Part shown: positions 1-64,000 of the stretch, one piece after another | How the letters are laid out: every line of letters starts with the position of its first letter | Position numbering within the stretch: position 1 is the first letter of the stretch | Assembly (NCBI RefSeq): GCF_036507355.1 | Contig: NZ_AP027877.1 | Source: Escherichia coli | Lineage (GTDB): Bacteria; Pseudomonadota; Gammaproteobacteria; Enterobacterales; Enterobacteriaceae | Reading direction: 5' to 3' (one strand) | DNA: 64,000 nt | Position numbers and translations under genes: made by a program | Notes under the pieces: generated by a model | What the model was told of the DNA's origin: nothing | Seen by the model: only the letters and a program-made list of their open reading frames with translations | The model's database searches: none

Positions 1-228
1 CGTTCACCGAATACGTGCGCAACAACCGTCTTCCGGAGCCTGTCATACGCGTAAAACAGCCAGCGCTGGCGCGATTTAGCCCCGACATAGCCCCACTGTT
101 CGTCCATTTCCGCGCAGACGATGACGTCACTGCCCGGCTGTATGCGCGAGGTTACCGACTGCGGCCTGAGTTTTTTAAGTGACGTAAAATCGTGTTGAGG
201 CCAACGCCCATAATGCGGGCTGTTGCCC
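1..228 (-). CDS. insB: IS1 InsB (transposase part), 3' end beyond window; not in ORF track
   Basis: Reverse-strand translation from the ATG at 228..226 gives [78 protein letters not shown]..., running off the window start. Confidence 0.8.
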
Positions 229-427
229 GGCATCCAACGCCATTCATGGCCATATCAATGATTTTCTGGTGCGTACCGGGTTGAGAAGCGGTGTAAGTGA
301 ACTGCAGTTGCCATGTTTTACGGCAGTGAGAGCAGAGATAGCGCTGATGTCCGGCGGTGCTTTTGCCGTTACGCACCACCCCGTCAGTAGCTGAACAGGA
401 GGGACAGCTGATAGAAACAGAAGCCAC
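152..427 (-). CDS. insA: IS1 transposition protein InsA (91 aa)
   Basis: ORF-track protein [43 protein letters not shown]... with CxxC...CxxC zinc finger; recognised as IS1 InsA. Confidence 0.95.
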
Positions 428-468
428 TGGAGCACCTCAAAAACACCATCATACACTAAATCAGTAAG

Positions 469-1848
469 TTGGCAGCATCACCCCTTATTGGGGTTGTGGT
501 TATTGTGGGTGTAGCTCGCTACATCATTAAAGGGTATTCCGCCACTGGCGTGTTATTTGTCGGTGGCCTGTTATTGCTGATTATCAGTGCCATTATGGGG
601 CACAAAGTGTTACCGTCCAGCCAGGCTTCAACAGGCTACAGCGCCACGGATATTGTTGAATACGTTAAAATATTGCTAATGAGCCGCGGCGGCGACCTCG
701 GCATGATGATTATGATGCTGTGTGGCTTTGCCGCTTACATGACCCATATCGGCGCGAATGATATGGTGGTCAAGCTGGCGTCAAAACCATTGCAGTATAT
801 TAACTCCCCCTACCTGCTGATGATTGCCGCCTATTTTGTTGCCTGTCTGATGTCACTGGCCGTCTCTTCCGCAACCGGTCTGGGTGTTTTGCTGATGGCA
901 ACCCTGTTTCCGGTGATGGTAAACGTTGGTATCAGTCGTGGGGCAGCAGCTGCCATTTGTGCCTCCCCGGCGGCGATTATTCTCGCACCGACTTCAGGGG
1001 ATGTGGTGCTGGCGGCGCAAGCTTCCGAAATGTCGCTGATTGACTTCGCCTTCAAAACGACGCTGCCTATCTCAATTGCTGCAATTATCGGCATGGCGAT
1101 CGCCCACTTCTTCTGGCAACGTTATCTGGATAAAAAAGAGCACATATCTCATGAAATGTTAGATGTCAGTGAAATAACCACCACTGCCCCTGCGTTTTAT
1201 GCCATTTTGCCGTTCACGCCGATCATCGGGGTGCTGATTTTTGACGGCAAATGGGGTCCGCAATTACACATCATCACTATTCTGGTGATTTGTATGCTGA
1301 TTGCCTCCATTCTGGAGTTCCTCCGCAGCTTTAATACCCAGAAAGTTTTCTCTGGTCTGGAAGTGGCTTATCGCGGGATGGCAGATGCATTTGCAAACGT
1401 GGTGATGCTGCTGGTTGCCGCTGGGGTATTCGCTCAGGGGCTTAGCACCATCGGCTTTATTCAAAGTCTGATTTCTATCGCTACCTCGTTTGGTTCGGCG
1501 AGTATCATCCTGATGCTGGTATTGGTGATTCTGACAATGCTGGCGGCAGTCACGACCGGTTCAGGCAATGCGCCGTTTTATGCGTTTGTTGAGATGATCC
1601 CGAAACTGGCGCACTCTTCCGGCATTAACCCGGCGTATTTGACTATCCCGATGCTGCAGGCGTCAAACCTGGGTCGTACCCTATCACCCGTTTCTGGCGT
1701 AGTCGTTGCGGTTGCCGGGATGGCGAAAATCTCACCATTTGAAGTCGTAAAACGCACCTCGGTGCCGGTGCTTGTTGGTTTGGTGATTGTTATCGTTGCT
1801 ACAGAGCTGATGGTGCCAGGAACGGCAGCAGCGGTCACAGGCAAGTAA
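469..1848 (+). CDS. dcuC: C4-dicarboxylate transporter DcuC, 5' end disrupted by IS1; ORF opens at a TTG inside the IS1 end
   Basis: 459-aa ORF ...LIGVVVIVGVARYIIKGYSATGV... recognised as DcuC; it starts flush with the IS1 inverted repeat, so the native first codons and promoter are missing from this side. Confidence 0.85.
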   Translation: MAASPLIGVVVIVGVARYIIKGYSATGVLFVGGLLLLIISAIMGHKVLPSSQASTGYSATDIVEYVKILLMSRGGDLGMMIMMLCGFAAYMTHIGANDMVVKLASKPLQYINSPYLLMIAAYFVACLMSLAVSSATGLGVLLMATLFPVMVNVGISRGAAAAICASPAAIILAPTSGDVVLAAQASEMSLIDFAFKTTLPISIAAIIGMAIAHFFWQRYLDKKEHISHEMLDVSEITTTAPAFYAILPFTPIIGVLIFDGKWGPQLHIITILVICMLIASILEFLRSFNTQKVFSGLEVAYRGMADAFANVVMLLVAAGVFAQGLSTIGFIQSLISIATSFGSASIILMLVLVILTMLAAVTTGSGNAPFYAFVEMIPKLAHSSGINPAYLTIPMLQASNLGRTLSPVSGVVVAVAGMAKISPFEVVKRTSVPVLVGLVIVIVATELMVPGTAAAVTGK

Positions 1849-1856
1849 ATAGTAAT

Positions 1857-1885
1857 GCCGGAGGCAAGTTTCCTCCGGCTTTATC
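1857..1885. terminator. Hairpin GCCGGAGG-N7-CCTCCGGC followed by TTTATC, between convergent dcuC and dpiA
   Basis: Perfect 8-bp inverted repeat with a short T-run; sits between two convergent stop codons. Confidence 0.5.
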
Positions 1886-1888
1886 ATG

Positions 1889-2569
1889 TCACCCACTGTG
1901 GTATATGCGTTGCGGTCTGCCAACTTTGCCGTGAACAATTTCAGCAATAATCAGATGGCGGCTGGCGCAATATTCAAGATAACGCCTGGCAGTGGTGCGG
2001 CTGATGGTCAGTGCCTGCGCCACTGTTTCTGCCGTATGTTGCACACCCGGCTCTTTGAACAGTTTTCGCACCGCGTTTAGCGTCAAAGGGTCAATGCCGG
2101 TCGGCAGTTCGTCTTTGGGTTCACCGCGAGCATAGGCATTAAACATCTCATCAATTTGCTTCTGGCTGGCGCTATCAATACTTTCCAGCATATGTTTACG
2201 CTGGCGGAAACGGGTTAGCGTTTGCCCCAGCCGTTCATAGGCAATTGGCTTAATGAGATAATCAAATACACCACAACGTACGGCTTCAGACACCGTTTCC
2301 ATATCGCTGGCTGCAGTGGTAAACACCACGTCGCCGGGATAATGCGCCTGCACCAGTTCATGCAGTAAATTAATCCCTCTACCGTCAGGAAGATAGTTAT
2401 CGAGCAAGATTAGCCCCGGCTTAAAACGCTCGATCATCATTCGGGCCTGCGCCAGGTTTCCCGCCAGTAATATCTGACTGAATCCGGGAATGTGACGAAT
2501 ATATTCCGCATGCATCTCTGCCAGCGGCGTTTCGTCCTCAACGATCAATAGGGTTAATGGAGCTGTCAT
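1889..2569 (-). CDS. dpiA: Response regulator DpiA (CitB)
   Basis: 226-aa ORF MTAPLTLLIVEDETPLAEMHAEYIRH... with receiver domain; adjacent and overlapping dpiB. Confidence 0.93.
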   Translation of the reverse strand: MTAPLTLLIVEDETPLAEMHAEYIRHIPGFSQILLAGNLAQARMMIERFKPGLILLDNYLPDGRGINLLHELVQAHYPGDVVFTTAASDMETVSEAVRCGVFDYLIKPIAYERLGQTLTRFRQRKHMLESIDSASQKQIDEMFNAYARGEPKDELPTGIDPLTLNAVRKLFKEPGVQHTAETVAQALTISRTTARRYLEYCASRHLIIAEIVHGKVGRPQRIYHSG

Positions 2570-4196
2570 TAGGTTTCACTTTCGGAATATAGATTGAAAA
2601 TAAGGTACCGCAGGGATCATTATCTTCGAGAGTGATAACACCACCGCAGCGCGTTACGTAGCTGGCAATCAAGTACAACCCAATGCCATGTTCACCGGGC
2701 TCGTCAGCACGCGTACTGACCCCCTGCTCAAATATTTTGTCTCGTAGAGACTCTGGAACGCCGCAGCCCTGATCGGCGACTTCAATCACCACATCATCGC
2801 CTTCATCGCTGAGGAATAATTCAACGATCTTGTTTCCTTCATCGCTACGCAGGCTGGCTTCGAAGGCGTTATCAAGTAAATTTCCCACAATGGCGGCAAA
2901 CTCGGTGCTATCCAGTCCTGGCGGCAGTTGCGAAAGCTGGCTACCGGGGACGATGATCATTTTTAGCCCCAGTTCGCGGGCGCGCTGCACTTTACCAAAA
3001 AGCAGCCCCGCCACCTGGCGATCGGCAAACGCCTCGCGCAGGCTGTCAATAAGCTGTTGCTGGGCCTGAGACTCCCCCTGCACCATCGCCAGCACGCGAT
3101 CATACTCTTTCATCTGCAACAGACCATTGAGCGTCGACATCCAATTGAGATGCTCGTGTCGCAATGTACGAAGGCTCTCGACGTATTGTTTTATTTGCGT
3201 CAGTTGCGCATTGAGGGTGGAAATTTCGTCTTTACTACGAAAGCTGATAATGGCCCCCAGCAAATCATCACCTGAACGAATAGCTTCCCGATTGGCAATA
3301 ACGCTCAGACCGTTAAAGTTAGCCACCACATCCTGACGTTTTTCATCAATCTGTTCGGTAAAGAAATCGGCGGGCCTGACCACTTCAGCAATGGGTTTAC
3401 CCAACCATTGCCGTCCGGGGGAACTCAGCCCCAGCATCTTTCTTGCGTTACGATTGATGGCGGTAATGTAACCGTGCGGATCCACCGCAATCAGCCCTTC
3501 ATAAACCGAACTAAACAGCGCCTCTTGCTGACGGACCACGCGTGCGATTTGCTTTGGCTCCATGCCCATCATCTGCCGACGGATATGCGCGGCCAGGAAC
3601 CACGACAGCAACATCAGAATCCCTAACAGCACGACAAACACACCTGCCATCGGTAATAAAAACTCAGCCCGCCAGCTATCGATTTTACTCACCAGGTAGC
3701 CAATCGACACCACGCCGATGACTTTTCCATCGTCATCAAAGATTGGCGTTTTGGCGCGCATCGCCATACCCATTGACCCTTTCCCGGTAATGAAGTAGCT
3801 CTCCCCTTTCTCCAGCGCGCCCTGTTTGGTGAACTGCATAGGATAACCAATTTTCTCCGGATTAGGATGGTAAAGGCGGATCGAGTGCCGGTCGCCAATC
3901 ACCACATAATCAAAATCGGTATCTCTTTGTAATTTGTTAGCGATGGTCGCCAGCCGTTTGTAGTCACGCGTTTTCACCGTAGAGATGACACTGTCATTGG
4001 AGGCAATAATTTTCGCCTGATTCATTGCCATGTCGCGTACATGAAGCGTTAAATAGTCCTCAAAACTGGCCGTAAAATATTGCGCCAGGGCTGCAATGAC
4101 AAATATTGAGAACACCAGAATCAGCAAAAAGATACGCAGCGGAAATGCCAGTCTTTGGAAAAATGCAAACTGTTTATTCTCGTTAAGCTGCAACAT
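2538..4196 (-). CDS. dpiB: Sensor histidine kinase DpiB (CitA)
   Basis: ORF 2538..4256; start trimmed to the internal Met (MLQLNENKQFAFF...) matching the recalled DpiB N-terminus; histidine kinase motifs in the C-terminal half. Confidence 0.9.
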   Translation of the reverse strand: MLQLNENKQFAFFQRLAFPLRIFLLILVFSIFVIAALAQYFTASFEDYLTLHVRDMAMNQAKIIASNDSVISTVKTRDYKRLATIANKLQRDTDFDYVVIGDRHSIRLYHPNPEKIGYPMQFTKQGALEKGESYFITGKGSMGMAMRAKTPIFDDDGKVIGVVSIGYLVSKIDSWRAEFLLPMAGVFVVLLGILMLLSWFLAAHIRRQMMGMEPKQIARVVRQQEALFSSVYEGLIAVDPHGYITAINRNARKMLGLSSPGRQWLGKPIAEVVRPADFFTEQIDEKRQDVVANFNGLSVIANREAIRSGDDLLGAIISFRSKDEISTLNAQLTQIKQYVESLRTLRHEHLNWMSTLNGLLQMKEYDRVLAMVQGESQAQQQLIDSLREAFADRQVAGLLFGKVQRARELGLKMIIVPGSQLSQLPPGLDSTEFAAIVGNLLDNAFEASLRSDEGNKIVELFLSDEGDDVVIEVADQGCGVPESLRDKIFEQGVSTRADEPGEHGIGLYLIASYVTRCGGVITLEDNDPCGTLFSIYIPKVKPNDSSINPIDR

Positions 4197-4256
4197 TGTT
4201 TTCCTTGCGGGTTGTCCCGAGCCTCTTTGACGGATGTAATTAAAATGTTGAATCAA

Positions 4257-4575
4257 AATACATAGATATTAATTATAATCGTGGCAAATTTTATTCATTA
4301 AATCAATTAAATCACTTAAACCTGCGGGTCATTTCGTAATTACATTAATTAAAAAACTTAAAACCATTAAATAAATAAAAAACCACTAACTCTATGTGAA
4401 ATAAATCAAAATTTCACGCCAAAATACTCCTTAGGATGTATAGCGAAAGGAGAAAAAGATATACCTCGATCACCCCCCTTTCTCCCAAGTGAAAATAAAA
4501 GGTTATCAGTTTGCAACATTGAACAACATTCGTTGCAAATCGATAACAACATGCACCTTCAGGATACTATTTATT
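4257..4575. promoter_or_regulatory. AT-rich divergent control region between dpiBA and citCDEFXG
   Basis: About 320 bp of strongly AT-rich DNA between two divergent starts; DpiA-dependent control of citC is established knowledge; exact sites not mapped here. Confidence 0.5.
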
Positions 4576-5634
4576 ATGTTCGGCAATGATATTTTCACCC
4601 GCGTAAAACGTTCAGAAAATAAAAAAATGGCGGAAATCGCCCAATTCCTGCATGAAAATGATTTGAGCGTTGACACCACAGTCGAAGTATTTATTACCGT
4701 AACCCGCGATGAAAAGCTTATCGCGTGCGGTGGAATTGCCGGAAATATTATTAAATGCGTTGCTATCAGTGAATCCGTTCGCGGTGAAGGACTGGCGCTG
4801 ACATTAGCCACTGAACTGATAAACCTCGCCTATGAGCGGCACAGCACGCATCTGTTTATTTATACCAAAACCGAATACGAGGCGCTGTTCCGCCAGTGCG
4901 GTTTTTCCACGTTGACCAGCGTACCAGGCGTGATGGTGCTGATGGAAAACAGCGCCACGCGATTGAAACGCTATGCCGAATCGCTGAAAAAATTTCGTCA
5001 TCCAGGGAACAAGATTGGCTGCATTGTGATGAACGCCAATCCCTTTACGAAGGGTCACCGTTATCTGATTCAACAGGCTGCGGCACAGTGCGACTGGTTG
5101 CATCTGTTTTTAGTCAAAGAAGATTCTTCACGCTTCCCCTATGAAGACCGGCTGGATCTGGTGTTAAAAGGCACCGCCGATATTCCACGCCTGACTGTGC
5201 ATCGCGGCTCCGAATACATCATCTCCCGCGCTACGTTCCCTTGCTACTTCATTAAAGAACAGAGCGTCATTAACCATTGTTACACCGAAATTGATTTGAA
5301 GATTTTCCGTCAGTACCTCGCTCCCGCGCTGGGTGTAACTCACCGCTTTGTCGGTACTGAACCCTTTTGTCGCGTTACCGCCCAGTACAACCAGGATATG
5401 CGCTACTGGCTGGAAACGCCGACTATCTCCGCACCGCCCATCGAACTGGTTGAAATTGAGCGGCTGCGTTACCAGGAGATGCCGATATCCGCTTCCCGGG
5501 TACGTCAACTGCTGGCGAAAAACGATCTCACGGCTATCGCGCCGCTGGTCCCTGCAGTCACGCTGCATTATTTGCAGAACCTGCTTGAGCACTCCCGCCA
5601 GGACGCGGCAGCTCGTCAAAAGACCCCCGCATGA
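4576..5634 (+). CDS. citC: [Citrate (pro-3S)-lyase] ligase CitC
   Basis: ORF 4489..5634 trimmed to MFGNDIFTRVKRSENKK...; first gene of the cit operon. Confidence 0.92.
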   Translation: MFGNDIFTRVKRSENKKMAEIAQFLHENDLSVDTTVEVFITVTRDEKLIACGGIAGNIIKCVAISESVRGEGLALTLATELINLAYERHSTHLFIYTKTEYEALFRQCGFSTLTSVPGVMVLMENSATRLKRYAESLKKFRHPGNKIGCIVMNANPFTKGHRYLIQQAAAQCDWLHLFLVKEDSSRFPYEDRLDLVLKGTADIPRLTVHRGSEYIISRATFPCYFIKEQSVINHCYTEIDLKIFRQYLAPALGVTHRFVGTEPFCRVTAQYNQDMRYWLETPTISAPPIELVEIERLRYQEMPISASRVRQLLAKNDLTAIAPLVPAVTLHYLQNLLEHSRQDAAARQKTPA

Positions 5635-5648
5635 GAAACAGGTGAAAA

Positions 5649-5945
5649 ATGAAAATAAACCAGCCCGCCGTTGCAGGCACCCTTGAGTCTGGGGATGTGA
5701 TGATACGCATCGCCCCACTCGATACGCAGGATATCGACCTGCAAATCAATAGCAGCGTTGAGAAACAGTTTGGCGATGCAATTCGCACCACCATTCTGGA
5801 CGTTCTCGCCCGCTACAACGTGCGCGGCGTACAGCTGAATGTCGATGACAAAGGCGCACTGGACTGCATTTTACGTGCACGACTGGAAGCCCTGCTGGCA
5901 CGCGCCAGCGGTATCCCGGCTCTGCCATGGGAGGATTGCCAATGA
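5649..5945 (+). CDS. citD: Citrate lyase acyl carrier protein (gamma subunit) CitD
   Basis: 98-aa [28 protein letters not shown]... Confidence 0.93.
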
Positions 5946-6850
5946 TTTCCGCTTCGCTGCAACAACGTAAAACTCGCACCCGCCGCAGCATGTTGTTTGT
6001 GCCTGGTGCCAATGCCGCGATGGTCAGCAACTCCTTCATCTACCCGGCTGATGCCCTGATGTTTGACCTCGAAGACTCCGTGGCATTACGTGAAAAAGAC
6101 ACCGCCCGCCGCATGGTTTATCACGCGCTGCAACATCCGCTGTATCGTGATATTGAAACCATTGTGCGTGTCAACGCGCTGGATTCCGAATGGGGTGTTA
6201 ACGACCTTGAAGCCGTCGTTCGCGGTGGTGCGGACGTTGTGCGTCTGCCGAAAACCGATACCGCTCAGGATGTTCTGGATATTGAAAAAGAGATCCTGCG
6301 TATCGAAAAAGCCTGTGGTCGTGAACCCGGCAGCACCGGCCTGCTGGCAGCGATTGAATCTCCGCTGGGCATTACCCGCGCAGTGGAAATCGCTCACGCT
6401 TCCGAGCGTTTGATCGGTATCGCCCTCGGTGCAGAAGACTATGTGCGCAACCTGCGTACAGAACGCTCCCCGGAAGGAACTGAACTGCTGTTCGCACGCT
6501 GTTCCATTTTGCAGGCCGCGCGCTCTGCGGGTATTCAGGCGTTCGATACCGTCTATTCCGACGCTAACAACGAAGCCGGATTCCTGCAAGAAGCCGCCCA
6601 CATCAAACAGCTGGGCTTTGACGGCAAATCGCTGATCAACCCGCGTCAGATTGATCTGCTGCACAACCTCTACGCACCGACCCAGAAAGAAGTGGATCAC
6701 GCCCGCCGCGTCGTAGAAGCCGCTGAAGCCGCCGCTCGCGAAGGCCTCGGCGTGGTTTCCCTGAACGGCAAGATGGTGGACGGTCCGGTTATCGATCGCG
6801 CCCGTCTGGTGCTCTCCCGTGCAGAACTTTCCGGCATCCGCGAAGAATAA
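5942..6850 (+). CDS. citE: Citrate lyase beta subunit CitE
   Basis: ORF 5927..6850 trimmed to [24 protein letters not shown]...; start overlaps the citD stop by 4 nt. Confidence 0.93.
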
Positions 6851-6860
6851 GGCAATCAAA

Positions 6861-8393
6861 ATGACGCAGAAAATTGAACAATCTCAACGACAAGAACGGG
6901 TAGCGGCCTGGAATCGTCGCGCTGAATGCGATCTTGCCGCTTTCCAGAACTCGCCAAAGCAAACCTACCAGGCTGAAAAAGCGCGCGATCGCAAACTGTG
7001 CGCCAACCTGGAAGAAGCGATTCGTCGCTCTGGTTTACAGGACGGCATGACGGTTTCCTTCCATCACGCTTTCCGTGGCGGTGACCTGACCGTCAATATG
7101 GTGATGGACGTCATCGCGAAGATGGGCTTTAAAAACCTGACCCTGGCGTCCAGCTCCCTGAGTGATTGCCATGCGCCGCTGGTAGAACACATTCGCCAGG
7201 GCGTGGTTACCCGCATTTATACCTCCGGCCTGCGTGGTCCACTGGCGGAAGAGATCTCCCGTGGTCTGCTGGCAGAACCGGTGCAGATCCACTCTCACGG
7301 CGGTCGTGTGCATCTGGTACAGAGCGGCGAACTGAATATCGACGTGGCTTTCCTCGGCGTCCCGTCCTGTGATGAATTCGGTAATGCCAACGGCTACACC
7401 GGTAAAGCCTGCTGCGGCTCCCTCGGCTATGCAATGGTTGATGCCGACAACGCAAAACAGGTCGTGATGCTTACCGAAGAACTGCTGCCTTATCCGCATA
7501 ATCCGGCAAGCATTGAACAAGATCAGGTTGATCTGATCGTCAAAGTTGATCGCGTTGGCGATGCTGCAAAAATCGGCGCTGGTGCGACCCGTATGACCAC
7601 TAACCCGCGCGAACTGCTTATTGCCCGTAGCGCTGCGGATGTGATTGTCAACTCTGGCTACTTCAAAGAAGGTTTCTCTATGCAAACCGGTACCGGTGGC
7701 GCATCGCTGGCGGTAACCCGTTTCCTGGAAGACAAAATGCGTAGCCGCGATATTCGCGCCGACTTCGCCCTCGGCGGTATTACCGCGACGATGGTTGATC
7801 TGCACGAAAAAGGTCTAATCCGCAAACTGCTGGATGTGCAGAGCTTTGACAGCCACGCTGCGCAATCGCTGGCCCGTAACCCCAATCACATCGAAATCAG
7901 CGCCAACCAGTACGCTAACTGGGGTTCGAAAGGTGCATCAGTTGATCGTCTCGACGTGGTGGTACTGAGCGCGCTGGAAATTGACACCCAGTTCAACGTT
8001 AACGTGCTGACCGGCTCTGACGGCGTACTGCGTGGTGCTTCCGGTGGTCACTGCGATACCGCGATTGCCTCTGCGCTTTCCATCATCGTCGCGCCGCTGG
8101 TACGCGGTCGTATTCCGACTCTGGTGGATAACGTGCTGACCTGCATCACCCCAGGCTCCAGTGTCGATATTCTGGTCACAGACCACGGTATCGCAGTTAA
8201 CCCGGCACGTCCGGAACTGGCAGAACGTCTGCAGGAAGCGGGCATTAAAGTGGTTTCCATTGAGTGGCTGCGCGAACGCGCGCGTCTGCTGACCGGTGAA
8301 CCACAGCCGATTGAATTCACCGACCGCGTCGTTGCCGTTGTGCGTTACCGCGATGGCTCGGTGATCGATGTTGTGCATCAGGTGAAGGAATAA
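6861..8393 (+). CDS. citF: Citrate lyase alpha subunit CitF
   Basis: ORF 6819..8393 trimmed to MTQKIEQSQRQERVAAWNRR... Confidence 0.93.
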   Translation: MTQKIEQSQRQERVAAWNRRAECDLAAFQNSPKQTYQAEKARDRKLCANLEEAIRRSGLQDGMTVSFHHAFRGGDLTVNMVMDVIAKMGFKNLTLASSSLSDCHAPLVEHIRQGVVTRIYTSGLRGPLAEEISRGLLAEPVQIHSHGGRVHLVQSGELNIDVAFLGVPSCDEFGNANGYTGKACCGSLGYAMVDADNAKQVVMLTEELLPYPHNPASIEQDQVDLIVKVDRVGDAAKIGAGATRMTTNPRELLIARSAADVIVNSGYFKEGFSMQTGTGGASLAVTRFLEDKMRSRDIRADFALGGITATMVDLHEKGLIRKLLDVQSFDSHAAQSLARNPNHIEISANQYANWGSKGASVDRLDVVVLSALEIDTQFNVNVLTGSDGVLRGASGGHCDTAIASALSIIVAPLVRGRIPTLVDNVLTCITPGSSVDILVTDHGIAVNPARPELAERLQEAGIKVVSIEWLRERARLLTGEPQPIEFTDRVVAVVRYRDGSVIDVVHQVKE

Positions 8394-8396
8394 GCC

Positions 8397-9801
<1,405 letters not shown>

Positions 9802-9851
9802 TTATTTAAGCACTTGATAAATTTTGAAATATTAATTTTCGGAGAACCCGT

Positions 9852-11315
9852 ATGTCTTTAGCAAAAGATAATATATGGAAACTATTGGCCCCACTGGTGG
9901 TGATGGGCGTCATGTTCCTTATCCCTGTCCCCGACGGTATGCCGCCGCAGGCATGGCATTACTTCGCTGTGTTTGTGGCAATGATTGTCGGCATGATCCT
10001 CGAGCCAATTCCGGCAACAGCGATCAGTTTTATTGCGGTTACTATTTGCGTTATTGGCAGTAATTACCTGCTCTTTGATGCCAAAGAATTAGCTGACCCA
10101 GCGTTTAATGCGCAAAAACAGGCGCTGAAATGGGGTCTGGCTGGTTTTGCCAGCACCACGGTATGGCTGGTATTTGGCGCATTTATTTTTGCATTAGGGT
10201 ATGAAGTTTCCGGGTTAGGTCGTCGCATTGCCCTTTTCCTGGTGAAATTCATGGGCAAACGCACGCTGACGTTGGGTTATGCGATTGTCATTATCGACAT
10301 TCTGCTGGCACCGTTTACACCGTCCAACACCGCGCGTACCGGGGGTACGGTTTTTCCGGTCATTAAAAACCTGCCGCCGTTGTTTAAATCATTCCCGAAC
10401 GATCCGTCCGCGCGTCGTATTGGCGGCTATTTGATGTGGATGATGGTCATTAGTACCAGTCTGAGTTCGTCCATGTTTGTCACCGGTGCGGCACCAAACG
10501 TGCTGGGTCTGGAGTTCGTCAGCAAAATTGCCGGTATCCAGATTAGCTGGTTGCAGTGGTTCCTCTGCTTCCTGCCGGTTGGGGTTATCTTGCTTATCAT
10601 TGCGCCGTGGCTTTCCTACGTGCTGTACAAACCGGAAATCACACACAGTGAAGAAGTGGCAACCTGGGCGGGTGATGAACTGAAAACCATGGGTGCGCTG
10701 ACACGCAGAGAGTGGACACTGATTGGCCTTGTATTGCTCAGCTTAGGTTTGTGGGTATTTGGCAGTGAAGTCATTAATGCTACTGCGGTTGGTCTGCTGG
10801 CAGTTTCGCTAATGCTGGCCCTGCACGTTGTGCCGTGGAAAGACATTACCCGCTATAACAGCGCATGGAACACGCTGGTCAACCTGGCAACTCTGGTTGT
10901 GATGGCTAACGGCCTGACTCGTTCTGGTTTTATTGACTGGTTCGCCGGTACCATGAGTACGCACCTGGAAGGATTCTCACCAAACGCAACGGTGATTGTA
11001 CTGGTTCTGGTGTTCTACTTTGCACACTACCTGTTTGCCAGCCTGTCTGCGCACACCGCAACCATGCTGCCGGTTATTCTGGCCGTCGGTAAAGGTATTC
11101 CGGGCGTACCAATGGAACAACTGTGTATCCTGCTGGTGCTGTCTATCGGTATCATGGGCTGTCTGACGCCGTATGCAACCGGTCCTGGGGTGATTATTTA
11201 CGGCTGTGGCTATGTGAAATCAAAAGATTACTGGCGTCTTGGCGCAATCTTCGGGGTGATTTACATCTCTATGTTGCTGTTGGTTGGCTGGCCGATTCTC
11301 GCCATGTGGAACTAA
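9852..11315 (+). CDS. citT: Citrate/succinate antiporter CitT
   Basis: 487-aa multi-pass membrane ORF MSLAKDNIWKLLAPLVVMGVMFLIP... Confidence 0.93.
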   Translation: MSLAKDNIWKLLAPLVVMGVMFLIPVPDGMPPQAWHYFAVFVAMIVGMILEPIPATAISFIAVTICVIGSNYLLFDAKELADPAFNAQKQALKWGLAGFASTTVWLVFGAFIFALGYEVSGLGRRIALFLVKFMGKRTLTLGYAIVIIDILLAPFTPSNTARTGGTVFPVIKNLPPLFKSFPNDPSARRIGGYLMWMMVISTSLSSSMFVTGAAPNVLGLEFVSKIAGIQISWLQWFLCFLPVGVILLIIAPWLSYVLYKPEITHSEEVATWAGDELKTMGALTRREWTLIGLVLLSLGLWVFGSEVINATAVGLLAVSLMLALHVVPWKDITRYNSAWNTLVNLATLVVMANGLTRSGFIDWFAGTMSTHLEGFSPNATVIVLVLVFYFAHYLFASLSAHTATMLPVILAVGKGIPGVPMEQLCILLVLSIGIMGCLTPYATGPGVIIYGCGYVKSKDYWRLGAIFGVIYISMLLLVGWPILAMWN

Positions 11316-11347
11316 TACGTTCGCCAAACGCTGAATAAATCATCACG

Positions 11348-11381
11348 CCCGCCAGGTAAGCCCACCTGGCGGGCTTTTTTA
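11348..11381 (+). terminator. Rho-independent terminator after citT
   Basis: CCCGCCAGGT-AAGCCC-ACCTGGCGGG perfect 10-bp stem followed by CTTTTTTAT. Confidence 0.6.
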
Positions 11382-11428
11382 TGATTTAATAGATAGTATT
11401 CAGTGTATGTATGAGTTCCACACCCATT

Positions 11429-12235
11429 ATGAAAGCATTCTGGCGTAACGCCGCGTTGCTCGCGGTTTCTCTGCTTCCCTTCTCTTCTGCCAACGCCGTA
11501 GCGTTGCAGGCAAAACAGTATGGCGATTTTGATCGCTATGTCCTGGCCCTCTCCTGGCAAACCGGATTTTGCCAGAGTCAACACGATCGAAATCGTAACG
11601 AACGAGATGAATGTCGCCTGCAAACCGAAACGACCAACAAAGCTGATTTTCTGACCGTACATGGTCTGTGGCCAGGATTGCCTAAATCGGTCGCTGCCCG
11701 TGGTGTTGATGAACGCCGCTGGATGCGCTTCGGTTGCGCTACTCGCCCAATCCCGAATCTACCAGAAGCGCGCGCCAGCCGGATGTGTTCATCGCCGGAA
11801 ACCGGATTATCACTGGAAACGGCCGCTAAACTAAGTGAAGTCATGCCAGGAGCTGGCGGACGTTCCTGCCTGGAACGCTACGAATATGCCAAACACGGTG
11901 CCTGCTTTGGTTTTGATCCGGACGCATACTTCGGTACGATGGTACGCCTGAATCAAGAAATTAAAGAGAGCGAAGCCGGAAAATTCCTTGCGGATAATTA
12001 CGGTAAAACAGTGAGCCGCCGTGACTTTGACGCCGCCTTTGCCAAAAGCTGGGGAAAAGAGAACGTGAAAGCAGTTAAGCTAACGTGCCAGGGTAACCCT
12101 GCGTATTTGACTGAAATGCAGATCTCGATCAAAGCTGACGCCATCAACGCTCCGCTTTCTGCCAACTCATTCTTGCCACAACCACACCCAGGCAACTGTG
12201 GCAAAACCTTTGTGATTGATAAAGCGGGTTATTAA
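11429..12235 (+). CDS. rna: Ribonuclease I (periplasmic RNase T2 family)
   Basis: ORF 11411..12235 trimmed to MKAFWRNAALLAVSLLPFSSANA... (signal peptide). Confidence 0.92.
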   Translation: MKAFWRNAALLAVSLLPFSSANAVALQAKQYGDFDRYVLALSWQTGFCQSQHDRNRNERDECRLQTETTNKADFLTVHGLWPGLPKSVAARGVDERRWMRFGCATRPIPNLPEARASRMCSSPETGLSLETAAKLSEVMPGAGGRSCLERYEYAKHGACFGFDPDAYFGTMVRLNQEIKESEAGKFLADNYGKTVSRRDFDAAFAKSWGKENVKAVKLTCQGNPAYLTEMQISIKADAINAPLSANSFLPQPHPGNCGKTFVIDKAGY

Positions 12236-12382
12236 TCATCTGATTTACAAAACACGCTAATTTGTCTTCCATAAACCAAGGCGATTAAGATTTATACATA
12301 ATGCGCTGCATTGAGGAATTCCCTGAATGTGACGCAAATCACTTCAAAGAGTGAGCAACAGTCAGTATCATCATGTGAGTTA

Positions 12383-12418
12383 AACCCTCGCCGCCTGACG
12401 GTGAGGGTTTTCTTTTGG
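12383..12418 (+). terminator. Probable rna terminator hairpin
   Basis: AACCCTCGCCG...CGGTGAGGGTT imperfect inverted repeat followed by TTCTTTTGG. Confidence 0.5.
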
Positions 12419-12464
12419 GTATGTTTATCTGCGACACTCGCAGTACCGACGACATGGAGTAAAA

Positions 12465-12875
12465 ATGTCCAGACCAACTATCATCATTAACGACCTGGAT
12501 GCCGAACGCATCGATATTCTGCTGGAGCAACCCGCCTATGCTGGTTTGCCAATCGCCGACGCGTTAAACGCAGAGTTGGATCGCGCCCAAATGTGTTCGC
12601 CAGAAGAGATGCCACACGACGTGGTGACAATGAACAGCCGGGTTAAATTCCGCAATCTTAGCGATGGCGAAGTGCGTGTGCGCACGTTGGTGTATCCGGC
12701 AAAAATGACCGATAGCAATACTCAGCTTTCCGTTATGGCTCCGGTAGGTGCCGCACTGCTGGGGCTGCGCGTTGGCGATTCCATTCACTGGGAACTTCCG
12801 GGCGGCGTTGCAACCCACCTTGAAGTGCTGGAACTCGAATACCAGCCAGAAGCTGCTGGCGACTATCTGCTTTAA
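12465..12875 (+). CDS. rnk: Regulator of nucleoside diphosphate kinase Rnk (GreA/GreB-like)
   Basis: 136-aa [32 protein letters not shown]... Confidence 0.92.
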
Positions 12876-12909
12876 TCCCATCTGCACAAGCGATAACTCG
12901 CTTTGCCCA

Positions 12910-12932
12910 GAGGATGCACTCGCATCCTCTTT
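12910..12932 (+). terminator. Hairpin GAGGATGC-ACTC-GCATCCTC with TTT after rnk
   Basis: Perfect 8-bp stem and short T-run about 35 nt downstream of the rnk stop. Confidence 0.45.
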
Positions 12933-13012
12933 ACGCAAAATCAGCAATTTTTCCTGGTTCTCACTGTTCACTTTTGCTGCAAAATTATTCCGTTTCGTTT
13001 GTGGGAATAACC

Positions 13013-13102
13013 ATGGCAGAAGCATTTTACATCCTGATAGGATTTCTGATTATGGCGGCGATTATCGTCATGGCTGTCCTTTACCTCGAAAACCACTCCT
13101 GA
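13013..13102 (+). CDS. Candidate small hydrophobic protein (29 aa, MAEAFYILIGFLIMAAIIVMAVLYLENHS); speculative
   Basis: ATG with GGGAATAA 5-12 nt upstream; single predicted transmembrane-like helix; lies in the convergent rnk/ybdR gap. No homology evidence available. Confidence 0.25.
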   Translation: MAEAFYILIGFLIMAAIIVMAVLYLENHS

Positions 13103-13105
13103 CGA

Positions 13106-14344
13106 TCATATTGTTCCCCCCGGCATCGCATTCACCAGACCTGAAACCGCCTTCTGCGCCGCCTCTGCGCTTTGTGCACCGGGTACCAGAATCACCTTAC
13201 GGCACTCCTCTTCACGTTTTTCGAAAATCTCATATCCCCGGGCGGCCTCTTCAAACGGCATATAGTGGGTAACAATTTCTTCTGGTTTCAGTAATCCTTT
13301 CTCAATTAACGGTAATAATTCTCCCAGCCATGCGTGAACGTGGGTCTGTCCCATTTTAAACGTCAACCCTTTATCAAAGGCGTCGCCAAACAGGAAACCG
13401 TGAATAAATCCAGCGTAGACGCCCGGTACGCTAACAATGCCGCCACGCCTGACCGCCGCAATACACTGACGCAACGCTTTACCGCTGCTGCCCTCCAGTT
13501 TCAGGTTAGTCAGCACCGTTTCCGTGGTGCTGCCTTTCGCTTCAAAACCGACGGCGTCTATTACTGCATCCACGCCCCGGTGACCTGCCGTTTGTTCAAT
13601 AATTGACTGTGCCGGATCGCTATCTTCATCGAAATTAATCGGGATCGCGCCGTAGCGGTCAGCGGCGAAACGCAAGCGGTAGGGATGATGATCAACAACA
13701 AAAATCTGTTCCGCACCGAGCAACCGTGCACAGGCGATTGTCAACAATCCCACAGGACCAGCACCATAGACAGCAACGCTTGAACTTTGTTGGATCTGCG
13801 CATTTTTTGCTGCCTGCCATGCCGTTGGCAGAATATCAGAAAGGAAAAGGGCTTTATCATCTGAAAGCAAAGGCGGTACTTTAAACGGCCCCACATTCCC
13901 TTTAGGGACGCGGACATATTCCGCCTGCCCACCAGGAACGCCACCATACAGGTGACTATAACCAAACAATGCCGCGGGAGCTGGTATCTGTTTTTTATTG
14001 AGCGCAGCGCCTTTACCCGCATTGGTATTTTCGCAGGCGGCATATTACTGCATTCGACAGAAAAAACAGTCGCCACAAGCAATGACAAACGGAATTACCA
14101 CCCGGTCGCCTTTTTGCAAATTTTTTACGTCCTTTCCGGTTTCAACTACTTCCCCCATAAATTCATGACCAAAAATATCGCCATGTTTAACCTGGGGTAT
14201 TTTGCCTCGATAAAGATGGAGGTCAGAGCCACAGATCGCCGTTGCCGTAATACGCAGAATAATATCATCTGCCTGTTCAACGCCCGGATCGGGAACATTT
14301 TCTACCTGAACGTTATATGGGCCGTGATAAGTCAATGCTTTCAT
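13106..14344 (-). pseudogene. ybdR: Zn-dependent alcohol dehydrogenase family gene ybdR interrupted by an in-frame TAA at codon 100
   Basis: ORFs 14045..14344 (99 aa) and 13106..13969 (287 aa) are in the same frame; the 25 codons between them read [26 protein letters not shown], continuing the protein; total 412 codons with one internal stop (complement of 14045..14047). Confidence 0.85.
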
Positions 14345-14564
14345 GCAACCTCCAGAGACAGTTCAAAAAAGAGTCAGTCTTTAAGGGTAGCAATCACAGC
14401 GGGAAAACGGGCGGTACCACAGGTTTTGGGAGAATTCCTGGTGTTCAGTGAGAATATATTCATCACAGAAACAGTTCGTAAGGAAAAAGAACCAGACAAA
14501 TATCAGGGATAAATATTATAATCATGGCGAATGATTTGTTCATGATTAACAGGGAGAAAGGGTT

Positions 14565-14993
14565 ATGTATAAGACAATCATTATGCCAGTTGATGTATTT
14601 GAAATGGAATTGAGCGACAAAGCTGTTCGCCACGCTGAATTCCTCGCCCAGGATGACGGAGTTATTCATCTACTTCACGTACTACCCGGGTCAGCCAGCC
14701 TGAGCCTGCACCGTTTTGCCGCTGATGTGCGTCGTTTTGAAGAGCATCTGCAACATGAAGCAGAAGAACGTCTGCAAACGATGGTCAGCCACTTCACCAT
14801 CGATCCTTCCCGCATTAAACAACATGTCCGTTTTGGTAGCGTGCGGGATGAAGTCAATGAGTTGGCAGAAGAACTGGGGGCTGATGTTGTAGTTATTGGT
14901 TCTCGCAACCCATCGATTTCGACCCATCTGTTAGGTTCTAACGCCTCGAGCGTGATCCGCCACGCCAATCTGCCTGTACTGGTCGTTCGCTAA
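14565..14993 (+). CDS. uspG: Universal stress protein UspG
   Basis: 142-aa [29 protein letters not shown]... Confidence 0.93.
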
Positions 14994-15113
14994 CAGATAA
15001 AAGTATTTATGCCGCCCTGCCTGGAACATCCCGGCAGGGCTTTTTAATGCCATAAAAAAGCCGCCAGGTTTGACCCCGGCGGCTAAGCAATTGCAGGTGA
15101 ATCTTACTTCTTC

Positions 15114-16679
15114 TTATGCAGTTTTGGTGCGAATCAGGTAGTCAAAAGCACTCAGAGAGGCTTTGGCACCTTCGCCAGTGGCGATGATGATCTGCTTGTA
15201 CGGAACCGTCGTACAGTCACCCGCTGCGAACACGCCTTTCACGTTGGTTTCGCATTTCGCATCAATGATAATCTCGCCCATGCGGTTACGTTCGACTGCG
15301 CCTTCCAGCCAGTTGGTGTTCGGCAGCAGACCAATCTGGACGAAAATACCGGCCAGTTCGATGTTGTGAATATCGCCGCTGACACGATCTCGATATTCCA
15401 GACCAACGACTTTGCTGCCGTCGCCTTTCACTTCCGTGGTTTGCGCATTCAGAATAATGTCGACGTTTTTCAGGCTGCGCAGTTTGTCCTGCAGCACCTG
15501 GTCGGCTTTCATTTCTGGCGCAAATTCCAGCAGAGTTACGTGCTCAACGATACCCGCCAGGTCGATTGCCGCTTCCACGCCGGAGTTACCGCCGCCGATA
15601 ACCGCTACGCGTTTGCCTTTAAACAGCGGGCCGTCGCAGTGCGGGCAGTAGGTCACGCCTTTGGTGCGATACTGATCTTCGCCCGGAACGTTCATGTTGC
15701 GCCATTTTGCACCGGTCGCCACGATAATGCTGCGTGCTTTCAGTACCGCGCCAGAAGCTGTTTCAATCTGGTGCAGACCACCTTCAACCGCTGCCGGGAT
15801 TAGTTTGGTGGCGCTCTGGCTGTCGATCACATCAACGTCGTATTCATCAACGTGAACTTTCAGCGCACCTGCCAGTTTCTGGCCTTCGGTCTTCGGTACA
15901 GAAATGTAGTTTTCGATATCAACGGTATCGAGGATCTGACCACCAAAACGTTCGCCCATCAGACCGGTACGGATGCCTTTACGTGCGGAGTAAATTGCTG
16001 CCGCTGCACCCGCCGGGCCGGAACCAACGATTAATACGTCATAAGCATCACGCTTGTTCAGCTCTTCTGCCGCACGTTTTTCCGCGCCAGTATCAATTTT
16101 GGCAACGATTTCAGTCAACGTCATGCGGCCCTGACCAAACTCTTTCCCGTTTACGAACACTGCCGGAACGCCCATCACGTTGCGATCGGTGATTTCGTTC
16201 TGGAAGGTGCCGCCGTCAATTGCAGTATGCTTGATGCGCGGGTTGAGTACGCTCATCAGGTTCAGCGCCTGCACCACGTCCGGGCAGTTGTGGCAAGAGA
16301 GCGAGTAATAGGTTTCGAATTCAAAATCACCGTCAATATGGCGAATCTGCTCCAGCAGAGACTGCGCTTCTTTCGACGGATGACCACCGGTCCACAGCAA
16401 CGCCAGTACCAGCGAGGTGAACTCGTGGCCCAGCGGGGAGCCTGCAAAACGTGGCCCCTGGTTGGAACCTGGGTTGGTGATCAGGAAAGACGGCTTACGC
16501 ACCGGCAAGCTGTTATCTTCTTTAAAGGTGACTTTGTCTGACAGTTCTGCGATTTCAGCCAACAGTTCCTTGATTTCTGCCGATTTAGCGCTGTCATCCA
16601 GCGTGGCAATTAACTCAACAGGCTTGGTCAATTTCTCAAGGTAAGCCTTGAGTTGAGTTTTCATATTTGTGTCGAGCAT
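15114..16679 (-). CDS. ahpF: Alkyl hydroperoxide reductase subunit F
   Basis: ORF 15114..16709 trimmed to [17 protein letters not shown]...; two CxxC redox motifs and FAD/NAD binding glycine-rich motifs. Confidence 0.95.
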
Positions 16680-16807
16680 GTTTATCTCCTGGGCTTTAAA
16701 CATCATCATGCAAGCGGCCTCTGCGGCTACCTGGATGCAGCTTGCATCATGGTGCGGGGAAGAAAATCGGGTGCCGCAGCACCCGATTAATTACGCGATT
16801 GCGGAAC

Positions 16808-17371
16808 TTAGATTTTACCAACCAGGTCCAGAGACGGAGCCAGAGTTGCTTCACCTTCTTTCCATTTAGCCGGGCAAACTTCACCTGGGTGAGAAGCTAC
16901 GTACTGTGCTGCTTTGATTTTACGCAGCAGGTCAGACGCGTCACGGCCAATGCCTTCAGCGGTAACTTCGATTGCCTGGATGATACCCTGCGGGTCAACA
17001 ACGAAGGTCGCACGGTCAGCCAGACCTTCATCTTCACGCATGTTGTCGAAGTTACGGGTCAGGGCGCCAGTCGGGTCGCCGATCATCGCATATTTGATTT
17101 TAGCGATGGTTTCAGAGCTGCTGTGCCATGCTTTGTGGGTGAAGTGAGTATCGGTAGATACTGCGTATACGTCTACGCCCAGTTTCTGCAGTTCTTCGTA
17201 GTGGTCAGCAACGTCACCCAGTTCGGTCGGGCATACGAAAGTAAAGTCAGCCGGGTAGAAGAAGAAGACGCTCCAGCGGCCTTCGGTATCTTTTTCGGTG
17301 ATTTCGATGAATTCGCCGTTTTTGAATGCCTGGTTTTTAAAAGGTTTAATTTTGGTGTTAATCAAGGACAT
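16808..17371 (-). CDS. ahpC: Alkyl hydroperoxide reductase subunit C (peroxiredoxin)
   Basis: 187-aa [26 protein letters not shown]...FTFVCPTEL... Confidence 0.95.
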
Positions 17372-17742
17372 CTATACTTCCTCCGTGTTTTCGATGAGAT
17401 GTAAGGTAACCAATTTTTGCCGATTCGGCTAATGCGTTTCCATTATCAAATCGATAAGTTTTACCTTACAACCTTCGTAAGACAACTTTGTGAACTTTGC
17501 ACCGCCAGCGGCGATAAAAAGTAAAATGGCCCCCTTTCCAGGTGACCGTGTAATCTGAACTACCCTTTGGTATCTTCAGCGCCTGCCTGCAGGCAGAGGT
17601 GTTGCCCTTACAAATGCAACAACGACATGGATTACAACACCCTCATAAACAAAGGGCAATCACCTGATCTAAGCTCTTACCTATGACAGTGATAGGTTAT
17701 GCCTTTTACTCGACTTTTGCACTGACTGAAAAGGACAAATTA
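17372..17742. promoter_or_regulatory. Divergent ahpC / dsbG promoter region (OxyR-controlled ahpC promoter expected here)
   Basis: 370-bp gap between divergent starts; OxyR regulation of ahpCF is established knowledge; site not mapped from sequence. Confidence 0.45.
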
Positions 17743-18489
17743 ATGTTAAAAAAGATACTTTTACTGGCTCTGCTTCCTGCAATCGCCTTCGCAGAGGAAC
17801 TTCCTGCTCCAGTAAAAGCGATTGAAAAACAGGGTATTACGATCATCAAAACGTTCGATGCCCCCGGAGGAATGAAAGGTTATCTCGGAAAGTATCAGGA
17901 TATGGGCGTCACCATCTACCTGACTCCAGATGGTAAGCACGCTATCTCTGGTTACATGTACAACGAGAAAGGTGAAAACCTGAGTAACACACTTATCGAA
18001 AAAGAAATTTACGCACCAGCCGGACGCGAAATGTGGCAACGGATGGAACAATCCCACTGGCTCCTCGACGGTAAAAAAGACGCGCCGGTCATTGTCTACG
18101 TCTTCGCCGATCCGTTCTGCCCATATTGTAAACAGTTCTGGCAGCAGGCGCGCCCGTGGGTAGATTCTGGCAAAGTACAGTTGAGAACATTGTTGGTTGG
18201 GGTTATCAAACCAGAAAGTCCGGCGACAGCCGCGGCAATTCTTGCCTCCAAAGATCCCGCAAAAACCTGGCAAGAATATGAAGCCTCTGGTGGCAAGCTT
18301 AAGCTAAACGTGCCTGCAAACGTAAGTACAGAGCAAATGAAAGTGTTAAGCGACAACGAGAAACTCATGGACGATCTGGGGGCAAATGTCACTCCGGCTA
18401 TCTATTACATGAGTAAGGAAAATACGCTGCAACAGGCCGTGGGGTTGCCCGATCAGAAAACGCTTAATATCATTATGGGAAATAAATAA
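17743..18489 (+). CDS. dsbG: Periplasmic disulfide isomerase DsbG
   Basis: ORF 17683..18489 trimmed to [17 protein letters not shown] (signal peptide); CPYC active site present. Confidence 0.9.
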
Positions 18490-18697
18490 AAGGTAATTCA
18501 TGGATGGTTGAACTATATCCCTGCTTTTCAACCATCCTAAAAAAGCATGAATTGCTCGCTCTGCCCTAAGTGGCTGTGCTATTTTAGAAAAACTTAATCC
18601 TGAGTTAAGCAAAAAAACATAATCAATAAAAATATATACGCAAAAAACATTGATTAAGTGAATATATCATGGAAGAAAAATATAACCGGAGTAGTGT

Positions 18698-19600
18698 ATG
18701 ACCAATCTCTACGACTTGAAAAAGTTCGACTTAAATCTTCTTGTCATATTTGAGTGTATTTACCAGCATTTAAGCATTAGCAAAGCTGCTGAATCACTAT
18801 ATATCACCCCATCAGCCGTGAGCCAGTCGTTACAACGCTTACGTGCGCAATTTAATGACCCTTTATTCATTCGCTCAGGAAAAGGTATCGCGCCGACGAC
18901 AACAGGGTTAAATCTGCATCACCATCTTGAGAAAAATCTCAGAGGCCTTGAACAAACAATTAATATAGTCAATAAGTCCGAACTAAAGAAAAACTTTATT
19001 ATTCACGGCCCTCAGCTCATTTCTTGCTCTAATAATAGTATGCTGATCCGCTGCCTACGGCAAGATTCCTCTGTCGAGATTGAGTGCCATGATATCCTCA
19101 TGTCAGCAGAGAATGCTGAAGAACTGTTGGTTCACCGCAAAGCCGATCTGGTGATCACCCAAATGCCAGTGATCAGCCGTTCCGTCATTTGCATGCCATT
19201 GCATACGATTCGCAATACTCTAATTTGTAGTAATAGGCATCCACGAATTACTGACAATAGCACTTATGAACAAATTATGGCAGAAGAGTTCACCCAATTA
19301 ATATCTAAATCAGCAGGGGTTGATGATATTCAAATGGAAATAGACGAGAGATTTATGAATCGCAAAATTTCATTTCGTGGTTCCTCTTTGCTGACAATCA
19401 TTAATAGCATTGCAGTTACAGATTTACTGGGAATAGTCCCCTATGAACTTTATAACTCCCACCGTGACTTTCTTAATTTAAAAGAGATAAAACTAGAACA
19501 TCCGTTACCTTCAATAAAGCTTTACATTTCCTATAATAAATCTTCTTTAAACAATCTGGTGTTCTCCCGATTTATTGACCGTCTAAATGAGTGTTTTTGA
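18698..19600 (+). CDS. ybdO: LysR-family transcriptional regulator YbdO
   Basis: 300-aa ORF with N-terminal helix-turn-helix (ISKAAESLYITPSAVSQSLQRLR); coding sequence markedly AT-rich by eye. Confidence 0.9.
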   Translation: MTNLYDLKKFDLNLLVIFECIYQHLSISKAAESLYITPSAVSQSLQRLRAQFNDPLFIRSGKGIAPTTTGLNLHHHLEKNLRGLEQTINIVNKSELKKNFIIHGPQLISCSNNSMLIRCLRQDSSVEIECHDILMSAENAEELLVHRKADLVITQMPVISRSVICMPLHTIRNTLICSNRHPRITDNSTYEQIMAEEFTQLISKSAGVDDIQMEIDERFMNRKISFRGSSLLTIINSIAVTDLLGIVPYELYNSHRDFLNLKEIKLEHPLPSIKLYISYNKSSLNNLVFSRFIDRLNECF

Positions 19601-19746
19601 TATATAACTTCAGACAGCTACTATAACTTTCACCTATTTATTCACAGCGCGAATGAAAAATAAAACACTCTGCTTTTCAGTGTTTACTTTATAATTAACA
19701 GTCTTATCTCACTGATCACCCTGTAACGTTCAGAGAGCGTCTTCAG

Positions 19747-20967
19747 ATGTCTATTTATAAAATTCCTCTTCCGCTCAATATTCTGGAAGCTGCACGAGAG
19801 CGTATTACCTGGACACTCAACACCCTACCCCGCGTTTGTGTCTCATTTTCTGGCGGCAAAGACTCTGGTTTAATGCTGCATCTGACAGCCGAACTTGCCC
19901 GACAAATGGGCAAAAAAATCTGCGTTTTGTTTATCGACTGGGAGGCGCAATTCTCTTGCACCATTAACTATGTTCAGTCCCTGCGCGAGTTGTACACCGA
20001 TGTCATCGAAGAGTTTTACTGGGTTGCGCTCCCGCTTACGACGCAAAATTCCCTTTCACAATACCAACCCGAATGGCAGTGCTGGGAACCTGATGTCGAA
20101 TGGGTGCGTCAGCCCCCGCAAGATGCGATAACCGATCCTGACTTTTTCTGCTTTTACCAGCCAGGCATGACCTTCGAACAATTTGTACGTGAGTTTGCCG
20201 AATGGTTTTCACAAAAACGTCCGGCGGCGATGATGATCGGCATCCGTGCGGATGAGTCCTACAACCGTTTTGTCGCCATCGCCAGTTTAAATAAACAACG
20301 TTTTGCCGACGATAAACCCTGGACTACGGCCGCACCAGGCGGTCATAGCTGGTACATTTACCCCATTTACGACTGGAAAGTGGCTGATATCTGGACCTGG
20401 TATGCAAATCATCAAAGTCTCTGCAACCCACTGTATAACCTAATGTATCAGGCAGGCGTTCCTCTGCGTCATATGCGAATTTGCGAACCTTTTGGCCCGG
20501 AGCAACGACAAGGATTATGGCTCTATCACGTTATCGAACCGGATCGCTGGGCTGCTATGTGCGCACGAGTCAGCGGGGTAAAAAGTGGCGGCATTTACGC
20601 CGGACATGACAATCATTTCTATGGGCATCGGAAAATCCTCAAGCCAGAACATTTAGACTGGCAAGAATATGCATTATTGCTGCTCAATAGCATGCCAGAA
20701 AAAACAGCTGAGCATTACCGCAATAAAATCGCCATTTATTTGCACTGGTATCAGAAAAAAGGCATCGAGGTTCCACAAACCCAGCAAGGGGACATTGGCG
20801 CGAAAGATATCCCTTCCTGGCGGCGGATATGCAAAGTTTTACTCAATAACGATTACTGGTGTCGGGCATTATCATTTAGTCCTACGAAAGCGAAGAACTA
20901 TCAGCGTTATAACGAACGGATAAAAGGAAAACGTCAGGAATGGGGGATACTATGCAACAACGATTAA
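19747..20967 (+). CDS. ybdN: PP-loop ATPase, PAPS reductase-like domain protein YbdN (IbrA-like)
   Basis: 406-aa ORF with the PP-loop motif SFSGGKDS near the N-terminus. Confidence 0.88.
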   Translation: MSIYKIPLPLNILEAARERITWTLNTLPRVCVSFSGGKDSGLMLHLTAELARQMGKKICVLFIDWEAQFSCTINYVQSLRELYTDVIEEFYWVALPLTTQNSLSQYQPEWQCWEPDVEWVRQPPQDAITDPDFFCFYQPGMTFEQFVREFAEWFSQKRPAAMMIGIRADESYNRFVAIASLNKQRFADDKPWTTAAPGGHSWYIYPIYDWKVADIWTWYANHQSLCNPLYNLMYQAGVPLRHMRICEPFGPEQRQGLWLYHVIEPDRWAAMCARVSGVKSGGIYAGHDNHFYGHRKILKPEHLDWQEYALLLLNSMPEKTAEHYRNKIAIYLHWYQKKGIEVPQTQQGDIGAKDIPSWRRICKVLLNNDYWCRALSFSPTKAKNYQRYNERIKGKRQEWGILCNND

Positions 20968-21569
20968 CGCAGGATTTAACGCAATTTCTCGCCAGCTTGC
21001 CGGAAGATGATCGCATCAACGCGATTAATGAAATCCGCATGGCGATCCATCAGGTTAGCCCCTTTCGTGAAGAGCCAGTGGATTGCGTTCTGTGGGTTAA
21101 AAACAGCCAACTTATGCCTAATGATTACAACCCAAACAACGTGGCACCACCCGAAAAAAAACTGCTGAAAAAATCCATTGAAATAGATGGTTTTACCCAA
21201 CCCATTGTGGTCACGCATACGGATAAAAATGCCCTGGAAATCGTGGATGGTTTTCACCGCCATGAAATTGGTAAAGGCTCATCATTATTACAATTACGCT
21301 TAAAAGGTTATTTGCCGGTGACCTGTCTGGAAGGTACGCGTAATCAACGCATCGCCGCGACTATTCGTCATAATCGCGCTCGTGGACGCCATCAAATCAC
21401 CGCCATGTCGGAAATCGTCCGTGAACTTAGCCAGTTGGGATGGGACGATAATAAAATTGGCAAAGAGCTGGGAATGGACAGCGACGAAGTGCTGCGCCTG
21501 AAGCAAATTAACGGCCTGCAAGAGTTGTTTGCCGACCGTCAATATTCCCGCGCCTGGACGGTTAAATAG
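20940..21569 (+). CDS. ybdM: ParB/Srx-like domain protein YbdM (IbrB-like)
   Basis: 209-aa ORF overlapping ybdN by 28 nt; contains DGFHRH and an arginine-rich RHNRARGRH segment typical of ParB N-terminal/sulfiredoxin folds. Confidence 0.85.
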   Translation: MGDTMQQRLTQDLTQFLASLPEDDRINAINEIRMAIHQVSPFREEPVDCVLWVKNSQLMPNDYNPNNVAPPEKKLLKKSIEIDGFTQPIVVTHTDKNALEIVDGFHRHEIGKGSSLLQLRLKGYLPVTCLEGTRNQRIAATIRHNRARGRHQITAMSEIVRELSQLGWDDNKIGKELGMDSDEVLRLKQINGLQELFADRQYSRAWTVK

Positions 21570-22730
21570 CTAAAGCTGGCGCAGGCGTTCAGCTGCTGCC
21601 AGCAACGTCGATTCCTTCTTGGCAAAACAGAGACGAATCAGTTTATGAGGGAAGGGATCGGCGCAAAACACCGATAGCGGAATCGCCGCTACGCCGTGCT
21701 CCTGCGTCAGCCACTGGCAAAACTCAACATCATCCAGGGTAGATACGGCGCTGTAATCCACCAGCAAAAAGTATGTACCTTCACACGGTAAAATCTCCAG
21801 CCGGCTTTCATTTAAAGCATTCACCAGAATATCGCGCTTCTGGCGATAAAAGTCCGGTAACGCAAGATAATGCTCAGGTTCTGCACATAGCATATCAGCA
21901 AGCGCCAGCTGTGCCGGGGTATTCACCGAAAAGGTCAGATACTGATGTACCTTGCGAATTTCGGCACTGATGGGCGCTGGCGCAACGCAATAACCCACTT
22001 TCCAGCCGGTCATATGATAGGTCTTGCCAAACGATGACACCGCCACTGCCCGCTCACGCAGCTGCGGATGTGCCAGCACGCTGGCATGGCCCTGCTGTGA
22101 AAAGTTGATGTGCTCGTAGACTTCATCGCTAATGACAAAAATCTCGTGCCCGGCAATCGCCTGCCACAAAGCGGCGAAATCAGCCTGCTGCCAGACAGTA
22201 GCGCTGGGGTTATGCGGTGTGTTGAGGATCACCAGTCGGGTACGATCGCTTAACAAAGCGGCAAACTCCTGCCAGTCCACGCGAAAATACGGCGGTTGCA
22301 GCGCAATACGTTTCACTATCCCCCCAGAAAGCACGATGGCAGGGGCGTAACTGTCATAGCTGGGATCAAAACAAATCACTTCGTCGCCATTGCGCACCAA
22401 TGCGGTTATCGCTGCGTATAACGCCTCCGTCGCCCCTGCCGTCACGGTGATATCGCTGTCGGCATCCGGTTGATAGCCATACAGACGTTCCGTTTTCTGA
22501 GCAATCGCCTCGCGCAATGCCTGCACGCCGGTCATGGGCGCGTATTGGTTTGCCCCCTGGGCAACGTGGTACGCCAGCCGCTCCTGTAAATAGCGCGGAC
22601 CATCAAAATCAGGAAAGCCTTGCGAAAGGTTAATCGCCTGGTGTTGCTGCGCCAGCGCGCTCATCTGGGTGAAAATAGTGGTGCCAAGTTGTGGAAGTTT
22701 GCTTTGTGGAATCAGAGGGTTATTTGTCAT
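21570..22730 (-). CDS. ybdL: Methionine aminotransferase YbdL (PLP-dependent)
   Basis: 386-aa ORF MTNNPLIPQSKLPQLGTTIFTQMSALAQQH... Confidence 0.92.
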   Translation of the reverse strand: MTNNPLIPQSKLPQLGTTIFTQMSALAQQHQAINLSQGFPDFDGPRYLQERLAYHVAQGANQYAPMTGVQALREAIAQKTERLYGYQPDADSDITVTAGATEALYAAITALVRNGDEVICFDPSYDSYAPAIVLSGGIVKRIALQPPYFRVDWQEFAALLSDRTRLVILNTPHNPSATVWQQADFAALWQAIAGHEIFVISDEVYEHINFSQQGHASVLAHPQLRERAVAVSSFGKTYHMTGWKVGYCVAPAPISAEIRKVHQYLTFSVNTPAQLALADMLCAEPEHYLALPDFYRQKRDILVNALNESRLEILPCEGTYFLLVDYSAVSTLDDVEFCQWLTQEHGVAAIPLSVFCADPFPHKLIRLCFAKKESTLLAAAERLRQL

Positions 22731-22838
22731 TTTTATTGTGCCTGACGAAGTTGTGTGTTGAAGGCACTATAACACGATGCTAGTATTTGGCAATCAAGAC
22801 GTTTAGATGTCTAAATAAAACAACAAGGACAACACAAC

Positions 22839-23927
22839 ATGCCTCACAATCCTATCCGCGTGGTCGTCGGCCCGGCTAACTACTTTTCACATCCAGGAAG
22901 TTTCAATCACCTGCACGATTTTTTCACTGATGAACAACTTTCTCGCGCGGTGTGGATCTACGGCGAACGCGCCATTGCTGCGGCGCAAACCAAACTTCCG
23001 CCAGCGTTTGGACTTCCAGGGGCAAAGCATATTTTGTTTCGTGGTCATTGCAGCGAAAGCGATGTACAGCAACTGGCGGCTGAGTCCGATGACGATCGCA
23101 GCGTGGTGATTGGCGTCGGCGGCGGCGCACTACTCGACACCGCGAAAGCCCTCGCCCGCCGTCTCGGTCTGCCATTTGTTGCCGCTCCAACGATCGCCGC
23201 CACCTGCGCCGCCTGGACACCGCTCTCCGTCTGGTATAACGATGCCGGACAGGCGCTGCATTATGAGATTTTCGACGACGCCAATTTTATGGTGCTGGTG
23301 GAACCAGAGATTATCCTCAATGCGCCGCAACAATATCTGCTGGCGGGGATCGGTGACACGCTGGCGAAATGGTATGAAGCGGTGGTGCTGGCTCCGCAAC
23401 CAGAAACGTTGCCGCTAACCGTGCGACTGGGGATCAATAATGCGCAGGCCATTCGCGACGTCTTGTTAAACAGTAGCGAACAGGCGCTGAGCGATCAGCA
23501 AAATCAACAGTTAACGCAATCATTTTGCGATGTGGTGGATGCTATTATTGCTGGTGGTGGGATGGTCGGTGGTCTGGGCGATCGTTTTACGCGTGTGGCG
23601 GCGGCTCATGCCGTGCATAACGGTCTGACCGTGCTGCCGCAAACCGAGAAGTTTCTTCACGGCACCAAAGTCGCCTACGGAATTCTGGTGCAAAGCGCCT
23701 TGCTGGGTCAGGATGATGTTCTGGCGCAATTAACTGGAGCGTATCAGCGTTTTCATCTGCCGACTACGCTGGCGGAGCTGGAAGTGGATATCAATAATCA
23801 GGCGGAGATCGACAAAGTGATTGCCCACACCTTGCGCCCGGTGGAGTCCATTCATTACCTGCCAGTCACGCTGACACCAGATACGTTGCGTGCAGCGTTC
23901 GAAAAAGTGGAATCGTTTAAAGCCTGA
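22839..23927 (+). CDS. ybdH: Iron-containing alcohol dehydrogenase family oxidoreductase YbdH
   Basis: 362-aa ORF MPHNPIRVVVGPANYFSHPGSFNHL... with GGGxxxD nucleotide-binding motif. Confidence 0.9.
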   Translation: MPHNPIRVVVGPANYFSHPGSFNHLHDFFTDEQLSRAVWIYGERAIAAAQTKLPPAFGLPGAKHILFRGHCSESDVQQLAAESDDDRSVVIGVGGGALLDTAKALARRLGLPFVAAPTIAATCAAWTPLSVWYNDAGQALHYEIFDDANFMVLVEPEIILNAPQQYLLAGIGDTLAKWYEAVVLAPQPETLPLTVRLGINNAQAIRDVLLNSSEQALSDQQNQQLTQSFCDVVDAIIAGGGMVGGLGDRFTRVAAAHAVHNGLTVLPQTEKFLHGTKVAYGILVQSALLGQDDVLAQLTGAYQRFHLPTTLAELEVDINNQAEIDKVIAHTLRPVESIHYLPVTLTPDTLRAAFEKVESFKA

Positions 23928-23936
23928 CGTGCAAAT

Positions 23937-24134
23937 TTAGCAGCAGCGCGCGCCGCCTTTTCCACCGTAGCGCGCGTCCTGCCGCTCACGGAAAAACTCT
24001 TCGTAGGTCATCGGCGTTTGATCGGGATGGTTAACCCGCATATGTTCGACATAGTTGTCGTAATCAGGCATACCAATCATCAGTTTCGCCGCCTGACCTA
24101 AATATTTTCCGGCTTTTGCCAGTGAATCAAACAT
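23937..24134 (-). CDS. ybdD: Small DUF466-family protein YbdD (downstream partner of cstA)
   Basis: 65-aa [55 protein letters not shown]... directly downstream of cstA on the same strand. Confidence 0.85.
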
Positions 24135-24286
24135 CAATACCTCCGGTAAACAGGTTGCTGAGAGAGTGCATTAATAGCTATCAACGCGCTCGGTCAGTCC
24201 CCTCGCCCCATCGAGGAGAGGGTTAGGGTGAGGGGGAACCCTCGGCACTATGCCAACATTCGCCAACATCCCCCCTCACTCTGACT

Positions 24287-26392
24287 TTAGTGCGCGCCTT
24301 TCGCCTGCGCTACGATCTCCTCAACATTTTCCGGCATCGGCTCATACGGCGTTTCTTTCGCCGTTGGCTTCGGCTCTTTCAATGCCGCAAGTGCCGTCTT
24401 AATCGAGAACAGTGCCAGAACCACCACGACCACCATAAAGAAGATGGTTAACCCGGCATCCAGACGGTTGTTGAACACCAGTTGCGCCAGCTGTGACTCA
24501 GTATACTGCGACGGAATATTGCCGCTGTCGATCATTGCCTGGAACTTGTTAGCAATGGCCAGGAAGCCGACTTTCGCATCCGGGCTAAACGCTTTCTGCC
24601 AGCCAGCGGTCAGGGTACAAATCAGCAGCCAGGCCGTTGGTACCAGCGCCACCCAGGCGTAACGTTGACGTTTCATTTTGAACAGCACCACGGCACAGAG
24701 CATCAGCGCCATCCCTGCCAGCATCTGGTTGGCAATACCAAACAGCGGCCACAGAGTGTTAATACCGCCCAGCGGATCGACCACACCCTGATGGAGGAAG
24801 TAGCCCCACGCCAGTACGCACAGCGCCGTTGCCAGCAGGTTAGCAGGCAGTGAATCGGTCCGCTTCAGGCCAGGAGACACCACGCCCAGCAGATCCTGCA
24901 ACATAAAGCGCGCAGCACGCGTACCCGCATCTACCGCCGTCAGAATAAACAGAGCTTCAAACAGAATGGCGAAGTGATACCAGAACGCTACATCCATCAT
25001 ACCACCCAGCGCACCGTGCAGGATGTAAGCCATCCCCACCGCCAACGTCGGCGCACCGCCCGCACGGGAAATGATCGACTGTTCACCCACTTCGCTGGCA
25101 ATCTGGTTGAGCGTATCTGGTGTAATGCTAAAGCCCCAGCTACTCACCACCTGCGCGGCAGAAGCGACCACATCCGCCGTCCCTGCCGGAGCCAGCACCG
25201 CCATTGGGCTGTTCATGGCAAAGTAAACGCCCGGATCGATGATACAGGCGGAAACCAGCGCCATAATCGCCACGAAGGATTCCATTAACATTCCACCGTA
25301 GCCGATAAAGCACGCCTGCCCTTCGTTCGCCAGCATCTTCGGCGTGGTGCCGGAAGAGATCAGCGCATGGAAGCCAGACACCGCACCACAGGCGATGGTG
25401 ATAAACAGGAACGGGAACAGGTTACCGGTCCATACCGGGCCAGTGCCATCGACAAATTTGGTCAGCGCAGGCATGGTCAGCGTCGGACGCATAATCAAAA
25501 TGCCTACCGCCAGACCGACGATAGTCCCGATTTTCAGGAAGGTAGAGAGGTAGTCACGCGGGGCCAGCAGTAACCACACCGGCAGCACCGCCGCCACAAA
25601 ACCGTAGCCCACCAGCATCCAGGTCAGCTGCACGCCGGTAAAGTCAAAGTACGGTGCCCAGGTCGGGCTTTCTGCCACCCAGCCGCCAGAGATAATGGCA
25701 AAAATCAGGAACACCAGGCCAATCACTGACACTTCGCCAATACGCCCCGGACGCAGATAGCGCAGGTAGATCCCCATAAACAGCGCCAGCGGAATGGTGA
25801 ACGCAACGGTATACGTTCCCCACGGGCTATGAGTCAGGGCTTTCACCACGATCATCGCCAGCACAGCAAGGATAATGACCATGATCATAAAGCAGGCCAC
25901 CAGCGCGATCACCCCGGCGGTTGGCCCCATCTCTTCTTTGACCAGCTCACCCAGCGAGCGACCGTCACGGCGCGTAGAAACAAACAGCACCATGAAATCC
26001 TGCACCGCACCGGCGAGAACCACCCCGGCGAGCAGCCAGATCATCCCCGGCAGGTAGCCCATTTGTGCTGCCAGCACCGGCCCCACCAGCGGCCCTGCTC
26101 CGGCAATGGCCGCAAAATGGTGACCGAACAGCACTTTCTTGTCCGTCGGCACATAGTCCAGCCCGTCGTTATGCCGCACCGCTGGCGTCATACGCGTCGG
26201 GTCAACCGCCAGCACATTTTTGGCGATATACAGACCATAAAAACGGTAAGCGATCAGATAGATACAGACCGACGCCACCACAATCCACAGTGCGTTGATC
26301 TGTTCCCCACGATTTAAAGCAATGTATCCCAGAGCAAATGCTCCCATTACAGAGAGCACTGTCCAGACGAGGTATTTCCCTGATTTGTTCAT
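24287..26392 (-). CDS. cstA: Carbon starvation protein A (CstA-family peptide/pyruvate transporter)
   Basis: 701-aa polytopic membrane ORF MNKSGKYLVWTVLSVMGAFALGYIALNRGEQ... Confidence 0.93.
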   Translation of the reverse strand: MNKSGKYLVWTVLSVMGAFALGYIALNRGEQINALWIVVASVCIYLIAYRFYGLYIAKNVLAVDPTRMTPAVRHNDGLDYVPTDKKVLFGHHFAAIAGAGPLVGPVLAAQMGYLPGMIWLLAGVVLAGAVQDFMVLFVSTRRDGRSLGELVKEEMGPTAGVIALVACFMIMVIILAVLAMIVVKALTHSPWGTYTVAFTIPLALFMGIYLRYLRPGRIGEVSVIGLVFLIFAIISGGWVAESPTWAPYFDFTGVQLTWMLVGYGFVAAVLPVWLLLAPRDYLSTFLKIGTIVGLAVGILIMRPTLTMPALTKFVDGTGPVWTGNLFPFLFITIACGAVSGFHALISSGTTPKMLANEGQACFIGYGGMLMESFVAIMALVSACIIDPGVYFAMNSPMAVLAPAGTADVVASAAQVVSSWGFSITPDTLNQIASEVGEQSIISRAGGAPTLAVGMAYILHGALGGMMDVAFWYHFAILFEALFILTAVDAGTRAARFMLQDLLGVVSPGLKRTDSLPANLLATALCVLAWGYFLHQGVVDPLGGINTLWPLFGIANQMLAGMALMLCAVVLFKMKRQRYAWVALVPTAWLLICTLTAGWQKAFSPDAKVGFLAIANKFQAMIDSGNIPSQYTESQLAQLVFNNRLDAGLTIFFMVVVVVLALFSIKTALAALKEPKPTAKETPYEPMPENVEEIVAQAKGAH

Positions 26393-26572
26393 AGTTGTTA
26401 TCCGTGTGCGTGTCCATAGAGATGTTACATTTTGTTTCTATAACATCTTTGCGCAATTTAACAACACAGCAACCATGTAAATCGGAGTTGAAACCAATAT
26501 TTAACTTAACAATGTTAACTCGATCACTCCGTTAACCGAGTTTTCCTGCAATCTCATATAATTCTGTCGGGT

Positions 26573-27734
<1,162 letters not shown>

Positions 27735-27735
<1 letters not shown>

Positions 27736-28592
27736 TATTTCACCTCGCGGAAGAGTAGCTTCCACCAGGCGTCGATGGTCGGGTTTTTCGCCAGCATGAC
27801 AAAGTCGATATCACCATGCACTTTGCGCCAGCGCGCCGCCAGCGCCATCATGCGCACCGAATCCAGACCGTAGTCGATCAGGTTGTCGTCATCGAACGGT
27901 TCATCGGACTCGTCCAGCAACGGCAGGATCACCTCACGCAGCGCCGCTTTGCTGGCGGGGATAGGTGCTGGCAGTAATTCTTCGGTCATCACCACCCGGC
28001 CAGAACGTCCGGCCACATATTTCAGCGACATCAAATGCTCGTCACGGCTGAAATCGGCCAGCGCATCCGCCACCATAAACGGTTTAATATCGCGCATAAA
28101 TGCGTCGGTTGCGGTGGTCATACAGCCAATGTGGGCATATACCCCTGTAATAATCAGCTGGTTACGTCCACTCTCTTTGAGCATTTGCTCCAGCGGAGAA
28201 CGATGAAACGCGCTGTAGCGCCACTTCACCAGCACCGTGTCGTCGGCATCTGGCGTCAGGCGATCCACCACCTTTTGCTGTTCCGGCGAGCGGGTCAGGC
28301 CCGGCCCCCACATATCATTCAACAGCGCCCGATCTTCATCGCTCTGCTCTTTCGGCTGGGCGGTGTAATAAACCGGGATATTGTGCTGTTTGCAGTAGTC
28401 GCGCAGCGCAGCAATATTCGCGATCACCTGCTCCATCATCGGGCAGTTCTCGCCCCAGAAGCTGACAAAATAGTCCTGCATATCATGGATTAACAACGCG
28501 GCACGTTGCGGTTCAAAGGCCCAGTCAACTTTATTCTGCGGAATATCGTGAGACTCCGGCAGTGCGTAAGCCTGTAATTTTGGAATAGCCAT
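27735..28592 (-). CDS. entB: Isochorismatase / aryl carrier protein EntB
   Basis: 285-aa ORF MAIPKLQAYALPESHDIPQNKVDWAFEPQRAALL... Confidence 0.95.
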
Positions 28593-28605
28593 CGTGTTCT
28601 CTCCT

Positions 28606-30216
28606 TCAGGCTGATGCGCGTGACGCCAGCCACTGACGTAATTGTTTTTTATCGACTTTCCCGACCGCCGTCAGCGGAAGTGAATCCACACACTCCACGC
28701 GATCCGGTAATTTAAATTCGGCAATACCCTGTTCACGCAGGAAACGACGCACCTGCACCGCGCGCAGCGGCTCTTTTACCACCAGATAAGCACAGCTTTT
28801 TTCGCCCATCAGCTCATCTTCCATGCTCACCAGTGCGGCATAGATCACCGCCGGATGGCGCAGCAGCAGGTTTTCGATCTCTTCGGCAGCGATCTTCTCG
28901 CCGCCACGGTTGATCTGATCTTTCTCGCGCCCCTGCACGGTGATGTAACCCTCTGGATCAATAGAGATCAGATCGCCGGAACAGTAAAAACCGTTGGCAT
29001 CAAAGGCGCTGGCATTGTGCTGCGGACTTTTGTAATAACCGCGGAAGGTGTACGGCCCGCGCGTCATCAGGCGTCCAACTTCCCCTTGCGGCAGTGGATT
29101 TCCTTCGGCATCGGCAACCCATACTTCATCGTCCGGACACATTGGGTAACCCTGGGTATGGATAATTTTCTCCGCGCTATCATCAAGTCGGGTGTAGTTC
29201 ACCAGCCCTTCCGCCATGCCAAACACCTGCTGCAATTGGCAGCCAATCTCAGCGGGAATACGCGCCGCAAGCGTGGCAGAAAGACGTGCGCCGCCGACCT
29301 GTAACAGTTTTAGCGAGGCAAGCTGCGCCCGGCTTTCGCCTTCAGCCAGCGCCTGCAACCACAGGCTGACTGCCGGCGGCACCAGCGCGGTAACGTTAAC
29401 CTGATGTTTTGCAATCAACGGGAAGCAAAGCGTGGCGCTGGGATCGGCCGCCAGAACAACCGTTCCTCCGGCAAGAAAGACGCCCAGCGATCCCGGCGAA
29501 CTCATGGCGTAGTTATGAGCCGCCGGGATCGCGCACAGGTAGCGCGTCTGTTGTGTGAACTGACAAATCTCGACGCTACGACGCACGCTGTAGTAGTAGT
29601 CGTTATGAGTGCGCGGGATCAGTTTCGGTGTGCCGGTGGTGCCGCCGGAAAGCTGGAAATAGGCCACTTCATCAGCAGGTGACGGCGTGGCAGTAAAATC
29701 CTCAGCCGGATGGTTAATCGCATCCTGCAAGTTATGCTCACCGCTGTCGTTGAGCAGATGCACCACGCGAATGGAGGAATGTTCTGTGACGAAAGTATTG
29801 AGGAAATCATCCCCGCTAAACAGCGCATGTTGGCGATCGGCAATCAGTAACGCCGGTTCAATCTGGCTGGCATAGGCGTTCAGTTCACTACGCTGATGGC
29901 TGAACAGCGCCAGCACTGGCGCAACGCCCAGTTTCAGCAGCGCGAAAAAGGTAATGTAAAGTTCAGCGACGTTACCCAGTTGTACCAGCGCGGTTTCACC
30001 AGGTTTAATGCCCTGACGGCGCAAACTACACGCGAGGTTATCCGCCGCCTGATTCAGCTCCCGATAACTCAACTGCCGCTCGCCGTCGATAACCGCGATG
30101 CTATCGCTCGCGGCGTGGCGGGTCAGAATGTCAGTCAGTGGCAAATCCTGCCAGTAGCCTTTTTCCCGATAGCGACGGGCAAACTCTTCCGGCCAGCGGG
30201 TAAATGGAATGCTCAT
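28606..30216 (-). CDS. entE: 2,3-dihydroxybenzoate-AMP ligase EntE
   Basis: 536-aa adenylate-forming enzyme [27 protein letters not shown]... Confidence 0.95.
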
Positions 30217-30225
30217 CCTCGCTCC

Positions 30226-31401
30226 TTAATGCAATCCAAAAACGTTCAACATGGTAGAAAGTTTGACGCCGGTTTCGCGCCACTCACCCAACGGTGACGA
30301 CGCAGGTACAATCCCCGCTCCGGCAAACAGACGCACCTGATTTTCCCGCAGCTTCGCGCAGCGGATGGTCACCACCCATTCGCCGTTACCTTCGCTGTCA
30401 CACCAACCCACAATGCCGCCAAACAGTTCGCGGTCGAACGGCTCCAGTTCAGCAATAACCTGGGTCGCGGCCTGATGCGGGAAACCGCTCAGCGCGGGGG
30501 TCGGATGCAGCAGACAGGCCAGAGTCAGTGCGTTTTCTTGCGAATTCGCTTTACCTTCAAAGGGAGTTGCGAGATGCCACAGCGTCGGCGTGGTAATCAA
30601 TTGTGGAGAGGAGGGAACGTGTAACTCACTACTGCGTTCGCGCAGTACCTCTTTCATCGCCTGAGTCACCAGTTCATGTTCATGGCGATCTTTTTCTGAC
30701 GCCAGCAGACGATTACCCGCTTCGCGATCGAGCACTTCATCCGGCTGACGACGCGCGGAACCGGCTAACGGAATGGAGCTAAAACGCTCGCCGTCTTTAC
30801 GTAGCAGCAGTTCCGGGCTGGCCCCCAGCAGAACGCCACCATCTGCCAACGGCACATGGAAGTTGTAACTTACCGGGTTTTGCGCAATCAACCGTTCCAG
30901 CAATACGCCACTATCAATGGCGGCGTCAGTGGTGATATCAATCAACCGTGACAACACCACTTTGTCGACCTGCGGCGTGGCGGTAAGTGCGGCGGCGCGG
31001 GCAACCATCTGTTCAAACGTGGTTTGTTGCGGAATTGCCTGGCGTTCCACCACATTCAGCGACTGGCTGCGGGTGAAACGGCGTGCGGAAGCTTGTTTTT
31101 CCTGACGGGAGAACGACTGCCAGGATTCGGGAATATACAGCGACGAAGGCTGACGTGGATCGAAGGGAATCGCCCCGACCATCACCGGATTTTTGATGCC
31201 CTGCGCTTTGGCATCGGCAAACAGCGCGGCGAGTTTTTGCTGGAAGGGACTGTCGGGCGAATCCCCGTTCACAGCCGGTTCATCGAAGCGGGCGAAACAT
31301 CCTGACGTCGTAAAACTGCGGTACGGCGACATAAAGAAAAAGCGATTGGGCGCAAGTGTTGCCATGGTCTGCTGTACTTCCTCAGCCAGTGACGTATCCA
31401 T
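30226..31401 (-). CDS. entC: Isochorismate synthase EntC
   Basis: ORF 30226..31413 trimmed to [30 protein letters not shown]... Confidence 0.93.
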
Positions 31402-31430
31402 ATCATCCTCCACAAAATGATAAAGGCTTT

Positions 31431-31448
31431 AATAATGATTATCATTTA
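31431..31448. promoter_or_regulatory. Fur box in the entC / fepB divergent promoter region
   Basis: AATAATGATTATCATTTA closely matches the Fur consensus GATAATGATAATCATTATC. Confidence 0.6.
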
Positions 31449-31589
31449 TATTTTCGGTCGCTAACCTAAAAGCAAACGCGCACTATGTCAACTCTTGAGG
31501 TAACGCAATCTGCAACTCGGGGTTGCATCTGGTTGTGGTTACAATGAAAATGAGAAGCATTAACTTCATTAATAACAGGAAGCTGATTT

Positions 31590-32546
31590 GTGAGACTCGC
31601 CCCGCTCTACCGCAACGCCCTTCTATTAACAGGACTTTTGCTTTCAGGAATATCCGCAGTTCAGGCCGCCGACTGGCCGCGTCAGATTACTGACAGCCGT
31701 GGCACTCATACCCTGGAAAGCCAGCCGCAGCGTATTGTTTCCACCAGCGTCACCCTGACCGGCTCACTGCTGGCGATTGATGCTCCGGTGATCGCCAGCG
31801 GCGCGACCACGCCGAATAACCGCGTCGCGGATGACCAGGGCTTTTTACGCCAGTGGAGCAAGGTGGCGAAAGAACGCAAACTGCAACGGCTCTATATCGG
31901 CGAACCGAGCGCCGAAGCCGTTGCCGCGCAAATGCCGGATCTGATTTTAATTAGCGCAACCGGCGGGGATTCGGCGCTGGCGCTGTATGATCAGCTTTCC
32001 ACCATCGCCCCGACATTAATCATCAATTACGACGACAAAAGCTGGCAGGCGCTGTTAACGCAACTTGGCGAAATTACCGGGCATGAGAAACAAGCGGCAG
32101 AGCGGATTGCGCAGTTTGATAAGCAACTGGCGGCGGCGAAAGAGCAAATCAAATTACCGCCGCAGCCGGTCACTGCCATTGTCTATACTGCCGCTGCACA
32201 CAGTGCCAATCTCTGGACGCCGGAATCAGCACAAGGGCAGATGCTGGAACAACTCGGCTTTACGCTGGCGAAGTTACCCGCAGGGTTAAATGCCAGCCAA
32301 AGCCAGGGTAAACGCCATGACATCATTCAGCTTGGTGGGGAAAATCTGGCTGCAGGGTTAAATGGCGAGTCACTATTCCTGTTCGCCGGTGATCAGAAAG
32401 ATGCCGATGCTATTTATGCTAATCCGCTGCTCGCGCACCTGCCTGCAGTACAAAACAAGCAGGTTTATGCGCTGGGAACCGAGACGTTCCGTCTGGATTA
32501 CTACAGCGCCATGCAAGTGCTGGAACGACTTAAGGCGCTGTTTTAA
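31590..32546 (+). CDS. fepB: Ferric enterobactin periplasmic binding protein FepB (GTG start)
   Basis: 318-aa [29 protein letters not shown]... Confidence 0.93.
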
Positions 32547-32549
32547 GCA

Positions 32550-33800
32550 TTAACCGTCAGACGCTGTCACCTGCGGCGGCGTCTGGCGAAAACGTCGCAA
32601 CTCCACCAGCACCAGCAATAACAACACGCCGATAATCAACAAACCAAAACCGCTCGCGCTTGCGGAAGCAACCGGTGTCATCATCGCTCCCAAACCGCCC
32701 AGCAGCGCCGCGCCTATGGCATCGCCCGTCACGTTTTGCGCCGTCCACAAACCGTTAATCCGCCCTAACATCGCTTCCGGAGTTTGCGTTTGCAGCATTG
32801 TATATTGCAGCAACGAACTAACCGCGCTCAGCCAGCCGAACAGCGCCAGACAAACCACGCCTAAAATCCACATCGGCATCAGGCCAAACAGACCAATGGC
32901 GAGGAACGATCCCAGCGTGGAGAGCAGCATCAATAACCCTGGTCGCGCGCTATGTGCCAGCTTCCCGCTGGTTAACGCGCCAATAGCCGCGCCGAGCGGG
33001 ATCGCCGCATAGAGAAAACCAATCTGTGCCGCCGACATCTGCCAGTTGTCAGCCAGCGCCGGATACAGTACCCGCACCGCGCTCGCCATCGTCAATAAAC
33101 CACCCAGCAGCGCAATCCCTCCTATCAGCGGGCTGGCGAGCAGAAAACGAAATCCTGCCAGTAATGATTTCAACGGATGCTCACGCGGCTGCGGTGGCGG
33201 TGGCAACGCCGGAAGGCTTAACAACGGTAGCAAGGTAATAAACGTGCCCGCCGCCGCCAGCCCGTAGTTCCAGGCCACACCGCCGGTCGCCAGCAATAAA
33301 CCGCCAATCATGGGCGAAATCACCGACCCCAGACGCACGGTCAACATGGTGATCGCCCCGGCCTGCATTAAGTTTTCACGCCCTACCAGTGCTGGTGTCG
33401 CCGCCAATAGCGCCGTAACGCCAAGCGATGCGAAAAAACCATCCCATAAACCAAGTAAATAGATTGCCAGCAATGACGGCTCCGGCAGCAGCGCGTTCAG
33501 GCACAGTCCAATGAAGCCAATGCCACAGGTGCCGCGCGCCAGCAAAATCACTTTTTTGCGCTCATAGCGATCCGCCAGCACACCGCCGACCATCAGGCCA
33601 ACAAACATCGCGCCGCCGGTCAGCGTCACCGAAAGCCCCACCTGCCAGGTGGAATGTGTCATCATCTGGATCTGCACCGGCACCGCGACGCCGAGCAAAC
33701 CCAGAGAAACAATAGAGATGAAACGAGCGAGGAATACTGCGCGAAACGCCGGGTGCGTTTTCAACAGGCTGAGGTTAAGCAGCCAGGATTGTTTATTCAT
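32550..33800 (-). CDS. entS: Enterobactin exporter EntS (MFS)
   Basis: 416-aa 12-TM-like [30 protein letters not shown]... Confidence 0.93.
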
Positions 33801-33873
33801 TACAATGCCTTGCCATCAAATATTTTAAATACCTATTCTTAGGCTGCACATGCTAACATATCCAAATAAGATC

Positions 33874-33898
33874 GATAACGATAATTAATTTCATTATC
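33874..33898. promoter_or_regulatory. Fur box-like sequence in the entS / fepD divergent promoter region
   Basis: GATAACGATAATTAATTTCATTATC is AT-rich with GATAAT-type hexamers. Confidence 0.5.
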
Positions 33899-33910
33899 AT
33901 GGAAGTTCGT

Positions 33911-34915
33911 ATGTCTGGTTCTGTTGCCGTGACACGCGCCATTGCCGTGCCCGGATTGCTGTTATTACTGATTATCGCGACGGCATTAAGTCTGCTCATT
34001 GGGGCAAAATCACTCCCCGCTTCCGTAGTGCTGGAGGCCTTCTCCGGCACCTGCCAGAGCGCCGACTGCACCATCGTGCTCGACGCGCGGCTGCCGCGTA
34101 CCCTTGCCGGTTTACTGGCAGGCGGCGCGCTTGGCCTTGCCGGGGCGTTAATGCAAACCCTCACCCGAAACCCACTTGCCGACCCCGGCTTGCTTGGCGT
34201 GAACGCCGGAGCCAGCTTTGCCATTGTGCTGGGTGCGGCGCTGTTTGGTTACTCTTCCGCACCGGAACAACTGGCGATGGCCTTCGCCGGGGCGCTGGTG
34301 GCCTCGTTGATTGTTGCCTTTACCGGCAGCCAGGGCGGCGGGCAGTTAAGTCCGGTGCGTTTAACCCTGGCGGGCGTGGCGCTGGCGGCGGTGCTGGAAG
34401 GGCTGACCAGCGGCATCGCCCTGCTTAATCCTGACGTCTACGATCAACTGCGTTTCTGGCAAGCCGGTTCGCTGGATATTCGCAATCTACATACCTTAAA
34501 AGTGGTGCTGATCCCAGTGCTGATCGCCGGAGCAACTGCGCTATTACTGAGTCGCGCGCTGAACAGTTTAAGCCTTGGCAGCGACACCGCGACGGCGCTG
34601 GGCAGTCGCGTGGCGCGCACACAGTTGATTGGTCTGCTGGCGATTACCGTGCTTTGTGGTAGTGCGACGGCGGTAGTTGGCCCGATTGCCTTTATTGGCC
34701 TGATGATGCCGCATATGGCGCGTTGGCTGGTGGGTGCCGATCATCGCTGGTCGCTGCCCGTCACGCTACTTGCTACCCCTGCCCTGCTGCTGTTTGCCGA
34801 TATCATCGGGCGGGTGATTGTGCCCGGCGAGCTGCGCGTTTCTGTGGTCAGTGCGTTTATTGGTGCACCGGTGCTGATCTTCCTCGTGCGACGTAAAACG
34901 CGAGGTGGTGCATGA
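33911..34915 (+). CDS. fepD: Ferric enterobactin ABC transporter permease FepD
   Basis: ORF 33899..34915 trimmed to MSGSVAVTRAIAVPGLLLLLIIA... Confidence 0.9.
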   Translation: MSGSVAVTRAIAVPGLLLLLIIATALSLLIGAKSLPASVVLEAFSGTCQSADCTIVLDARLPRTLAGLLAGGALGLAGALMQTLTRNPLADPGLLGVNAGASFAIVLGAALFGYSSAPEQLAMAFAGALVASLIVAFTGSQGGGQLSPVRLTLAGVALAAVLEGLTSGIALLNPDVYDQLRFWQAGSLDIRNLHTLKVVLIPVLIAGATALLLSRALNSLSLGSDTATALGSRVARTQLIGLLAITVLCGSATAVVGPIAFIGLMMPHMARWLVGADHRWSLPVTLLATPALLLFADIIGRVIVPGELRVSVVSAFIGAPVLIFLVRRKTRGGA

Positions 34916-35904
34916 TTTACGTCTCTCGCCGATTACTCATCACCTGTTTGCTGCTGATTTCCGCCTGTGTGGTTGCAGGTATCTGGGGATTACGCAGCGG
35001 TGCCGTCACGCTGGAAATCTCGCAGGTATTCGCCGCGCTGATGGGCGATGCGCCGCGCAGTATGACGATGGTGGTCACCGAATGGCGTTTACCACGCGTG
35101 CTGATGGCGCTGTTGATTGGCGCAGCACTGGGCGTCAGTGGCGCGATTTTTCAGTCGCTGATGCGTAACCCGCTCGGCAGCCCTGACGTAATGGGTTTTA
35201 ACACCGGGGCGTGGAGCGGCGTGCTGGTGGCGATGGTGCTGTTTGGTCAGGACCTGACGGCTATCGCGCTGGCAGCAATGGTGGGCGGCATTGTCACTTC
35301 TCTGTTGGTCTGGCTGCTCGCCTGGCGTAACGGTATCGACACCTTTCGGTTGATTATTATCGGCATCGGCGTTCGCGCCATGCTGGTGGCCTTTAATACC
35401 TGGCTGTTGCTGAAAGCGTCTTTAGAAACGGCGCTAACAGCAGGTTTGTGGAATGCCGGATCGCTCAACGGCCTGACGTGGGCAAAAACTTCGCCTTCCG
35501 CACCCATCATTATATTGATGCTCATTGCCGCCGCCTTGCTGGTGCGGCGAATGCGCTTGCTGGAAATGGGCGATGATACCGCGTGTGCGCTGGGCGTCAG
35601 CGTTGAACGTTCGCGTCTGTTAATGATGCTGGTTGCAGTGGTGCTTACCGCTGCGGCAACAGCGCTTGCCGGGCCGATTTCCTTTATTGCTTTAGTCGCG
35701 CCGCACATTGCCCGACGCATTAGCGGCACCGCTCGCTGGGGGCTGACCCAGGCGGCGCTGTGCGGGGCGTTGTTATTGCTGGCGGCCGATCTCTGCGCCC
35801 AACAACTGTTTATGCCGTATCAACTTCCGGTTGGCGTCGTTACCGTCAGCCTCGGTGGTATTTACCTTATCGTCTTGTTAATTCAGGAGTCTCGCAAAAA
35901 ATGA
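34912..35904 (+). CDS. fepG: Ferric enterobactin ABC transporter permease FepG
   Basis: 330-aa ORF MIYVSRRLLITCLLLISACVVAGIWGL...; start overlaps the fepD stop. Confidence 0.93.
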   Translation: MIYVSRRLLITCLLLISACVVAGIWGLRSGAVTLEISQVFAALMGDAPRSMTMVVTEWRLPRVLMALLIGAALGVSGAIFQSLMRNPLGSPDVMGFNTGAWSGVLVAMVLFGQDLTAIALAAMVGGIVTSLLVWLLAWRNGIDTFRLIIIGIGVRAMLVAFNTWLLLKASLETALTAGLWNAGSLNGLTWAKTSPSAPIIILMLIAAALLVRRMRLLEMGDDTACALGVSVERSRLLMMLVAVVLTAAATALAGPISFIALVAPHIARRISGTARWGLTQAALCGALLLLAADLCAQQLFMPYQLPVGVVTVSLGGIYLIVLLIQESRKK

Positions 35905-36716
35905 CCGAATCAGTAGCCCGTTTGCGCGGCGAACAGTTAACCCTGGGATATGGCAAATATACCGTTGCGGAAAATCTGACTGTAGAAATACCTGATGGTC
36001 ACTTCACGGCAATTATCGGGCCAAATGGCTGCGGTAAATCCACGTTACTGCGTACCTTAAGCCGCCTGATGACGCCTGCTCATGGGCATGTCTGGCTGGA
36101 TGGCGAGCACATTCAACATTACGCCAGTAAAGAGGTTGCACGCCGGATTGGTCTGTTGGCGCAGAATGCTACCACGCCGGGAGATATCACCGTACAGGAG
36201 CTGGTGGCGCGTGGACGTTACCCGCATCAACCGCTGTTTACCCGCTGGCGCAAAGAGGATGAAGAAGCGGTAACGAAAGCGATGCAGGCCACGGGAATAA
36301 CTCATCTGGCAGATCAAAGCGTGGATACCCTTTCTGGCGGACAACGCCAGCGAGCGTGGATCGCGATGGTGCTGGCCCAGGAAACGGCGATTATGCTGCT
36401 CGACGAACCCACGACCTGGCTGGATATCAGTCATCAGATTGATCTCCTGGAACTGTTAAGCGAACTGAACCGCGAAAAAGGCTATACCCTGGCGGCGGTG
36501 CTGCACGATCTTAATCAGGCCTGTCGTTACGCCAGCCATTTAATTGCATTGCGGGAAGGGAAAATTGTTGCTCAGGGAGCGCCGAAGGAGATTGTCACTG
36601 CTGAACTGATTGAGCGCATTTATGGTCTGCGCTGCATGATCATTGACGATCCAGTTGCCGGAACGCCGCTCGTGGTGCCGCTCGGACGAACGGCACCTTC
36701 AATCGCAAATAGTTAA
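35901..36716 (+). CDS. fepC: Ferric enterobactin ABC transporter ATPase FepC
   Basis: ORF 35760..36716 trimmed to MTESVARLRGEQLTLGYGKY...; Walker A GPNGCGKST. Confidence 0.93.
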   Translation: MTESVARLRGEQLTLGYGKYTVAENLTVEIPDGHFTAIIGPNGCGKSTLLRTLSRLMTPAHGHVWLDGEHIQHYASKEVARRIGLLAQNATTPGDITVQELVARGRYPHQPLFTRWRKEDEEAVTKAMQATGITHLADQSVDTLSGGQRQRAWIAMVLAQETAIMLLDEPTTWLDISHQIDLLELLSELNREKGYTLAAVLHDLNQACRYASHLIALREGKIVAQGAPKEIVTAELIERIYGLRCMIIDDPVAGTPLVVPLGRTAPSIANS

Positions 36717-37846
36717 ACTAAGTGGTCTGCCATCATGGCATCCTTTTTTCTGGATGCCATCGCATGGCGCAACAGCACGCTACCACAAGCCACCATCCCG
36801 CCGATCAGCGCGGAAAGGATCACAATAATCGCCTTACCCGGACCGTCTTTTTTCACTGGCAATGACGGGCTTAACTGATATTTAAACGGCGTAAAATTCA
36901 CATCGTTGATATTTGCTTTTGTTAACTGCTCAACAAGATACTGACGATTACGTAATTCACCGTTCAGTTCCGCAACGTCAGTGACCGCTTTTTCAATTTC
37001 CAGTTTGCGTTCAATACCGTCTGCGCCGAGAGAAATAGAGAAATCGGGGTCATCTTTAACGGCCTGACCATTACTGTAAACGGGCTTTTTAATTCCTGCC
37101 GCGTTGGCAATGTCGAGTGAATAATTGAGGCGCTGAATGTTTGCATCAAGTTGATTTTTCATTTTAATGCGGTCCTGAGCCAGTTTTTCTTTTTCAAACT
37201 GGGTTTTGATCTCCAGTTTATTACGGACGTTTTCTATCGACTCTTTCACCACCAACGCAGAGATATAATCGATATACCCGCTCAAAACGGTCTGCGCCTC
37301 TTCACTGGTTGGCGCGGTAAAACTTAGCGTCCAGGAGGTATACAGTGACGGTTCATCTTTTTTCTTACTGGCATTGTCATCAACCGCTTTCATTTTTTCG
37401 CTCAATGCGACAATTGCGCGATGCAAATCCAGTTCGTCGATTTTCGCCTCTTTTAATTGGTCCATCACATAAGGTGATGAACGCAGGTACTCTTCCAGCA
37501 AGCTAATTGACTGAAATTTCTTGATAAACAGATTAAATACACCGCCACGGTCGATATTAACATCGAGATCAAGAACGCGGAGTTTGGTAAAGGTTTTCTC
37601 CAGGTCCTGCCACTGAATGGCTTCGGCGGGAGTAATAACGGCTGAGCTGGTCCATTTTTGCGGCAGGATGAAAGAGATCAGTAAACCTGCGCAGGCAAAT
37701 GCAAAAACGACCGCCATGACCGTTTTTTTGGCCCGCCATAAAACTTCGATTAGATTAAGTAAATCAATTTCATTATTACTGGGCGACGCCAGAGGATAAT
37801 CGGGAAAATGAGCGTCACTTCCCTGTTTAATATTCAGTGATGACAT
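36713..37846 (-). CDS. fepE: Polysaccharide co-polymerase (Wzz-like) FepE
   Basis: 377-aa ORF MSSLNIKQGSDAHFPDYPLASPSNNEIDLLNLIEVLWRAKKT... Confidence 0.92.
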   Translation of the reverse strand: MSSLNIKQGSDAHFPDYPLASPSNNEIDLLNLIEVLWRAKKTVMAVVFAFACAGLLISFILPQKWTSSAVITPAEAIQWQDLEKTFTKLRVLDLDVNIDRGGVFNLFIKKFQSISLLEEYLRSSPYVMDQLKEAKIDELDLHRAIVALSEKMKAVDDNASKKKDEPSLYTSWTLSFTAPTSEEAQTVLSGYIDYISALVVKESIENVRNKLEIKTQFEKEKLAQDRIKMKNQLDANIQRLNYSLDIANAAGIKKPVYSNGQAVKDDPDFSISLGADGIERKLEIEKAVTDVAELNGELRNRQYLVEQLTKANINDVNFTPFKYQLSPSLPVKKDGPGKAIIVILSALIGGMVACGSVLLRHAMASRKKDAMMADHLV

Positions 37847-38013
37847 GGGGTATAACCTGAAAATGAGTCCAATAGGGGGAAATCTCCACGGCGCTCACTT
37901 TACCAGTTGGTGAGAATTATCCGAAGCTGAAGTTTGTAAATTCATTCCACTGAATGCAACATTCACTCTATTTAAGAAAAATAACCAGCAAACTTATAAA
38001 TTAAATAAATGAT

Positions 38014-38046
38014 AAACCCATAATTATTTCCTGCAATTATGGGTTT
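38014..38046 (-). terminator. Perfect 12-bp hairpin AAACCCATAATT-N9-AATTATGGGTTT just downstream of entF
   Basis: Inverted repeat 16 nt after the entF stop on the transcribed strand; AT-rich flank but no clean T-tract. Confidence 0.4.
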
Positions 38047-38061
38047 ATAGATAATGTTAAT

Positions 38062-41000
38062 TTATCTGTTTAGCGTTGCGCGAATAATCGGCCCAATTTT
38101 TTCAAATGCCCCTGGAGAGATAATATCCACATGCGCACAATCCTGACGATAGATATCCAGCTCCGCAATCCACGGCGACCAGGCGCGTTCAGGACTCATA
38201 CCTTCCTGAAGCGTGCGTTCAGCAACAAACAACGTCGCTTTACCGTCAAACGGTACGCTATGAGCAGTCGTCAGCAGGCGCACAGCATCAGCGTAGTTGC
38301 CTTCAATGGTGGTAAACAGCTCCGTTGAAGTACTTCCCTGCTGTGCCGCCAGGAAGGCCTCGCGCTCGCAGTTAATCTCCGCCAGCACTTCCGGGTCCAG
38401 ACCATTAGCTTCTTTTTCCTGCCAGTTTTGCGTTTCTGGCGGCCAGGTATCCAGCAAGCCAAGAAATGCCACCTGTTCGCCACGGGCACGCAGCCGCGCC
38501 GCAATCCCCTGCGCCAGCGTACCGCCCAGCGAATAACCCAGCAGGTAATAAGGGCCGTGCGGTTGTTGCTCAAGTAACGTTGCCAGATGCGCTTCGCAGA
38601 CTTCATCCAGGTTCGTCGCTGTCTGCATGGGGCCATGAGGGCGCGGCGACTGAATGCCGATAATCGACCATAGTGGATCGAGATAACGCGAGAGCACGCT
38701 AAACTGCCAGGCAAAACCGGATGCCGGATGGAAACAAAACAGCGTCGGGCCATTACCTTCACGCAACGGCAGAATGGTTTCGAATCCCATGCGCCGGGAG
38801 CTGTCCTCTTCACCATCAATAATCGTTGCCAGTTTGGCGACGGTTGACGCGACCATCACCTGCCCCGGCGTCACCTGACGGGCAAACTGCCGACTTAACT
38901 GCGCTGCCAGTTTCATTGCCAGTAGCGAATGACCGCCAAGCGCGAAGAAATCAGCATCGGCATCCTGCACGTCACAACCCAGCAACGACGCGAATGCCGC
39001 AGCGATAATCGTTTCACTGCCCGCTTTCGGCGCACGCCCCGGCGTTTGTGCCTTAAGTTCAGGCAACGGTAAGGCTTTGCGATCCAGCTTGCCGTTGGCG
39101 CTAAGAGGTAACTGTGGAAGTTGCAGCAGAACGACCGGCACCATATGCGGCGGCAATGTTTCGCGAAGCTGTGCCTGTAATGCGCTGGTATCCAACGGCA
39201 GACCTGATTGCGACACCAGATAGCCCACCAACTGACGCGCATCACCACCGGTGGCTGCCGCCTGGTTAATCACACAGGCGTGGGTAACGGCTTGTTCGAC
39301 ATCCGGCAGCGCCTGCATCACGCGATCGATTTCGCCCAGTTCGATACGCTGCCCGCGAATTTTTAGCTGATCGTCACTGCGCCCGAGGTACTCCACCGCG
39401 CCGTTATCCAGCCAGCGGGCAACGTCTCCGGTACGATACATCCGTTCACCTGGGGCAAAAGGATCGGCAATAAAACGGCTGGCGGTCAGATCGGGTCTTC
39501 CAAGATACCCCTGCGCCAGTTGAATGCCGGTGAGATAGAGATCACCCGCCACACCCGGCGGCACCGGATGCATCATCGCATCAAGAATACGCAGACCCGT
39601 ATTCCACACCGGATAACCAATCGGCACACTGCTGCCGCGCACCTGTGCCAGTTCCTCGCCAAAAGCCGGATACCAGCTCACATCTACCGCCGCTTCCGTC
39701 GGGCCATATAGATTATGCAACGGCGCGCCCGTTAACTGTTGCCATTCGCGGCATAAATCAGCCGGTAAGGCCTCACCACTACAGAAAACCTGTTTCAACG
39801 TCGCGCAATTCTGGCGAGCGGTTTGCGGAGTCAGCGATGCAACAAATGCCGCCAGCATCGACGGCACAAAGTGCGTGGTCGTTACGCCATATTCGGCAAA
39901 GAATTGCTGCATAGCGAGCGGGTCGCGGTGCGCTTCCGGTTCAGCCATCACTAGTTTAGCCCCGGCAATAAACGGCCAGAAAAACTCCCACACCGAGACA
40001 TCAAAACTGCACGGCGTTTTTTGGGCAACGACATCTTCGCCTGTAAGCGGGTAGTGATTTTGCATCCATAACAGGCGGTTAACGATAGCCGTCTGCCCGA
40101 CCATTACCCCTTTCGGCCTGCCGGTGGAACCGGAGGTAAAGATGATATAAGCCGTGTGGTGCGGTTGTGAAAGTTGCAGCGGTGCACTGCCCTGCGGTGT
40201 AAGCGGGGCGTTATAGCAAAGGCTGGTTAAATCTGGAACATCGGCAAAGCGCGGCAGTTGATCGTCGGTGGTGATTAACAGCGACGGACGCGCATCTTCC
40301 AGCATCATTTTCAGGCGATCGTCCGGATAGCCGGTATCCAGCGGTAACCAGGCCGCACCAGCTTCAACAATTGCATGTAGCGCCAGAGTCAAAAATACCG
40401 AGCGCGGTAGCGCCACCGCCACGCTGTCGCCAGGTTTAACGCCGCGCTCACGCAGCAGATTCGCCAGCGCCACCACCTGCTCGCGCATTTCCCGATAGCT
40501 GAACTGGTAACGCGCATCTGCCAGCGCCGGAGCATCCGGTGTTTTTGCCGCTTGTTCTGCCACCAGCGCGCTAAGCGTGGTTTCTGGAATCTCAACCTGA
40601 GTGGCGTTGATCTGCGCCAACTGCGCATATTCACCTGGCAGCATAATATCGACATCGCCGCACAACAGCGCCGGATCCGCGGCTAATTGGGCGATCAGCA
40701 TTTTCAGGCGTTCAGCATGCTGGATTAACGTTGGCTCATCGTAACGCTGTTTATTGGCGAGGATCTCAATACTCAAATCACCGTGTTCATCCGGGAACAG
40801 GGCCAGTTCAAGGTCATTAACCGGACCGGTTGCCAGGGTATGGGTTTGCGCCTCAACATCAAGAATATCCAGTTGGTAATCAAATACCTTGATATTGAGT
40901 ACCGGACCAAACAGCGGTTCATCACCTGCCGCTCGCCCGCTGTCACGGACAATTTGTTCGGCATCGTAACGTTGATGGCGACGCATTTTTTTCAGTTGAG

Positions 41001-41943
41001 CCGCCAGTCGGGTTGCCAGTTCCGGCAGCGTTTCTTGTGCCGCAATGTGAATACCCAACGGCAAAACGTTGAGCACAGGTCCGGTAGCCGTCAGCGCCGC
41101 CGACCCCAGTCGACGCATAAAGATAAATCCGGCAGCGTAGTCCATGCGATTGCACAATCGCCCCAGCCACAAAGCCGCCAGCGCAAGAGCTAAATCGGTA
41201 CGCTGCACACCTGAAAGTTGCATAGCCAGCTGGCGGAATTCCCCGTCGGTAAATTCCAGTTTCAGGCGCAGAATATCTGCCGAAGCGCTGCGCCCCGGTA
41301 AAGGTGCCGGAGAAAGTGACGCGGGCGGTGGCAGTTGACGACGCTGTTCCGCCCAGAATGCTGCATCACGCTGCCAGGCTTCGCTTTCGCGGTATTGCTG
41401 GTACTCTCCCACTACATCAGCGAAAGGCGTAAACGGCGAAGCAGGCGTTGGTTCGCCACGCAGTAATGCGCAGTAAATGTTGGCGATCTGCCGGGTAATG
41501 GCCGGGAAACTGAAGCCATCGACCAGCAAATGGTGATAACGCTGATACCAGTACCAGCGGTTATCTGCCACCTGTATCAGCTGGTGAAAGACCAGTGGTT
41601 TACCGCTATCGACGCGCAAATCTTGTTGCAAATCCGCCTGCATTAATGCCTGCGCAGTACCGTGCGGATCAATGTTGGTTCGCAGGTCGATAATTTCTGG
41701 CAGTTCGAATATCAGCGCATCATCGACCCATTGCCAGACTTCGCCGTTATCTTCCGTAAAACGCATCCGCAACGTATCTGCTTGCGCTAATCCGGCAACC
41801 ACCGCGCGGGCCAGTAATGGCGCATCAACCTCTCCGGTTAACTCAACGTAATGCGCCACGCTCCAGGCGGAGGGTAAATCCGACAGTTTTTCTGCCATCC
41901 AGATGCCGGGCTGTGCGGCTACCAAAGGTAAATGCTGGCTCAT
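38062..41943 (-). CDS. entF: Enterobactin synthase component F (NRPS: C-A-PCP-TE)
   Basis: 1293-aa ORF MSQHLPLVAAQPGIWMAEKLSDLPSAW...; adenylation and thioesterase motifs. Confidence 0.95.
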   Translation of the reverse strand: MSQHLPLVAAQPGIWMAEKLSDLPSAWSVAHYVELTGEVDAPLLARAVVAGLAQADTLRMRFTEDNGEVWQWVDDALIFELPEIIDLRTNIDPHGTAQALMQADLQQDLRVDSGKPLVFHQLIQVADNRWYWYQRYHHLLVDGFSFPAITRQIANIYCALLRGEPTPASPFTPFADVVGEYQQYRESEAWQRDAAFWAEQRRQLPPPASLSPAPLPGRSASADILRLKLEFTDGEFRQLAMQLSGVQRTDLALALAALWLGRLCNRMDYAAGFIFMRRLGSAALTATGPVLNVLPLGIHIAAQETLPELATRLAAQLKKMRRHQRYDAEQIVRDSGRAAGDEPLFGPVLNIKVFDYQLDILDVEAQTHTLATGPVNDLELALFPDEHGDLSIEILANKQRYDEPTLIQHAERLKMLIAQLAADPALLCGDVDIMLPGEYAQLAQINATQVEIPETTLSALVAEQAAKTPDAPALADARYQFSYREMREQVVALANLLRERGVKPGDSVAVALPRSVFLTLALHAIVEAGAAWLPLDTGYPDDRLKMMLEDARPSLLITTDDQLPRFADVPDLTSLCYNAPLTPQGSAPLQLSQPHHTAYIIFTSGSTGRPKGVMVGQTAIVNRLLWMQNHYPLTGEDVVAQKTPCSFDVSVWEFFWPFIAGAKLVMAEPEAHRDPLAMQQFFAEYGVTTTHFVPSMLAAFVASLTPQTARQNCATLKQVFCSGEALPADLCREWQQLTGAPLHNLYGPTEAAVDVSWYPAFGEELAQVRGSSVPIGYPVWNTGLRILDAMMHPVPPGVAGDLYLTGIQLAQGYLGRPDLTASRFIADPFAPGERMYRTGDVARWLDNGAVEYLGRSDDQLKIRGQRIELGEIDRVMQALPDVEQAVTHACVINQAAATGGDARQLVGYLVSQSGLPLDTSALQAQLRETLPPHMVPVVLLQLPQLPLSANGKLDRKALPLPELKAQTPGRAPKAGSETIIAAAFASLLGCDVQDADADFFALGGHSLLAMKLAAQLSRQFARQVTPGQVMVASTVAKLATIIDGEEDSSRRMGFETILPLREGNGPTLFCFHPASGFAWQFSVLSRYLDPLWSIIGIQSPRPHGPMQTATNLDEVCEAHLATLLEQQPHGPYYLLGYSLGGTLAQGIAARLRARGEQVAFLGLLDTWPPETQNWQEKEANGLDPEVLAEINCEREAFLAAQQGSTSTELFTTIEGNYADAVRLLTTAHSVPFDGKATLFVAERTLQEGMSPERAWSPWIAELDIYRQDCAHVDIISPGAFEKIGPIIRATLNR

Positions 41944-42158
41944 TGTGCCTCCTGCAACTGGGTGAAATTCGCCGGTGTCAGAGTACGCCAGTGGGCTTCA
42001 AGCCACTGCTGGCAGGACTCTTGTGACTGCGGCTGACACACAATGTCCCAGCCTGCCGGTAAGGCGCATTGTTGCGGCCACAGACTGAATTGCCCCTGCG
42101 CATTGCGCAAAATGTAAAACACTCCCTGTGGATCATCGAAGGGATTACTGAATGCCAT
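41940..42158 (-). CDS. ybdZ: MbtH-like protein YbdZ
   Basis: ORF 41940..42164 trimmed to MAFSNPFDDPQG...; conserved Trp residues of the MbtH fold; overlaps the entF start. Confidence 0.9.
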   Translation of the reverse strand: MAFSNPFDDPQGVFYILRNAQGQFSLWPQQCALPAGWDIVCQPQSQESCQQWLEAHWRTLTPANFTQLQEAQ

Positions 42159-42160
42159 AT

Positions 42161-43363
42161 TCAACTCCTGTCATGGAAAAGTGGTTGCCAGAGGTCGATT
42201 AACCCCTGCATCAAGCCACCGCGCCAACAAAGCGCATCATGTCCGCCGTCAACCTGACGCCAGAAAATGGATTCTTTTATAGGGTGCAATTGCGCATACA
42301 GCGCCTGATTGGCCCGCATGATCATCGGCTCGCGAATACCCGCTTCCAGCACAATGCGCAGACCTTCGGCGCTAACTTCACCAGCTTTTAGCTTTTCAAG
42401 TAACACGCCCTCTTGCTGCCCGCCCCGATGCGGCCACCAGTACGATCCTGACTGGCTTAATACACAGCCAAAGCGTTCAGGCCAGTGCAGTCCGGCATAC
42501 AGCGCGGACAGCCCACCAAAACTCTGCCCGGCGACCACGGTGCGATCGGCGCGATCGCTAAAAGGGGCAATAGCTTTCACCAGGGGTAATAACTCTTGCT
42601 GTACTGCCAGCCAGAAATCCGCATTACACGGCAGTTCGTGGGCGCGGTGCGTGGTGTCGATAGCGTCGATCAACACATACACGGCGGGAGGAAGTTGCTG
42701 ACGATGGGTCAGCGAAGTCAGCACAGGCCAGACGGGCATACTTTGCGCCCAAAATTCGCCATCGAGCAAAACTGCCAGCGGGCGTTCTTCTGCTGTTACA
42801 TCGCCGGTGGTAAAAATCCATACACGACGTGAATTTTTCAACCGTTCACTTTTCCAGATAATTTCTTTGGCTGGTATTTCTGGCGCTTGCGGACAATCCC
42901 ATCCCGGTTGCAGAGGCGCTTGCGGCATTTCGAGTGCAGAAACAGCGTGCCCTCGCCCGCCTTTCCAGCTTTGTGGATTCAGCGGATCGGCTATTGCCTG
43001 GGGTAATAGTTTTCGCCAGCCTTCACGTAATTCGAGGCGATCGGGGGATGGTGCAGAAAAAATGTCATCGCGTTCGGTGGGAATAAAGCAGTAGCTGCCG
43101 CGCCAGTTGGCATTGAGTTGTGTCGTCCACTGCCAGACATCAGTACCTGCAATTCGCTGCATCGACTGGGGCTGGCTGTTCTGATGATGATCGGTCACAC
43201 CAGTGATGTAGATCCATACGCGCTTTATCGTCGAGTATTCTTCAGAACCTTGGGGATCACGCCACCAGAAAGTGACCTCAAACATTTCGTCATTCAGACG
43301 CTGCCATTCCGGGCCATGTTTCGACTGCCACCAGCTCTCACTTCCTACTTTTAACGCCGTCAC
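42161..43363 (-). CDS. fes: Enterochelin esterase Fes (start may be downstream of the longest ORF)
   Basis: 400-aa ORF MTALKVGSESWWQSKHGPEWQRLNDEMFEVTFWWRD... Confidence 0.9.
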   Translation of the reverse strand: MTALKVGSESWWQSKHGPEWQRLNDEMFEVTFWWRDPQGSEEYSTIKRVWIYITGVTDHHQNSQPQSMQRIAGTDVWQWTTQLNANWRGSYCFIPTERDDIFSAPSPDRLELREGWRKLLPQAIADPLNPQSWKGGRGHAVSALEMPQAPLQPGWDCPQAPEIPAKEIIWKSERLKNSRRVWIFTTGDVTAEERPLAVLLDGEFWAQSMPVWPVLTSLTHRQQLPPAVYVLIDAIDTTHRAHELPCNADFWLAVQQELLPLVKAIAPFSDRADRTVVAGQSFGGLSALYAGLHWPERFGCVLSQSGSYWWPHRGGQQEGVLLEKLKAGEVSAEGLRIVLEAGIREPMIMRANQALYAQLHPIKESIFWRQVDGGHDALCWRGGLMQGLIDLWQPLFHDRS

Positions 43364-43412
43364 ACCATAACCCCATGTTTACTGTGCAATTTTTCATTGA
43401 TTGCAGAAATAT

Positions 43413-43440
43413 ATTGATAATATTATTGATAACTATTTGC
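43413..43440. promoter_or_regulatory. Fur box(es) in the fes / fepA divergent promoter region
   Basis: ATTGATAATATTATTGATAACTATTTGC contains overlapping GATAAT-type Fur half sites. Confidence 0.55.
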
Positions 43441-43605
43441 ATTTGCAATAGCGTAATGGCGCGCCGTGGGAAGCGCGGACATTAATTAACCAACTGCACT
43501 GCGTGTCTTTCAGGATCAAAGGTTTTCGCGGTAGCGGGATGCGTCGTGTTGATGACGACCATGCCCGACAGTTGCAATTCGTGGCAAAAATGCAGGAATA
43601 AAACA

Positions 43606-45846
43606 ATGAACAAGAAGATTCATTCCCTGGCCTTGTTGGTCAATCTGGGGATTTATGGGGTAGCGCAGGCACAAGAGCCGACCGATACTCCTGTTTCACA
43701 TGACGATACTATTGTCGTTACCGCCGCCGAGCAGAACTTACAGGCGCCTGGCGTTTCGACCATCACCGCAGATGAAATCCGCAAAAACCCCGTTGCCCGC
43801 GATGTGTCGGAGATCATCCGTACCATGCCAGGCGTTAACCTGACCGGTAACTCCACCAGTGGTCAGCGAGGGAATAACCGACAGATTGATATTCGCGGTA
43901 TGGGTCCGGAAAACACGCTGATTTTGATTGACGGCAAGCCGGTAAGCAGCCGTAACTCGGTGCGTCAGGGCTGGCGTGGCGAGCGCGATACCCGTGGTGA
44001 TACCTCCTGGGTGCCACCTGAAATGATTGAACGTATTGAAGTTCTGCGTGGTCCGGCAGCTGCGCGTTATGGCAACGGCGCGGCGGGCGGCGTAGTTAAC
44101 ATCATTACCAAAAAAGGCAGCGGCGAGTGGCACGGCTCCTGGGACGCATATTTCAATGCGCCAGAACATAAAGAGGAAGGTGCCACCAAACGCACTAACT
44201 TTAGCCTGACCGGTCCGCTGGGCGACGAATTCAGCTTCCGCTTGTATGGCAACCTCGACAAAACTCAGGCTGACGCGTGGGATATCAACCAGGGCCATCA
44301 GTCCGCGCGTGCCGGAACGTATGCCACGACGTTACCAGCCGGGCGCGAAGGGGTGATCAACAAAGATATTAATGGCGTGGTGCGCTGGGACTTCGCGCCT
44401 CTGCAATCACTCGAACTGGAAGCGGGTTACAGCCGCCAGGGTAACCTGTATGCGGGTGATACCCAGAACACCAACTCTGACGCTTACACTCGCTCGAAAT
44501 ATGGCGATGAAACCAACCGCCTGTATCGCCAGAACTACTCGCTGACCTGGAACGGTGGCTGGGATAACGGCGTGACCACCAGCAACTGGGTGCAGTACGA
44601 ACACACCCGTAACTCGCGTATTCCGGAAGGTCTGGCGGGCGGTACCGAAGGGAAATTTAACGAAAAAGCGACACAGGATTTCGTCGATATCGATCTTGAT
44701 GACGTGATGCTGCATAGCGAAGTTAACCTGCCGATTGATTTCCTCGTTAACCAGACGCTGACGCTGGGTACGGAGTGGAATCAGCAACGGATGAAGGACT
44801 TAAGTTCCAACACCCAGGCACTGACCGGAACGAATACCGGTGGCGCTATTGATGGCGTGAGTGCCACCGACCGTAGCCCGTATTCAAAAGCAGAAATTTT
44901 CTCGCTGTTTGCCGAAAACAACATGGAGCTGACTGACAGCACCATCGTAACGCCGGGGCTGCGTTTCGATCATCACAGTATTGTCGGCAATAACTGGAGC
45001 CCGGCGCTGAACATATCGCAAGGTTTAGGCGATGACTTCACGCTGAAAATGGGCATTGCCCGCGCCTATAAAGCGCCGAGCCTGTACCAGACTAACCCGA
45101 ACTACATTCTCTACAGTAAAGGTCAGGGCTGCTATGCCAGCGCGGGCGGCTGCTATCTGCAAGGTAACGATGACCTGAAAGCAGAAACCAGCATCAACAA
45201 AGAGATTGGTCTGGAGTTCAAACGCGACGGCTGGCTGGCGGGCATCACCTGGTTCCGTAACGATTATCGCAATAAGATTGAAGCAGGCTATGTTGCTGTA
45301 GGGCAAAACGCAGTCGGCACCGATCTCTATCAGTGGGATAACGTGCCGAAAGCGGTGGTTGAAGGTCTGGAAGGATCGTTAAACGTACCGGTTAGCGAAA
45401 CGGTGATGTGGACTAATAACATCACTTATATGCTGAAGAGTGAAAACAAAACCACGGGCGACCGTTTGTCGATCATCCCGGAGTATACGTTGAACTCAAC
45501 GCTGAGCTGGCAGGCACGAGAAGATTTGTCGATGCAAACGACCTTCACCTGGTACGGTAAGCAGCAGCCGAAGAAGTACAACTATAAAGGTCAGCCAGCG
45601 GTTGGACCGGAAACCAAAGAAATTAGTCCTTACAGCATTGTTGGGCTGAGCGCGACGTGGGATGTGACGAAGAATGTCAGTCTGACCGGCGGCGTGGACA
45701 ATCTGTTCGACAAACGTTTGTGGCGTGCGGGTAATGCCCAGACCACGGGCGATTTGGCAGGGGCCAACTATATCGCCGGTGCCGGGGCGTATACCTATAA
45801 CGAGCCGGGACGCACGTGGTATATGAGCGTAAACACCCACTTCTGA
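43606..45846 (+). CDS. fepA: TonB-dependent ferric enterobactin outer membrane receptor FepA
   Basis: ORF 43546..45846 trimmed to MNKKIHSLALLVNLGIYGVAQA (signal peptide); TonB box DTIVVTA; C-terminal aromatic residue. Confidence 0.95.
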   Translation: MNKKIHSLALLVNLGIYGVAQAQEPTDTPVSHDDTIVVTAAEQNLQAPGVSTITADEIRKNPVARDVSEIIRTMPGVNLTGNSTSGQRGNNRQIDIRGMGPENTLILIDGKPVSSRNSVRQGWRGERDTRGDTSWVPPEMIERIEVLRGPAAARYGNGAAGGVVNIITKKGSGEWHGSWDAYFNAPEHKEEGATKRTNFSLTGPLGDEFSFRLYGNLDKTQADAWDINQGHQSARAGTYATTLPAGREGVINKDINGVVRWDFAPLQSLELEAGYSRQGNLYAGDTQNTNSDAYTRSKYGDETNRLYRQNYSLTWNGGWDNGVTTSNWVQYEHTRNSRIPEGLAGGTEGKFNEKATQDFVDIDLDDVMLHSEVNLPIDFLVNQTLTLGTEWNQQRMKDLSSNTQALTGTNTGGAIDGVSATDRSPYSKAEIFSLFAENNMELTDSTIVTPGLRFDHHSIVGNNWSPALNISQGLGDDFTLKMGIARAYKAPSLYQTNPNYILYSKGQGCYASAGGCYLQGNDDLKAETSINKEIGLEFKRDGWLAGITWFRNDYRNKIEAGYVAVGQNAVGTDLYQWDNVPKAVVEGLEGSLNVPVSETVMWTNNITYMLKSENKTTGDRLSIIPEYTLNSTLSWQAREDLSMQTTFTWYGKQQPKKYNYKGQPAVGPETKEISPYSIVGLSATWDVTKNVSLTGGVDNLFDKRLWRAGNAQTTGDLAGANYIAGAGAYTYNEPGRTWYMSVNTHF

Positions 45847-45885
45847 TGCTAACGTCAGATTGTTGACAAAGTGCGCGTCGTTCAT

Positions 45886-45984
45886 GCCGGATGCGGCGTG
45901 AACGCCTTATCCGGCCTACAAAAATCTTGCCAATTCAATATATTGCAGGACCATGTAGGCCTGATAAGCGTAGCGCATCAGGCA
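45886..45984. repeat. REP/BIME-type palindromic units between fepA and entD
   Basis: GCCGGATGCGGCGTGAACGCCTTATCCGGCCTAC and GTAGGCCTGATAAGCGTAGCGCATCAGGCA are typical E. coli REP sequences in opposite orientation. Confidence 0.7.
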
Positions 45985-46011
45985 GTTTTGCGTTTGTCAT
46001 CAGTCTCGGAT

Positions 46012-46641
46012 ATGGTCGATATGAAAACTACGCATACCTCCCTCCCCTTTGCCGGACATACGCTGCATTTTGTTGAGTTCGATCCGGCGAATTTTTGTGA
46101 GCAGGATTTACTCTGGCTGCCGCACTACGCACAACTGCAACACGCTGGACGTAAACGTAAAACAGAGCATTTAGCCGGACGGATCGCTGCTGTTTATGCC
46201 TTGCGGGAATATGGCTATAAATGTGTGCCCGCAATCGGCGAGCTACGCCAACCGGTGTGGCCTGCGGAGGTATACGGCAGTATTAGCCACTGCGGGGCTA
46301 CGGCATTGGCCGTGGTTTCCCGTCAACCGATTGGCGTTGATATCGAAGAAATTTTTTCTGCGCAAACAGCGACCGAATTGACAGACAACATTATTACACC
46401 AGCAGAACACGAGCGACTCGCAGACTGCGGTTTAGCCTTTTCTCTGGCGCTGACACTGGCATTTTCCGCCAAAGAGAGCGCATTTAAGGCAAGTGAGATC
46501 CAAACTGATGCAGGTTTTCTGGACTATCAGATAATTAGCTGGAATAAACAGCAGGTCATCATTCATCGTGAGAATGAGATGTTTGCTGTGCACTGGCAGA
46601 TAAAAGAAAAAATAGTCATAACTCTGTGCCAACATGATTAA
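46012..46641 (+). CDS. entD: Enterobactin synthase phosphopantetheinyl transferase EntD
   Basis: ORF 45871..46641 trimmed to MVDMKTTHTSLPFAGHTLHFVEF...; the longer ORF would read through the REP elements. Confidence 0.9.
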   Translation: MVDMKTTHTSLPFAGHTLHFVEFDPANFCEQDLLWLPHYAQLQHAGRKRKTEHLAGRIAAVYALREYGYKCVPAIGELRQPVWPAEVYGSISHCGATALAVVSRQPIGVDIEEIFSAQTATELTDNIITPAEHERLADCGLAFSLALTLAFSAKESAFKASEIQTDAGFLDYQIISWNKQQVIIHRENEMFAVHWQIKEKIVITLCQHD

Positions 46642-46762
46642 TTGACAACATCTGGTACGATTCGCCCGCAGCCATCACTGACTGCGGGCGAAAGTGTAAA
46701 GCAGGTGCCTTACCACTCTGACCTGACAACCGGATATGCGGGGATTGCTCCCCGCACAACGG

Positions 46763-46915
46763 CTACTTCTTCGGTTCGTAAGCGAGAACAGCCTTAAACT
46801 CAATATTACGTTCCTTTACGGTGAACTCACACAGCGAGTCTCCGACCAGAAGCGTAAATCCCAGCACCGTCAAACACAGCACTATGACTGCCACAAGGGC
46901 ATATTTCGTCAGCAT
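46763..46915 (-). CDS. hokE: Hok-family type I toxin, copy 1 (50 aa)
   Basis: [50 protein letters not shown]; GGAGG Shine-Dalgarno 8 nt upstream of the ATG. Confidence 0.85.
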
Positions 46916-46954
46916 GTTTATATTGCCTCCATGCGAAGAAGGGACTACCATCCG

Positions 46955-47020
46955 AGTTGTTGAGGCTCGGAGTGGCAGCCCCAGGATTGATAGAAATATC
47001 TCCTGGGGCTTCATCTTTCC
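46955..47020 (+). ncRNA. Expected Sok-type antisense RNA of hok copy 1 (coordinates approximate)
   Basis: Inferred from hok/sok architecture: antisense RNA overlapping the leader and upstream ATG of the hok mRNA; no promoter or ends mapped. Confidence 0.25.
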
Positions 47021-47265
47021 AGACCTCAGAGTTAACCTGAAACCGGAAAGCTTCAGGCACCCGCCGTTATCTTACCCTTCCTTAGCAAAATAGCTGTTTA
47101 TTTATACAGTGAATCCTGTTTCGGACTTCTGTCGGCAAAACTCATCATTGCTCTTAAAACGAAATCGCCCGCAGCCATCACTGACCGCGGGCGAAAGTGT
47201 AAAGCAGGTGCCTTACCATCCTGACCTGACAACCGGATATGCGGGGATTACTCCCCGCACAACGG

Positions 47266-47418
47266 CTACTTCTTCGGTTCGTAAGCGAGAACAGCCCTGA
47301 ACTCAATATTACGTTCCTTCACCGTAAACTCACACAGCGAGTCTCCGACCAGAAGCGTAAATCCCAGTACCGTCAAACACAGCACTATGACTGCCACAAG
47401 GGCATATTTCGTCAGCAT
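47266..47418 (-). CDS. Hok-family type I toxin, copy 2 (50 aa, K41R relative to copy 1)
   Basis: [50 protein letters not shown]; same SD context as copy 1. Confidence 0.85.
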
Positions 47419-47457
47419 GTTTATATTGCCTCCATGCGAAGAAGGAACTACCATCCA

Positions 47458-47525
47458 AATTGTCTGGTTTGGAGTGGCAGCCCCAGGGTTGATAGAAATA
47501 TCTCCTGGGGCTTCATCTTTCCAGA
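47458..47525 (+). ncRNA. Expected Sok-type antisense RNA of hok copy 2 (coordinates approximate)
   Basis: Same inference as for copy 1. Confidence 0.25.
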
Positions 47526-47848
47526 CCTCAGAGTAAACCTGAAACCGGAAAGCTTCAGGCACCCGCCGTTATCTTACCTTTGCTTAGCAAAATAGCTGTT
47601 TATTTATACAGTAAGTCCTGTTTCGGACTTCTCACTCCCCATTTGATCAACTGAAGCTGAACCCGTTTTTTTCTGCATGCCTCAATCGTCAAAATTCTTC
47701 GCCACCAGCCAGCCGTGCCATAACTTGTCACATTGCAAAAGTAGCCAATTTGCTTCAGTCACCATCACCAAAAAAAGAAATATTCCAGAACTTCCGCATC
47801 TCGCCCAGCCGCTCCGACTTCTATACTGAATAGAAAACGCCAACATAA

Positions 47849-48976
<1,128 letters not shown>

Positions 48977-49041
48977 GCCGGGAATTGCCTTACAGAAGAA
49001 TATCCCTGACAATGGTGTTTTAACTTACATTTAACAATGTT

Positions 49042-49290
49042 ATGAAACACCCTTTAGAAACCTTGACCACCGCAGCAGGCATTTTGCTGATGGCTTTCCT
49101 CTCTTGCCTGCTGCTGCCCGCCCCCGCACTGGGGCTGACGCTGGCACAAAAACTGGTGACCACGTTCCATCTGATGGATCTTAGTCAGCTTTACACTTTA
49201 TTGTTTTGTCTGTGGTTTTTAGTGCTGGGCGCTATTGAGTATTTTGTTCTGCGCTTTATCTGGCGACGCTGGTTCTCGCTGGCGGATTAA
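49042..49290 (+). CDS. ybdJ: Small inner membrane protein YbdJ
   Basis: 82-aa ORF with two hydrophobic segments, [32 protein letters not shown]... Confidence 0.85.
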
Positions 49291-49354
49291 ACGTCGATTA
49301 TCGCCGTACTTCGCGGCATACTTTGCTTATTCTCCTTCGCCTAAAGGAACGTTT

Positions 49355-49723
49355 ATGGATAAGCAATCACTGCACGAAACGGCGAAACGCCAGGCCCTTG
49401 AGTTACCCTTTGTCGAGCTTTGCTGGCCTTTTGGCGCGGAGTTCGATGTTTTTAAAATTGGCGGCAAGATTTTTATGCTGTCGTCGGAGCTACGCGGCGT
49501 CCCCTTTATCAATCTGAAGTCCGAACCACAAAAATCCCTGTTAAATCAGCAAATATACCCGAGCATTAAGCCAGGGTATCACATGAATAAAAAGCACTGG
49601 ATTTCGGTGTATCCCGGCGAGGAAATCTCCGAAGCGTTACTTCGCGATCTGATCAACGATTCGTGGAATCTGGTGGTTGATGGTCTGGCTAAACGCGATC
49701 AAAAAAGAGTGCGTCCAGGCTAA
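49355..49723 (+). CDS. ybdF: Uncharacterised protein YbdF
   Basis: ORF 49235..49723 trimmed to [27 protein letters not shown]... (122 aa). Confidence 0.85.
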
Positions 49724-49816
49724 AGCGGAAATCTATAGCGCATTTTTCTCGCTTACCATTTCTCGTTGAACCTTGTAATCTGCTGGCACGCAAAATTACT
49801 TTCACATGGAGTCTTT

Positions 49817-50470
49817 ATGGATATCATTTCTGTCGCCTTAAAGCGTCATTCCACTAAGGCATTTGATGCCAGCAAAAAACTTACCCCGGAACAGGCCGAG
49901 CAGATCAAAACGCTACTGCAATACAGCCCATCCAGCACCAACTCCCAGCCGTGGCATTTTATTGTTGCCAGCACGGAAGAAGGTAAAGCGCGTGTTGCCA
50001 AATCCGCTGCCGGTAATTATGTGTTCAACGAGCGTAAAATGCTTGATGCCTCGCACGTCGTGGTGTTCTGTGCAAAAACCGCGATGGACGATGCCTGGCT
50101 GAAGCTGGTTGTTGACCAGGAAGATGCTGATGGCCGCTTTGCCACGCCGGAAGCGAAAGCCGCGAACGATAAAGGTCGCAAGTTCTTCGCTGATATGCAT
50201 CGTAAAGATCTGCATGATGATGCAGAGTGGATGGCAAAACAGGTTTATCTCAACGTCGGTAACTTCCTGCTCGGCGTGGCGGCTCTGGGTCTGGACGCGG
50301 TACCCATCGAAGGTTTTGACGCCGCCATCCTCGATGCAGAATTTGGTCTGAAAGAGAAAGGCTACACCAGTCTGGTGGTTGTTCCGGTAGGTCATCACAG
50401 CGTTGAAGATTTTAACGCTACGCTGCCGAAATCTCGTCTGCCGCAAAACATCACCTTAACCGAAGTGTAA
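49817..50470 (+). CDS. nfsB: Oxygen-insensitive NAD(P)H nitroreductase NfsB
   Basis: ORF 49766..50470 trimmed to [34 protein letters not shown]... (217 aa). Confidence 0.95.
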
Positions 50471-50529
50471 TTCTCTCTTGCCGGGCATCTGCCCGGCTAT
50501 TTCTCATCAGATTTTACTTATTTGCATAA

Positions 50530-51825
<1,296 letters not shown>

Positions 51826-51834
51826 TTAAAAAAA

Positions 51835-51868
51835 CCGCTCTCATCGAATGGATGAGAGCGGACATCGT
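51835..51868. terminator. Bidirectional terminator between convergent ybdG and pheP
   Basis: CCGCTCTCATC-GAATG-GATGAGAGCGG perfect 11-bp stem, with an A-run on one side (T-run for pheP on the minus strand) and CGTTTTG on the other. Confidence 0.65.
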
Positions 51869-51892
51869 TTTGTCGGATGTAGCGTGAATGCC

Positions 51893-53269
51893 TTATTTCC
51901 GACGCAGCGTTTTAAACGCCACAAACAGGAATACAATCCACACCGGCAGCAGGATCGCTGACAAGCGCATATCATCCATCGTGCACATCAGCAGCAAAAT
52001 CATGCCGAGGAAGGCAATGCAGAGATAGTTGCCGAACGGATAGAGCAGCGCCTTAAACTGTGTTTCACGCCCCTGACGTCGCATCGCTGCACGAAAACGC
52101 AGATGCGCCAGGCAGATCATAATCCAGTTCAACAGCAGCGTTGCTACCACCAGCGCCATCAGCAGACCAAACGCTTTTTGCGGCAGCAGATAGTTGATTA
52201 ACACCACCAGCGAAGTGATCGCTCCGGAAAGCATCAGCGAGTTAATCGGCACGCCGCGACGGCTGACGCGAGTCAAAAACTTCGGCGCATTACCCTGTAC
52301 AGAAAGGCCAAACAGCATGCGGCTGTTAGAGTAAACCCCGCTGTTATACACTGACAGCGATGCTACCAGAATGACGAAGTTCAGCGCAGAAGCTACCACG
52401 TTGCTGTCGAGATTATGGAAAATCATCACAAACGGGCTACTGTTGGATTTCACTTCCACCCACGGATAGAGCGCCAGTAAAACCACCAGTGAACCGATGT
52501 AAAACAGCAGGATGCGATACACCACCTGATTTACCGCTTTTGGAATGCTTTTTTCCGGATCGCGCGCTTCAGCCGCAGTAATCCCAATCAGCTCCAGACC
52601 GCCGAAGGAGAACATAATCACCGCCAGCGACAAAATCAGCCCATTCCAGCCGGTGGCGAAGAAACCACCGTAGCGCCAGAGGTTGTCGATACTGGCTTTC
52701 TCGCCGCCGTGACCAGAAAACAGCAGCCACAGGCCAAAGCCGATCATACCGATGATCGCCAGCACTTTAATCAGCGCAAACCAGAACTCGGTTTCGCCAT
52801 ATAAGCGCACGTTCACCAGGTTAACGGCGTTGATGATAATAAAGAAGGCGGCAGCCCAAATCCACGTTGGAACATCCGGGAACCAGTACTGCATATAGAT
52901 GCCCGCAGCGGTCAGCTCTGCCATTCCCACCAGCACGAACATCACCCAGTAGTTCCAGCCGGAGAGGAACCCGGCGAACGGTCCCCAGTATTTATAGGCA
53001 AAGTGGGCAAATGAACCGGATACCGGCTCTTCGACCACCATCTCGCCGAGCTGGCGCATAATCAGGAAAGCGATGATCCCGGCGACGCCGTAGCCCAGCA
53101 ATACAGCCGGACCCGCCATCTGAATCGCCGGGCCAATGCCAAGAAACAGACCAGTACCAATTGCGCCACCCAGCGCAATCAGTTGAATATGACGGTTATG
53201 TAATCCGCGATGAAGCGTCGGCTCTTGATTCGACGCAGTATCTTCCGATACGGTTGACGCGTTTTTCAC
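51893..53269 (-). CDS. pheP: Phenylalanine-specific permease PheP (GTG start)
   Basis: ORF 51893..53305 trimmed to the GTG giving (M)KNASTVSEDTASNQEPTLHRGLHNRH... (458 aa). Confidence 0.92.
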   Translation of the reverse strand: MKNASTVSEDTASNQEPTLHRGLHNRHIQLIALGGAIGTGLFLGIGPAIQMAGPAVLLGYGVAGIIAFLIMRQLGEMVVEEPVSGSFAHFAYKYWGPFAGFLSGWNYWVMFVLVGMAELTAAGIYMQYWFPDVPTWIWAAAFFIIINAVNLVNVRLYGETEFWFALIKVLAIIGMIGFGLWLLFSGHGGEKASIDNLWRYGGFFATGWNGLILSLAVIMFSFGGLELIGITAAEARDPEKSIPKAVNQVVYRILLFYIGSLVVLLALYPWVEVKSNSSPFVMIFHNLDSNVVASALNFVILVASLSVYNSGVYSNSRMLFGLSVQGNAPKFLTRVSRRGVPINSLMLSGAITSLVVLINYLLPQKAFGLLMALVVATLLLNWIMICLAHLRFRAAMRRQGRETQFKALLYPFGNYLCIAFLGMILLLMCTMDDMRLSAILLPVWIVFLFVAFKTLRRK

Positions 53270-53370
53270 GCCTTTCCCCTGTGTGTCTTTTTTGTTGAGG
53301 GGCACCTTTTAACATTTAGTGCCCATCGTCGCAAGACACAATCCACACGGTTAAACGGGGTATCCTGCTT

Positions 53371-56300
53371 TTATTTCCGTACCCGATGTCGGTGCAGCCA
53401 CATCAGCTTATACGCCGCCGGGATAATAAACAGCGACAGCAAAGGCGCGGTGATCATGCCGCCAATCATCGGCGCGGCAATCCGGCTCATCACCTCTGAC
53501 CCTGCTCCTGTTCCCCACAGAATCGGCAGCAGACCAGCGATAATCACCGCCACCGTCATCGCTTTCGGGCGCACGCGCAGTACCGCGCCGTGATACAACG
53601 CCTCATCCAGCTTCTGCTCGCTGAATGTTTGCGGATTATTCAACGACGGCTCGGCCTCTATGGCGTGACGTAAATACATCAGCATCACCACGCCAAATTC
53701 GGCGGCGACCCCGGCGAGGGCGATAAAGCCAGTGCCCGTCGCCACAGAAAGATGAAAGCCCATCCACCACAGCAACCAGATGCCGCCCACCAGCGCAAAC
53801 GGTACGCTGCTGATAATCAGCAACGCTTCGCCCACCCGACGGAATGCCAGATACAACAGCACGAAGATGATCATCAACGTCATCGGCACCATGAGTTTCA
53901 GCTTATGGTTGGCGCGCTCCAGTAGCTCGAACTGCCCGGAGAACGCCACGCTGGTGCCCGGTTTTAACTGCACTTTTTCAGCTATCGCTTTTTGCAGATC
54001 GTGAACCACCGACACCATGTCACGATCGCGGGCATCGATATAAATCCAGCTCGTCGGGCGCGCATTCTCGGTTTTCAGCATCGACGGTCCGGTAGAGACG
54101 TTAACGTCGGCCACGTCCGCCAGGGTGATTTGCTGCTTCATCGGCGTCAGGATCGGCAACTGGCGCAGCGCCTGCGGGCTATCGCGCCAGCTTTGCGGAT
54201 AACGCAGATTAATGGGATAACGGGCAATTCCTTCCACCATTTCGCCAACCATCGCCCCGCCCACCGCAGATGTCACAAACAATTGCACATCCGCCACCGT
54301 CATACCGTAACGCGCGGCTTTTTCACGGTTAATCTCAACGTTGATATAGCGCCCACCTTCCAGACGCTCGGCAAGCGCAGAAGCCACGCCTGGCACCGTT
54401 CGCGCCACTTCTTCAATTTGCTCCGCCATCGCGTCGATATCCGCCAGCACAGTGCCGGAAACTTTAATGCCGATGGGGCTTTTAATGCCGGTTGAGAGCA
54501 TATCGATACGGTTACGAATTGGCGGCACCCACAGATTCGCCAGCCCCGGCAGACGCACGGTGTTATCCAGTTCCTCAATGATTTTGTCCATCGTCATGCC
54601 TGGCCGCCACTGATCCTGTGGCTTAAGCTGAATGGTCGTTTCAACCATCTCCAGCGGAGCAGAATCGGTGGCGGTTTCCGCTTTCCCGGTTTTGCCAAAT
54701 ACCCGCGCCACTTCAGGTACGCTCATAATCAGCTTGTCGGTTTTTTGCAGCATACTCGCCGCCTCTGCTGCGGAAATCCCCGGCAGCGTCGATGGCATAT
54801 ACAACAAGTCGCCTTCATTGATCTGCGGTAAAAATTCCCCGCCAACTTTATTGAGCGGCCAGAGAACCGTCAGCACCGAAAGCGCTGCCACCAGCAGCGT
54901 GGTTTTCGGCCAGTGCAGTACTTTCAGCAATAGCGGATGATAAACACGAATCAAAAAGCGATTGAGCGGGTTACTGCTTTCCGGCGGAATTTTGCCACGG
55001 ATCCAGTAACCCATCAGGATAGGGATCACCACGATCGCCAGCAGCGCCGCGCCCGCCATCGCATACGTTTTGGTGAACGCCAGCGGGCCAAACAGACGCC
55101 CTTCCTGCCCTTCCAGGGTGAAGATCGGGATAAACGACAGTGTGATAATCAGCAGACTGATAAACAACGCCGGTCCCACTTCAACAGACGCATCGGTAAT
55201 CACCTGCCAGCGCGTTTTATTATCCAGCGTGGCGTCAGGATGCTGGTGCTGCCACTCTTCCAGCCGTTTATGCGCATTCTCGATCATGACGATAGCGGCA
55301 TCGACCATCGCCCCGACGGCAATCGCAATACCGCCCAGCGACATAATATTGGCATTCAGCCCCTGGAAGTGCATGACAATAAAAGCAATACACAACCCCA
55401 GCGGCAACGAAATAATCGCCACCAGCGCCGAGCGCACATGCCAGAGAAACAGCGCACAGACTACCGCCACCACAATAAACTCTTCCAGCAACTTGCCGCT
55501 GAGGTTGTCGATGGCCCGGTCAATGAGCTGGCTGCGATCGTATGTTGTAACTATCTCCACGCCTTCCGGCAGACTACTTTTCAGCGTTTCCAGTTTGTCC
55601 TTCACGGCGGCGATCACTTCTCGGGCGTTTTTGCCGGAGCGCAGGATCACCACCCCGCCCGCAACTTCGCCTTCGCCGTTCAGTTCGGCAATGCCCCGGC
55701 GCATCTCCGGGCCAACCTGGACCTTCGCAACATCACGCAGATAAACGGGCACGCCATTTTCACTGGCTTTTAAAACGATGTGATTAAAGTCGTCGAGCGT
55801 TTGCAGATAGCCGCTGGCGCGCACCATATATTCCGCTTCCGCCAGTTCGATCGACGAACCGCCCGCTTCCTGGTTTGAAGCATCCAGCGCATTTTTCACT
55901 TCGCCGAGACTGATGCCATACTGCGCCAGGCGCTGAGGATCGATAACCACCTGATACTCTTTCACCACACCGCCCACCGACGCCACTTCCGCAACGTCAG
56001 GGATGGTTTTTAGCTCATATTTGAGAAACCAGTCCTGCAATGAGCGTAAATCGGCCAGATCGTGCTTACCGCTGCGATCCACCAATGCATATTCATAGAT
56101 CCAGCCAACACCCGTGGCATCTGGCCCCAGCTCGGCGCTGACTCCCGCAGGCAGCTTACCCTGTACCTGGTTGAGGTACTCCAGCACCCGCGAGCGCGCC
56201 CAGTACGGATCGGTGCCATCTTCGAAAATGACATACACATAAGAGTCGCCAAACTGCGAGAAACCACGCACAGTCTTCGCGCCAGGCACCGACAACATGG

Positions 56301-56514
56301 TGGTAGTTAGCGGATAAGTCACCTGATTTTCAACGATTTGCGGTGCCTGACCGGGATAGCTGGTTTTAATAATCACCTGCACATCGGAGAGATCCGGCAG
56401 CGCATCCACTGGCGTATTAATGATGGTCCAGGTGCCCCAGATACTTAGAAACAACGCGCCCATCAGCACCAAAAAACGGTTCGCCACCGAGCGACGAATA
56501 ATCCATTCAATCAT
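53371..56514 (-). CDS. cusA: Copper/silver efflux RND transporter CusA
   Basis: 1047-aa [34 protein letters not shown]... Confidence 0.95.
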
Positions 56515-56525
56515 TGGTTATTCCC

Positions 56526-57749
56526 TCAATGCGCATGGGTAGCACTTTCAGAGCGCATCCGCTCCAGTGCGCCAGAAATATTGGCTTCGGAATCAATCAG
56601 GAACAGGCCGCTGGAAACCACCTTTTCACCTTCCGCCAGACCAGAGCGTAATGCGGTGACACCTTGCGATGCCTGGAAAACGGCAACGCGTTTTGGTACA
56701 AAGCGCCCGTCGGCATCAACGGTAATCACCCGCTGTTCGCTGCCGGTATCAATCAGCGCTTGTGACGGAATGAGCAGCATCGGTTCGCTGGCGGTATTGA
56801 GTTGCAACCAGGCGTTCATTCCCGGTTTTAGCGCCTCGTCGGCGTTGTCGACTTCCAGACGCAGCTGCAGCGTGCGGGTCGCGGCATCCACGCCAGGTAG
56901 TAGCGTCCATTTGCGGATGGTGAGTGTTTTATCAGGTCGCGCCGGAACGGTGAGCGTAAACTGCGAGGCATCTTTCACCAGCCAGGCGATGGACTCCGGG
57001 ATCGCAGCAGTGACCCACACCGGGTCCATACCCTGAATTTTCGCTACCACGTTATCTTTGGCGATATTCATTCCCGCGCGCAGATCAAACGCGGTGATCA
57101 CGCCATCAATGGGTGCTTTGAGCGTAAAGCGAGTCTGGATTTTTTGCGTGGCGATCAGGCGGCGAATATCCGCCTCCGGCATTCCCGCCAGTCGCAGCCG
57201 CTCAAGAATGCCTTCAGTCTGGGTCGCCGTACCGCCGGTTTCGCGCAGCAGTAAATACTCACTCTGCGCTTCCACCCAGTCAGGAATGGTCAGGTCGAGA
57301 AGCGGTGCGCCCTTTTGTACTTTATCGCCCACGGTAAGCGGATACACCTTGTCGATAAACCCGGCAGCGCGAGCCTGCACAATGGCATACTGATACTCGT
57401 TGTAACTGACATTCGCCGGGAAACTCTGGGCAAAAGTCAGCGGTCCGCGCGTGACGGTAGCCGTTTTCACCCCCAGATTCTGCGTCTGAGTCGGGTCAAT
57501 GCGCACACCAGACGCAGAACTCTCTTCATCGGCATATTTCGGCACCAGATCCATATCCATAAACGGCGATTTACCTGGTTTATCGAACCGCGTATTGGGA
57601 TACATCGGGTCGTACCAGAATAAGATTTTACGTTCTGCGGTCGACGTTTTTTCTGCAGGCGGTTCCGCCTTTGCAAACCAGGTAAAACCTGCCGCAGAAA
57701 TAATACCGCCCGCGATCATGCTGCCGATAATAAGCGCGATTTTTTTCAT
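56526..57749 (-). CDS. cusB: Copper/silver efflux membrane fusion protein CusB
   Basis: 407-aa ORF MKKIALIIGSMIAGGIISAAGFTWF... Confidence 0.95.
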   Translation of the reverse strand: MKKIALIIGSMIAGGIISAAGFTWFAKAEPPAEKTSTAERKILFWYDPMYPNTRFDKPGKSPFMDMDLVPKYADEESSASGVRIDPTQTQNLGVKTATVTRGPLTFAQSFPANVSYNEYQYAIVQARAAGFIDKVYPLTVGDKVQKGAPLLDLTIPDWVEAQSEYLLLRETGGTATQTEGILERLRLAGMPEADIRRLIATQKIQTRFTLKAPIDGVITAFDLRAGMNIAKDNVVAKIQGMDPVWVTAAIPESIAWLVKDASQFTLTVPARPDKTLTIRKWTLLPGVDAATRTLQLRLEVDNADEALKPGMNAWLQLNTASEPMLLIPSQALIDTGSEQRVITVDADGRFVPKRVAVFQASQGVTALRSGLAEGEKVVSSGLFLIDSEANISGALERMRSESATHAH

Positions 57750-57764
57750 CTCATTAAACCTGGG

Positions 57765-58097
57765 TTACTGGCTGACTTTAATATCCTGTAATAAAGAAAG
57801 GTTGCCCTGCTGGACAAAATTAAACGCCACTTTGTCGCCAGTTTTAATTTCACTCATTTTCGTCTGCGGAGTGATGGTAAAGCGCATGGTCATCTCCGGC
57901 CAGTTCACGGCAGCAATCGGATCGTGATGGATGGTGATTTTTTTGCTTTCCAGATCAACACCTTTTACCACGCCGGTGGCACTAATGACCTGTGGTTGTG
58001 CTTCGCTCATGGTTTCATGATGATGTTCGTTAGCCTGGGCATTAAAGCCAATAACGGTAAACAGACTGAACATTGCGACTTGCAGTGCTTTTTTCAT
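57765..58097 (-). CDS. cusF: Periplasmic copper chaperone CusF
   Basis: 110-aa ORF MKKALQVAMFSLFTVIGFNAQANEHHHETMSEAQ... Confidence 0.95.
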   Translation of the reverse strand: MKKALQVAMFSLFTVIGFNAQANEHHHETMSEAQPQVISATGVVKGVDLESKKITIHHDPIAAVNWPEMTMRFTITPQTKMSEIKTGDKVAFNFVQQGNLSLLQDIKVSQ

Positions 58098-58120
58098 TTA
58101 TTTTCTCCTGGAGTTAAAAA

Positions 58121-59503
58121 TTATTGCTGCCAACCGCCACCAAGTGCGGTATATAAAGAAATTTCGTTGACCTGACGGGCATAATTCAGGTCAAGTAAGG
58201 TTTGTCGGGTTGCAAATAAAGAACGCTCGGCATCCAGCACTTCCAGATAACTTACCGCGCCGTGCTGATATAATGCCCGCGCCCGTTGCAAAGTAATTTG
58301 CAGCGACGCCAGATAACGCTGCTGGGCGCTGATTTGATCGTTCAGGCTTTGACGTAATGCCAGCGCATCTGCCACTTCTTTAAAGGCGTTCTGGATTTTC
58401 TGTTCATAATTCACTACCGACTGCTGCTGGCGAATTTCGGCGATATCCAGATTGGCCTGGTTGCGTCCGGCATTAAAAATGGGGATCTCAATTTTAGGAA
58501 TAAAATTCCACATCCCGCTGCTGGCGTTAAATAATGACGACAGATCGCTGCTGGCGGTTGATATTCCGCTGGTCAGGCTTATAGATGGGAAAAATGCCGC
58601 GCGTGCGGCCCCAATATTGGCATTAGCCGCCATTAACGCGTGTTCAGCTTCCATAATATCCGGGCGCTGCAATAAGATTTGCGACGACAAGCCCGCCGGT
58701 AATTTAACGCTTTGCAGGCTGTCGCTGTTTACTGTCTGCGCTTGCGGCAGCTTGCCGTAGCTTCCCAATAACAGTTGCAATGCATTATTCGCCTGCGCCA
58801 GTTCCCCCTGACGTTTAGCGATGTCACTGCGGGTACTTTCTATCACCCCGCGAGCCTGTTCCAGCGCCAGAACATTGCTGCTACCGGTCAACAGTTGTTT
58901 TTCGACAAACGCATATGACTGCTGATAATTACGCAGCGTTTCTTCGGCTATTTGCAATTGCGCATACGCCAGTTGCTGATTGAAATAGCTTTGCGCGACA
59001 TTAGAAACCAGCAGAATATGCACCGCGCGCTGAGCTTCCTCAGTGGCTAAATAATTTTGTCGCTCGGCTTCGCTCATGTTCTTTAAGCGCCCGAAAAAAT
59101 CGAGGTCAAAGCTGGCGTTAAGGCCAGTAGAAAACTCCCGCGTCGTGGCTGAATCGCCTTTAAGATTGCCGCTCCAGCTGCCGCTGCCCTCGCCATTGAG
59201 CTGTGGGTAGCGGTCGGCATCGGTCAGACGATATTGCGCCCGTGCCTCCTGCACTTTCAGCGTCGCCATGCGCAAATCCCGGTTATTCACCAGCGCCTCG
59301 CTAATCAGCGTCTTCACCTGATTATCAACAAAAAAGGTGCGCCAGCCCGCGTTCTGATAGTTATCTGCTGCGTTAACGAGGCCGTTCTGGCTGAGTGAGA
59401 ACTGCTGCGGTACGGGCATTGCCGGGCGCTGATAATCCGGTGCCAGTGAACAACCGGTTAGCGCAAGGGCCACACAAAATGGCAGAAGTTTACAAGGAGA
59501 CAT
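58121..59503 (-). CDS. cusC: Copper/silver efflux outer membrane factor CusC
   Basis: 460-aa ORF MSPCKLLPFCVALALTGCSLAPDY... with lipoprotein signal. Confidence 0.93.
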   Translation of the reverse strand: MSPCKLLPFCVALALTGCSLAPDYQRPAMPVPQQFSLSQNGLVNAADNYQNAGWRTFFVDNQVKTLISEALVNNRDLRMATLKVQEARAQYRLTDADRYPQLNGEGSGSWSGNLKGDSATTREFSTGLNASFDLDFFGRLKNMSEAERQNYLATEEAQRAVHILLVSNVAQSYFNQQLAYAQLQIAEETLRNYQQSYAFVEKQLLTGSSNVLALEQARGVIESTRSDIAKRQGELAQANNALQLLLGSYGKLPQAQTVNSDSLQSVKLPAGLSSQILLQRPDIMEAEHALMAANANIGAARAAFFPSISLTSGISTASSDLSSLFNASSGMWNFIPKIEIPIFNAGRNQANLDIAEIRQQQSVVNYEQKIQNAFKEVADALALRQSLNDQISAQQRYLASLQITLQRARALYQHGAVSYLEVLDAERSLFATRQTLLDLNYARQVNEISLYTALGGGWQQ

Positions 59504-59572
59504 AGGCTCATAATTTCTGGTGATTTTATACCGCCAACTTTACTCGCCAGGCTCTGATTTTCCGGTGACAGG

Positions 59573-59594
59573 AAAATGACAAAATTGTCATTTT
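59573..59594. promoter_or_regulatory. Palindromic CusR box in the cusC / cusR divergent promoter region
   Basis: AAAATGACAAAATTGTCATTTT is a near-perfect inverted repeat of the kind bound by CusR. Confidence 0.6.
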
Positions 59595-59659
59595 GCCAAT
59601 AAGCGATTGCCATCTGATCCCGCTACTCTAGAATTGCCCGGGCAACATGCGGAGGAAAT

Positions 59660-60343
59660 ATGAAACTGTTGATTGTCGAAGATGAAAAGAAAACCGGAGA
59701 ATACTTGACCAAAGGGTTAACCGAAGCCGGTTTTGTGGTCGATTTGGCCGACAACGGGCTGAATGGCTACCATCTGGCGATGACCGGTGATTATGATCTG
59801 ATAATCCTCGATATTATGCTGCCGGACGTGAACGGCTGGGATATCGTGCGCATGTTGCGCTCCGCCAATAAAGGGATGCCGATTCTGTTGCTTACCGCGC
59901 TTGGCACCATTGAACATCGCGTCAAGGGGCTGGAGTTGGGGGCAGATGACTACCTGGTGAAACCATTCGCTTTTGCTGAACTACTGGCGCGGGTGCGCAC
60001 TCTCCTGCGGCGCGGGGCGGCGGTGATTATCGAAAGTCAGTTTCAGGTTGCCGATCTGATGGTCGATCTCGTCAGCCGCAAAGTCACCCGCAGCGGCACG
60101 CGCATCACTTTGACCAGTAAAGAGTTTACTCTGCTGGAGTTTTTTCTCCGCCATCAGGGCGAAGTGCTGCCCCGCTCGCTTATCGCCTCGCAGGTATGGG
60201 ACATGAATTTTGACAGCGACACTAACGCCATTGATGTGGCGGTGAAGCGGCTGCGCGGCAAAATCGACAACGACTTTGAGCCGAAGCTGATTCAGACCGT
60301 GCGCGGCGTGGGCTATATGCTTGAGGTACCTGATGGTCAATAA
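59660..60343 (+). CDS. cusR: Copper-responsive response regulator CusR
   Basis: 227-aa OmpR-family [36 protein letters not shown]... Confidence 0.95.
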
Positions 60344-61775
60344 GCCATTTCAGCGCCCGTTTTCGCTGGCAACCCGCCTGACCTTTTTTATCAGCCTGGC
60401 CACCATCGCGGCGTTTTTCGCCTTTGCATGGATCATGATCCACTCAGTAAAAGTGCATTTTGCCGAGCAGGATATTAATGATTTAAAAGAGATTAGCGCC
60501 ACCCTTGAACGGGTACTAAATCACCCTGACGAAACGCAAGCCCGACGCTTAATGACGCTGGAAGATATCGTCAGTGGTTATTCCAACGTGTTGATTTCCC
60601 TGGCAGATAGCCACGGCAAAACGGTGTATCACTCCCCCGGTGCGCCTGATATCCGCGAGTTTGCACGTGATGCCATACCCGATAAAGACGCGCGGGGTGG
60701 CGAGGTGTATCTCCTTTCCGGCCCGACGATTATGATGCCAGGCCACGGTCACGGGCATATGGAACACAGCAACTGGCGGATGATTAACTTGCCGGTTGGC
60801 CCGTTGGTGGACGGCAAACCGATTTATACGCTATACATCGCGCTGTCGATCGATTTTCATCTTCATTACATAAATGATTTGATGAATAAACTTATTATGA
60901 CCGCATCGGTAATCAGCATCCTGATCGTCTTTATCGTGCTGTTGGCGGTACATAAAGGTCACGCGCCGATCCGCAGCGTCAGCCGTCAAATCCAGAATAT
61001 CACCTCGAAAGATCTCGACGTTCGCCTCGACCCGCAGACCGTGCCCATTGAGCTGGAACAGCTGGTACTGTCGTTCAACCATATGATCGAGCGTATTGAG
61101 GATGTCTTTACCCGCCAGTCCAATTTCTCAGCGGATATCGCTCACGAAATTCGCACGCCGATTACCAATCTCATCACGCAAACGGAAATCGCCCTCAGCC
61201 AGTCTCGCAGCCAGAAGGAGCTGGAAGATGTGCTCTACTCTAATCTCGAAGAGCTGACGCGAATGGCGAAAATGGTCAGCGATATGCTGTTTCTCGCTCA
61301 GGCCGATAACAACCAGCTAATCCCCGAAAAGAAAATGCTCAACCTGGCGGATGAAATCGGCAAAGTGTTCGATTTTTTCGAGGCGTTAGCGGAAGATCGC
61401 GGCGTGGAGTTGCGATTTGTTGGCGACGAGTGCCAGGTTGCGGGCGATCCGCTGATGCTGCGTCGGGCGTTAAGCAACCTGCTTTCGAACGCCCTGCGTT
61501 ATACGCCACCCGGAGAGGCTATTGTAGTACGCTGCCAGACGGTCGATCATCTGGTGCAAGTTATCGTCGAAAACCCCGGTACGCCCATTGCGCCCGAGCA
61601 CTTACCGCGATTGTTTGACCGTTTCTACCGCGTTGACCCCTCCCGCCAACGAAAAGGCGAAGGTAGCGGCATTGGGCTGGCGATAGTGAAATCGATTGTT
61701 GTCGCACATAAAGGCACGGTTGCAGTAACGTCAGATGCGCGGGGAACAAGATTTGTTATCACATTACCCGCTTAA
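60333..61775 (+). CDS. cusS: Copper-sensing histidine kinase CusS
   Basis: ORF 60321..61775 trimmed to [19 protein letters not shown]...; overlaps the cusR stop by 11 nt. Confidence 0.93.
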
Positions 61776-61924
61776 TCCTTCAGCAAACGGCAACTTTTAT
61801 AACCAGTGTAAAAATAACGTGCCGCAATAGTCATACCTATTAATGGTAAAAAGCTGTCACAATTCATAAAAAACCTTAATATACGCCACCCTAAACATAA
61901 CCAGCGTTAATGTAAGGTTTTTGT

Positions 61925-64000
61925 GTGGACTGGCTTCTTGATGTTTTTGCTACCTGGCTCTATGGCTTAAAAGTAATCGCGATAACGTTAGCGGTCATCA
62001 TGTTCATCAGCGGGCTGGACGATTTTTTTATTGATGTCGTCTACTGGGTACGCCGCATTAAACGCAAGTTGAGTGTTTATCGCCGCTACCCGCGAATGAG
62101 TTACCGCGAACTGTATAAACCAGATGAAAAACCGTTAGCGATTATGGTTCCGGCGTGGAATGAAACGGGCGTCATCGGCAATATGGCCGAGCTGGCGGCG
62201 ACCACGCTCGACTACGAAAACTATCATATCTTTGTTGGCACCTACCCCAACGACCCCGATACTCAGCGTGATGTTGACGAAGTGTGCGCTCGCTTCCCGA
62301 ATGTGCATAAGGTAGTCTGCGCGCGTCCTGGCCCCACCAGCAAAGCCGACTGTCTGAACAACGTGCTGGACGCCATCACCCAGTTTGAACGTAGCGCCAA
62401 TTTCGCATTTGCTGGTTTTATTCTGCATGACGCCGAAGATGTGATTTCACCGATGGAGTTGCGTCTGTTCAACTATCTGGTCGAGCGTAAAGATCTGATT
62501 CAGATCCCGGTATACCCATTCGAACGCGAATGGACGCACTTCACCAGCATGACTTACATTGATGAGTTTTCAGAACTGCATGGCAAAGATGTTCCGGTGC
62601 GTGAAGCCCTCGCCGGACAAGTGCCCAGCGCAGGCGTCGGCACCTGTTTCAGCCGCCGCGCCGTGACCGCACTGTTAGCTGACGGTGACGGTATTGCTTT
62701 CGACGTGCAGAGTCTTACTGAAGATTACGACATTGGCTTCCGCCTGAAAGAAAAAGGTATGACGGAAATTTTTGTCCGTTTTCCGGTGGTGGACGAAGCC
62801 AAAGAACGCGAGCAGCGTAAATTTTTACAGCACGCACGGACGTCAAACATGATCTGCGTGCGCGAATATTTCCCCGATACCTTTTCGACTGCGGTTCGAC
62901 AAAAATCTCGCTGGATCATCGGCATTGTTTTCCAGGGCTTTAAAACCCACAAATGGACCTCCAGCCTGACGCTGAACTACTTTCTCTGGCGCGACCGCAA
63001 AGGGGCAATCAGTAACTTTGTCAGCTTCCTCGCAATGCTGGTGATGATCCAGCTTTTGCTGTTGCTGGCGTATGAAAGTTTGTGGCCCGATGCCTGGCAT
63101 TTCCTTTCTATTTTTAGCGGCAGCGCATGGTTAATGACCCTGCTGTGGCTAAACTTTGGCTTGATGGTTAACCGCATCGTGCAGCGGGTGATTTTCGTCA
63201 CTGGCTACTACGGCCTGACGCAGGGGCTACTATCTGTCCTGCGTCTTTTCTGGGGCAACCTGATTAACTTTATGGCCAACTGGCGCGCGTTAAAACAGGT
63301 ACTTCAACACGGCGATCCACGTCGCGTCGCGTGGGATAAAACAACGCATGACTTCCCCAGCGTCACTGGCGATACCCGCTCGTTGCGCCCGTTAGGTCAA
63401 ATTCTGCTGGAAAATCAGGTCATCACTGAAGAACAGCTCGATACAGCACTGCGTAATCGCGTCGAAGGTCTACGCCTGGGCGGTTCAATGCTGATGCAGG
63501 GGCTGATTAGCGCCGAGCAGCTGGCACAGGCGCTGGCAGAGCAAAACGGCGTGGCGTGGGAATCCATCGATGCCTGGCAGATCCCGTCCTCGCTGATTGC
63601 CGAAATGCCGGCCTCCGTGGCGCTGCATTATGCGGTACTGCCGCTGCGTCTGGAAAATGATGAGTTAATTGTCGGCAGTGAAGATGGTATTGACCCGGTT
63701 TCGCTGGCGGCCCTGACACGTAAAGTCGGACGCAAAGTGCGTTACGTCATTGTTCTGCGGGGACAAATTGTCACGGGGTTACGTCACTGGTATGCACGCC
63801 GACGCGGTCACGATCCGCGGGCAATGTTGTACAATGCGGTTCAGCATCAGTGGCTCACGGAACAGCAGGCCGGTGAAATCTGGCGGCAATATGTGCCGCA
63901 TCAGTTCCTGTTCGCCGAAATACTGACCACGCTCGGTCATATTAATCGTTCAGCAATTAACGTGTTGTTATTGCGCCATGAACGCAGTTCTCTGCCGCTC
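61925..64000 (+). CDS. nfrB: Bacteriophage N4 adsorption protein B (family 2 glycosyltransferase), 3' end beyond window; GTG start; not in ORF track
   Basis: Open frame from the GTG at 61925 to the window end translates (M)DWLLDVFATWLYGLKVIAITLAVIMFISGLDDFFIDVVYWVRR...; AAGG ribosome-binding site upstream. Confidence 0.88.
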   Translation, partial: MDWLLDVFATWLYGLKVIAITLAVIMFISGLDDFFIDVVYWVRRIKRKLSVYRRYPRMSYRELYKPDEKPLAIMVPAWNETGVIGNMAELAATTLDYENYHIFVGTYPNDPDTQRDVDEVCARFPNVHKVVCARPGPTSKADCLNNVLDAITQFERSANFAFAGFILHDAEDVISPMELRLFNYLVERKDLIQIPVYPFEREWTHFTSMTYIDEFSELHGKDVPVREALAGQVPSAGVGTCFSRRAVTALLADGDGIAFDVQSLTEDYDIGFRLKEKGMTEIFVRFPVVDEAKEREQRKFLQHARTSNMICVREYFPDTFSTAVRQKSRWIIGIVFQGFKTHKWTSSLTLNYFLWRDRKGAISNFVSFLAMLVMIQLLLLLAYESLWPDAWHFLSIFSGSAWLMTLLWLNFGLMVNRIVQRVIFVTGYYGLTQGLLSVLRLFWGNLINFMANWRALKQVLQHGDPRRVAWDKTTHDFPSVTGDTRSLRPLGQILLENQVITEEQLDTALRNRVEGLRLGGSMLMQGLISAEQLAQALAEQNGVAWESIDAWQIPSSLIAEMPASVALHYAVLPLRLENDELIVGSEDGIDPVSLAALTRKVGRKVRYVIVLRGQIVTGLRHWYARRRGHDPRAMLYNAVQHQWLTEQQAGEIWRQYVPHQFLFAEILTTLGHINRSAINVLLLRHERSSLPL

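Follow-up and report, generated by a model that had tools for sequence, protein, structure and literature searches.

IS1 inserted in codon 7 of dcuC, probably leaving a silent or nearly silent carrier gene in Escherichia coli

The dcuC Locus and Its Neighborhood

The DNA analyzed here, referred to as the window, is a stretch of 64,000 nucleotides from Escherichia coli (GCF_036507355.1, NZ_AP027877.1). It opens inside an IS1 element whose terminus abuts dcuC, and dcuC is followed by dpiA and dpiB. The features of this left part are the following:

1–482, minus strand: partial IS1 (IS1A-like), the insA-proximal 482 of 768 bp, continuing beyond the left edge of the window
152–427, minus strand: insA, intact, 91 aa, from ORF and profile matches, with transcription directed away from dcuC
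170–178, minus strand: programmed −1 frameshift motif of IS1 (A6C), TTAAAAAAC, read from the sequence
460–482, minus strand: left terminal inverted repeat of IS1 (IRL), GGTGATGCTGCCAACTTACTGAT, exact match at 23/23
469–474, plus strand: TTGGCA, −35-like box facing outward from the IS1 end, with the TTG "start codon" making up its first three bases
469–1848, plus strand: junction ORF with TTG start, 459 aa, made of five IS1-derived residues, (M)AASP, and then DcuC residues 8–461
480–494, plus strand: hairpin created by the junction, ACCCC-TTATT-GGGGT, −8.6 kcal/mol
483–491, plus strand: predicted right-hand copy of a 9-bp target-site duplication, CCTTATTGG, by reference to other IS1 events at the locus
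483–1848, plus strand: remainder of dcuC, starting at nucleotide 21 (third base of codon 7) and running through the native stop, aligned to native dcuC starts, body undamaged
1857–1879, no strand assigned: bidirectional terminator hairpin between the convergent dcuC and dpiA
1889–2569, minus strand: dpiA (citB), response regulator, native neighbor, intact (NF007467, 520 bits, full length)
2538–4196, minus strand: dpiB (citA), sensor kinase, native neighbor, intact (NF011627, 1226 bits, profile 1–552 of 552)

The context expected for the gene is pagP-dcuC-dpiA dpiB-citCDEFXGT; its right side was found as expected, whereas the left neighbor, pagP, is replaced by IS1. The order of dpiA and dpiB agrees with that of E. 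coli GPT24-02, and the downstream genes (dpiA, dpiB, citCDEFXGT, rna, rnk, ahpCF, the ent/fep cluster and cusCFBA/RS) follow in the order normal for E. coli. No further IS was found downstream of dcuC in the window, which is collinear with E. coli across 64 kb. Over 20 kb, the nearest complete E. coli genome reaches 99.4% identity, which points to a sparsely sampled lineage of the E. coli/Shigella group.

Other loci of the window were recorded in passing. The gene ybdR, encoding a zinc-dependent alcohol dehydrogenase (13106–14344, minus strand; 412 aa in other E. coli), carries the amber mutation Q100* (G>A at 14047 on the plus strand, stop codon 14045–14047); since gene calling also breaks it into two parts (about 99 and 287 aa) in the related sequences L005 and L006, ybdR is a lineage-wide pseudogene. 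The hokE/sok toxin-antitoxin locus (46662–47632) is a tandem duplication of two copies with a 503-bp period and 95–96% identity, comprising two sok RNAs (RF01794; 46907–47062 and 47410–47564, minus strand) and a pair of Hok ORFs of 50 aa each; no IS adjoins the duplication, and E. coli GPT24-02 has IS421 there. The rnk leader (RF01771, 12311–12419), STnc70 (RF02069, 17516–17609) and ES036 (RF02751, 45921–45962) are expected and unremarkable small RNA elements.

The IS1 End and the dcuC Body

Positions 1–482 share 99.4% identity with a copy in E. coli MB51 (L001) that is annotated as IS1A ("IS1-like element IS1A family"), and the window starts at about position 287 of the 768-bp element. IS1 is bounded by terminal inverted repeats of about 23 bp (IRL, GGTGATGCTGCCAACTTACTGAT; IRR, GGTAATGACTCCAACTTATTGAT), of which only the IRL falls inside the window; it is the sole IS1 end within the 64 kb, with 0 chance matches expected, and it terminates at 482, as a preliminary description of this DNA had proposed. 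The insA product scored 91.3 bits against the IS1 family transposase model NF033558, under the 100-bit cut-off of that model, and 41 bits against NF050000, the zinc-binding (zinc-ribbon) domain of IS1, over its 28-bit cut-off. A consensus scan located the insA promoter at 475–448 on the minus strand; insB' lies only partly inside the window. The element thus has one inverted repeat, an insA with model matches and the A6C frameshift motif expected of the IS1 family; the IS1 copies in L001 and in E. coli FDAARGOS_1284 (L002) are annotated with "programmed frameshift".

The native dcuC start is ATGCTGACATTCATTGA(A/G)CTCCTTATTGGGG, that is, ATG CTG ACA TTC ATT GA(A/G) CTC CTT ATT GGG GTT, and the window picks the gene up at coding nucleotide 21, reading C CTT ATT GGG GTT from position 483. 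The DcuC frame was therefore rightly said to resume straight after IS1, in frame from codon 7, and the longest ORF does begin at the TTG at 469 within the IS1 end. An alignment might have disclosed a different protein, but the junction ORF is DcuC, with 881 bits against the DcuC equivalog NF007937 (cut-off 513); its residues 6–452 align with profile positions 8–454 of 455, positions 1–7 being missing. Residues 6–459 are identical to residues 8–461 of the intact DcuC in the closest relative, L005. Most of the first hydrophobic segment (LIGVVVIVGVARYII) is retained, and broad DcuC family models begin only at residues 19 or 56, so that the extreme N-terminus of DcuC may tolerate change.

What is absent on the dcuC side of IS1 is six codons plus 2 nt (the first 20 nt of the coding sequence), together with the ribosome-binding site (GGAGACAGGAAAAATT) and the entire 587-bp pagP-dcuC intergenic region. 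A search for the missing 5' fragment across the window did not find it elsewhere (remaining 63.5 kb). An intact gene would have its native ATG, ribosome-binding site and promoter, none of which lies on this side, and the allele would be classed from its sequence as a dcuC pseudogene or disrupted allele rather than as a functional member. The preliminary description had the start codon, roughly the first seven codons and the promoter displaced across the IS; their absence on this side held, whereas we infer both their position just beyond the far side of IS1 and the silencing itself.

The predicted duplication CCTTATTGG spans codons 7–10 and has G/C ends and an A/T core. In this it resembles preferred IS1 targets.

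Promoter and Translation Signals at the Junction

The IS1 inverted repeat carries an outward −35 box, and a hybrid promoter forms if a −10 box is suitably spaced from it (PMC8764528). At this junction, no −10 hexamer was found 15–19 bp past the TTGGCA, the hexamers there matching TATAAT at 0–2 of 6 positions, and a consensus scan of the plus strand over window positions 1–2000 returned no sigma-70-like promoter. A hybrid promoter at the dcuC junction was consequently rejected, the −35 box being present without the −10 box that such a promoter requires in the target DNA at 16–18 bp. The own promoter of IS1 is of no use to dcuC because the IS1 genes are transcribed away from it.

The translation signals were examined at three in-frame codons. 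Shine-Dalgarno pairing was estimated at −0.2 kcal/mol for TTG469 versus −6.4 kcal/mol for native dcuC, and TTG469 was rejected as unlikely to be a real start, since it has almost no such pairing and overlaps the −35 box. As the TTG is the first half of that box, the transcript of any TTGGCA hybrid promoter would begin downstream of it, and the hybrid promoter and the TTG469 start are therefore mutually exclusive. GTG496 and GTG505 showed moderate pairing with the anti-Shine-Dalgarno sequence through a G-run (−5.4 kcal/mol). The hairpin at 480–494 pairs the IS1 tip with this G-run, the only Shine-Dalgarno-like element available to either GTG; the spacing from the G-run to GTG496 is only 2 nt, and starts at GTG496 or GTG505 would lose 11–14 residues of the first hydrophobic segment. 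The preliminary description had left the transporter either silenced or expressed from an IS-derived promoter; the lack of a plus-strand promoter, of a −10 box and of a Shine-Dalgarno element at TTG469 favors the former.

Relatives and Recurrent Insertions at dcuC

The closest relative found was L005 (Logan assembly of ERR3330519). Over 13.7 kb it has 4 SNPs relative to the window, all outside dcuC, and its dcuC is intact and adjoins pagP. The insertion in the window is recent, because the dcuC body there is still identical to the intact allele of L005, and the ancestral left neighbor was pagP, because this is the arrangement of L005. To the left of pagP in L005 lies ybeF (18190–18990), a LysR-type regulator gene whose product has 266 aa compared with 317 aa in L004 (GCA_038628325.1); this may be another lineage-specific truncation, and the exact 266-aa YbeF protein is carried by only 5 contigs in the public collection.

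The draft assembly GCA_045080605.1 (L003, 1–1492) includes a gene call for exactly the junction-ORF protein; its contig starts inside IS1, carries the same 126 bp of the IS1 end and has the junction base for base as in the window and in the same orientation. Of 11,493 aligned positions in the flanking DNA, 118 differ between L003 and the window, about 25 of these being synonymous changes in dcuC; the dcuC allele is about 1–2% diverged, and the allele pattern of L003 matches L004, whose dcuC is intact. A shared ancestral insertion was rejected, as both lineages have close relatives with intact dcuC. For the same reason, the comparison suggests that the same site was hit independently, in the same orientation, in two lineages about 1% apart. 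Recombinational transfer of the junction, with a crossover within the first 66 bp of dcuC, is improbable.

The sibling SRR31122001 (3 SNPs in 13.5 kb from the window) has an IS1 elsewhere in dcuC, at about codon 75, in opposite orientation and with a clean 9-bp duplication, GATGATTAT. A contig of GCA_044688185.1 (L010) breaks at the same dcuC position; no IS1 sequence was seen there, and this genome probably carries the codon-75 insertion. The loci concerned are:

L006, 13470–13518: codon-75 dcuC insertion
L009, 1–30: codon-75 dcuC insertion
L010, 1–249: contig break at the same dcuC position

Among 5,426 complete RefSeq E. coli genomes, the junction of the window occurred in none (0). Two of them have IS1 upstream of the dcuC ATG in the orientation seen in the window, at 56 bp (MB51) and 45 bp (FDAARGOS_1284):

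FDAARGOS_1284 (L002), 1832–2599: IS1 upstream of dcuC
MB51 (L001), 1835–2600: IS1 upstream of dcuC

The FDAARGOS_1284 copy is flanked by a 9-bp duplication, AGGAATTTT. Its TTGGCA box and a TATTAT hexamer (5/6) are spaced 18 bp apart and, judged by these motifs, make up a plausible activating hybrid promoter that would render dcuC FNR-independent. In E. coli Eco_23-3571 (L031, 1873–4296), the IS5-like ISKpn26 stands in place of the DNA between pagP and dcuC and of the first 90 nt of dcuC, which RefSeq/PGAP annotates as a pseudogene, "incomplete; missing N-terminus". An uninterrupted 400-bp dcuC 5' region is lacking in 18 of the 5,411 genomes with a match.

Among the places listed in look-ups with DpiB, the lineage-specific truncated YbeF and PagP (both lineages), no contig joined pagP to the codon-7 junction; the lineage-B PagP allele was very common (81,267 blocks). 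The exact-protein look-up of the junction ORF returned only draft contigs that start inside IS1, and exact scans of metagenome_contigs and genome_contigs for the right junction gave no match. For screening public E. coli and Shigella reads at the dcuC site, the k-mers GCAGCATCACCCCTTATTGGGG and CTCCTTATTGGGGTAATGACTCC were defined.

The identical junction in two lineages suggests a preferred IS1 site. Taken together with the codon-75 hit, the two upstream IS1 copies and the IS5-type hits, it makes it conceivable, though somewhat doubtful, that the dcuC 5' end and CCTTATTGG (codons 7–10) form a true IS1 hot spot, or that loss or rewiring of dcuC has been selected repeatedly in some niches.

Origin and Consequences of the Insertion

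The locus is best accounted for by transposition of an IS1A-like element into dcuC between coding nucleotides 20 and 21 (codon 7), with its IRL/insA end facing the gene body. Such an event would part 454 of the 461 codons from the ATG and ribosome-binding site of the gene and from its native anaerobic promoter of the FNR type, and would supply neither a replacement promoter nor a usable translation start. A simple insertion would predict that the remaining 286 bp of IS1 end in the IRR GGTAATGACTCCAACTTATTGAT, the upstream DNA reading ...ATGCTGACATTCATTGAACTCCTTATTGG, with ...GGAAAAATTATGCTGACATTCATTGAACTCCTTATTGG before the IRR, giving the 9-bp duplication CCTTATTGG, and with pagP about 590 bp further on. 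Judged by these signals, the insertion probably leaves dcuC null or near-null, a silent or nearly silent pseudogene with an intact body. By analogy with the sibling events, simple transposition is the most likely event.

It is unlikely, although the possibility deserves some weight, that the left edge marks a rearrangement boundary, in which the dcuC 5' end, the promoter and possibly pagP were lost or moved elsewhere through an IS1-mediated adjacent deletion or an IS1-IS1 recombination (inversion or deletion). The window begins inside IS1, with the far side outside it, and the dcuC 5' fragment is absent from the rest of the window; in MB51 the IS1 beside dcuC abuts a 5'-truncated pagP, which is such a deletion, and the ISKpn26 replacement in Eco_23-3571 is of a comparable kind. 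However, the event in the same-lineage sibling SRR31122001 was a clean transposition with a 9-bp duplication, as was that in FDAARGOS_1284, and the identical junction in a second lineage is more readily explained by transposition into a preferred site than by two rearrangements that ended at one and the same point. Under simple insertion and rearrangement alike, dcuC is inactivated either way.

Expression of the junction ORF, by read-through from the displaced promoter or from a weak antisense start in IS1, with translation from TTG469 or GTG496/GTG505 giving an N-terminally altered and wholly or partly functional DcuC, is likewise judged improbable. The reading frame is kept across the fusion, the sequence beyond it is undamaged, the gene caller chose the TTG ORF in GCA_045080605.1, the GTG pair has its −5.4 kcal/mol pairing and IS1 ends are able to form hybrid promoters (PMC8764528). 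Nevertheless, the plus strand offers no promoter-like site, the −10 candidates scoring at most 2/6, and TTG469, without Shine-Dalgarno pairing and inside the −35 box, would precede the start of any transcript from a hybrid promoter. The −8.6 kcal/mol hairpin sequesters the G-run, which is only 2 nt from GTG496, and the GTG starts would delete part of the first hydrophobic segment. In addition, IS1 is strongly polar, classically in both orientations. The sole remaining route to expression is read-through from the displaced native promoter over 768 bp of untranslated IS1.

An assembly artefact, in which a contig was misjoined through a repeated IS1 copy and dcuC is actually intact, is scarcely credible: IS1 is multi-copy (up to 40 or more places per genome) and repeats cause misjoins, but a misjoin would not drop exactly 20 nt of dcuC and abut a precise IS1 terminus, and the same junction was assembled independently in GCA_045080605.1.

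Comparison with Known Insertions

Interruption of dcuC or its 5' region by a resident IS, in a viable strain, has precedents in K-12 W3110, which carries dcuC::IS5 (PMC2072959), and in kanamycin-evolved MG1655, in which IS5 insertions in the dcuC/pagP intergenic region arose repeatedly (PMC6307192). In these strains the element is IS5 and lies at another position, whereas in the window it is IS1 at codon 7, leaving an in-frame junction ORF. The elements of MB51 and FDAARGOS_1284 resemble that of the window in having the IRL towards dcuC and in lying within 60 bp of its site, but they are inserted upstream of the ATG and leave dcuC complete, while the insertion in the window is inside the coding sequence; it forms no hybrid promoter, in contrast to the plausible one of FDAARGOS_1284. 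The window shares the outward TTGGCA facing a downstream gene with the IS1 hybrid promoters described upstream of afaA, acrEF or blaTEM-6, yet it has no −10 box at 15–19 bp, and the transcript would also lack the ribosome-binding site and the TTG. In Eco_23-3571, as in the window, a dcuC without its N-terminus abuts an IS; there the element belongs to the IS5 family and 90 nt and the intergenic region are deleted, whereas only 20 nt are missing on this side in the window. The literature search found no paper describing an IS1 insertion in dcuC.

Meaning for the Strain and for dcuC

DcuC is an anaerobic C4-dicarboxylate carrier that acts alongside DcuA and DcuB and is made anaerobically; it is thought to be mainly a succinate efflux carrier in glucose fermentation, a role shared by DcuB (PMC6414658). 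Because the carriers are redundant and W3110 is viable with dcuC::IS5, the loss of dcuC is tolerated and its phenotype is probably subtle or mild. The prediction for the strain is that one redundant succinate efflux carrier would be lost in glucose fermentation, probably with a small phenotype.

The 459-aa TTG ORF, which at least one public gene call treats as a gene, belongs in annotation as an IS1-disrupted dcuC pseudogene and not as a DcuC protein. The case is an ordinary IS-mediated gene disruption, with no new system or mechanism, and its only mildly surprising element is the repeated hit of IS1 at the same nucleotide in independent lineages. IS hits that recur at the dcuC 5' end, twice at one nucleotide, make a modest case of IS1 target preference or of parallel loss of the gene.

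Follow-up and report, generated by a model that had tools for sequence, protein, structure and literature searches.

The gap between the convergent genes rnk and ybdR in Escherichia coli contains a short open reading frame for a hydrophobic peptide, and the locus raises the question of whether such a frame is a gene and, if it is, what the product does. In the 64,000-nucleotide stretch of DNA analyzed here (the window), we regard it as virtually certain that this 29-codon ORF is yldA, a genuine translated gene. It is also highly probable that three statements hold jointly: yldA is a translated gene, its product forms a single transmembrane helix in the inner membrane, and that product is a paralogue of YoaI. 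The first-pass annotation had proposed a real gene for a single-helix small membrane protein; the coding gene stands, and membrane insertion is a prediction. It had also implied that the gene was unannotated, and this part falls, as RefSeq already annotates yldA at exactly the same coordinates. The feature is already known: in 2018 yldA received its name and its product was detected experimentally, and NCBI PGAP now annotates the gene routinely.

The yldA coding sequence (13013..13102, + strand) runs from an ATG at 13013 to a TGA at 13100-13102, and the sequence as read and the ORF list both give 29 codons that specify MAEAFYILIGFLIMAAIIVMAVLYLENHS, in agreement with the start, length and product first proposed. 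Its placement was also correct: the frame lies in the convergent gap between rnk (12465-12875, +) and ybdR (13106-14344, -), downstream of the rnk hairpin, with its stop 3 nt from the stop of ybdR. The purine-rich ribosome-binding site that had been suggested corresponds to GGGAA at 13003-13007 (+), 5-6 nt before the ATG. This is a putative Shine-Dalgarno sequence, and a GG(A/G) run is present at the same spacing from the ATG in most of the genera in an alignment of the rnk-yldA spacer. The ORF list also contains a longer in-frame ORF (12914..13102, 62 aa) in which yldA is nested. We rejected this 62-codon frame as the true gene, since its upstream extension is not conserved and its start ATG is inside the rnk hairpin, and since the 29-codon ATG start is found in every yldA-positive locus. 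The over-long database entries P0020 and P0028 are start-site or frameshift artefacts.

Taken alone, the frame is unremarkable. There are 57 ORFs of at least 20 aa overlapping the 3.5 kb around yldA, such lengths are thus common, and a hydrophobic composition is weak evidence for coding, all of which would be compatible with a chance open frame in non-coding DNA. Because the ORF by itself is no more than chance would provide, the case for yldA rests on conservation and on the published detection of the protein. That detection, together with the codon-position pattern, the conservation of the frame and the matches to family models, indicates coding and excludes the chance reading, to which we attach a negligible probability.

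The protein evidence comes from VanOrsdel et al. (2018), who SPA-tagged 80 short ORFs on the MG1655 chromosome and analyzed LB cultures from exponential and stationary phase by immunoblot (PMC6001520). Table 1 of that paper, which lists the detected proteins, includes yldA between ybdR and rnk at 643330-643419, with the identical 29-aa sequence. Chromosomal tagging, which the first-pass annotation had put forward as a check, had therefore already given a band in MG1655 grown in LB. Window positions 12867-13300, which take in the gene and its upstream region, are base-for-base identical to MG1655, and because of this identity the SPA-tag evidence transfers directly to the window. The gene is identical in the two strains and occupies the same position between rnk and ybdR; only the neighbor ybdR differs. 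YldA is absent from the small proteins of a tetracycline ribosome-profiling screen cited in the same paper (PMC6001520), and the main text of a low-Mg2+ Ribo-RET study does not mention it.

Database records agree with the published identification. The MG1655 gene at 643330-643419, the exact equivalent coordinates, carries the RefSeq label 'small membrane protein YldA' (b4734, YP_009518757.1), and the PGAP protein is WP_000796528.1. The window protein scores 57.9 bits on the NCBIfam model NF041476 against a cut-off of 45, with residues 1-29 aligned to model positions 1-29, and 73.6 bits on the Pfam model PF23689 ('YldA-like') against a cut-off of 27. The UniProt entry is YLDA_ECOLI, and the protein occurs on at least 1000 contigs. 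The features by which the frame was picked out by eye were thus able to find a true small-protein gene.

With Rnk as a synteny anchor, 80 loci were collected from species-representative Enterobacteriaceae genomes, and an ATG frame of exactly 29 codons follows rnk on the same strand in 38 of them, mostly about 140 nt past the rnk stop. The positive genera are Escherichia, Citrobacter, Enterobacter, Lelliottia, Leclercia, Pseudenterobacter, Kosakonia and Phytobacter. The frame is open and exactly 29 codons long in all 35 sequences compared, despite DNA identities to the window of only 50-69%, and each of the other five frames is interrupted by stops in 13 to 35 of these 35 sequences. Third codon positions are the most variable (entropies of 0.66, 0.48 and 1.18 bits at positions 1, 2 and 3 across the 35 sequences). 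The pooled pN/pS is 0.39, with pS at 0.6-0.8, so that synonymous sites are near saturation. Six residues are invariant, M1, E3, A21, V22, L25 and E26, all of which are present in the window sequence, and the consensus is MxExLxITLxFLIxxAIIVxAVLYLERHW. This pattern is characteristic of purifying selection acting on a protein, and it bears out the conservation across Enterobacteriaceae that the first-pass annotation had proposed to examine. Conservation is concentrated in residues 15-26, with 0.58 bits compared with 1.62 bits for residues 4-14. The conserved residues show no one-face helix pattern (conservation moment 0.098, permutation p 0.59).

Within the species, the gene exists in two forms. 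Region 12860-13260 was compared by megablast with 5,426 complete E. coli genomes, with the ORF annotated yldA throughout, and one of two yldA alleles is present in 5418 of the 5426. The K-12-type haplotype, in which yldA is followed by ybdR, is found in 3600 genomes (~66%), and an alternative haplotype with a divergent yldA, MSEALGITAFYIFIAAIIVAAVLYLEQRW, and without ybdR is found in 1818 (~34%). The alternative allele, for example at positions 4159-4248 of locus L003, is identical at 16 of 29 residues (55%), and its DNA cannot be aligned to the K-12 type by megablast. The predicted cytoplasmic tail also differs between the alleles, being ENHS in the K-12 type and EQRW in the alternative. The retention of a divergent allele where ybdR is absent indicates that the conservation of yldA is not a side effect of ybdR. 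Across genera, the presence of yldA and that of ybdR are independent, with each of the four combinations represented between rnk and uspG. The second type of yldA is also found in E. albertii and other Escherichia species. A 67-aa database protein, P0001, is a chimera that joins the N-terminal half of the second allele, in frame, to the upstream region and gene of the K-12 type, and this suggests that the K-12-type segment arrived by recombination.

The YldA family is small, patchy and confined to Enterobacteriaceae. A search with the family profile through 1.84 billion cluster representatives returned 44 matches at E <=0.001, many of them 29 aa long and the others over-long start calls, read-through products or fragments. 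Beside rnk, no yldA is present in 42 of the 80 species loci. Among 46 loci without a protein-level match, a remnant was found only in E. cloacae DSM 26481 (L035, 3473-3511), where the interval from the rnk hairpin to ybdR contains a 5'-truncated, decayed yldA (...VAAVLSLKRHR*), which indicates that yldA was lost by deletion there rather than being absent from the start. The gene is dispensable, yet constrained wherever it is retained. In E. coli HS-02 (L086, 1948-2225), the alternative yldA is unannotated and broken by several 1-nt insertions and also by deletions, which reflect either true decay into a pseudogene or indel errors made during assembly.

The repeated loss of yldA among Enterobacteriaceae bears on a reading in which the frame is translated and the peptide is functionless, with translation or the RNA mattering only in cis, for example by stabilizing the rnk or ybdR transcript or by affecting its termination. 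Expression that appears to be low and the tight squeeze of yldA between two transcription units are consistent with such a role. However, an effect confined to the RNA does not account for the constraint on the amino-acid sequence itself, seen in the six invariant residues, the low pN/pS and the 29 codons kept in 35 of 35 sequences; it also sits poorly with homology to YoaI, a functional protein, and with the retention of yldA with or without ybdR. We consider a purely cis-acting role quite improbable.

The gene rnk (12465..12875, +), which encodes a nucleoside diphosphate kinase regulator, precedes yldA in all 38 positive loci and is followed by a terminator-like hairpin (12909..12930, +) with a 9-bp stem AGAGGATGC/GCATCCTCT, a 4-nt ACTC loop and the short T tract TTTAC. 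The best fold of 12895-12945, which comprises the stem and a short outer helix (12902-12939), has a dG of -18.7 kcal/mol and a z of -4.4 relative to shuffled sequences. A consensus scan did not call the hairpin at 12909-12930 an intrinsic terminator, its T run being too short. Of 84 loci, 56 have the identical stem sequence, and because these include loci that lack yldA, the hairpin belongs to rnk. The short T tract makes read-through from rnk into yldA plausible, and the hairpin is probably leaky. Across many genera the stem is identical while the loop and flanks vary, with zero covariation, so that the stem is conserved beyond structural need. It occurs once in the 64-kb window and contains an SD-like AGAGGA and the ATG at 12914, which opens the 62-codon in-frame ORF behind the over-long database calls. 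Citrobacter amalonaticus has two copies of the rnk hairpin (L019, 3445-3464 and 3608-3627), 163 nt apart, with yldA shifted downstream by a similar distance, an arrangement that looks like a local duplication of the spacer. Further upstream, the known cis-regulatory leader rnk_leader (RF01771) is found at 12311-12419 (+), upstream of rnk, with 124.9 bits and an E value of 1.9e-24; an Rfam scan of 12000-14600 found no other family, and none over yldA.

Apart from the invariant hairpin stem, the rnk-yldA spacer is poorly conserved in a 15-genus alignment save for three features: a TCAnC immediately after the hairpin, an xAxxxT hexamer, and the GG(A/G) run that precedes the ATG. In the window the hexamer is CAAAAT at 12980..12985 (+), 27 nt before the ATG, and would be a candidate -10 element of a yldA promoter. 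In 15 loci aligned across several genera, its A (12981) and T (12985), alignment columns A112 and T116, never vary. A consensus promoter scan did not flag the candidate at 12980-12985. We consider the chances evenly balanced that yldA would be transcribed from its own weak promoter, located between the hairpin of rnk and the start codon, perhaps supplemented by read-through from rnk. Scan hits inside the ORF, one promoter-like (13026-13053) and one a hairpin (13050-13073), were set aside because their counts are at the level of shuffled sequences and they are attributable to chance. A PhoB box was sought because yoaI is activated by PhoB; inspection by eye of the region upstream of yldA revealed no PhoB or PhoP box that was convincing or conserved across genera. 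Expression data from anaerobic conditions place yldA in a set of 100 genes whose transcripts increase with the dose of NaF, a group that also holds osmotic and envelope stress genes, phoPQ and rstAB (PMC10100675).

On the other side of yldA lies ybdR (13106..14344, -), a zinc-dependent alcohol dehydrogenase gene that carries a premature stop, Q100*, in the window. The stop is a TAA at 14045-14047 (-) where MG1655 has CAA, and it leaves ORFs of 99 and 287 aa. No identical ybdR is present in the 5,426 complete E. coli genomes, the best match being 99.8% and all copies being annotated as intact, and Q100* looks private to this strain. Since the stops of yldA and ybdR are 3 nt apart (13100-13108), their transcripts must overlap, and a published RNA-seq analysis lists the ybdR-yldA pair as a convergent excludon, seen in at least 50% of its samples (PMC12288877). 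As a speculation, Rho-dependent polarity past Q100* could lower antisense transcription across yldA. The yoaI pair is in the same published list of convergent excludons (PMC12288877), and the stops of yeaK and yoaI are 0 nt apart both in MG1655 (L004, 8078-8183) and in Cedecea (L085, 4138/4139). The convergent layout shared by the two paralogues may be coincidence or may point to common regulation.

A short hydrophobic peptide whose stop is 3 nt from that of a convergent gene, and whose entire gene is covered by antisense RNA, invites comparison with type I toxins, and overexpression of the homologue YoaI delays growth. YldA might then be a toxin-like or membrane-perturbing peptide repressed by the overlapping antisense ybdR transcript. 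Yet yldA is conserved in many genomes that have no ybdR or convergent partner, the antisense RNA comes from the ybdR mRNA only, with no dedicated antisense sRNA or Rfam family at the locus, and the tagged protein accumulates in normally growing cells. Moreover, yldA is a single-copy gene without repeats, and type I toxins are not known to be conserved as single-copy syntenic orthologues in the way that yldA is. A toxin-like function thus seems to us quite unlikely, and both this reading and the cis-acting one are minor alternatives.

The best indication of what YldA does is its relationship to YoaI, of which it is very probably a paralogue on the basis of sequence comparison. In an NCBIfam scan, YoaI was the second match, and other hydrophobic families trailed it by three to six orders of magnitude. 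On the YoaI model NF041475 the window protein scores 22.5 bits (E 8.7e-5), below the equivalog cut-off of 45, and YldA is by this measure a YoaI homologue and not a YoaI equivalog. The YoaI model is matched by all 34 of the YldA sequences scanned at E <=0.01 (best 1.2e-8), and no other family is matched consistently. In the reverse direction, a YldA HMM gives E. coli YoaI 18.9 bits, compared with a maximum of 14.3 for 20,000 shuffles and 0.7 for the reversed sequence; 19 other small membrane proteins, whose sequences are approximate, score 4.6 bits or less. For YoaI of Cedecea davisae, which is encoded in a yeaL/yeaK/yeaH/yeaG neighborhood, the YoaI model gives 68.9 bits and the YldA model 38.4 bits; as judged from these scores, this protein bridges the two families. 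Profile-profile alignment of YldA with YoaI by hhalign gives a probability of 97.8% and an E value of 1.2e-12 over 28 ungapped columns with an offset of +5.

Precomputed Pfam labels in a large protein collection place all YoaI proteins in PF23689.3, 'YldA-like', and the grouping of the two families is therefore already implicit in Pfam. The older PF23689.1 misses E. coli YoaI at E <=1, and the family was evidently widened between versions to include YoaI. No paper treating YldA together with YoaI was found in the literature searched.

The two proteins share a single hydrophobic helix flanked by glutamates (E3 and E26 in YldA, E8 and E31 in YoaI), a conserved (A/S)-V-L-x-(L/I)-E-(R) motif at the cytoplasmic end, which is a predicted end in the case of YldA, and genes that abut a convergent gene with 0-3 nt between the stops. 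At the +5 offset, S26, V27 and E31 of YoaI correspond to A21, V22 and E26 of YldA, all of which are invariant in YldA, and Ser26, Val27 and Glu31 are likewise invariant in YoaI (PMC11429745). The proteins differ in length, with YoaI having 34 aa and YldA lacking its five N-terminal residues, MNDQM; in the replacement of the invariant Ser26 of YoaI by the invariant Ala21 of YldA; and in the tail, which is ERTG in YoaI and ENHS or ERHW in YldA. The K-12-type ENHS tail is without the Arg that YoaI and most YldA orthologues carry. The genes also lie at different loci, yoaI (b1788) between yeaK and yeaL and yldA at rnk-uspG.

YoaI is a small inner-membrane protein, activated by PhoB, whose target is the sensor kinase EnvZ, which it binds and stimulates (PMC11429745). 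It is localized to the membrane, and cells in which GFP is fused to its C terminus fluoresce at their periphery; a two-hybrid assay shows binding to EnvZ, and reporters that depend on EnvZ-OmpR are activated by YoaI (PMC11429745). The E31A and E31Q variants lose both EnvZ binding and activation of omrB, and YoaI additionally causes a growth lag that is independent of EnvZ and of Glu31 (PMC11429745).

Residues 4-25 of YldA form a predicted transmembrane helix, with a mean Kyte-Doolittle value of 2.71 over 22 residues, flanked by the invariant Glu3 and Glu26. From this hydrophobicity and from homology to YoaI, with the peripheral fluorescence of its C-terminal GFP fusion, YldA is predicted to be a single-pass inner-membrane protein (residues 4-25) with a periplasmic N terminus and the tail ENHS in the cytoplasm, a topology that we consider likely. 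The literature searched contains no experiments on the function, localization, topology or partners of YldA. Like most characterized bacterial small membrane proteins, YldA would on balance be expected to bind a larger inner-membrane protein. The contact would be made through the half of the helix in the cytoplasmic leaflet (A16, V19, A21, V22, L23 and L25) together with the interfacial Glu26.

The partner would possibly be a sensor histidine kinase, EnvZ as for YoaI or a related one, a proposal made by analogy that is our best guess and that we regard as falling well below even chances. It derives from homology to YoaI, and Glu26 would act in the manner of Glu31 in YoaI, a residue required both to bind EnvZ and to activate the EnvZ-OmpR-dependent omrB. 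The type of mechanism is one for which there are precedents in the small-protein kinase modulators MgrB with PhoQ, SafA with PhoQ and MzrA with EnvZ (PMC11429745), which are likewise short single-pass inner-membrane proteins that contact a histidine kinase. Unlike YoaI, these proteins have no sequence similarity to YldA (a version of the MgrB sequence scores 0.1 bits on the YldA HMM), and MgrB acts through a periplasmic domain that YldA does not have.

Against the kinase model, YldA falls below the YoaI cut-off, so by this sequence measure it is not YoaI, and paralogues can have different partners. The main rival is a partner other than a kinase, with YldA tuning a transporter, a respiratory complex or another inner-membrane machine. 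Of the small membrane proteins characterized in E. coli, most have transporters or complexes and not kinases as their targets, as exemplified by AcrZ with AcrB, MgtS with MgtA/PitA, KdpF with KdpABC and CydX with cytochrome bd. The departure of YldA from YoaI at Ser26 and in the tail, along with its sub-threshold score, allows for a change of partner, and the growth lag caused by YoaI itself needs neither EnvZ nor Glu31. On the other hand, the only characterized homologue acts on EnvZ, and does so through the sole polar residue that is invariant in both families; in addition, no transporter gene is consistently linked to yldA, whose neighbors rnk, ybdR and uspG encode soluble proteins. We regard a partner of this other kind as a serious possibility that still falls short of being probable.

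Under the kinase proposal, E. coli would have two paralogous YoaI-type regulators, with YldA docking on its kinase through Glu26. Because the two E. coli alleles differ in their tails (66% versus 34% of genomes) and the gene is patchily present between species, such wiring would be specific to strains or species. This combined picture is conjectural and we hold it to be rather unlikely as a whole, yet the homology to YoaI, including the EnvZ-binding glutamate, makes it a specific hypothesis that is cheap to test, and it is in the function of YldA that the remaining value of the locus lies. If YldA overlaps YoaI functionally, this could explain the modest (1.4- to 2-fold) effect of yoaI deletion on omrB. 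If the proposal is true, YldA would add an unrecognized input to two-component signaling.

Follow-up and report, generated by a model that had tools for sequence, protein, structure and literature searches.

The protein of solved structure that lies nearest to YbdR, an Escherichia coli member of the MDR superfamily, is the alcohol dehydrogenase of Thermus sp. (PDB 4cpd), and the two can be aligned end to end (E=4e-73). Akin to YbdR, the Thermus enzyme conserves the catalytic Cys/His pair, all four cysteines of the structural zinc and Gln100, the residue that is mutated in the allele described below; unlike YbdR, it has no insertions near residues 107-123 and 271-292, and the two enzymes may differ in substrate. 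We used this alignment for residue mapping only. YbdR carries the features of an MDR zinc alcohol dehydrogenase (ADH), namely C38 and H60 for the catalytic zinc and C90, C93, C96 and C104 for the structural zinc; the 3-3-8 spacing of these four cysteines is that of C97/100/103/111 in horse liver ADH. Homology is also clear to the proteins of TIGR02819 (PDB 1kol, 4jlw), the glutathione-independent formaldehyde dehydrogenases, which is the best-scoring named NCBIfam for YbdR. However, the score of 192.2 bits falls far below the cut-off of 636.95, on which ground we rejected this function for YbdR, and none of the NCBIfam equivalog cut-offs was reached. In the literature that we searched, ybdR turns up mainly in transcriptome lists, for example as a gene whose expression rises 7- to 12-fold under a LolCDE inhibitor (PMC5105897).

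The ybdR allele analysed here lies in a stretch of E. coli DNA of 64,000 nucleotides (hereafter the window) that is colinear with positions 591,103-655,948 of the K-12 chromosome and shares with it the gene order uspG-ybdR-yldA-rnk. Compared to ybdR of K-12 MG1655 (b0608, NP_415141.1), the gene in the window is of equal length and aligns without gaps at 98.5% nucleotide identity over 1,239 nt; this full-length identity and the place between uspG and yldA/rnk identify it as the orthologue of b0608. When the stop was replaced by Gln for Pfam scoring, the translation matched ADH_N (PF08240, 91.3 bits against a cut-off of 23.5) and ADH_zinc_N (PF00107, 47.3 bits against a cut-off of 31.8). As it stands, no single unbroken frame joins the two ADH domains, since codon 100 is TAA, the only internal stop found on translating the minus strand of 13106..14344. 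Codon 100 of the K-12 gene is CAA (Gln), and the lesion is thus a single C-to-T transition. Six further residues differ between K-12 YbdR and the translation of ybdR in the window (H to Y at position 10, H to N at 11, L to M at 98, G to S at 187, H to R at 225 and S to T at 328). With an orthologue that is 98.5% identical and one disrupting base, chance is not an issue. In the list of open reading frames the gene appears as a 99-aa ORF (14045..14344) and a 287-aa ORF (13106..13969, TTG start at codon 126), both in one shared frame and separated by 25 sense codons (101-125), such that 99+1+25+287 = 412. All the figures of the original prediction, which had described a full-length ybdR of 412 codons with one stop at the complement of 14045..14047, thus held up, as did its reading of the change as CAA to TAA, and the alignment to ybdR orthologues that it called for turned up the one disrupting base. 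The stop does not lie in a homopolymer (ATGCAGTAATATGCC). A Dcm hotspot was considered as the source of the C-to-T change and rejected, there being no CCWGG that overlaps the site. The features of the locus are collected in Table 1.

Table 1. Coordinates in the window of ybdR, its premature stop and the sequence features bearing on its expression and decay.
Feature	Coordinates	Strand	Remarks
ybdR pseudogene	13106..14344	-	412 codons and terminal TGA; orthologue of K-12 b0608, MDR-superfamily Zn-dependent alcohol dehydrogenase
Premature stop TAA, codon 100 (CAA/Gln in intact alleles)	14045..14047	-	followed by T, giving TAAT
99 sense codons from the native start	14048..14344	-	include C38, H60, C90, C93 and C96; from sequence and 4cpd alignment
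25 in-frame sense codons (101-125), from stop to first downstream start	13970..14044	-	include C104 (14033..14035)
287-codon residual ORF from TTG codon 126	13106..13969	-	Rossmann/NAD-binding domain; no Shine-Dalgarno, duplex +0.4 kcal/mol
Native Shine-Dalgarno GGAGG upstream of the ybdR ATG	14349..14353	-	intact; -10.2 kcal/mol
Promoter-like site TGAACA-16-TATAAT (10/12), uspG-ybdR intergenic	14515..14542	-	consensus match only
H11N (gene position 31)	14314..14314	-	of the alleles compared, only in the window lineage
H10Y (gene position 28)	14317..14317	-	confined to one group of stop-bearing alleles: window, 33F4, XJ34, TR01, 873.10 and the ERR3330519 assembly
G187S (gene position 559)	13786..13786	-	confined to stop-bearing alleles: window and 33F4
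yldA, gene for a 29-aa small membrane protein	13013..13102	+	convergent with ybdR, 4 nt past its end; intact, 100% identical to K-12

As the original prediction had named a base-calling error as one possible cause of the stop, we searched for the same base in other genomes with a 55-nt probe carrying the T at its centre. Because megablast was run with an exact word of 28 bases, no match can be seeded without that base. The probe matched 14 of 5,426 complete RefSeq E. coli genomes, and the same probe with C at the centre matched 3,554. The stop is accordingly present in 14 of ~3,570 complete genomes that bear ybdR, and in fewer once clonal isolates (33F4/32F4/33E, XJ34/XJ6-3 and 23CRST027/031) are collapsed. 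The carriers were isolated from cattle, pig, chicken, frog, fresh water and human sources on four continents (Switzerland, China, Turkey, Uruguay, Ecuador and Canada), and in all 10 of the carrier genomes inspected PGAP labels ybdR as pseudo with an 'internal stop', at codon 100. The lesion is absent from intact orthologues, codon 100 being CAA in K-12 and in four other intact alleles.

Beyond the complete genomes, ~880 public contigs encode a 99-aa N-terminal fragment that terminates at this stop, in three sequence versions: H10/H11/I22 in 555 contigs (e.g. KTE193), Y10/H11 in 323 contigs (e.g. E. coli BWH 32 and STEC_MHI813) and the window's own version, Y10/N11, in 4 contigs, which include GenBank BED23343.1 (locus tag VEE46_31110, on a 4.64-Mb contig). 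The exact allele of the window is present in GenBank as two proteins, BED23343.1 and BED23342.1. An assembly of run ERR3330519 differs from the window by 1 mismatch in 6,300 nt and is identical to it in ybdR, and the assembly of run ERR3328621 likewise has the exact 287-aa fragment. Single-base errors do happen in assemblies, and had the TAA been a base-calling or assembly error in one genome, the gene would be intact. This reading is effectively refuted and we give it next to no probability: the identical T is found in 14 independently sequenced complete genomes, the stop recurs in the public contigs, the exact allele recurs in the assemblies of two sequencing runs and in a GenBank genome, and no homopolymer is present at the site.

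The age of the lesion was approached by comparing 11 stop-bearing alleles (several of them clonal) with 5 intact ones. The stop alleles are up to 15 differences apart over 1,238 sites (1.2%), a divergence as large as that among intact alleles, and span at least two haplotype groups. In a neighbour-joining tree built from 47 variable sites with the stop site masked, the carriers do not group. A single origin of the stop allele therefore has no support from this tree, in which 47 sites, in a region known to recombine, cannot tell an old and recombined allele from recurrent mutation. Over the ybdR-rnk block the window and strain 33F4 show 3 differences in ~2,100 nt, whereas the uspG block of the window differs from that of 33F4 at 24 of 549 positions and from that of GPT24-02 at 1 of 549, resembling here strains with intact ybdR; the region (window 11400..16700) is thus a recombination mosaic. 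The stop allele is therefore either old and has been moved by homologous recombination, or it has arisen repeatedly.

The substitutions that have gathered in these alleles differ in kind between the two classes. Among variants private to stop alleles, 12 are nonsynonymous and 3 synonymous, as opposed to 4 and 18 among those private to intact alleles (Fisher p=0.0005), with the proviso that some variants counted as 'stop-only', H10Y for one, may be older than the stop or occur in intact alleles outside this small, partly clonal sample. The stop-only variants include C96S, which removes a structural-zinc cysteine, as well as P307L, P345L, H10Y, H11N and G187S. On the 3' side of the stop the private changes of stop alleles are 8 nonsynonymous to 0 synonymous; on the 5' side they are 4 to 3, which by itself does not support decay of the N-terminal fragment. 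We interpret the nonsynonymous excess in stop alleles as relaxed constraint after inactivation, and the opposite ratio in intact alleles indicates that purifying selection acts on ybdR wherever the gene is kept, which suggests in turn that YbdR does something useful where retained.

The divergence of up to 1.2% between stop alleles, together with their excess of private amino-acid changes, argues that the lesion is old. The original prediction had taken it for a recent nonsense mutation; the nonsense mutation stands, its recency does not, the TAA being present in 14 complete genomes. In favour of a recent mutation restricted to this strain and its immediate clone, one could cite the one private change of the window, H11N, and the distance of its relatives: identity to the complete RefSeq E. 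coli genomes does not exceed 99.2% in the 5.3 kb surrounding ybdR, nor 99.0% in the first 25 kb of the window. However, the stop is common to strains found on four continents in cattle, pigs, chickens, frogs, humans and water, and it lies on haplotypes up to 1.2% apart that have undergone secondary degenerative substitutions, so that a recent private origin is extremely improbable.

The position of the stop bears on what can still be made from the gene. It falls between the third and the fourth structural-zinc cysteines (C96 and C104). The uspG-ybdR intergenic region differs from that of K-12 at 1 of 220 bases, and since the native Shine-Dalgarno sequence (SD) has been preserved, the 99-aa fragment probably continues to be translated; ybdR is probably still transcribed as well, judging from the sequence of its upstream region, and read from codon 1 to codon 99. 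Termination at codon 100 is expected to be efficient, as the tetranucleotide context of the stop is TAAT, which Poole, Brown and Tate reportedly described in 1995 as the most efficient termination signal of E. coli. Downstream of the stop, an anti-SD scan found no credible SD at any in-frame ATG, GTG or TTG preceding the nucleotide-binding motif GxGxxG, and an in-frame ATG does not occur until codon 331. Internal restart yielding the C-terminal domain was rejected on these grounds, and a C-terminal fragment from an internal start, which the original prediction had raised, is unlikely: pairing at TTG codon 126 is valued at +0.4 kcal/mol, against -10.2 kcal/mol at the native start. A search for suppressor tRNAs found no tRNA genes within the window.

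Could function nevertheless be kept, by readthrough of the TAA, by a reinitiated stand-alone C-terminal protein or by complementation between the two parts of a split enzyme? The frame is undisturbed past the stop, the promoter-like site and the SD are intact and gene callers predict both fragments; the 287-aa fragment called as a gene in another assembly carries Pfam PF00107. Against this (i) the 8:0 ratio of private changes 3' of the stop is the opposite of purifying selection; (ii) the TAAT context is known to disfavour readthrough; (iii) the starts before GxGxxG have no SD and the window has no tRNA gene; (iv) the structural-zinc site is split between C96 and C104; and (v) any C-terminal product would be made without C38 and H60, the ligands of the catalytic zinc. 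Retained function is thus very unlikely. Nothing in the gene points to programmed readthrough or recoding in particular, because the stop is not conserved (14 of ~3,570 ybdR-bearing genomes) and the frame downstream of it is not under purifying selection.

Taken together our results argue that ybdR is very probably a true pseudogene here, an inherited Gln100 CAA-to-TAA null allele that is old, of low frequency in E. coli and either recombined or recurrent. Translation from the native start would end at codon 100 and release a fragment of 99 residues; as this fragment is devoid of C104, of the remaining catalytic domain and of the whole NAD(P)-binding Rossmann domain, it would not form a dehydrogenase. 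The downstream ORF of 287 codons would be a relic that is not expected to be translated. If the gene is dispensable, the dead allele can persist and collect further damaging substitutions, and we take dispensability to be the reason for both. Hence no functional YbdR protein is predicted to be made, and the persistence of the allele would be neutral.

Dispensability is suggested by the distribution of the gene as a whole. Of 5,422 complete E. coli genomes, ~1,820 possess the ahpF-uspG...yldA-rnk-rna neighbourhood without any ybdR between uspG and yldA (strain U13A is an example), and ybdR thus appears to be dispensable to the species. When 2537..2660 of U13A was set against 13103..14564 of the window, the uspG-yldA spacer and the yldA allele were found to be divergent, with no clean deletion junction. 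A Shigella-like reductive genome was considered as the setting of the lesion and rejected: of the 55 K-12 genes compared in the window, ybdR is the only one with an internal stop, and dcuC is the only other one that is disrupted.

Several other features of the window were recorded alongside. The window begins within a copy of IS1 (1..482), whose InsA ORF occupies 152..427 on the minus strand and whose terminal repeat GGTGATGCTGCC ends at 482. This IS1 sits 20 nt into dcuC (483..1848), replacing its first ~7 codons, and a TTG-initiated ORF of 459 aa (469..1848) spans the end of IS1 into dcuC, from which a near-full-length DcuC might still be made. A tandem duplication of ~503 nt (46662..47130 and 47165..47632; 95-96% identity) encompasses hokE/sokE, a toxin-antisense locus, together with 91 nt of flank on the entD side; each of the two copies has an intact Hok ORF of 50 aa, the two differing by K41R. 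K-12 has a single hokE with IS186 adjoining, and the window is without IS186. In cusC (58131..59503) the K-12 alignment covers positions 1..1373 of 1374, one base short, and the last base of the stop codon probably differs from K-12. For yldA, whose small protein has been described (PMC6001520), the annotation gives 62 aa in strain 33F4 (4399..4587), compared to 29 aa in most genomes, K-12 included; the longer ATG ORF of 62 aa exists in the window too (12914..13102), and the difference is probably an inconsistency in the annotation of the start site.

The loss of YbdR could also have been adaptive in some niche, in which case positive selection, and not neutral drift, would have maintained or spread the null allele. 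Several routes of loss are known: the gene is absent from about one third of the genomes, in S. sonnei it counts as a lineage-defining pseudogene, and Q100* occurs on several backgrounds; many of the carriers come from livestock or food. However, the frequency of the stop is only 14 in ~3,570 ybdR-bearing complete genomes, and lower with clones collapsed; repeated loss fits an accessory gene under weak selection just as well; no phenotype is known, and the source bias of sequenced isolates is uncontrolled. We therefore consider adaptive loss unlikely.

A further possibility concerns the neighbours of ybdR. No gene follows on the same strand, yldA and rnk being convergent, so classical operon polarity is not an issue for this stop. 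The ybdR-yldA pair has been named as a convergent excludon (PMC12288877), and Q100* could uncouple transcription from translation over ~940 nt, lead to Rho-dependent termination within ybdR, lessen convergent transcription into yldA/rnk and so alter the expression of the neighbours; or else loss of YbdR could be favoured in livestock-associated E. coli. We regard these two speculative consequences as decidedly improbable, but if the latter were true, it would explain the presence of the stop allele on several haplotypes.

The reading of an old null allele that drifts neutrally, which we prefer, has little importance beyond correct annotation. The locus is better annotated as a ybdR pseudogene with an internal stop than as two hypothetical proteins, the form in which the fragments were deposited in the GenBank record that holds BED23343.1 and BED23342.1. 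It may also serve as a population-genetic example: in E. coli, a stress-induced oxidoreductase that is dispensable can have a nonsense allele that lasts long, is borne on different backgrounds and goes on decaying, while purifying selection continues to act on the intact alleles elsewhere. The stop allele could be used as a marker of lineage or recombination.

Comparison with the other inactivated copies of the gene places the allele among these. The ybdR pseudogenes annotated in RefSeq for 33F4 (AC0BJ3_RS04430), XJ34 (KFZ60_RS16400) and O157:H7 TR01 (EEL45_RS03300) have the identical TAA at codon 100, and that of 33F4 differs from ybdR in the window at 2 of 1,239 bases. Each of the RefSeq ybdR pseudogenes has extra substitutions of its own (for example P345L, P307L/E365K and M407I/G410R), and their flanking haplotypes differ too. 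The stop is thus an ordinary pseudogene polymorphism that is already annotated in RefSeq genomes. Outside these strains, ybdR is listed as a lineage-defining pseudogene for Shigella sonnei Central Asia III (PMC6811581), which is a different lineage from that of the window; the same gene has thus been inactivated in both, in what would be an independent event in S. sonnei, consistent with its dispensability.

Follow-up and report, generated by a model that had tools for sequence, protein, structure and literature searches.

The genes citR (ybdO), ybdN and ybdM of Escherichia coli encode a LysR-type regulator followed by a PP-loop protein and a ParB-like protein, and the interpretation that we favor, with a probability of about 0.4, is that YbdN and YbdM perform a ParB-guided, ATP-dependent action on DNA which appears as gene activation. 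In the 64,000-nt stretch of DNA analyzed here (the window), the three genes listed in the first-pass annotation were confirmed as open reading frames on the plus strand, as are all features given below: citR at 18698-19600 (300 aa), ybdN, of the IbrA family, at 19747-20967 (406 aa), and ybdM, of the IbrB family, at 20940-21569 (209 aa). The locus has been catalogued previously and is not new, and as a finding it repeats what is already stated in databases and papers. It is found in 5422 of 5426 complete E. coli genomes, and dN/dS between two E. coli alleles amounts to 0.035 for citR, 0.043 for ybdN and 0.097 for ybdM. The gene order ahpCF-(dsbG)-LysR-ybdN-ybdM-ybdL is common to Salmonella, Citrobacter, Klebsiella and Enterobacter; dsbG was not seen at the Enterobacter locus, where ahpCF is present. 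Tentatively, we see in the locus an IbrAB module that has become fixed in the chromosomes of the sampled genera of Enterobacteriaceae and is provided with a dedicated repressor.

In YbdN, an N-terminal PAPS-reductase-type PP-loop domain (residues 30-234, nt 19834-20448) precedes an all-helical C-terminal DUF3440 domain (residues 237-383, nt 20455-20895), and this succession of PAPS_reduct and DUF3440 is the Pfam architecture of IbrA. The ATP pyrophosphatase signature SFSGGKDS, read from the sequence at 19843..19866 (residues 33-40), is strongly conserved, with G37, K38 and S40 invariant and S35, G36 and D39 at least 90% conserved in a family alignment of 59 sequences. Pfam matches were obtained to PAPS_reduct (PF01507, 1.2e-13) and ATP_bind_3 (8e-4), and phrog_2302 matches the protein over its full length (1.4e-76). 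Profile searches and a confident structure model agree in predicting a PP-loop protein with the PAPS-reductase / FAD-synthase / CysD fold, in keeping with the earlier placement of YbdN, from its SFSGGKDS motif, in the PAPS reductase / ATP pyrophosphatase superfamily; it combines the SGGxDS motif with the modeled Rossmann-like alpha/beta fold of the PAPS-reductase branch. Relative to CysH, CysD and FAD synthase, YbdN carries an extra W-rich insert (about residues 94-140) in addition to DUF3440, and neither its partner nor its genomic surroundings have to do with sulfur assimilation.

YbdM starts with a helical hairpin (residues 1-39), continues with a ParB/Srx-type nucleotide-binding domain (about residues 46-130, nt 21075-21329) and ends with a helix-turn-helix (about residues 153-196, nt 21396-21527). 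The ParB N-terminal/sulfiredoxin-like signature that had been pointed out, comprising DGFHRH (residues 103-108) and an arginine-rich segment (IRHNRARGRH, residues 142-151), is present, and both profile searches and a confident structure model predict a ParB/KorB-type N-domain fold followed by a helix-turn-helix. D103, G104, H106, R107, R143, N145 and H151 do not vary among 50 homologues, in which F105 is also conserved to at least 90%. In HMM alignments 'NdYNPNsV' of YbdM pairs with the Box I 'NPYQPRKV', and 'vvDGfHR' with 'liAGERR' of ParB and Noc. Because DGFHR (21246..21260, residues 103-107) aligns with the Box II GERR of ParB, G104 and R107 form a GxxR phosphate-binding motif, a feature which, with the N-domain fold, is that of the ParB/Srx superfamily. 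The 'HNRAR' segment may correspond to the Box III 'ENLQR', whose glutamate appears to be replaced by His. YbdM thus resembles ParB, KorB, Noc and VirB in having an N-terminal nucleotide-binding fold and then a helix-turn-helix, with Boxes I and II aligned and GxxR kept, but it differs from them in that it has no ParA/KorA partner, its partner being an enzyme, and no C-terminal dimerization domain, the chain stopping after the helix-turn-helix at residue 209. Likewise, a partition ParB was rejected on a score of 15.9 bits against 58.45 for TIGR00180 (parB_part), with no parA adjacent and no conserved palindrome found near the locus.

A role in sulfur or redox metabolism, with YbdN as a PAPS/APS reductase or sulfurylase-type enzyme or YbdM as a sulfiredoxin repairing the neighboring peroxiredoxin AhpC, would fit the RefSeq product name of YbdN, 'phosphoadenosine phosphosulfate reductase', and the position of the locus beside ahpCF in E. 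coli, Salmonella, Citrobacter, Klebsiella and Enterobacter, in all but the last of which dsbG adjoins it as well. In addition, the cys regulon is 2- to 7-fold up in a citR deletion (PMC9068703), and an APEC study reportedly links YbdO to oxidative stress. Nevertheless, YbdN reaches only 34.8 bits against 254.2 (TIGR02057) and 34.0 against 154 (NF002537) as a genuine CysH, and 24.8 against a cut-off of 195 as CysD. The alignment of 59 homologues has no cysteine among its invariant or at least 90% conserved columns, and hence none that could act as the catalytic C-terminal cysteine of CysH. In sulfiredoxin the catalytic Cys sits in a GGCHR motif, and the corresponding position in DGFHR of YbdM is the conserved F105. 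Furthermore, phage and plasmid pairs occur without ahpC or cys neighbors, and we consider this metabolic explanation very improbable.

The ybdN and ybdM genes overlap at 20940-20967, that is by 28 nt, when the annotated ybdM ATG is used. A second in-frame ATG, at 20952 and preceded by GGGGGA, gives a 16-nt overlap and corresponds to the start that Citrobacter, Klebsiella and Enterobacter share; plasmid paralogues, about 58% identical to YbdN, likewise overlap by 16 nt. The first-pass annotation gave 28 nt and suggested coupled translation: the overlap is real and either start allows coupling, but the conserved length, judged from the aligned starts, is more likely 16 nt. By gene calls, an IbrB homologue lies beside IbrA on the same strand in 70 of 83 related loci (37 in the order B-to-A and 33 A-to-B), the two genes are tightly linked in viral contigs in either order, and many stop/start junctions in viral A-to-B modules overlap by 4 to 35 nt. 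Genes of the ybdN/ybdM type are an obligate pair, common in phages, from which we take the E. coli pair to derive. The resemblance to IbrA/IbrB proposed earlier is borne out by the RefSeq product name of YbdM, 'IbrB-like domain-containing protein', by phage records, which annotate the homologous pair as IbrA/IbrB, and by the name 'IbrA family prophage gene co-activator' given to homologues; ybdM itself is an adjacent, same-strand, overlapping gene with the NxYNPN, DGFHR and RHNRARG motifs of IbrB. In E. coli ECOR-9, ibrA and ibrB together reportedly activate prophage eib genes, as described by Sandt, Hopper and Hill in 2002 (J Bacteriol 184:3640). The ECOR-9 proteins share with YbdNM the PAPS_reduct plus DUF3440 arrangement followed by an overlapping ParB-like gene, but IbrAB resides in a prophage-like island or on plasmids whereas the genes for YbdNM belong to the core chromosome, keep their synteny and have a LysR repressor of their own, and it is for ECOR-9 IbrAB, a paralogue of YbdNM, that eib activation was shown.

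The relatives on mobile elements have richer surroundings. An unnamed protein of about 125 residues, here called X, occurs in 56 of the 83 related loci, fused to the C-terminus of IbrB in 20 and elsewhere as a free ORF adjoining IbrA. IbrA adjoins an SF2 helicase in 12 loci. In 10 loci there is a GNAT domain, either next to IbrA or fused to that helicase, and in one IbrA homologue the GNAT domain is fused to the protein itself. X, the helicase and the GNAT domain are absent from E. coli, and the function of the minimal pair of this organism may be reduced, or altered, relative to the phage versions. Phage neighbors of the pair include a RecE-like exonuclease, NinG/Rap and a DnaD-like loader, which belong to replication and recombination; Arthrobacter phage Laroye has, in this order, genes for ParB, PAPS-reductase, ParB, methyltransferase and terminase, and virulent-type phages carry the pair within DNA-metabolism or packaging modules. 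In all four contexts on enterobacterial plasmids the paralogues adjoin YadA-like, autotransporter, invasin, fimbrial or iro siderophore genes. The abundance of the pair on phages, prophages and plasmids, and its place in the moron slot between lysis and early genes of Streptococcus and Lactobacillus phages, could also speak for a phage-defense, anti-defense or toxin-antitoxin-like conflict module, silenced in the host and costly or protective once expressed. Over-expression of YbdM carries a 10% growth-rate cost (PMC8764527), DNA modification would naturally serve phages as anti-restriction, and TASmania guessed that Listeria lmo1309/lmo1310 are a toxin-antitoxin pair, although that call rests on guilt by association only. 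Against such a module, PADLOC-DB v2 returned no system-level match, only weak and partial ones to DndC (2e-5), BrxP (1e-4) and MTase_II (7e-4), and the E. coli copy lies among housekeeping genes, with ybdL, dsbG and ahpCF nearby, and not in a defense island; typical defense cargo would not be core and keep its synteny from genus to genus, as this pair does. A conflict module is accordingly judged unlikely.

Precedents for the joint action on DNA that we favor come from other systems with ParB-like proteins. DndB, which is ParB-like, and DndC, which is PAPS-reductase-like, act together in DNA phosphorothioation, and DpdB is a ParB-like ATPase in deazaguanine insertion. The likeness to PP-loop plus ParB-like combinations of DNA-modification systems was already remarked upon in the earlier reading of this DNA, and DndB/DndC, as also SspD and BrxP, do combine a ParB-superfamily protein bearing a DGxHR-type motif with a PAPS-reductase-like PP-loop ATPase. 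However, DndB/DndC act on DNA whereas for YbdNM such action is a proposal, the DndA, DndD and DndE partners are lacking at the ybdN locus, the cysteine dyad and Fe-S ligands of DndC are absent from YbdN, and DUF3440 is specific to IbrA. In fact, as DndC YbdN scores 22.2 bits against 290.4 for TIGR03183, and the PADLOC DndC match covers a partial region only. Neither a cysteine desulfurase nor another donor gene is linked to ybdN, and because of this and the missing invariant cysteine the sulfur-insertion chemistry of DndC/SspD does not apply to YbdN. Identity with Dnd, a PAPS reductase, a partition ParB, a sulfiredoxin or a listed defense system was rejected for YbdNM in every case. Another instance of a ParB working with a DNA-modifying enzyme is the phage thymine dioxygenase 5mYOX176, which needs its cognate-specific ParB176, specifically on dsDNA (PMC13229309); this enzyme is a Fe/2-oxoglutarate dioxygenase and not, like YbdN, a PP-loop ATPase, and ParBs of the ParB176 type keep the C-terminal dimerization domain and have no DNA-binding domain, the reverse of YbdM.

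The product of ybdO is already named CitR and described as a repressor of ybdNM (PMC9068703), and our assignment to CitR relies on a full-length match to the equivalog NF047710 of NCBIfam (residues 1-294, 295 profile positions) with 458.7 bits, above the curated cut-off of 400. Deletion of citR raises ybdN by log2 5.5 and ybdM by log2 2.5, and a CitR ChIP-exo peak lies upstream of citR (PMC9068703). The statement that ybdO is AT-rich relative to its neighbors held when GC was computed: citR has 38.8% GC and a GC3 of 39.5%, against 52.4% for the window, about 47% in ybdN and ybdM and 54-55% in ybdL and hcxA, and such AT-richness is reached by only 1.1% of 903-nt windows. Horizontal acquisition or H-NS silencing had been offered as the reason. 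Silencing is published, ybdO being repressed by H-NS (PMC4720273; PMC9141747) with H-NS-bound elements upstream and downstream (PMC4720273), but acquisition can only be ancient because the gene order is common to Salmonella, Citrobacter, Klebsiella and Enterobacter. Two citR alleles occur in E. coli, and they have diverged deeply, with 79.7% nt and 87.7% aa identity and a dS of about 2. The citR promoter and the region bound by H-NS lie in the dsbG-citR intergenic region (18490..18697, 32% GC). Transcription is published to begin 107 bp ahead of the ATG (PMC4720273), which would be about position 18591 of the window, and a TATTTT at 18580-18585 precedes this position by six bases. The citR-ybdN intergenic region (19601..19746, 35% GC) offers three candidate elements of a ybdN promoter or operator: a perfect TATAAT (19690-19695), kept in both E. 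coli alleles, an imperfect 18-nt inverted repeat (19652-19696), and the LTTR-like dyad ATTCAC-N3-GCGAAT (19640-19654), of the form T-N11-A. This region is poorly conserved across genera (55% mean identity), promoter-like sites were no commoner in a consensus promoter scan than in shuffled sequence, and neither cross-genus alignment nor an inverted-repeat search found a conserved operator, palindrome or parS-like site near the locus.

Published work shows that citR-ybdN-ybdM is held nearly silent by CitR and H-NS. We hypothesize that YbdM would bind DNA by its helix-turn-helix, with a nucleotide at the GxxR / HNRAR site gating the recruitment or activation of YbdN on double-stranded DNA. YbdN would then cleave ATP to AMP and PPi and chemically modify a nucleic-acid group by adenylylation, a reaction that X, the SF2 helicase and the GNAT acyltransferase may complete in the phage relatives. 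The cellular read-out would be the activation, probably by counter-silencing, of AT-rich horizontally acquired genes, as with IbrAB on eib. Nucleotide gating of YbdM is not assured because mutations of nucleotide-binding residues had little effect in a ParB-dependent dioxygenase (PMC13229309), and the chemistry proposed for YbdN is without precedent because the sulfur insertion of its nearest DNA-acting relatives does not apply. In agreement with the first-pass statement that no biochemical function is known, the literature search found no reported biochemical activity for YbdN or YbdM, and no ATPase, DNA binding or modified nucleotide for any family member.

Gene activation being the sole phenotype known for the family, a transcription switch devoid of nucleic-acid chemistry is a possible, if doubtful, alternative, in which YbdM is a KorB/VirB-like nucleotide-gated clamp or anti-silencer displacing H-NS and YbdN regulates it, for instance through adenylylation of YbdM or of a small ligand, or as a source or sink of the nucleotide. 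This would suit the plasmid paralogues, which flank typical H-NS-target virulence cargo, the H-NS-bound state of the locus itself (PMC4720273) and the presence in E. coli of two genes only, without helper enzymes. It leaves unexplained, however, the complete PP-loop active site and the large DUF3440 under strong purifying selection, the helicase and GNAT domains fused to or abutting phage pairs, and the occurrence of the pair in DNA-metabolism and packaging modules of virulent-type phages. Chemistry on RNA is a further candidate: YbdN could adenylylate a tRNA or rRNA base like TilS, TtcA or TtuA, with YbdM as a specificity or regulatory subunit and translational effects on expression. The helicase-GNAT fusion recalls the tRNA cytidine acetyltransferase TmcA, and YbdN shows a weak NCBIfam match to the TilS N-domain (9e-5). 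Still, the nearest folds of YbdN are PAPS reductase, FAD synthase and CysD and not tRNA enzymes, YbdN has no Fe-S or zinc cysteine motifs, YbdM is of ParB type with a DNA-type helix-turn-helix, and the phage neighbors serve DNA replication, recombination and packaging; we hold a target in RNA to be quite unlikely.

Extending the DNA-directed mechanism to the whole family, it is conceivable, though we think it rather improbable, that IbrA/IbrB, including YbdN/YbdM, are an unrecognized class of ParB-guided, PP-loop-dependent nucleic-acid modification system with a chemistry unlike phosphorothioation, completed in phages by X, SF2 helicase and GNAT and used epigenetically by bacteria and plasmids to switch on H-NS-silenced surface and virulence genes. 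If so, a copy gated by CitR and H-NS would be present in almost all E. coli. The comparative data single out K38 and D39 of YbdN and R107 and N145 of YbdM as candidate catalytic residues, and point to X, the helicase and GNAT as candidate partners and to the YadA/Eib-like and iro genes adjoining the paralogues as candidate targets. Both ybdN and ybdM are core genes of E. coli K-12, and family members also occur in phages and prophages and on the large virulence plasmids of Klebsiella, E. coli, Salmonella and Shigella. Should the pair modify DNA or counter-silence, it would represent a new type of reaction for the PP-loop superfamily and add a regulatory layer to the expression of adhesins, autotransporters, siderophores and perhaps capsule.

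The three plus-strand ORFs citR (ybdO; 18698-19600, 300 aa), ybdN (19747-20967, 406 aa) and ybdM (20940-21569, 209 aa) lie, between 15 and 24 kb of the window, downstream of ahpF and ahpC (both on the minus strand) and dsbG (plus strand) and upstream of ybdL (minus strand) and hcxA (plus strand). With the first ATG of ybdM the ybdN and ybdM frames overlap by 28 nt; in the Citrobacter, Klebsiella and Enterobacter orthologues the start corresponds to the second in-frame ATG (20952), which is preceded by GGGGGA and gives an overlap of 16 nt, and translational coupling of the two genes is plausible whichever start is used. The GC content of citR is 38.8% (GC3 39.5%) and that of its flanking spacers 32% and 35%, compared to 47% in ybdN and ybdM, 54-55% in ybdL and hcxA and 52.4% in the window as a whole, and AT-richness at the level of citR is reached in just 1.1% of equal-length windows. 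Thus, the trio of ORFs, their motifs, the 28-nt overlap and the AT-richness of ybdO relative to its neighbors, as described in the first-pass annotation, were all confirmed from the sequence, the last by a windowed GC calculation. No Rfam matches were found inside the citR-ybdN-ybdM locus, and promoter and terminator scans of the locus returned no more sites than shuffled sequence. In the ahpC-dsbG intergenic region the enterobacterial sRNA STnc70 is matched in Rfam at 17516-17609 on the minus strand (45.3 bits; gathering score 40). The mechanically called dsbG ORF carries an extra 60 nt (20 codons; 17683-17742) 5' of the start that RefSeq assigns to its relatives (747 nt, 248 aa), which is probably a mere upstream in-frame start codon.

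YbdN adopts the PP-loop/PAPS-reductase fold, and its ATP loop is intact. The motif SFSGGKDS occupies residues 33-40, the Pfam domain PAPS_reduct spans residues 30-234 (1.2e-13) and is followed by DUF3440 at 237-383 (5e-23), and the AlphaFold model reaches a pLDDT of 92.3; profile search and confident model therefore agree on the superfamily originally proposed. Among 1.84 billion representative proteins 1685 relatives of YbdN were found, 218 of them below 1e-30, and in a family alignment of 59 sequences, reaching down to 27% identity, the columns G37, K38, S40, D64, E66, W113, W119, S171, D214 and Y230 are invariant, and cysteines are missing from both the invariant and the at least 90% conserved positions. 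With the family models of CysH, CysD and DndC, the YbdN scores fall short of the curated cut-offs by a factor of 5 to 13. These scores, together with the lack of a conserved catalytic cysteine, led us to reject YbdN as a genuine PAPS reductase, CysD or DndC, and for the same reasons the RefSeq name 'phosphoadenosine phosphosulfate reductase' is unjustified. A sulfur or redox role of YbdNM, one of the weaker alternatives, is contradicted by the features tested. A PDB sequence search with YbdN returned no informative relative. The best-studied members of the PAPS-reductase-type fold make or use AMP-phosphate or AMP-sulfate anhydrides and, by analogy, the intact PP-loop and the fold suggest that YbdN may catalyze adenylyl transfer.

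YbdM contains the motifs DGFHRH (residues 103-108) and IRHNRARGRH (142-151), and matches PHROG 2159, 'ParB-like partition protein', at 1.9e-68 and Pfam ParB_N marginally (2e-4). In a 50-sequence alignment the rigid motifs are N-D-Y-N-P-N-x-V-A-P-P-E, D-G-Y-T-Q-P-I-V, V-D-G-F-H-R and I-R-H-N-R-A-R-G-x-H. A PDB sequence search with YbdM gave marginal matches only, such as Noc; in the profile search of PDB sequences NdYNPNsV aligns with ParB Box I (NPYQPRKV) and vvDGfHR with Box II (liAGERR), and therefore the GxxR phosphate-binding motif is kept in YbdM as G104/R107. In the structure model (pLDDT 88.6) the three C-terminal helices match helix-turn-helix domains of sigma region 4, LuxR-type and ParB/KorB proteins. 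The PHROG match, the PDB profile alignment and the model thus concur with the ParB/Srx fold assigned at first reading. Unlike ParB, YbdM is devoid of a C-terminal dimerisation domain, and since its score is also under the family cut-off it was rejected as a partition ParB. A function as a sulfiredoxin repairing the neighboring AhpC, attractive by synteny, was likewise discarded, because the position of the catalytic Cys is taken by a conserved Phe and the phage and plasmid copies have no ahpC neighbor. Based on fold and motifs, cut-offs and this Phe position, YbdM belongs to the ParB/Srx superfamily and possesses a DNA-binding domain, and it is neither a sulfiredoxin nor a ParB of the partition type. 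The level of the YbdM protein is increased 29-fold when cells harbor a blaCTX-M-15 plasmid (PMC8764527).

The pair is also found in phages. YbdN and YbdM match PHROG 2302 and 2159, respectively, over essentially their full length, and a YbdN relative is encoded in 224 of the searched phage records. Annotated as IbrA/IbrB, the pair lies between the lysin and early genes in Streptococcus phage CHPC1230 and in Lactobacillus phage AQ113; in Arthrobacter phage Laroye it is located among ParB-like and methyltransferase genes just ahead of the terminase. We compared these three records with 80 IMG/VR loci retrieved by family alignment. In nearly all of the 83 loci IbrB adjoins IbrA on the same strand; gene calls resolve 70 pairs, 37 in the order B-to-A and 33 A-to-B, and many of the junctions overlap, by 4 to 35 nt. 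On the 70 of 83 loci paired by gene calls, YbdN and YbdM are obligatorily linked, and the same-strand adjacency, the occurrence of both orders and the overlapping junctions indicate that IbrA and IbrB work as one unit.

Further partners accompany the viral pairs. A family of about 125 residues, here termed X, with the consensus hPY..WE.Y..G(F/M)Y ... WKYSCEHNLTN...NRIAWLGQAACC (alignment A2), was identified in 56 of the 83 loci, where it directly precedes IbrA as a separate ORF (for example at 2378-2791 of viral locus L024) or is fused to IbrB; in 20 loci it forms the C-terminus of IbrB proteins of about 380 residues, as in the ORF at 4233-5369 of locus L046 (residues 239-361). X had no match in Pfam, PHROG or PDB, its 734 database relatives are unannotated save for isolated labels from the source records, for example 'protoheme ferro-lyase', and no homologue was found anywhere in the 64-kb window. 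An SF2/SNF2-like helicase (phrog_62; Pfam Helicase_C and SNF2-rel) abuts IbrA in 12 loci, including AQ113, and a GNAT acetyltransferase domain occurs in 10 loci, as a small ORF abutting IbrA or fused to the helicase; examples of these genes lie at L065:6236-8026, L068:6208-7980, L069:6218-8014, L009:9179-9604 and L002:4824-6002. One IbrA homologue, P0298, carries the GNAT domain as a C-terminal fusion. A fourth small family immediately precedes IbrA in four loci; judged by eye, it is similar to the N-terminal extension present in a further IbrA homologue, P0243. X, the helicase, GNAT and this fourth family are partners in the phage loci and are absent from E. coli. Other neighbors of viral IbrAB include RecE-like exonuclease, NinG/Rap and DnaD/O-type replication proteins. 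The combination of a helicase, an acyltransferase, a PP-loop enzyme and a ParB-like binder suggests that several enzymes act together as one system on nucleic acid, in the simplest case DNA; modification of RNA by YbdNM is a weaker reading.

Paralogues of the pair are abundant in enterobacteria. A blastn search gave 7902 matching places in 5420 E. coli genomes, hence about 2500 extra copies, and in PLSDB an IbrA relative with about 58% identity to YbdN is encoded on 855 plasmids (Klebsiella 323, Escherichia 204, Ralstonia 129 and Shigella 123, the Shigella rows viewed being short fragments). In all four contexts examined (L087-L090) the plasmid IbrAB paralogues have surface or virulence genes as neighbors: on the E. 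coli IncF plasmid p100 (L087) a SPATE protease, a YadA-like adhesin and an OmpA-family protein; on a K. pneumoniae conjugative plasmid (L088) fecI/fecA and iroBCDN; in a third context the HyxB autotransporter, a SPATE and fimbrial genes; and in the fourth, from Salmonella, a type IV pilus cluster and an inverse autotransporter/invasin. The eib genes encode YadA-like immunoglobulin-binding adhesins. The overlapping ibrA and ibrB of ECOR-9 were reportedly found by Sandt and co-workers in 2002 to jointly activate prophage eib genes, and the virulence-cargo setting of the paralogues fits this activation, the one genetic result for the family.

We hypothesize, with a probability of roughly 40%, that YbdNM carries out a ParB-guided, ATP-dependent action on DNA which results in the activation of silenced genes. 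YbdM would bind DNA, perhaps gated by a bound nucleotide, and would bring or activate YbdN on duplex DNA, where YbdN might spend ATP to adenylylate a group on the nucleic acid; in the phage versions the helicase would add unwinding and GNAT acyl transfer, and at the level of the cell AT-rich acquired genes that are otherwise silenced would be switched on. Three precedents make a YbdM-guided YbdN reasonable: in DNA phosphorothioation the same two superfamilies are brought together by DndB and DndC, deazaguanine insertion requires the ParB-like ATPase DpdB, and a phage thymine dioxygenase requires its cognate ParB-like protein specifically on dsDNA (2026 study, PMC13229309). The main rival, a KorB/VirB-like anti-silencing switch involving no nucleic-acid chemistry, would account for the activation phenotype and for the minimal gene set of E. 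coli, but leaves both the conserved catalytic site and the helicase and GNAT partners unexplained; we consider it less likely than guided action on DNA. A role of YbdNM as a conflict system is a weaker proposal still.

Concerning its regulation, YbdO scores 458.7 bits against the NCBIfam equivalog 'DNA-binding transcriptional repressor CitR' (cut-off 400). A ChIP-exo peak of CitR has been located upstream of citR, and deletion of citR raises ybdN by log2 5.5 and ybdM by log2 2.5 (Rodionova et al. 2022, PMC9068703). In the same deletion, expression of the entire cys regulon (cysDNC, cysJI, cysAWU) rises by log2 2-2.8 (PMC9068703). Higashi et al. 2016 (PMC4720273) showed that ybdO is bound and repressed by H-NS and mapped its transcription start to 107 bp ahead of the ATG, which would correspond to about position 18591 of the window, shortly after a TATTTT. 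Acid pH relieves this repression, and YbdO activates the K1 capsule genes (Fan et al. 2022, PMC9141747); H-NS silencing, first guessed from AT-richness, was therefore already published (PMC4720273, PMC9141747). The citrate-lyase genes dpiB (citA; 2538-4256, minus strand) and citC (4489-5634, plus strand), reportedly influenced by CitR, are likewise part of the window, at a distance of about 13 kb from citR, and diverge across another AT-rich segment, in which the GC content of 903-nt windows falls to 38%. An inverted repeat in the citR-ybdN spacer (19652-19696) was rejected as a conserved operator or parS-like site, being absent from the second E. coli allele, and no other such site was found in this spacer, which is just 55% identical across genera.

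The 3-kb locus is present, in single copy at this position, in 5422 of 5426 complete E. coli genomes, and the order ahpCF-dsbG-LysR-ybdN-ybdM-ybdL recurs in Salmonella, Citrobacter and Klebsiella, and likewise in Enterobacter without dsbG. This recurrence shows that the trio has long been inherited vertically with the enterobacterial chromosome, and that any horizontal acquisition of ybdO, as raised in the first-pass annotation, must be ancient. The E. coli loci fall into two allele classes, with 3633 genomes at least 95% identical to the window and 1773 at 80-90%. In a sliding comparison with 200-nt bins, divergence (74-91% identity) is confined, with sharp borders, to about 18450-19950, comprising the citR promoter, the whole of citR, the citR-ybdN spacer and some 200 nt of the ybdN 5' end; on either side identity is 95-99%, also in most of ybdN and throughout ybdM. 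The dS of citR between alleles is about 2, and the dimorphism could reflect introgression or a long-lived polymorphism. Passages of Higashi et al. 2016 (PMC4720273) report unusually high substitution rates in ybdO, and the dimorphism is not mentioned in those passages. The dN/dS values between the two classes (citR 0.035, ybdN 0.043, ybdM 0.097) indicate purifying selection on each of the three proteins. Across genera, CitR has diverged far more rapidly than the rest, with 47-56% amino acid identity between E. coli and the other four genera, compared to 73-85% for YbdN, 65-78% for YbdM and 84-86% for YbdL.

Taken on the testable features, YbdN and YbdM belong to the IbrA/IbrB family, the likeness noted at first reading, and to the PP-loop/PAPS-reductase and ParB/Srx superfamilies, and YbdO to the CitR equivalog; tests for CysH, DndC, partition ParB, sulfiredoxin and PADLOC systems were negative. 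PADLOC matches were weak and partial only, and YbdNM was rejected as a known defence system. Since the locus, its names, its regulator and the IbrAB homology are all in databases or papers, the finding itself is already known, and the earlier account as a whole correctly stated established knowledge. The locus is of interest for the still unsolved biochemistry of two core E. coli genes and for the concrete leads that their relatives provide.

Follow-up and report, generated by a model that had tools for sequence, protein, structure and literature searches.

In the Escherichia coli DNA analyzed here (the window, 64,000 nucleotides in all), the 152-nt spacer between cstA and ybdD carries conspicuous G-rich inverted and direct repeats. 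CstA and YbdD, the products of these neighboring genes, work together (PMC5847655), and the repeats raise the question of whether they form an element dedicated to coupling the two genes or belong to something more widespread, and of whether they act in the DNA, in the RNA, or not at all. A sequence-only reading had described an inverted repeat, AGGGTGAGGGGG (24225-24236)/CCCCCTCACTCT (24271-24282), complementary at 11 of 12 positions, together with a direct repeat, GCCAACAT, at 24252-24259 and 24262-24269, and had suggested an attenuator, a processing site, or a protein-binding element. Inspection of the sequence confirmed both repeats, and the ORF list and RefSeq annotation bear out the gene context that had been assigned. 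A repeat search furthermore extended the inverted repeat to 15 nt (24222-24236/24271-24285; 87% complementary, with 34 nt between the arms) and the direct repeat to 10 nt (GCCAACATTC/GCCAACATCC, 24252-24271), and it revealed an inner inverted repeat that had gone unmentioned, CCCCTCGCCC (24199-24208)/GGGTGAGGGG (24226-24235). The features discussed below are collected in Table 1. Compared with E. coli genomes, the window shows about 98.2% identity over 8 kb. The ORF list places the ybdD start at a TTG one codon upstream of the ATG (24135-24137), giving 66 amino acids, while the annotated protein, WP_000460431.1 (65 amino acids), starts at the ATG at 24134, with GGAGG 5 nt upstream.

Table 1. 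Genes, repeat units, predicted RNA structures, and mapped sites at the cstA-ybdD locus (positions are those of the window)
Feature	Position	Strand	Remarks
cstA, upstream gene	24287..26392	-	Pyruvate/proton symporter; ORF list and RefSeq annotation of the closest E. coli record
cstA stop codon	24289-24287	-	TAA
First block of truncated inverted type-B-like partner	24270..24282	+	CCCCCCTCAC, then TCT
A/B pair spacer	24237..24269	+	aaccctcggcactatgccaacattcgccaacat; homologous to the ~27-nt spacer of intact K-12 pairs
BoxC type-A unit, G-rich strand	24199..24236	+	Matches Holder 2015 'A mm' TM_ECO and Kaplan 2016 HPG1 apart from one block 2 substitution
BoxC block 3	24226-24236	+	GGGTGAGGGGG
BoxC block 2	24213-24222	+	GAGGAGAGGG, then loop TTA
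BoxC block 1	24199-24209	+	CCCCTCGCCCC, then loop ATC
Type-A flank	24183..24198	+	..cgcgctcggtcagt; partly recurs beside other type-A copies (alignment)
RNA hairpin 1, cstA-sense (predicted)	24225..24282	-	Inverted repeat plus inner GCC/GGC stem from the spacer
RNA hairpin 2, cstA-sense (predicted)	24200..24222	-	CCCUC.UCCUC GAU GGGG.C.GAGGG; BoxC blocks 2 and 1
Site orthologous to K-12 Term-seq 3' end 632098 (plus strand)	24189..24189	-	Coordinate mapped from PMC7815308
Site of extra 29-nt REP element, missing in the window	24171..24172	.	Present in K-12 and most E. coli; alignment, within ~3 nt
ybdD, downstream gene	23937..24134	-	YbdD/YjiX family small protein; ORFs and RefSeq annotation
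ybdD ATG	24134-24132	-	Shine-Dalgarno GGAGG at 24144-24140

Judged by sequence, the G-rich repeats of the cstA-ybdD spacer constitute one copy of BoxC, a family also described as PIT, TM_ECO, and HPG1. An older count gives BoxC as 56 bp in 32 copies (PMC2267715); HPG1/HPG2 is the name under which the family was described as a G-quadruplex motif (PMC5100583) and TM_ECO the name under which it was described as an intrastrand triplex motif, and Holder 2015 equates the TM_ECO/HPG motifs with BoxC and PIT (PMC4666352). TM_ECO comprises types A (TTA) and B (CCG), with 23 strict copies in K-12 and five loci at which A and B form inverted pairs (PMC4666352). The window carries, in succession, the parts by which BoxC is recognized, namely, CCCTC(G/T)CCC(C), GGG(G)AGAGGG, a TTA (type A) or CCG (type B) loop, and then GGGTGAGGG(G), and its core matches the published motif GGGAGAGGGTTAGGGTGAGGG. 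Family membership turned on whether the core recurs elsewhere in the genome, and it does: six other K-12 element loci that we fetched and aligned have a type-A core that is invariant in most columns, and parts of the 149-nt spacer match a median of 14 and a maximum of 24 places per genome (blastn, 5,426 complete E. coli genomes). The copy at this locus is itself already known, as the family has been described under four names and the copy appears in a published table: it is HPG1 no. 19 in Table 1 of Kaplan 2016, with a midpoint at 632058, 51 nt beyond cstA and 108 nt short of ybdD (PMC5100583).

With respect to the 'A mm' sequences of Holder Table 1, the type-A unit of the window differs by a single substitution, in block 2, where positions 24213-24216 read GAGG in place of the GGGG of other copies, adding a mismatch to hairpin 2. 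K-12 instead carries a variant of block 3 (GGGTGAGAGGG), which is why its cstA-ybdD copy is missing from Holder's strict 23 (PMC4666352). Within the 64-kb window, this is the only BoxC copy; an occurrence of GGGTGAGGG at 34158-34166, considered as a second copy, falls within a coding region and is due to chance.

The second arm of the inverted repeat belongs to a second unit. In the intact pairs at fepB-entC, ygfF-gcvP, and alx-sstT, about 27 nt of spacer (aacag.cc.gcactgg.gcgaa.att.a) separate the A unit from the inverted partner, which begins with CCCTCACCCC. The window has the equivalent of this spacer, aaccctcggcactatgccaacatt, followed by CCCCCCTCAC, which in the alignment stands in register with the CCCTCACCCC of the three intact pairs; there the partner breaks off. 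This partner block is the second arm of the sequence-only reading, and its end lies 4 nt short of the cstA stop codon. Given the homologous spacer and the partner block, the two arms are therefore two copies of block 3, one from a type-A unit and the other from an inverted partner, and we call the pair truncated because the rest of the partner is missing. The 10-nt tandem duplication sits within the A/B pair spacer. The sequence-only reading had recognized neither the repeat family nor the outer arm as the remnant of a second, inverted copy.

Since the G-rich strand is the template for cstA and ybdD, the mRNA holds its C-rich complement. We found that this RNA folds well. Hairpin 1 reaches -31.5 kcal/mol (z = -3.8), with only 1 of 200 shuffled sequences folding as well, so that the sequence-only reading's proposal to look for structure in the cstA-ybdD transcript was rewarded with a strong stem-loop. 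Hairpin 2 taken alone (-14.2 kcal/mol, z = -0.8) is no better than shuffles, the two hairpins together reach -48.9 kcal/mol (z = -3.4; none of 200 shuffles as good), and the whole cstA-ybdD spacer reaches -67 kcal/mol (z = -2.7). The repeats exceed chance, because the hairpin beats shuffles and the G-rich core belongs to a multicopy family. A good fold is nonetheless no proof of function, because palindromic repeats fold by construction. A helix sequestering the ybdD ribosome-binding site was also predicted, but at z = -0.15 it is no better than shuffles and was set aside.

When alleles of the genus Escherichia were folded one by one, all 10 kept a hairpin directly behind the cstA stop codon, with folding energies of -20 to -40 kcal/mol and loop lengths that vary widely. 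In six alleles, G.U wobbles give the cstA-sense strand an advantage in stability of 4 to 13 kcal/mol over the antisense strand, an asymmetry that hints at selection on the RNA and that reflects only about three independent substitutions. Covariation counting on a MAFFT alignment was dropped, because alleles with four and with five C residues throw the right arm out of register.

In K-12, an RNA 3' end has been mapped within this spacer by Term-seq. Adams et al. 2021 (supplementary file 1, sheet LB 2.0) list an end at 632098(+), 84 nt upstream of ybdD, with 1,686 reads and seen in LB at OD 2.0 only, one of three growth conditions (PMC7815308). This end, at ...GGGGCGAGGGGACUGACCGAG, lies 10 nt beyond hairpin 2 and has its counterpart at 24189 in the window; 3'-end mapping of the kind that the sequence-only reading had called for already existed. 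With an end so close behind the hairpin, a role of the element in the formation or processing of transcript ends becomes plausible. The same table (PMC7815308) shows a like geometry at the fepB-entC copy, with a 3' end at 624567(-), and at the lldD copy, where 3781065(+) is the 'primary' end of lldD. At all three of these type-A copies (624567, 632098, and 3781065), the end lies 3 to 10 nt past the hairpin and the C-rich strand is the one transcribed. Among the listed 3' ends (PMC7815308), we found none at the G-rich-orientation or type-B motifs for which we searched, in numbers too small for statistics. On the opposite strand, a region of Rho-dependent termination at K-12 631994(-), antisense to the cstA 3' end, has been listed with a Rho score of 4.5 and p = 8e-6 (supplementary file 2, PMC7815308). 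This position corresponds to about 24292 on the plus strand of the window, and antisense transcripts therefore cross the BoxC region and stop there; they are probably read-through from the convergent hcxA.

Considering these data, the explanation we favor, with a probability of roughly 0.6, is that this BoxC copy acts at the RNA level, as a set of REP-like hairpins after cstA. In this scenario, the C-rich cstA-ybdD transcript would fold into two GC-rich stem-loops right after the cstA stop codon, and these would behave as REP elements do, stopping or slowing 3'-to-5' exonucleases and possibly also pausing the polymerase. By virtue of such an exonuclease stop or polymerase pause, part of the transcripts would end as stable cstA-only mRNAs, and the rest would read through into ybdD. 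The hairpin would then be the cause of the 3' end mapped in K-12 and could influence the cstA:ybdD, and hence the CstA:YbdD, ratio. Thus, the element probably marks the ends of some cstA messages, and it is neither a canonical terminator nor a specific attenuator.

Searches for other classes of element returned little. A consensus scan of both strands from 23700 to 24600 found no promoter-like or terminator-like sites, and the hairpins are followed by CCUAACC and ACUGACCGAG, without the U-tract of an intrinsic (Rho-independent) terminator. In an Rfam scan of 23000-27500 at a permissive threshold, no family reached its gathering score; the only hit, to the mir-423 precursor at window positions 24217-24290 (+), scored 26.3 bits where 71 are required (E = 0.034) and, as a fortuitous resemblance to a long GC-rich hairpin, is biologically meaningless. 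The REP consensus palindrome (GCCGGATAAGGCG...CGCCGCATCCGGC) is absent from the spacer of the window, while K-12 has a 29-nt REP segment there.

Several points speak against a strong role for the element: the 3' end is weak and confined to a single condition, a U-tract is missing, and blocks 1 and 2 are dispensable in 22% of genomes. The summary of Maher lab work given in PMC4666352 describes PIT elements as having neither promoter nor terminator activity, and the orientation of BoxC at cstA-ybdD differs between genera; both points count against the RNA-level explanation. As to the attenuator or processing site of the sequence-only reading, what survives is a plausible role at transcript ends; the lack of a U-tract and of any promoter-like site and the frequent loss of blocks tell against the remainder.

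The locus varies considerably among E. coli genomes. The REP-less form found in the window occurs in only 401 of 5,426 genomes; the REP of K-12 sits between the BoxC unit and ybdD. In the alleles of KTa008 and Escherichia sp. MOD1, direct repeats resembling TCTCAGCAA lie on both sides of the REP. With a 292-nt query spanning the spacer, searched against 5,419 E. coli genomes, at least 80% of the query was covered in 4,229, with the type-A unit retained in most. In about 1,190 genomes (22%; ST131, Nissle 1917, and strains like them), coverage is only 61%. These have a short hairpin, GAGTGAGGGGG...CCCCTTACTC, in which BoxC blocks 1 and 2 are gone and the flank CCGAGCGTGTTGATAGC is kept; the type-A flank thus stays even in B2-type alleles without these blocks, such as that of Nissle. 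Before ybdD they carry a hairpin like that of Salmonella and Citrobacter, GCCCTC...GAGGGC, followed by AUUUGUAUU; in Nissle 1917 this second hairpin reads GCCCTCTTAATTCAGGAGGGC, then AUUUGUAUU, and resembles the spacer hairpin of those two genera. This structure may be ancestral. In E. whittamii, E. albertii, and two other Escherichia genomes, the short hairpin is accompanied by a REP. The cstA-ybdD pair is intact without most of the element in about 22% of E. coli and in the other Escherichia species, and blocks 1 and 2 are dispensable in the sense that these 22% of genomes do without them.

The 10-nt unit is present once in NC101, twice in the window and in K-12, and three times in GF131. 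Among E. coli, this unit, GCCAACAT(T/C)C, behaves like a small variable-number tandem repeat in the hairpin loop. A further difference is seen at fepB-entC, whose spacer in the window (31414-31589) has no BoxC; K-12 carries a pair there, one type-A and one type-B unit in inverted arrangement and about 190 bp long, and because the flanks align cleanly, we regard this as a presence/absence polymorphism of the whole pair. Holder 2015 found BoxC loci to be unusually rearranged and described a 'palindrome effect' by which partial loss of both copies leaves a stem-loop (PMC4666352). The variation at cstA-ybdD and at fepB-entC fits both findings.

Beyond Escherichia, ybdD follows cstA in all 78 Enterobacteriaceae genomes that we compared, with spacers of 20 to 154 nt (median 63). 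Of these spacers, 68 fold at z < -2 against dinucleotide shuffles, with a median z of -3.55. The sequences that do so are diverse: Citrobacter, Salmonella, and Kosakonia have simple CCCTCTCC/GGAGAGGG hairpins of the CCCTC/GAGGG type, some with a U-run; Enterobacter, Lelliottia, and Leclercia have REP-like palindromes; and Pluralibacter, Pseudocitrobacter, Enterobacter, and Cedecea have BoxC singles or pairs in either orientation. The regular-expression classes applied to the 78 spacers undercount BoxC units, and only the fold statistics were relied on there. Conservation of the repeat arms, which the sequence-only reading had named as a check, is a split result: each of the 10 Escherichia alleles retains the stem, and other genera use other hairpins at the same place. 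A paralogous pair of genes in K-12, btsT-yjiX, has a 49-nt spacer with a GC hairpin and a U-tract (z = -2.7), at which Term-seq recorded a strong 'primary' 3' end, 4589097, with 59,788 reads (PMC7815308).

This breadth suggests an extension of the RNA-level reading, one that we hold only tentatively. The stem-loop in pairs of a CstA-family gene and its small partner could be an old, selected leaky terminator or 3'-end stabilizer that sets the ratio of the two transcripts and whose sequence has been repeatedly replaced in the course of enterobacterial evolution, perhaps in a series running from a simple CCCTC/GAGGG hairpin to REP and on to BoxC singles and pairs. If this is true, the copies of BoxC and REP found here are not junk but functional parts acquired by co-option, and BoxC hairpins transcribed from the C-rich side would generally make stable mRNA 3' ends.

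The strongest competitor to action at the RNA level is that the element does nothing here. A BoxC pair, as a neutral or selfish repeat, would have landed in the spacer or decayed in it without any role, its hairpin persisting as the palindromic remnant that partial deletions of an inverted pair leave behind, and the 3' end would be an incidental stop of an exonuclease, of no consequence for expression. The hypervariability of the locus, in which the REP and blocks 1 and 2 come and go and the 10-nt unit ranges from one to three copies, speaks for such an account, as do the rearranged BoxC loci and 'palindrome effect' of Holder 2015, the absence from the window of the fepB-entC pair of K-12, and the lack of functional bias among the genes that neighbor BoxC (PMC4666352). 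It accounts less easily for a stable hairpin after cstA that is near-universal in the 78 Enterobacteriaceae loci despite unrelated sequences, for the working terminator hairpin in the paralogous btsT-yjiX spacer, and for stem substitutions that are G.U-compatible in the sense RNA. On balance, we consider the absence of any role unlikely, though a serious contender.

Action in the DNA is considerably less probable. Here, the G-rich strand would form an intrastrand triplex, or switch between a G-quadruplex and a hairpin, and so modulate transcription or replication through the spacer. Oligonucleotides of the family do form a triplex in vitro (Holder 2015, PMC4666352) and adopt G-quadruplex or hairpin forms in a cation-dependent manner (Kaplan 2016, PMC5100583), and the G-rich strand is the template strand of cstA and ybdD. 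However, DMS footprinting in vivo did not reveal a stable triplex, and double-stranded DNA remained in duplex form (PMC4666352). The change from GGGG to GAGG in block 2 of the window, moreover, adds a triplex mismatch and removes one of the four G3 tracts, leaving the copy one base short of the strict quadruplex pattern; K-12 has its own, different change, in block 3 (GGGTGAGAGGG), and 22% of E. coli genomes are missing blocks 1 and 2. An RNA quadruplex is not possible in the mRNA, as this has the C-rich sequence.

That the repeats evolved as a dedicated attenuator or protein-binding operator coupling cstA to ybdD is very improbable, since the sequence is found at some 14 to 24 unrelated intergenic sites per genome, and although the position between genes with cooperating products (PMC5847655), the hairpin, and the RNA 3' end would all suit such an element, the sequence has no alternative-pairing (anti-terminator) architecture, no U-tract, and no Rfam family match, and it is not conserved at the locus outside Escherichia, where other genera have other hairpins. 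What had been taken for an element specific to this pair of genes is a dispersed BoxC copy instead, and nothing indicates a specific protein-binding site.

The cstA-ybdD element is thus real and structured, yet ordinary, and by itself it adds little. Its modest value lies in the recognition that the visible inverted repeat is the center of a BoxC pair that has decayed, that Escherichia has retained a hairpin at this position throughout and Enterobacteriaceae a hairpin of one kind or another, and that published RNA 3' ends stand just after three BoxC hairpins transcribed from the C-rich side. On account of these three observations, BoxC may act like REP at the RNA level.

Compared with its own family, the copy in the window shares the three-block organization CCCTCGCCCC-N3-GGGGAGAGGG-TTA-GGGTGAGGGG and the intergenic, multicopy character of BoxC, in which A and B units form inverted pairs with a conserved spacer; it departs from the type in the single substitution in block 2, in a partner cut down to one block, and in the 10-nt duplication within the spacer. 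The btsT-yjiX terminator is a parallel in position, as it, too, lies between genes for a CstA-family transporter and a small YbdD/YjiX protein and consists of a GC-rich hairpin with a mapped RNA 3' end just after it. It is, however, a unique hairpin with a U-tract and 59,788 reads, whereas cstA-ybdD has a dispersed repeat without a U-tract and with 1,686 reads.

A purely functional analogy is that with REP/BIME elements, which are likewise short, GC-rich, palindromic intergenic repeats that form RNA stem-loops in 3' untranslated regions or between cistrons. They protect the upstream mRNA from 3' exonucleases, malE-malF being the classic case. REPs have an associated transposase family (RAYT), and no such family is known for BoxC. 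The two are unrelated sequence families, and the window is without a REP at this locus; nevertheless, it is REP-like elements that fill the cstA-ybdD spacer in Enterobacter, Lelliottia, and Leclercia, and in K-12 a REP adjoins BoxC itself.

Follow-up and report, generated by a model that had tools for sequence, protein, structure and literature searches.

Sequence analysis of the fepA-entD spacer of Escherichia coli: a BIME-1 repeat element and an over-long entD reading frame

BIME-1 elements are conserved over about 145 nt, which fits the unit of about 150 nt described here, and we take the class to be the same as the IHF-binding pairs of REP sequences called RIP or RIB. The classic intercistronic REP stem-loop that sets differential expression within an operon is that of malE-malF. 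A REP is defined here as an imperfect palindrome whose foot has a conserved GTAG (CTAC on the complement), and a BIME-1 as the combination of one y REP and one z1 REP, present as a single copy, with a long and well-conserved L linker that often carries an IHF site (PMC3333891). At other loci, REP and BIME elements are described in the same source as stabilizing the upstream mRNA and as terminating or attenuating transcription (PMC3333891), and PMC12306157 links translational control by a REP to a position within 15 nt of the stop codon. The fepA and entD genes are handled as a single Fur-regulated operon (PMC4676285, PMC10763504), and entD is additionally described as having promoters of its own (PMC10763504).

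The window, that is, the whole stretch of 64,000 nt that was analysed, is E. coli chromosomal DNA from the region of the enterobactin cluster. The RefSeq fepA gene is 2241 nt long and ends 174 nt upstream of entD, and this spacer, together with the start of entD, is the subject of the present analysis. The features to which we refer are as follows.

Gene order in the window: fes (minus strand), fepA (plus strand), entD (plus strand), two hok/sok modules (minus strand), ybdK (plus strand)
43606..45846, plus strand: fepA coding sequence, ferric enterobactin outer-membrane receptor, with its stop TGA at 45844-45846, from the open reading frame (ORF) list
About 45856..46007 (about 150 nt), plus strand: element classed from its sequence as a complete BIME-1, filling the fepA-entD spacer, with at least 60% column conservation across copies
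45857..45870, plus strand: left arm of the terminal inverted repeat, AGATTGTTGACAAA, pairing with 45993-46006 (86% complementary) and kept in the family consensus
45871..46020, plus strand: spurious N-terminal extension of entD, 50 codons through the BIME-1
45886-45919, plus strand: REP-a, a Y-type REP, GCCGGATGCGGCGTGAACGCCTTATCCGGCCTAC, 34 nt, with its CTAC end at 45916-45919, the complement of the GTAG-first form on this strand
45920..45954, plus strand: L linker of the BIME-1, 35 nt, with the core AATTCAATATATTGCAG at 45932-45948
45933..45945, plus strand: predicted IHF-consensus-like site, ATTCAATATATTG, with one mismatch to WATCAANNNNTTR
45955-45983/4, plus strand: REP-b, a Z1-type REP, GTAGGCCTGATAAGCGTAGCGCATCAGGC, 29-30 nt, with its GTAG start at 45955-45958 and in the orientation opposite to REP-a
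45985..46007, plus strand: conserved right flank of the BIME-1, GTTTTGCGTTTGTCATCAGTCTC, with the right terminal inverted-repeat arm (45993-46006) inside
46012..46014, plus strand: ATG of the older 209-aa EntD model, in frame (MVDMKTT) and not conserved
46021..46641, plus strand: entD coding sequence with the best support (RefSeq annotations, the invariant Met 51, Pfam and NCBIfam), 206 aa (MKTTHTS...), phosphopantetheinyl transferase

When a 501-nt query across the REPs was compared with complete E. coli genomes, the identity reached 99.6%, and at least 80% of the query was covered in 5345 of the 5426 genomes, always under the annotation "fepA | entD". Within E. coli the element at this position is nearly invariant. 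In the blood isolate E. coli 2020N21-246, entD and the BIME-1 are intact, and fepA, which has an internal stop, is listed as a pseudogene. On the 3′ side of entD, the hok/sok module is tandemly duplicated (46662-47130 and 47165-47632; the two copies are 95-96% identical and the period is about 503 nt), and the Rfam sok model (RF01794) matches the minus strand at 46907..47062 and 47410..47564; at the position of this duplication MG1655 has one hokE with IS186, and E. fergusonii has two hok genes.

The initial annotation had reported two opposed REP palindromes between fepA and entD, and both are present in the sequence as claimed, at 45886-45919 and 45955-45984. The extent of 45886-45984 that it gave to the element is correct for the REP pair, but the unit conserved in the family is longer, at about 45856-46007. 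The arms of REP-a, 45886-45899 and 45902-45915, form an imperfect palindrome; REP-a and REP-b are complementary to each other, and their CTAC and GTAG ends face the 35-nt linker. Both have the form of a REP, an imperfect palindrome of 30-40 nt with a GTAG or CTAC foot, and both are dispersed, high-copy and extragenic, being located 3′ of the fepA stop and 5′ of the entD start. We assume that REP-b is of the Z1 rather than the Z2 type from its short length and the L linker, together with the published consensus sequences. REP-a carries TGCCGGATG and not TGCCTGAT, which makes it y type by the criterion of PMC3333891. The y signature TGCCGGAT is found in REP-a and the z signature TGCCTGAT in REP-b, whose minus strand reads TGCCTGATGCG, the z-type signature of the same paper (PMC3333891).

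Neither REP sequence occurred in 100 dinucleotide-preserving shuffles of the window, and a search of the 64-kb window for the REP foot (CTTATCMGGCCTAC, with at most one mismatch) returned no other foot beyond this one pair. In 5425 of the 5426 complete E. coli genomes, the 501-nt query matched 13-55 places per genome (median at least 40), indicating that the fepA-entD spacer consists of dispersed repeat DNA. The RefSeq record of MG1655 has no REP features annotated at all, and the Rfam naRNA4 model gave only a partial, sub-threshold match on the minus strand at the Y REP.

The 14-nt terminal inverted repeat, 45857-45870 with 45993-46006, forms the ends of the BIME-1 unit, and the order of the parts in the family is CAGATTGcTGACAAAGTGCGCtTTGTTCAT, Y REP, L linker, Z REP and aTTTTGCGTTTGTCATCAGTCTC. 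When the linker core AATTCAATATATTGCAG was scanned against one genome per bacterial species, at least 121 matches were obtained. Among the matches listed, the core lay between a CTAC-ending and a GTAG-starting REP in 47, and these REP-flanked copies belong to E. albertii, E. whittamii, E. coli, Pseudocitrobacter and two contigs under other names. Of the remaining matches listed in unrelated phyla, nearly all are single and without REPs; such REP-less matches can be regarded as chance. In an alignment of 50 REP-flanked copies and the window, columns with at least 60% conservation extended from about 45856 to about 46007. A perfect Escherichia-type BIME-1 was observed on a 262-nt contig of Desulfosporosinus sp. 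OT and on a contig of an uncultured Bacteroides MAG, and the presence of BIME-1 on contigs of unrelated phyla is likely to reflect enterobacterial contamination of the assemblies.

The fepA-entD copy resembles the BIME-1 class in every structural respect that we compared. Its two REPs, a y and a z1, are inverted relative to each other and occur once, not in tandem. It has a long conserved L linker (35 nt, with a 17-nt core that recurs in 47 copies) with an IHF-type site, conserved flanks and a length of about 150 nt, and it is located between two operon genes, directly past the end of the upstream gene. No structural difference from the class was found in this copy, in which the IHF site is one predicted from sequence. 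Judged by these features, the element in the fepA-entD spacer is a complete, textbook BIME-1.

Through the L linker, column conservation in the alignment of the 50 copies and the window was 0.5-0.9 or higher. IHF-like matches with one mismatch are expected 0.13 times per 152 nt, and the L linker of the fepA-entD BIME-1 probably binds IHF at the DNA level; the available parts of two IHF ChIP papers (PMC3333857, PMC8407004) make no mention of IHF occupancy at this locus. The same linker corresponds to the Rfam family ES036 (RF02751), an sRNA also called CssrF. The 43-nt model matched 45921-45962 over its full length with 40.5 bits (E = 3e-7), above the curated gathering score of 37.6 by which membership is decided. 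Compared with the sRNA, the fepA-entD copy aligns to the model end to end, in the 47 REP-flanked copies the L linker of the BIME-1 contains the core matching the model, and the match here sits within the fepA-entD transcript. Given this above-threshold match to the L linker, the ES036 family probably describes the linker of a repeat element and not a single sRNA gene. A literature search on ES036 returned only unrelated grant numbers.

We also compared the spacer among relatives. The fepA-entD spacer of E. fergusonii and of three Citrobacter species is about 50 nt long and contains no BIME, and in Escherichia sp. E4930 and E. whittamii a BIME is present at the spacer as in E. coli. Each of the four BIME-less relatives has a perfect GC-rich hairpin of 10-12 bp at the same position, with energies of -23 to -26 kcal/mol, and the stems of these hairpins differ (CCUCCCCC/GGGGGAGG, CCCUCUCC/GGAGAGGG, CCCCUCCUCC/GGAGGAGGGG and CUCUCCCGC/GCGGGAGAG). 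The flanks of the spacer align (TGATGCTAAyG on the left and ATATrGTCGAyATG on the right), and between them about 151 nt stand in place of a hairpin of about 29 nt. Because a hairpin is kept in four relatives despite the differing stems, structure at the fepA-entD spacer appears to be under selection. The comparison also suggests that the BIME-1 apparently took the place of the hairpin in the E. coli lineage. In the relatives' hairpins the 5′ arm is pyrimidine-rich and the 3′ arm GGAGG-like, so that the structure is kept without sequence conservation, and the hairpin is located 15-19 nt 5′ of the entD ATG, beyond the normal distance of a ribosome-binding site.

The presence of the repeat has a direct consequence for the reading frame of entD. 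The 256-aa entD ORF (45871-46641, starting with GTG) had been called misleading in the initial annotation on the ground that it reads through the REPs, and our results agree: the ORF is in the ORF list, and its extension is repeat DNA. The entD frame is open from 45853, back to the TAA at 45850-45852, and since the BIME-1 has no stop codon in this frame, mechanical ORF calling yields the 256-aa form. The 50-codon extension is BIME-1 repeat sequence almost throughout, and all the upstream candidate starts, from 45871 to 45994, lie within the unit. The Pfam domains of the 256-aa ORF are found from residue 87 onward, and no Pfam domain matched within the extension. The extension is absent from E. 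fergusonii and the three Citrobacter species, with their spacers of about 50 nt, and because the BIME is missing there, the extension is to be read as repeat DNA and not as coding sequence. In over-called EntD sequences of other genera, the part 5′ of the invariant Met is unrelated to the E. coli extension. The 256-aa entD is therefore an artefact, its extension being repeat DNA and not protein. At fepA, the longest ORF begins at GTG 43546, 20 codons 5′ of the annotated ATG 43606 (MNKKIHS..., a signal peptide), and this start, with the region 43546-43605, is the same longest-ORF artefact as at entD.

For the start codon of entD, ATG 46012 (MVDMKTT) had been proposed, and this proposal was not borne out by either the alignment of orthologs or the inspection of ribosome-binding sites. 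In the EntD ortholog alignment, homology begins at ATG 46021 and not at 46012. This ATG encodes Met 51 of the long ORF (MKTT), which is invariant, and both the Escherichia RefSeq EntD (206 aa) and the Citrobacter EntD (207-208 aa) begin there. The coding sequence starts at 46021 in MG1655 (NP_415115.2) and in nine other E. coli RefSeq records, and its length is 621 nt (206 aa) except in NZ_CP115386.1, in which the start is unchanged and the length is 660 nt. The position corresponding to 46012 is ATA in E. fergusonii, and neither E. fergusonii nor C. amalonaticus has an in-frame ATG, GTG or TTG from the upstream stop to the conserved ATG. Among ten other E. coli-lineage sequences aligned with the window, two have ATA and eight have ATG at 46012. 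An exact 45-nt probe located the ATA allele in at least 174 of the 5426 complete genomes of E. coli; strain 042 is one of them, and entD is annotated normally in these genomes. The only upstream GGA (46008-46010) ends 1 nt before 46012 and 10 nt before 46021, and it is unusable as a ribosome-binding site for 46012 because it is too close. Both ATGs have weak Shine-Dalgarno pairing (-3.3 to -4.1 kcal/mol), as does every candidate start, and the pairing does not decide by itself. From these comparisons the real start of entD is most likely ATG 46021 (206 aa), three codons past 46012, and the codon at 46012 is dispensable and lineage-specific.

Two other N-termini deserve weighing against this start. 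A genuinely extended EntD, encoded by the BIME and having 256 aa with GTG 45871 as its start or 247 aa with GTG 45898, would be in line with a frame that is open in all the E. coli strains sampled and with the frequent output of gene callers; the cluster headed by the 247-aa form, whose GTG (45898-45900) lies in the Y REP loop, has 2481 members. However, the extra sequence is common to dozens of unrelated loci, it is missing in E. fergusonii and Citrobacter and matches no domain, no SD-like sequence was found 5′ of GTG 45871, and the candidate starts are buried in a fold predicted at -68 kcal/mol. In addition, a 1-nt deletion in the linker of Escherichia sp. E4930 puts the upstream part of the ORF out of frame, and the extended form is never annotated in the RefSeq records inspected, so that this reading has hardly any probability left and is already close to refuted. 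Translation from ATG 46012 (209 aa) in the strains that carry it, or use of both ATGs, is a less extreme proposal, which we nevertheless regard as improbable. The window and eight of the ten aligned sequences have the ATG, both ATGs lie in an unpaired stretch 3′ of the predicted BIME fold, and 209-aa entries are common in public databases (for example a cluster with 719 members). The NCBIfam model of EntD, NF007604, also has 209 positions, begins with MVDM and aligns from residue 48 of the long ORF, which is 46012, over 46012-46638. Against this stand the ATA in E. fergusonii, two of the E. coli strains sampled and at least 174 complete genomes, the Citrobacter homology from 46021 and the use of 46021 in all the RefSeq records inspected, and an SD-like GGA that is only 1 nt away. 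The NF007604 model and the NCBI pipeline records inspected (MKTT, 206 aa in all but one) differ by three residues. An experimental EntD N-terminus and a primary description of REPs 5′ of entD were not found in our search of the available literature.

EntD gave matches to the Pfam domains 4PPT_N (PF17837, 65.1 bits) and ACPS (PF01648, 53.4 bits) and to the equivalog NF007604 (436.6 bits against a cut-off of 169), and both domains together with the equivalog score place it among the EntD / Sfp-type phosphopantetheinyl transferases. Compared with known EntD, an Sfp-type 4′-phosphopantetheinyl transferase, it is 99-100% identical to E. coli EntD fragments, and it is 84-90% identical to the full-length RefSeq Escherichia EntD clusters listed; across the entD start region the DNA is 99.6% identical to that of MG1655. 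Only the annotated N-terminus varies among the databases, with lengths of 206, 209, 217, 232, 236, 247 and 260 aa. Thousands of EntD entries in public protein collections have a false N-terminus. The case shows how a stop-free repeat inflates an ORF, and its value lies mainly in annotation quality: the correction to the next ATG downstream (46012) is still three codons too long, and the relatives that have no repeat favour the start at 46021 by comparison alone, without experiment.

We then considered what the element may do in the transcript. The BIME-1 RNA is predicted to form one composite hairpin (-68.5 kcal/mol, z = -7.5), and the basal stem of the predicted fold is the terminal inverted repeat, 45857-45870 with 45993-46006. 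The unit is separated from the fepA stop by 9 nt and ends 14 nt upstream of the entD start at 46021; the basal stem, starting at 45857, leaves 10 nt to the fepA stop. REP-a is located 39 nt past the fepA stop, outside the 15 nt linked to REP translational control, and only the outer BIME-1 stem (45857) begins within that distance. A consensus scan of 45700-46200, which covers the spacer and the adjacent 150 nt of either gene, gave no sigma-70-like promoter, no intrinsic terminator and no terminator-like T-run. A sigma-70 promoter on the perfect TTGACA at 45863-45868 was considered and rejected, there being no suitably spaced -10 hexamer. Our literature search returned no data specific to fepA-entD on mRNA 3′ ends or stability.

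In the mechanism that we propose, fepA and entD would be co-transcribed from the Fur-controlled fepA promoter, and the BIME-1 RNA would fold into a very stable composite stem-loop. This structure may protect the upstream fepA message from 3′-to-5′ decay, lower read-through, or do both, and EntD, which would be needed only in catalytic amounts, might in this way be kept far below FepA. IHF binding at the L linker would be a property at the DNA level. Because the two genes are treated as a single operon and such effects of REP and BIME elements have been reported, we propose that the BIME-1 would protect the fepA mRNA and limit entD; its role is thus likely to be that of an RNA stem-loop that stabilizes or attenuates the fepA-entD transcript. 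If entD has its own promoters (PMC10763504), part of its transcription would bypass the BIME. The predicted arrangement is like the malE-malF type of intercistronic REP stem-loop in that a stable RNA structure derived from REPs separates fepA from entD, and in that the upstream receptor, FepA, would be needed abundantly and the downstream enzyme, EntD, in low amounts; it differs in that a BIME-1 with an IHF linker is present and not a simple REP pair, and the likeness is one of predicted structures. Taken as a whole, the account of a complete BIME-1, an extension of repeat DNA, a start at 46021 and a stem-loop role with IHF binding suggested by the analysis is one that we hold to be probable.

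The role in expression can be questioned from one side and extended on the other. The BIME-1 could be a neutral insertion that leaves the expression of both genes unaffected, the ancestral hairpin having been lost incidentally, since copies of the same sequence are scattered over many unrelated loci, no terminator-like T-run is present, and the literature search found no functional data for this locus. However, a strong hairpin is kept in all four BIME-less relatives despite the differing stems, the BIME gives an even stronger predicted structure than those hairpins, hardly any variation in the element is seen across E. coli, where at least 5345 of the 5426 genomes have it, and, in PMC3333891, REP and BIME elements are reported to stabilize mRNA and terminate transcription elsewhere; neutrality is accordingly rather unlikely in our estimate, without being far-fetched. 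The extension is that a mobile BIME-1 took the place of the private hairpin, in the lineage of E. coli, E. whittamii and Escherichia sp. E4930, and would now set the FepA:EntD ratio, possibly with translational coupling. Since the basal stem lies 10 nt from the fepA stop and 14 nt from the entD start, ribosomes terminating on fepA might open it and couple the translation of entD to that of fepA, and IHF binding could supply an additional DNA-level input to the setting of the ratio. This combined proposal is speculative, and we think it doubtful in its full form. The preferred reading remains that of a likely stem-loop that stabilizes or attenuates the fepA-entD transcript.

The operon is well studied and the position of this BIME-1 in it is known; the curated E. 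coli annotation already gives the correct entD start, and nothing in these results is new in kind. If the extended proposal were true, the fepA-entD locus would be a natural swap experiment for REP and BIME function. In terms of biology, the spacer of E. coli provides one more BIME-1 between two operon genes, at a place where its relatives keep a plain hairpin.
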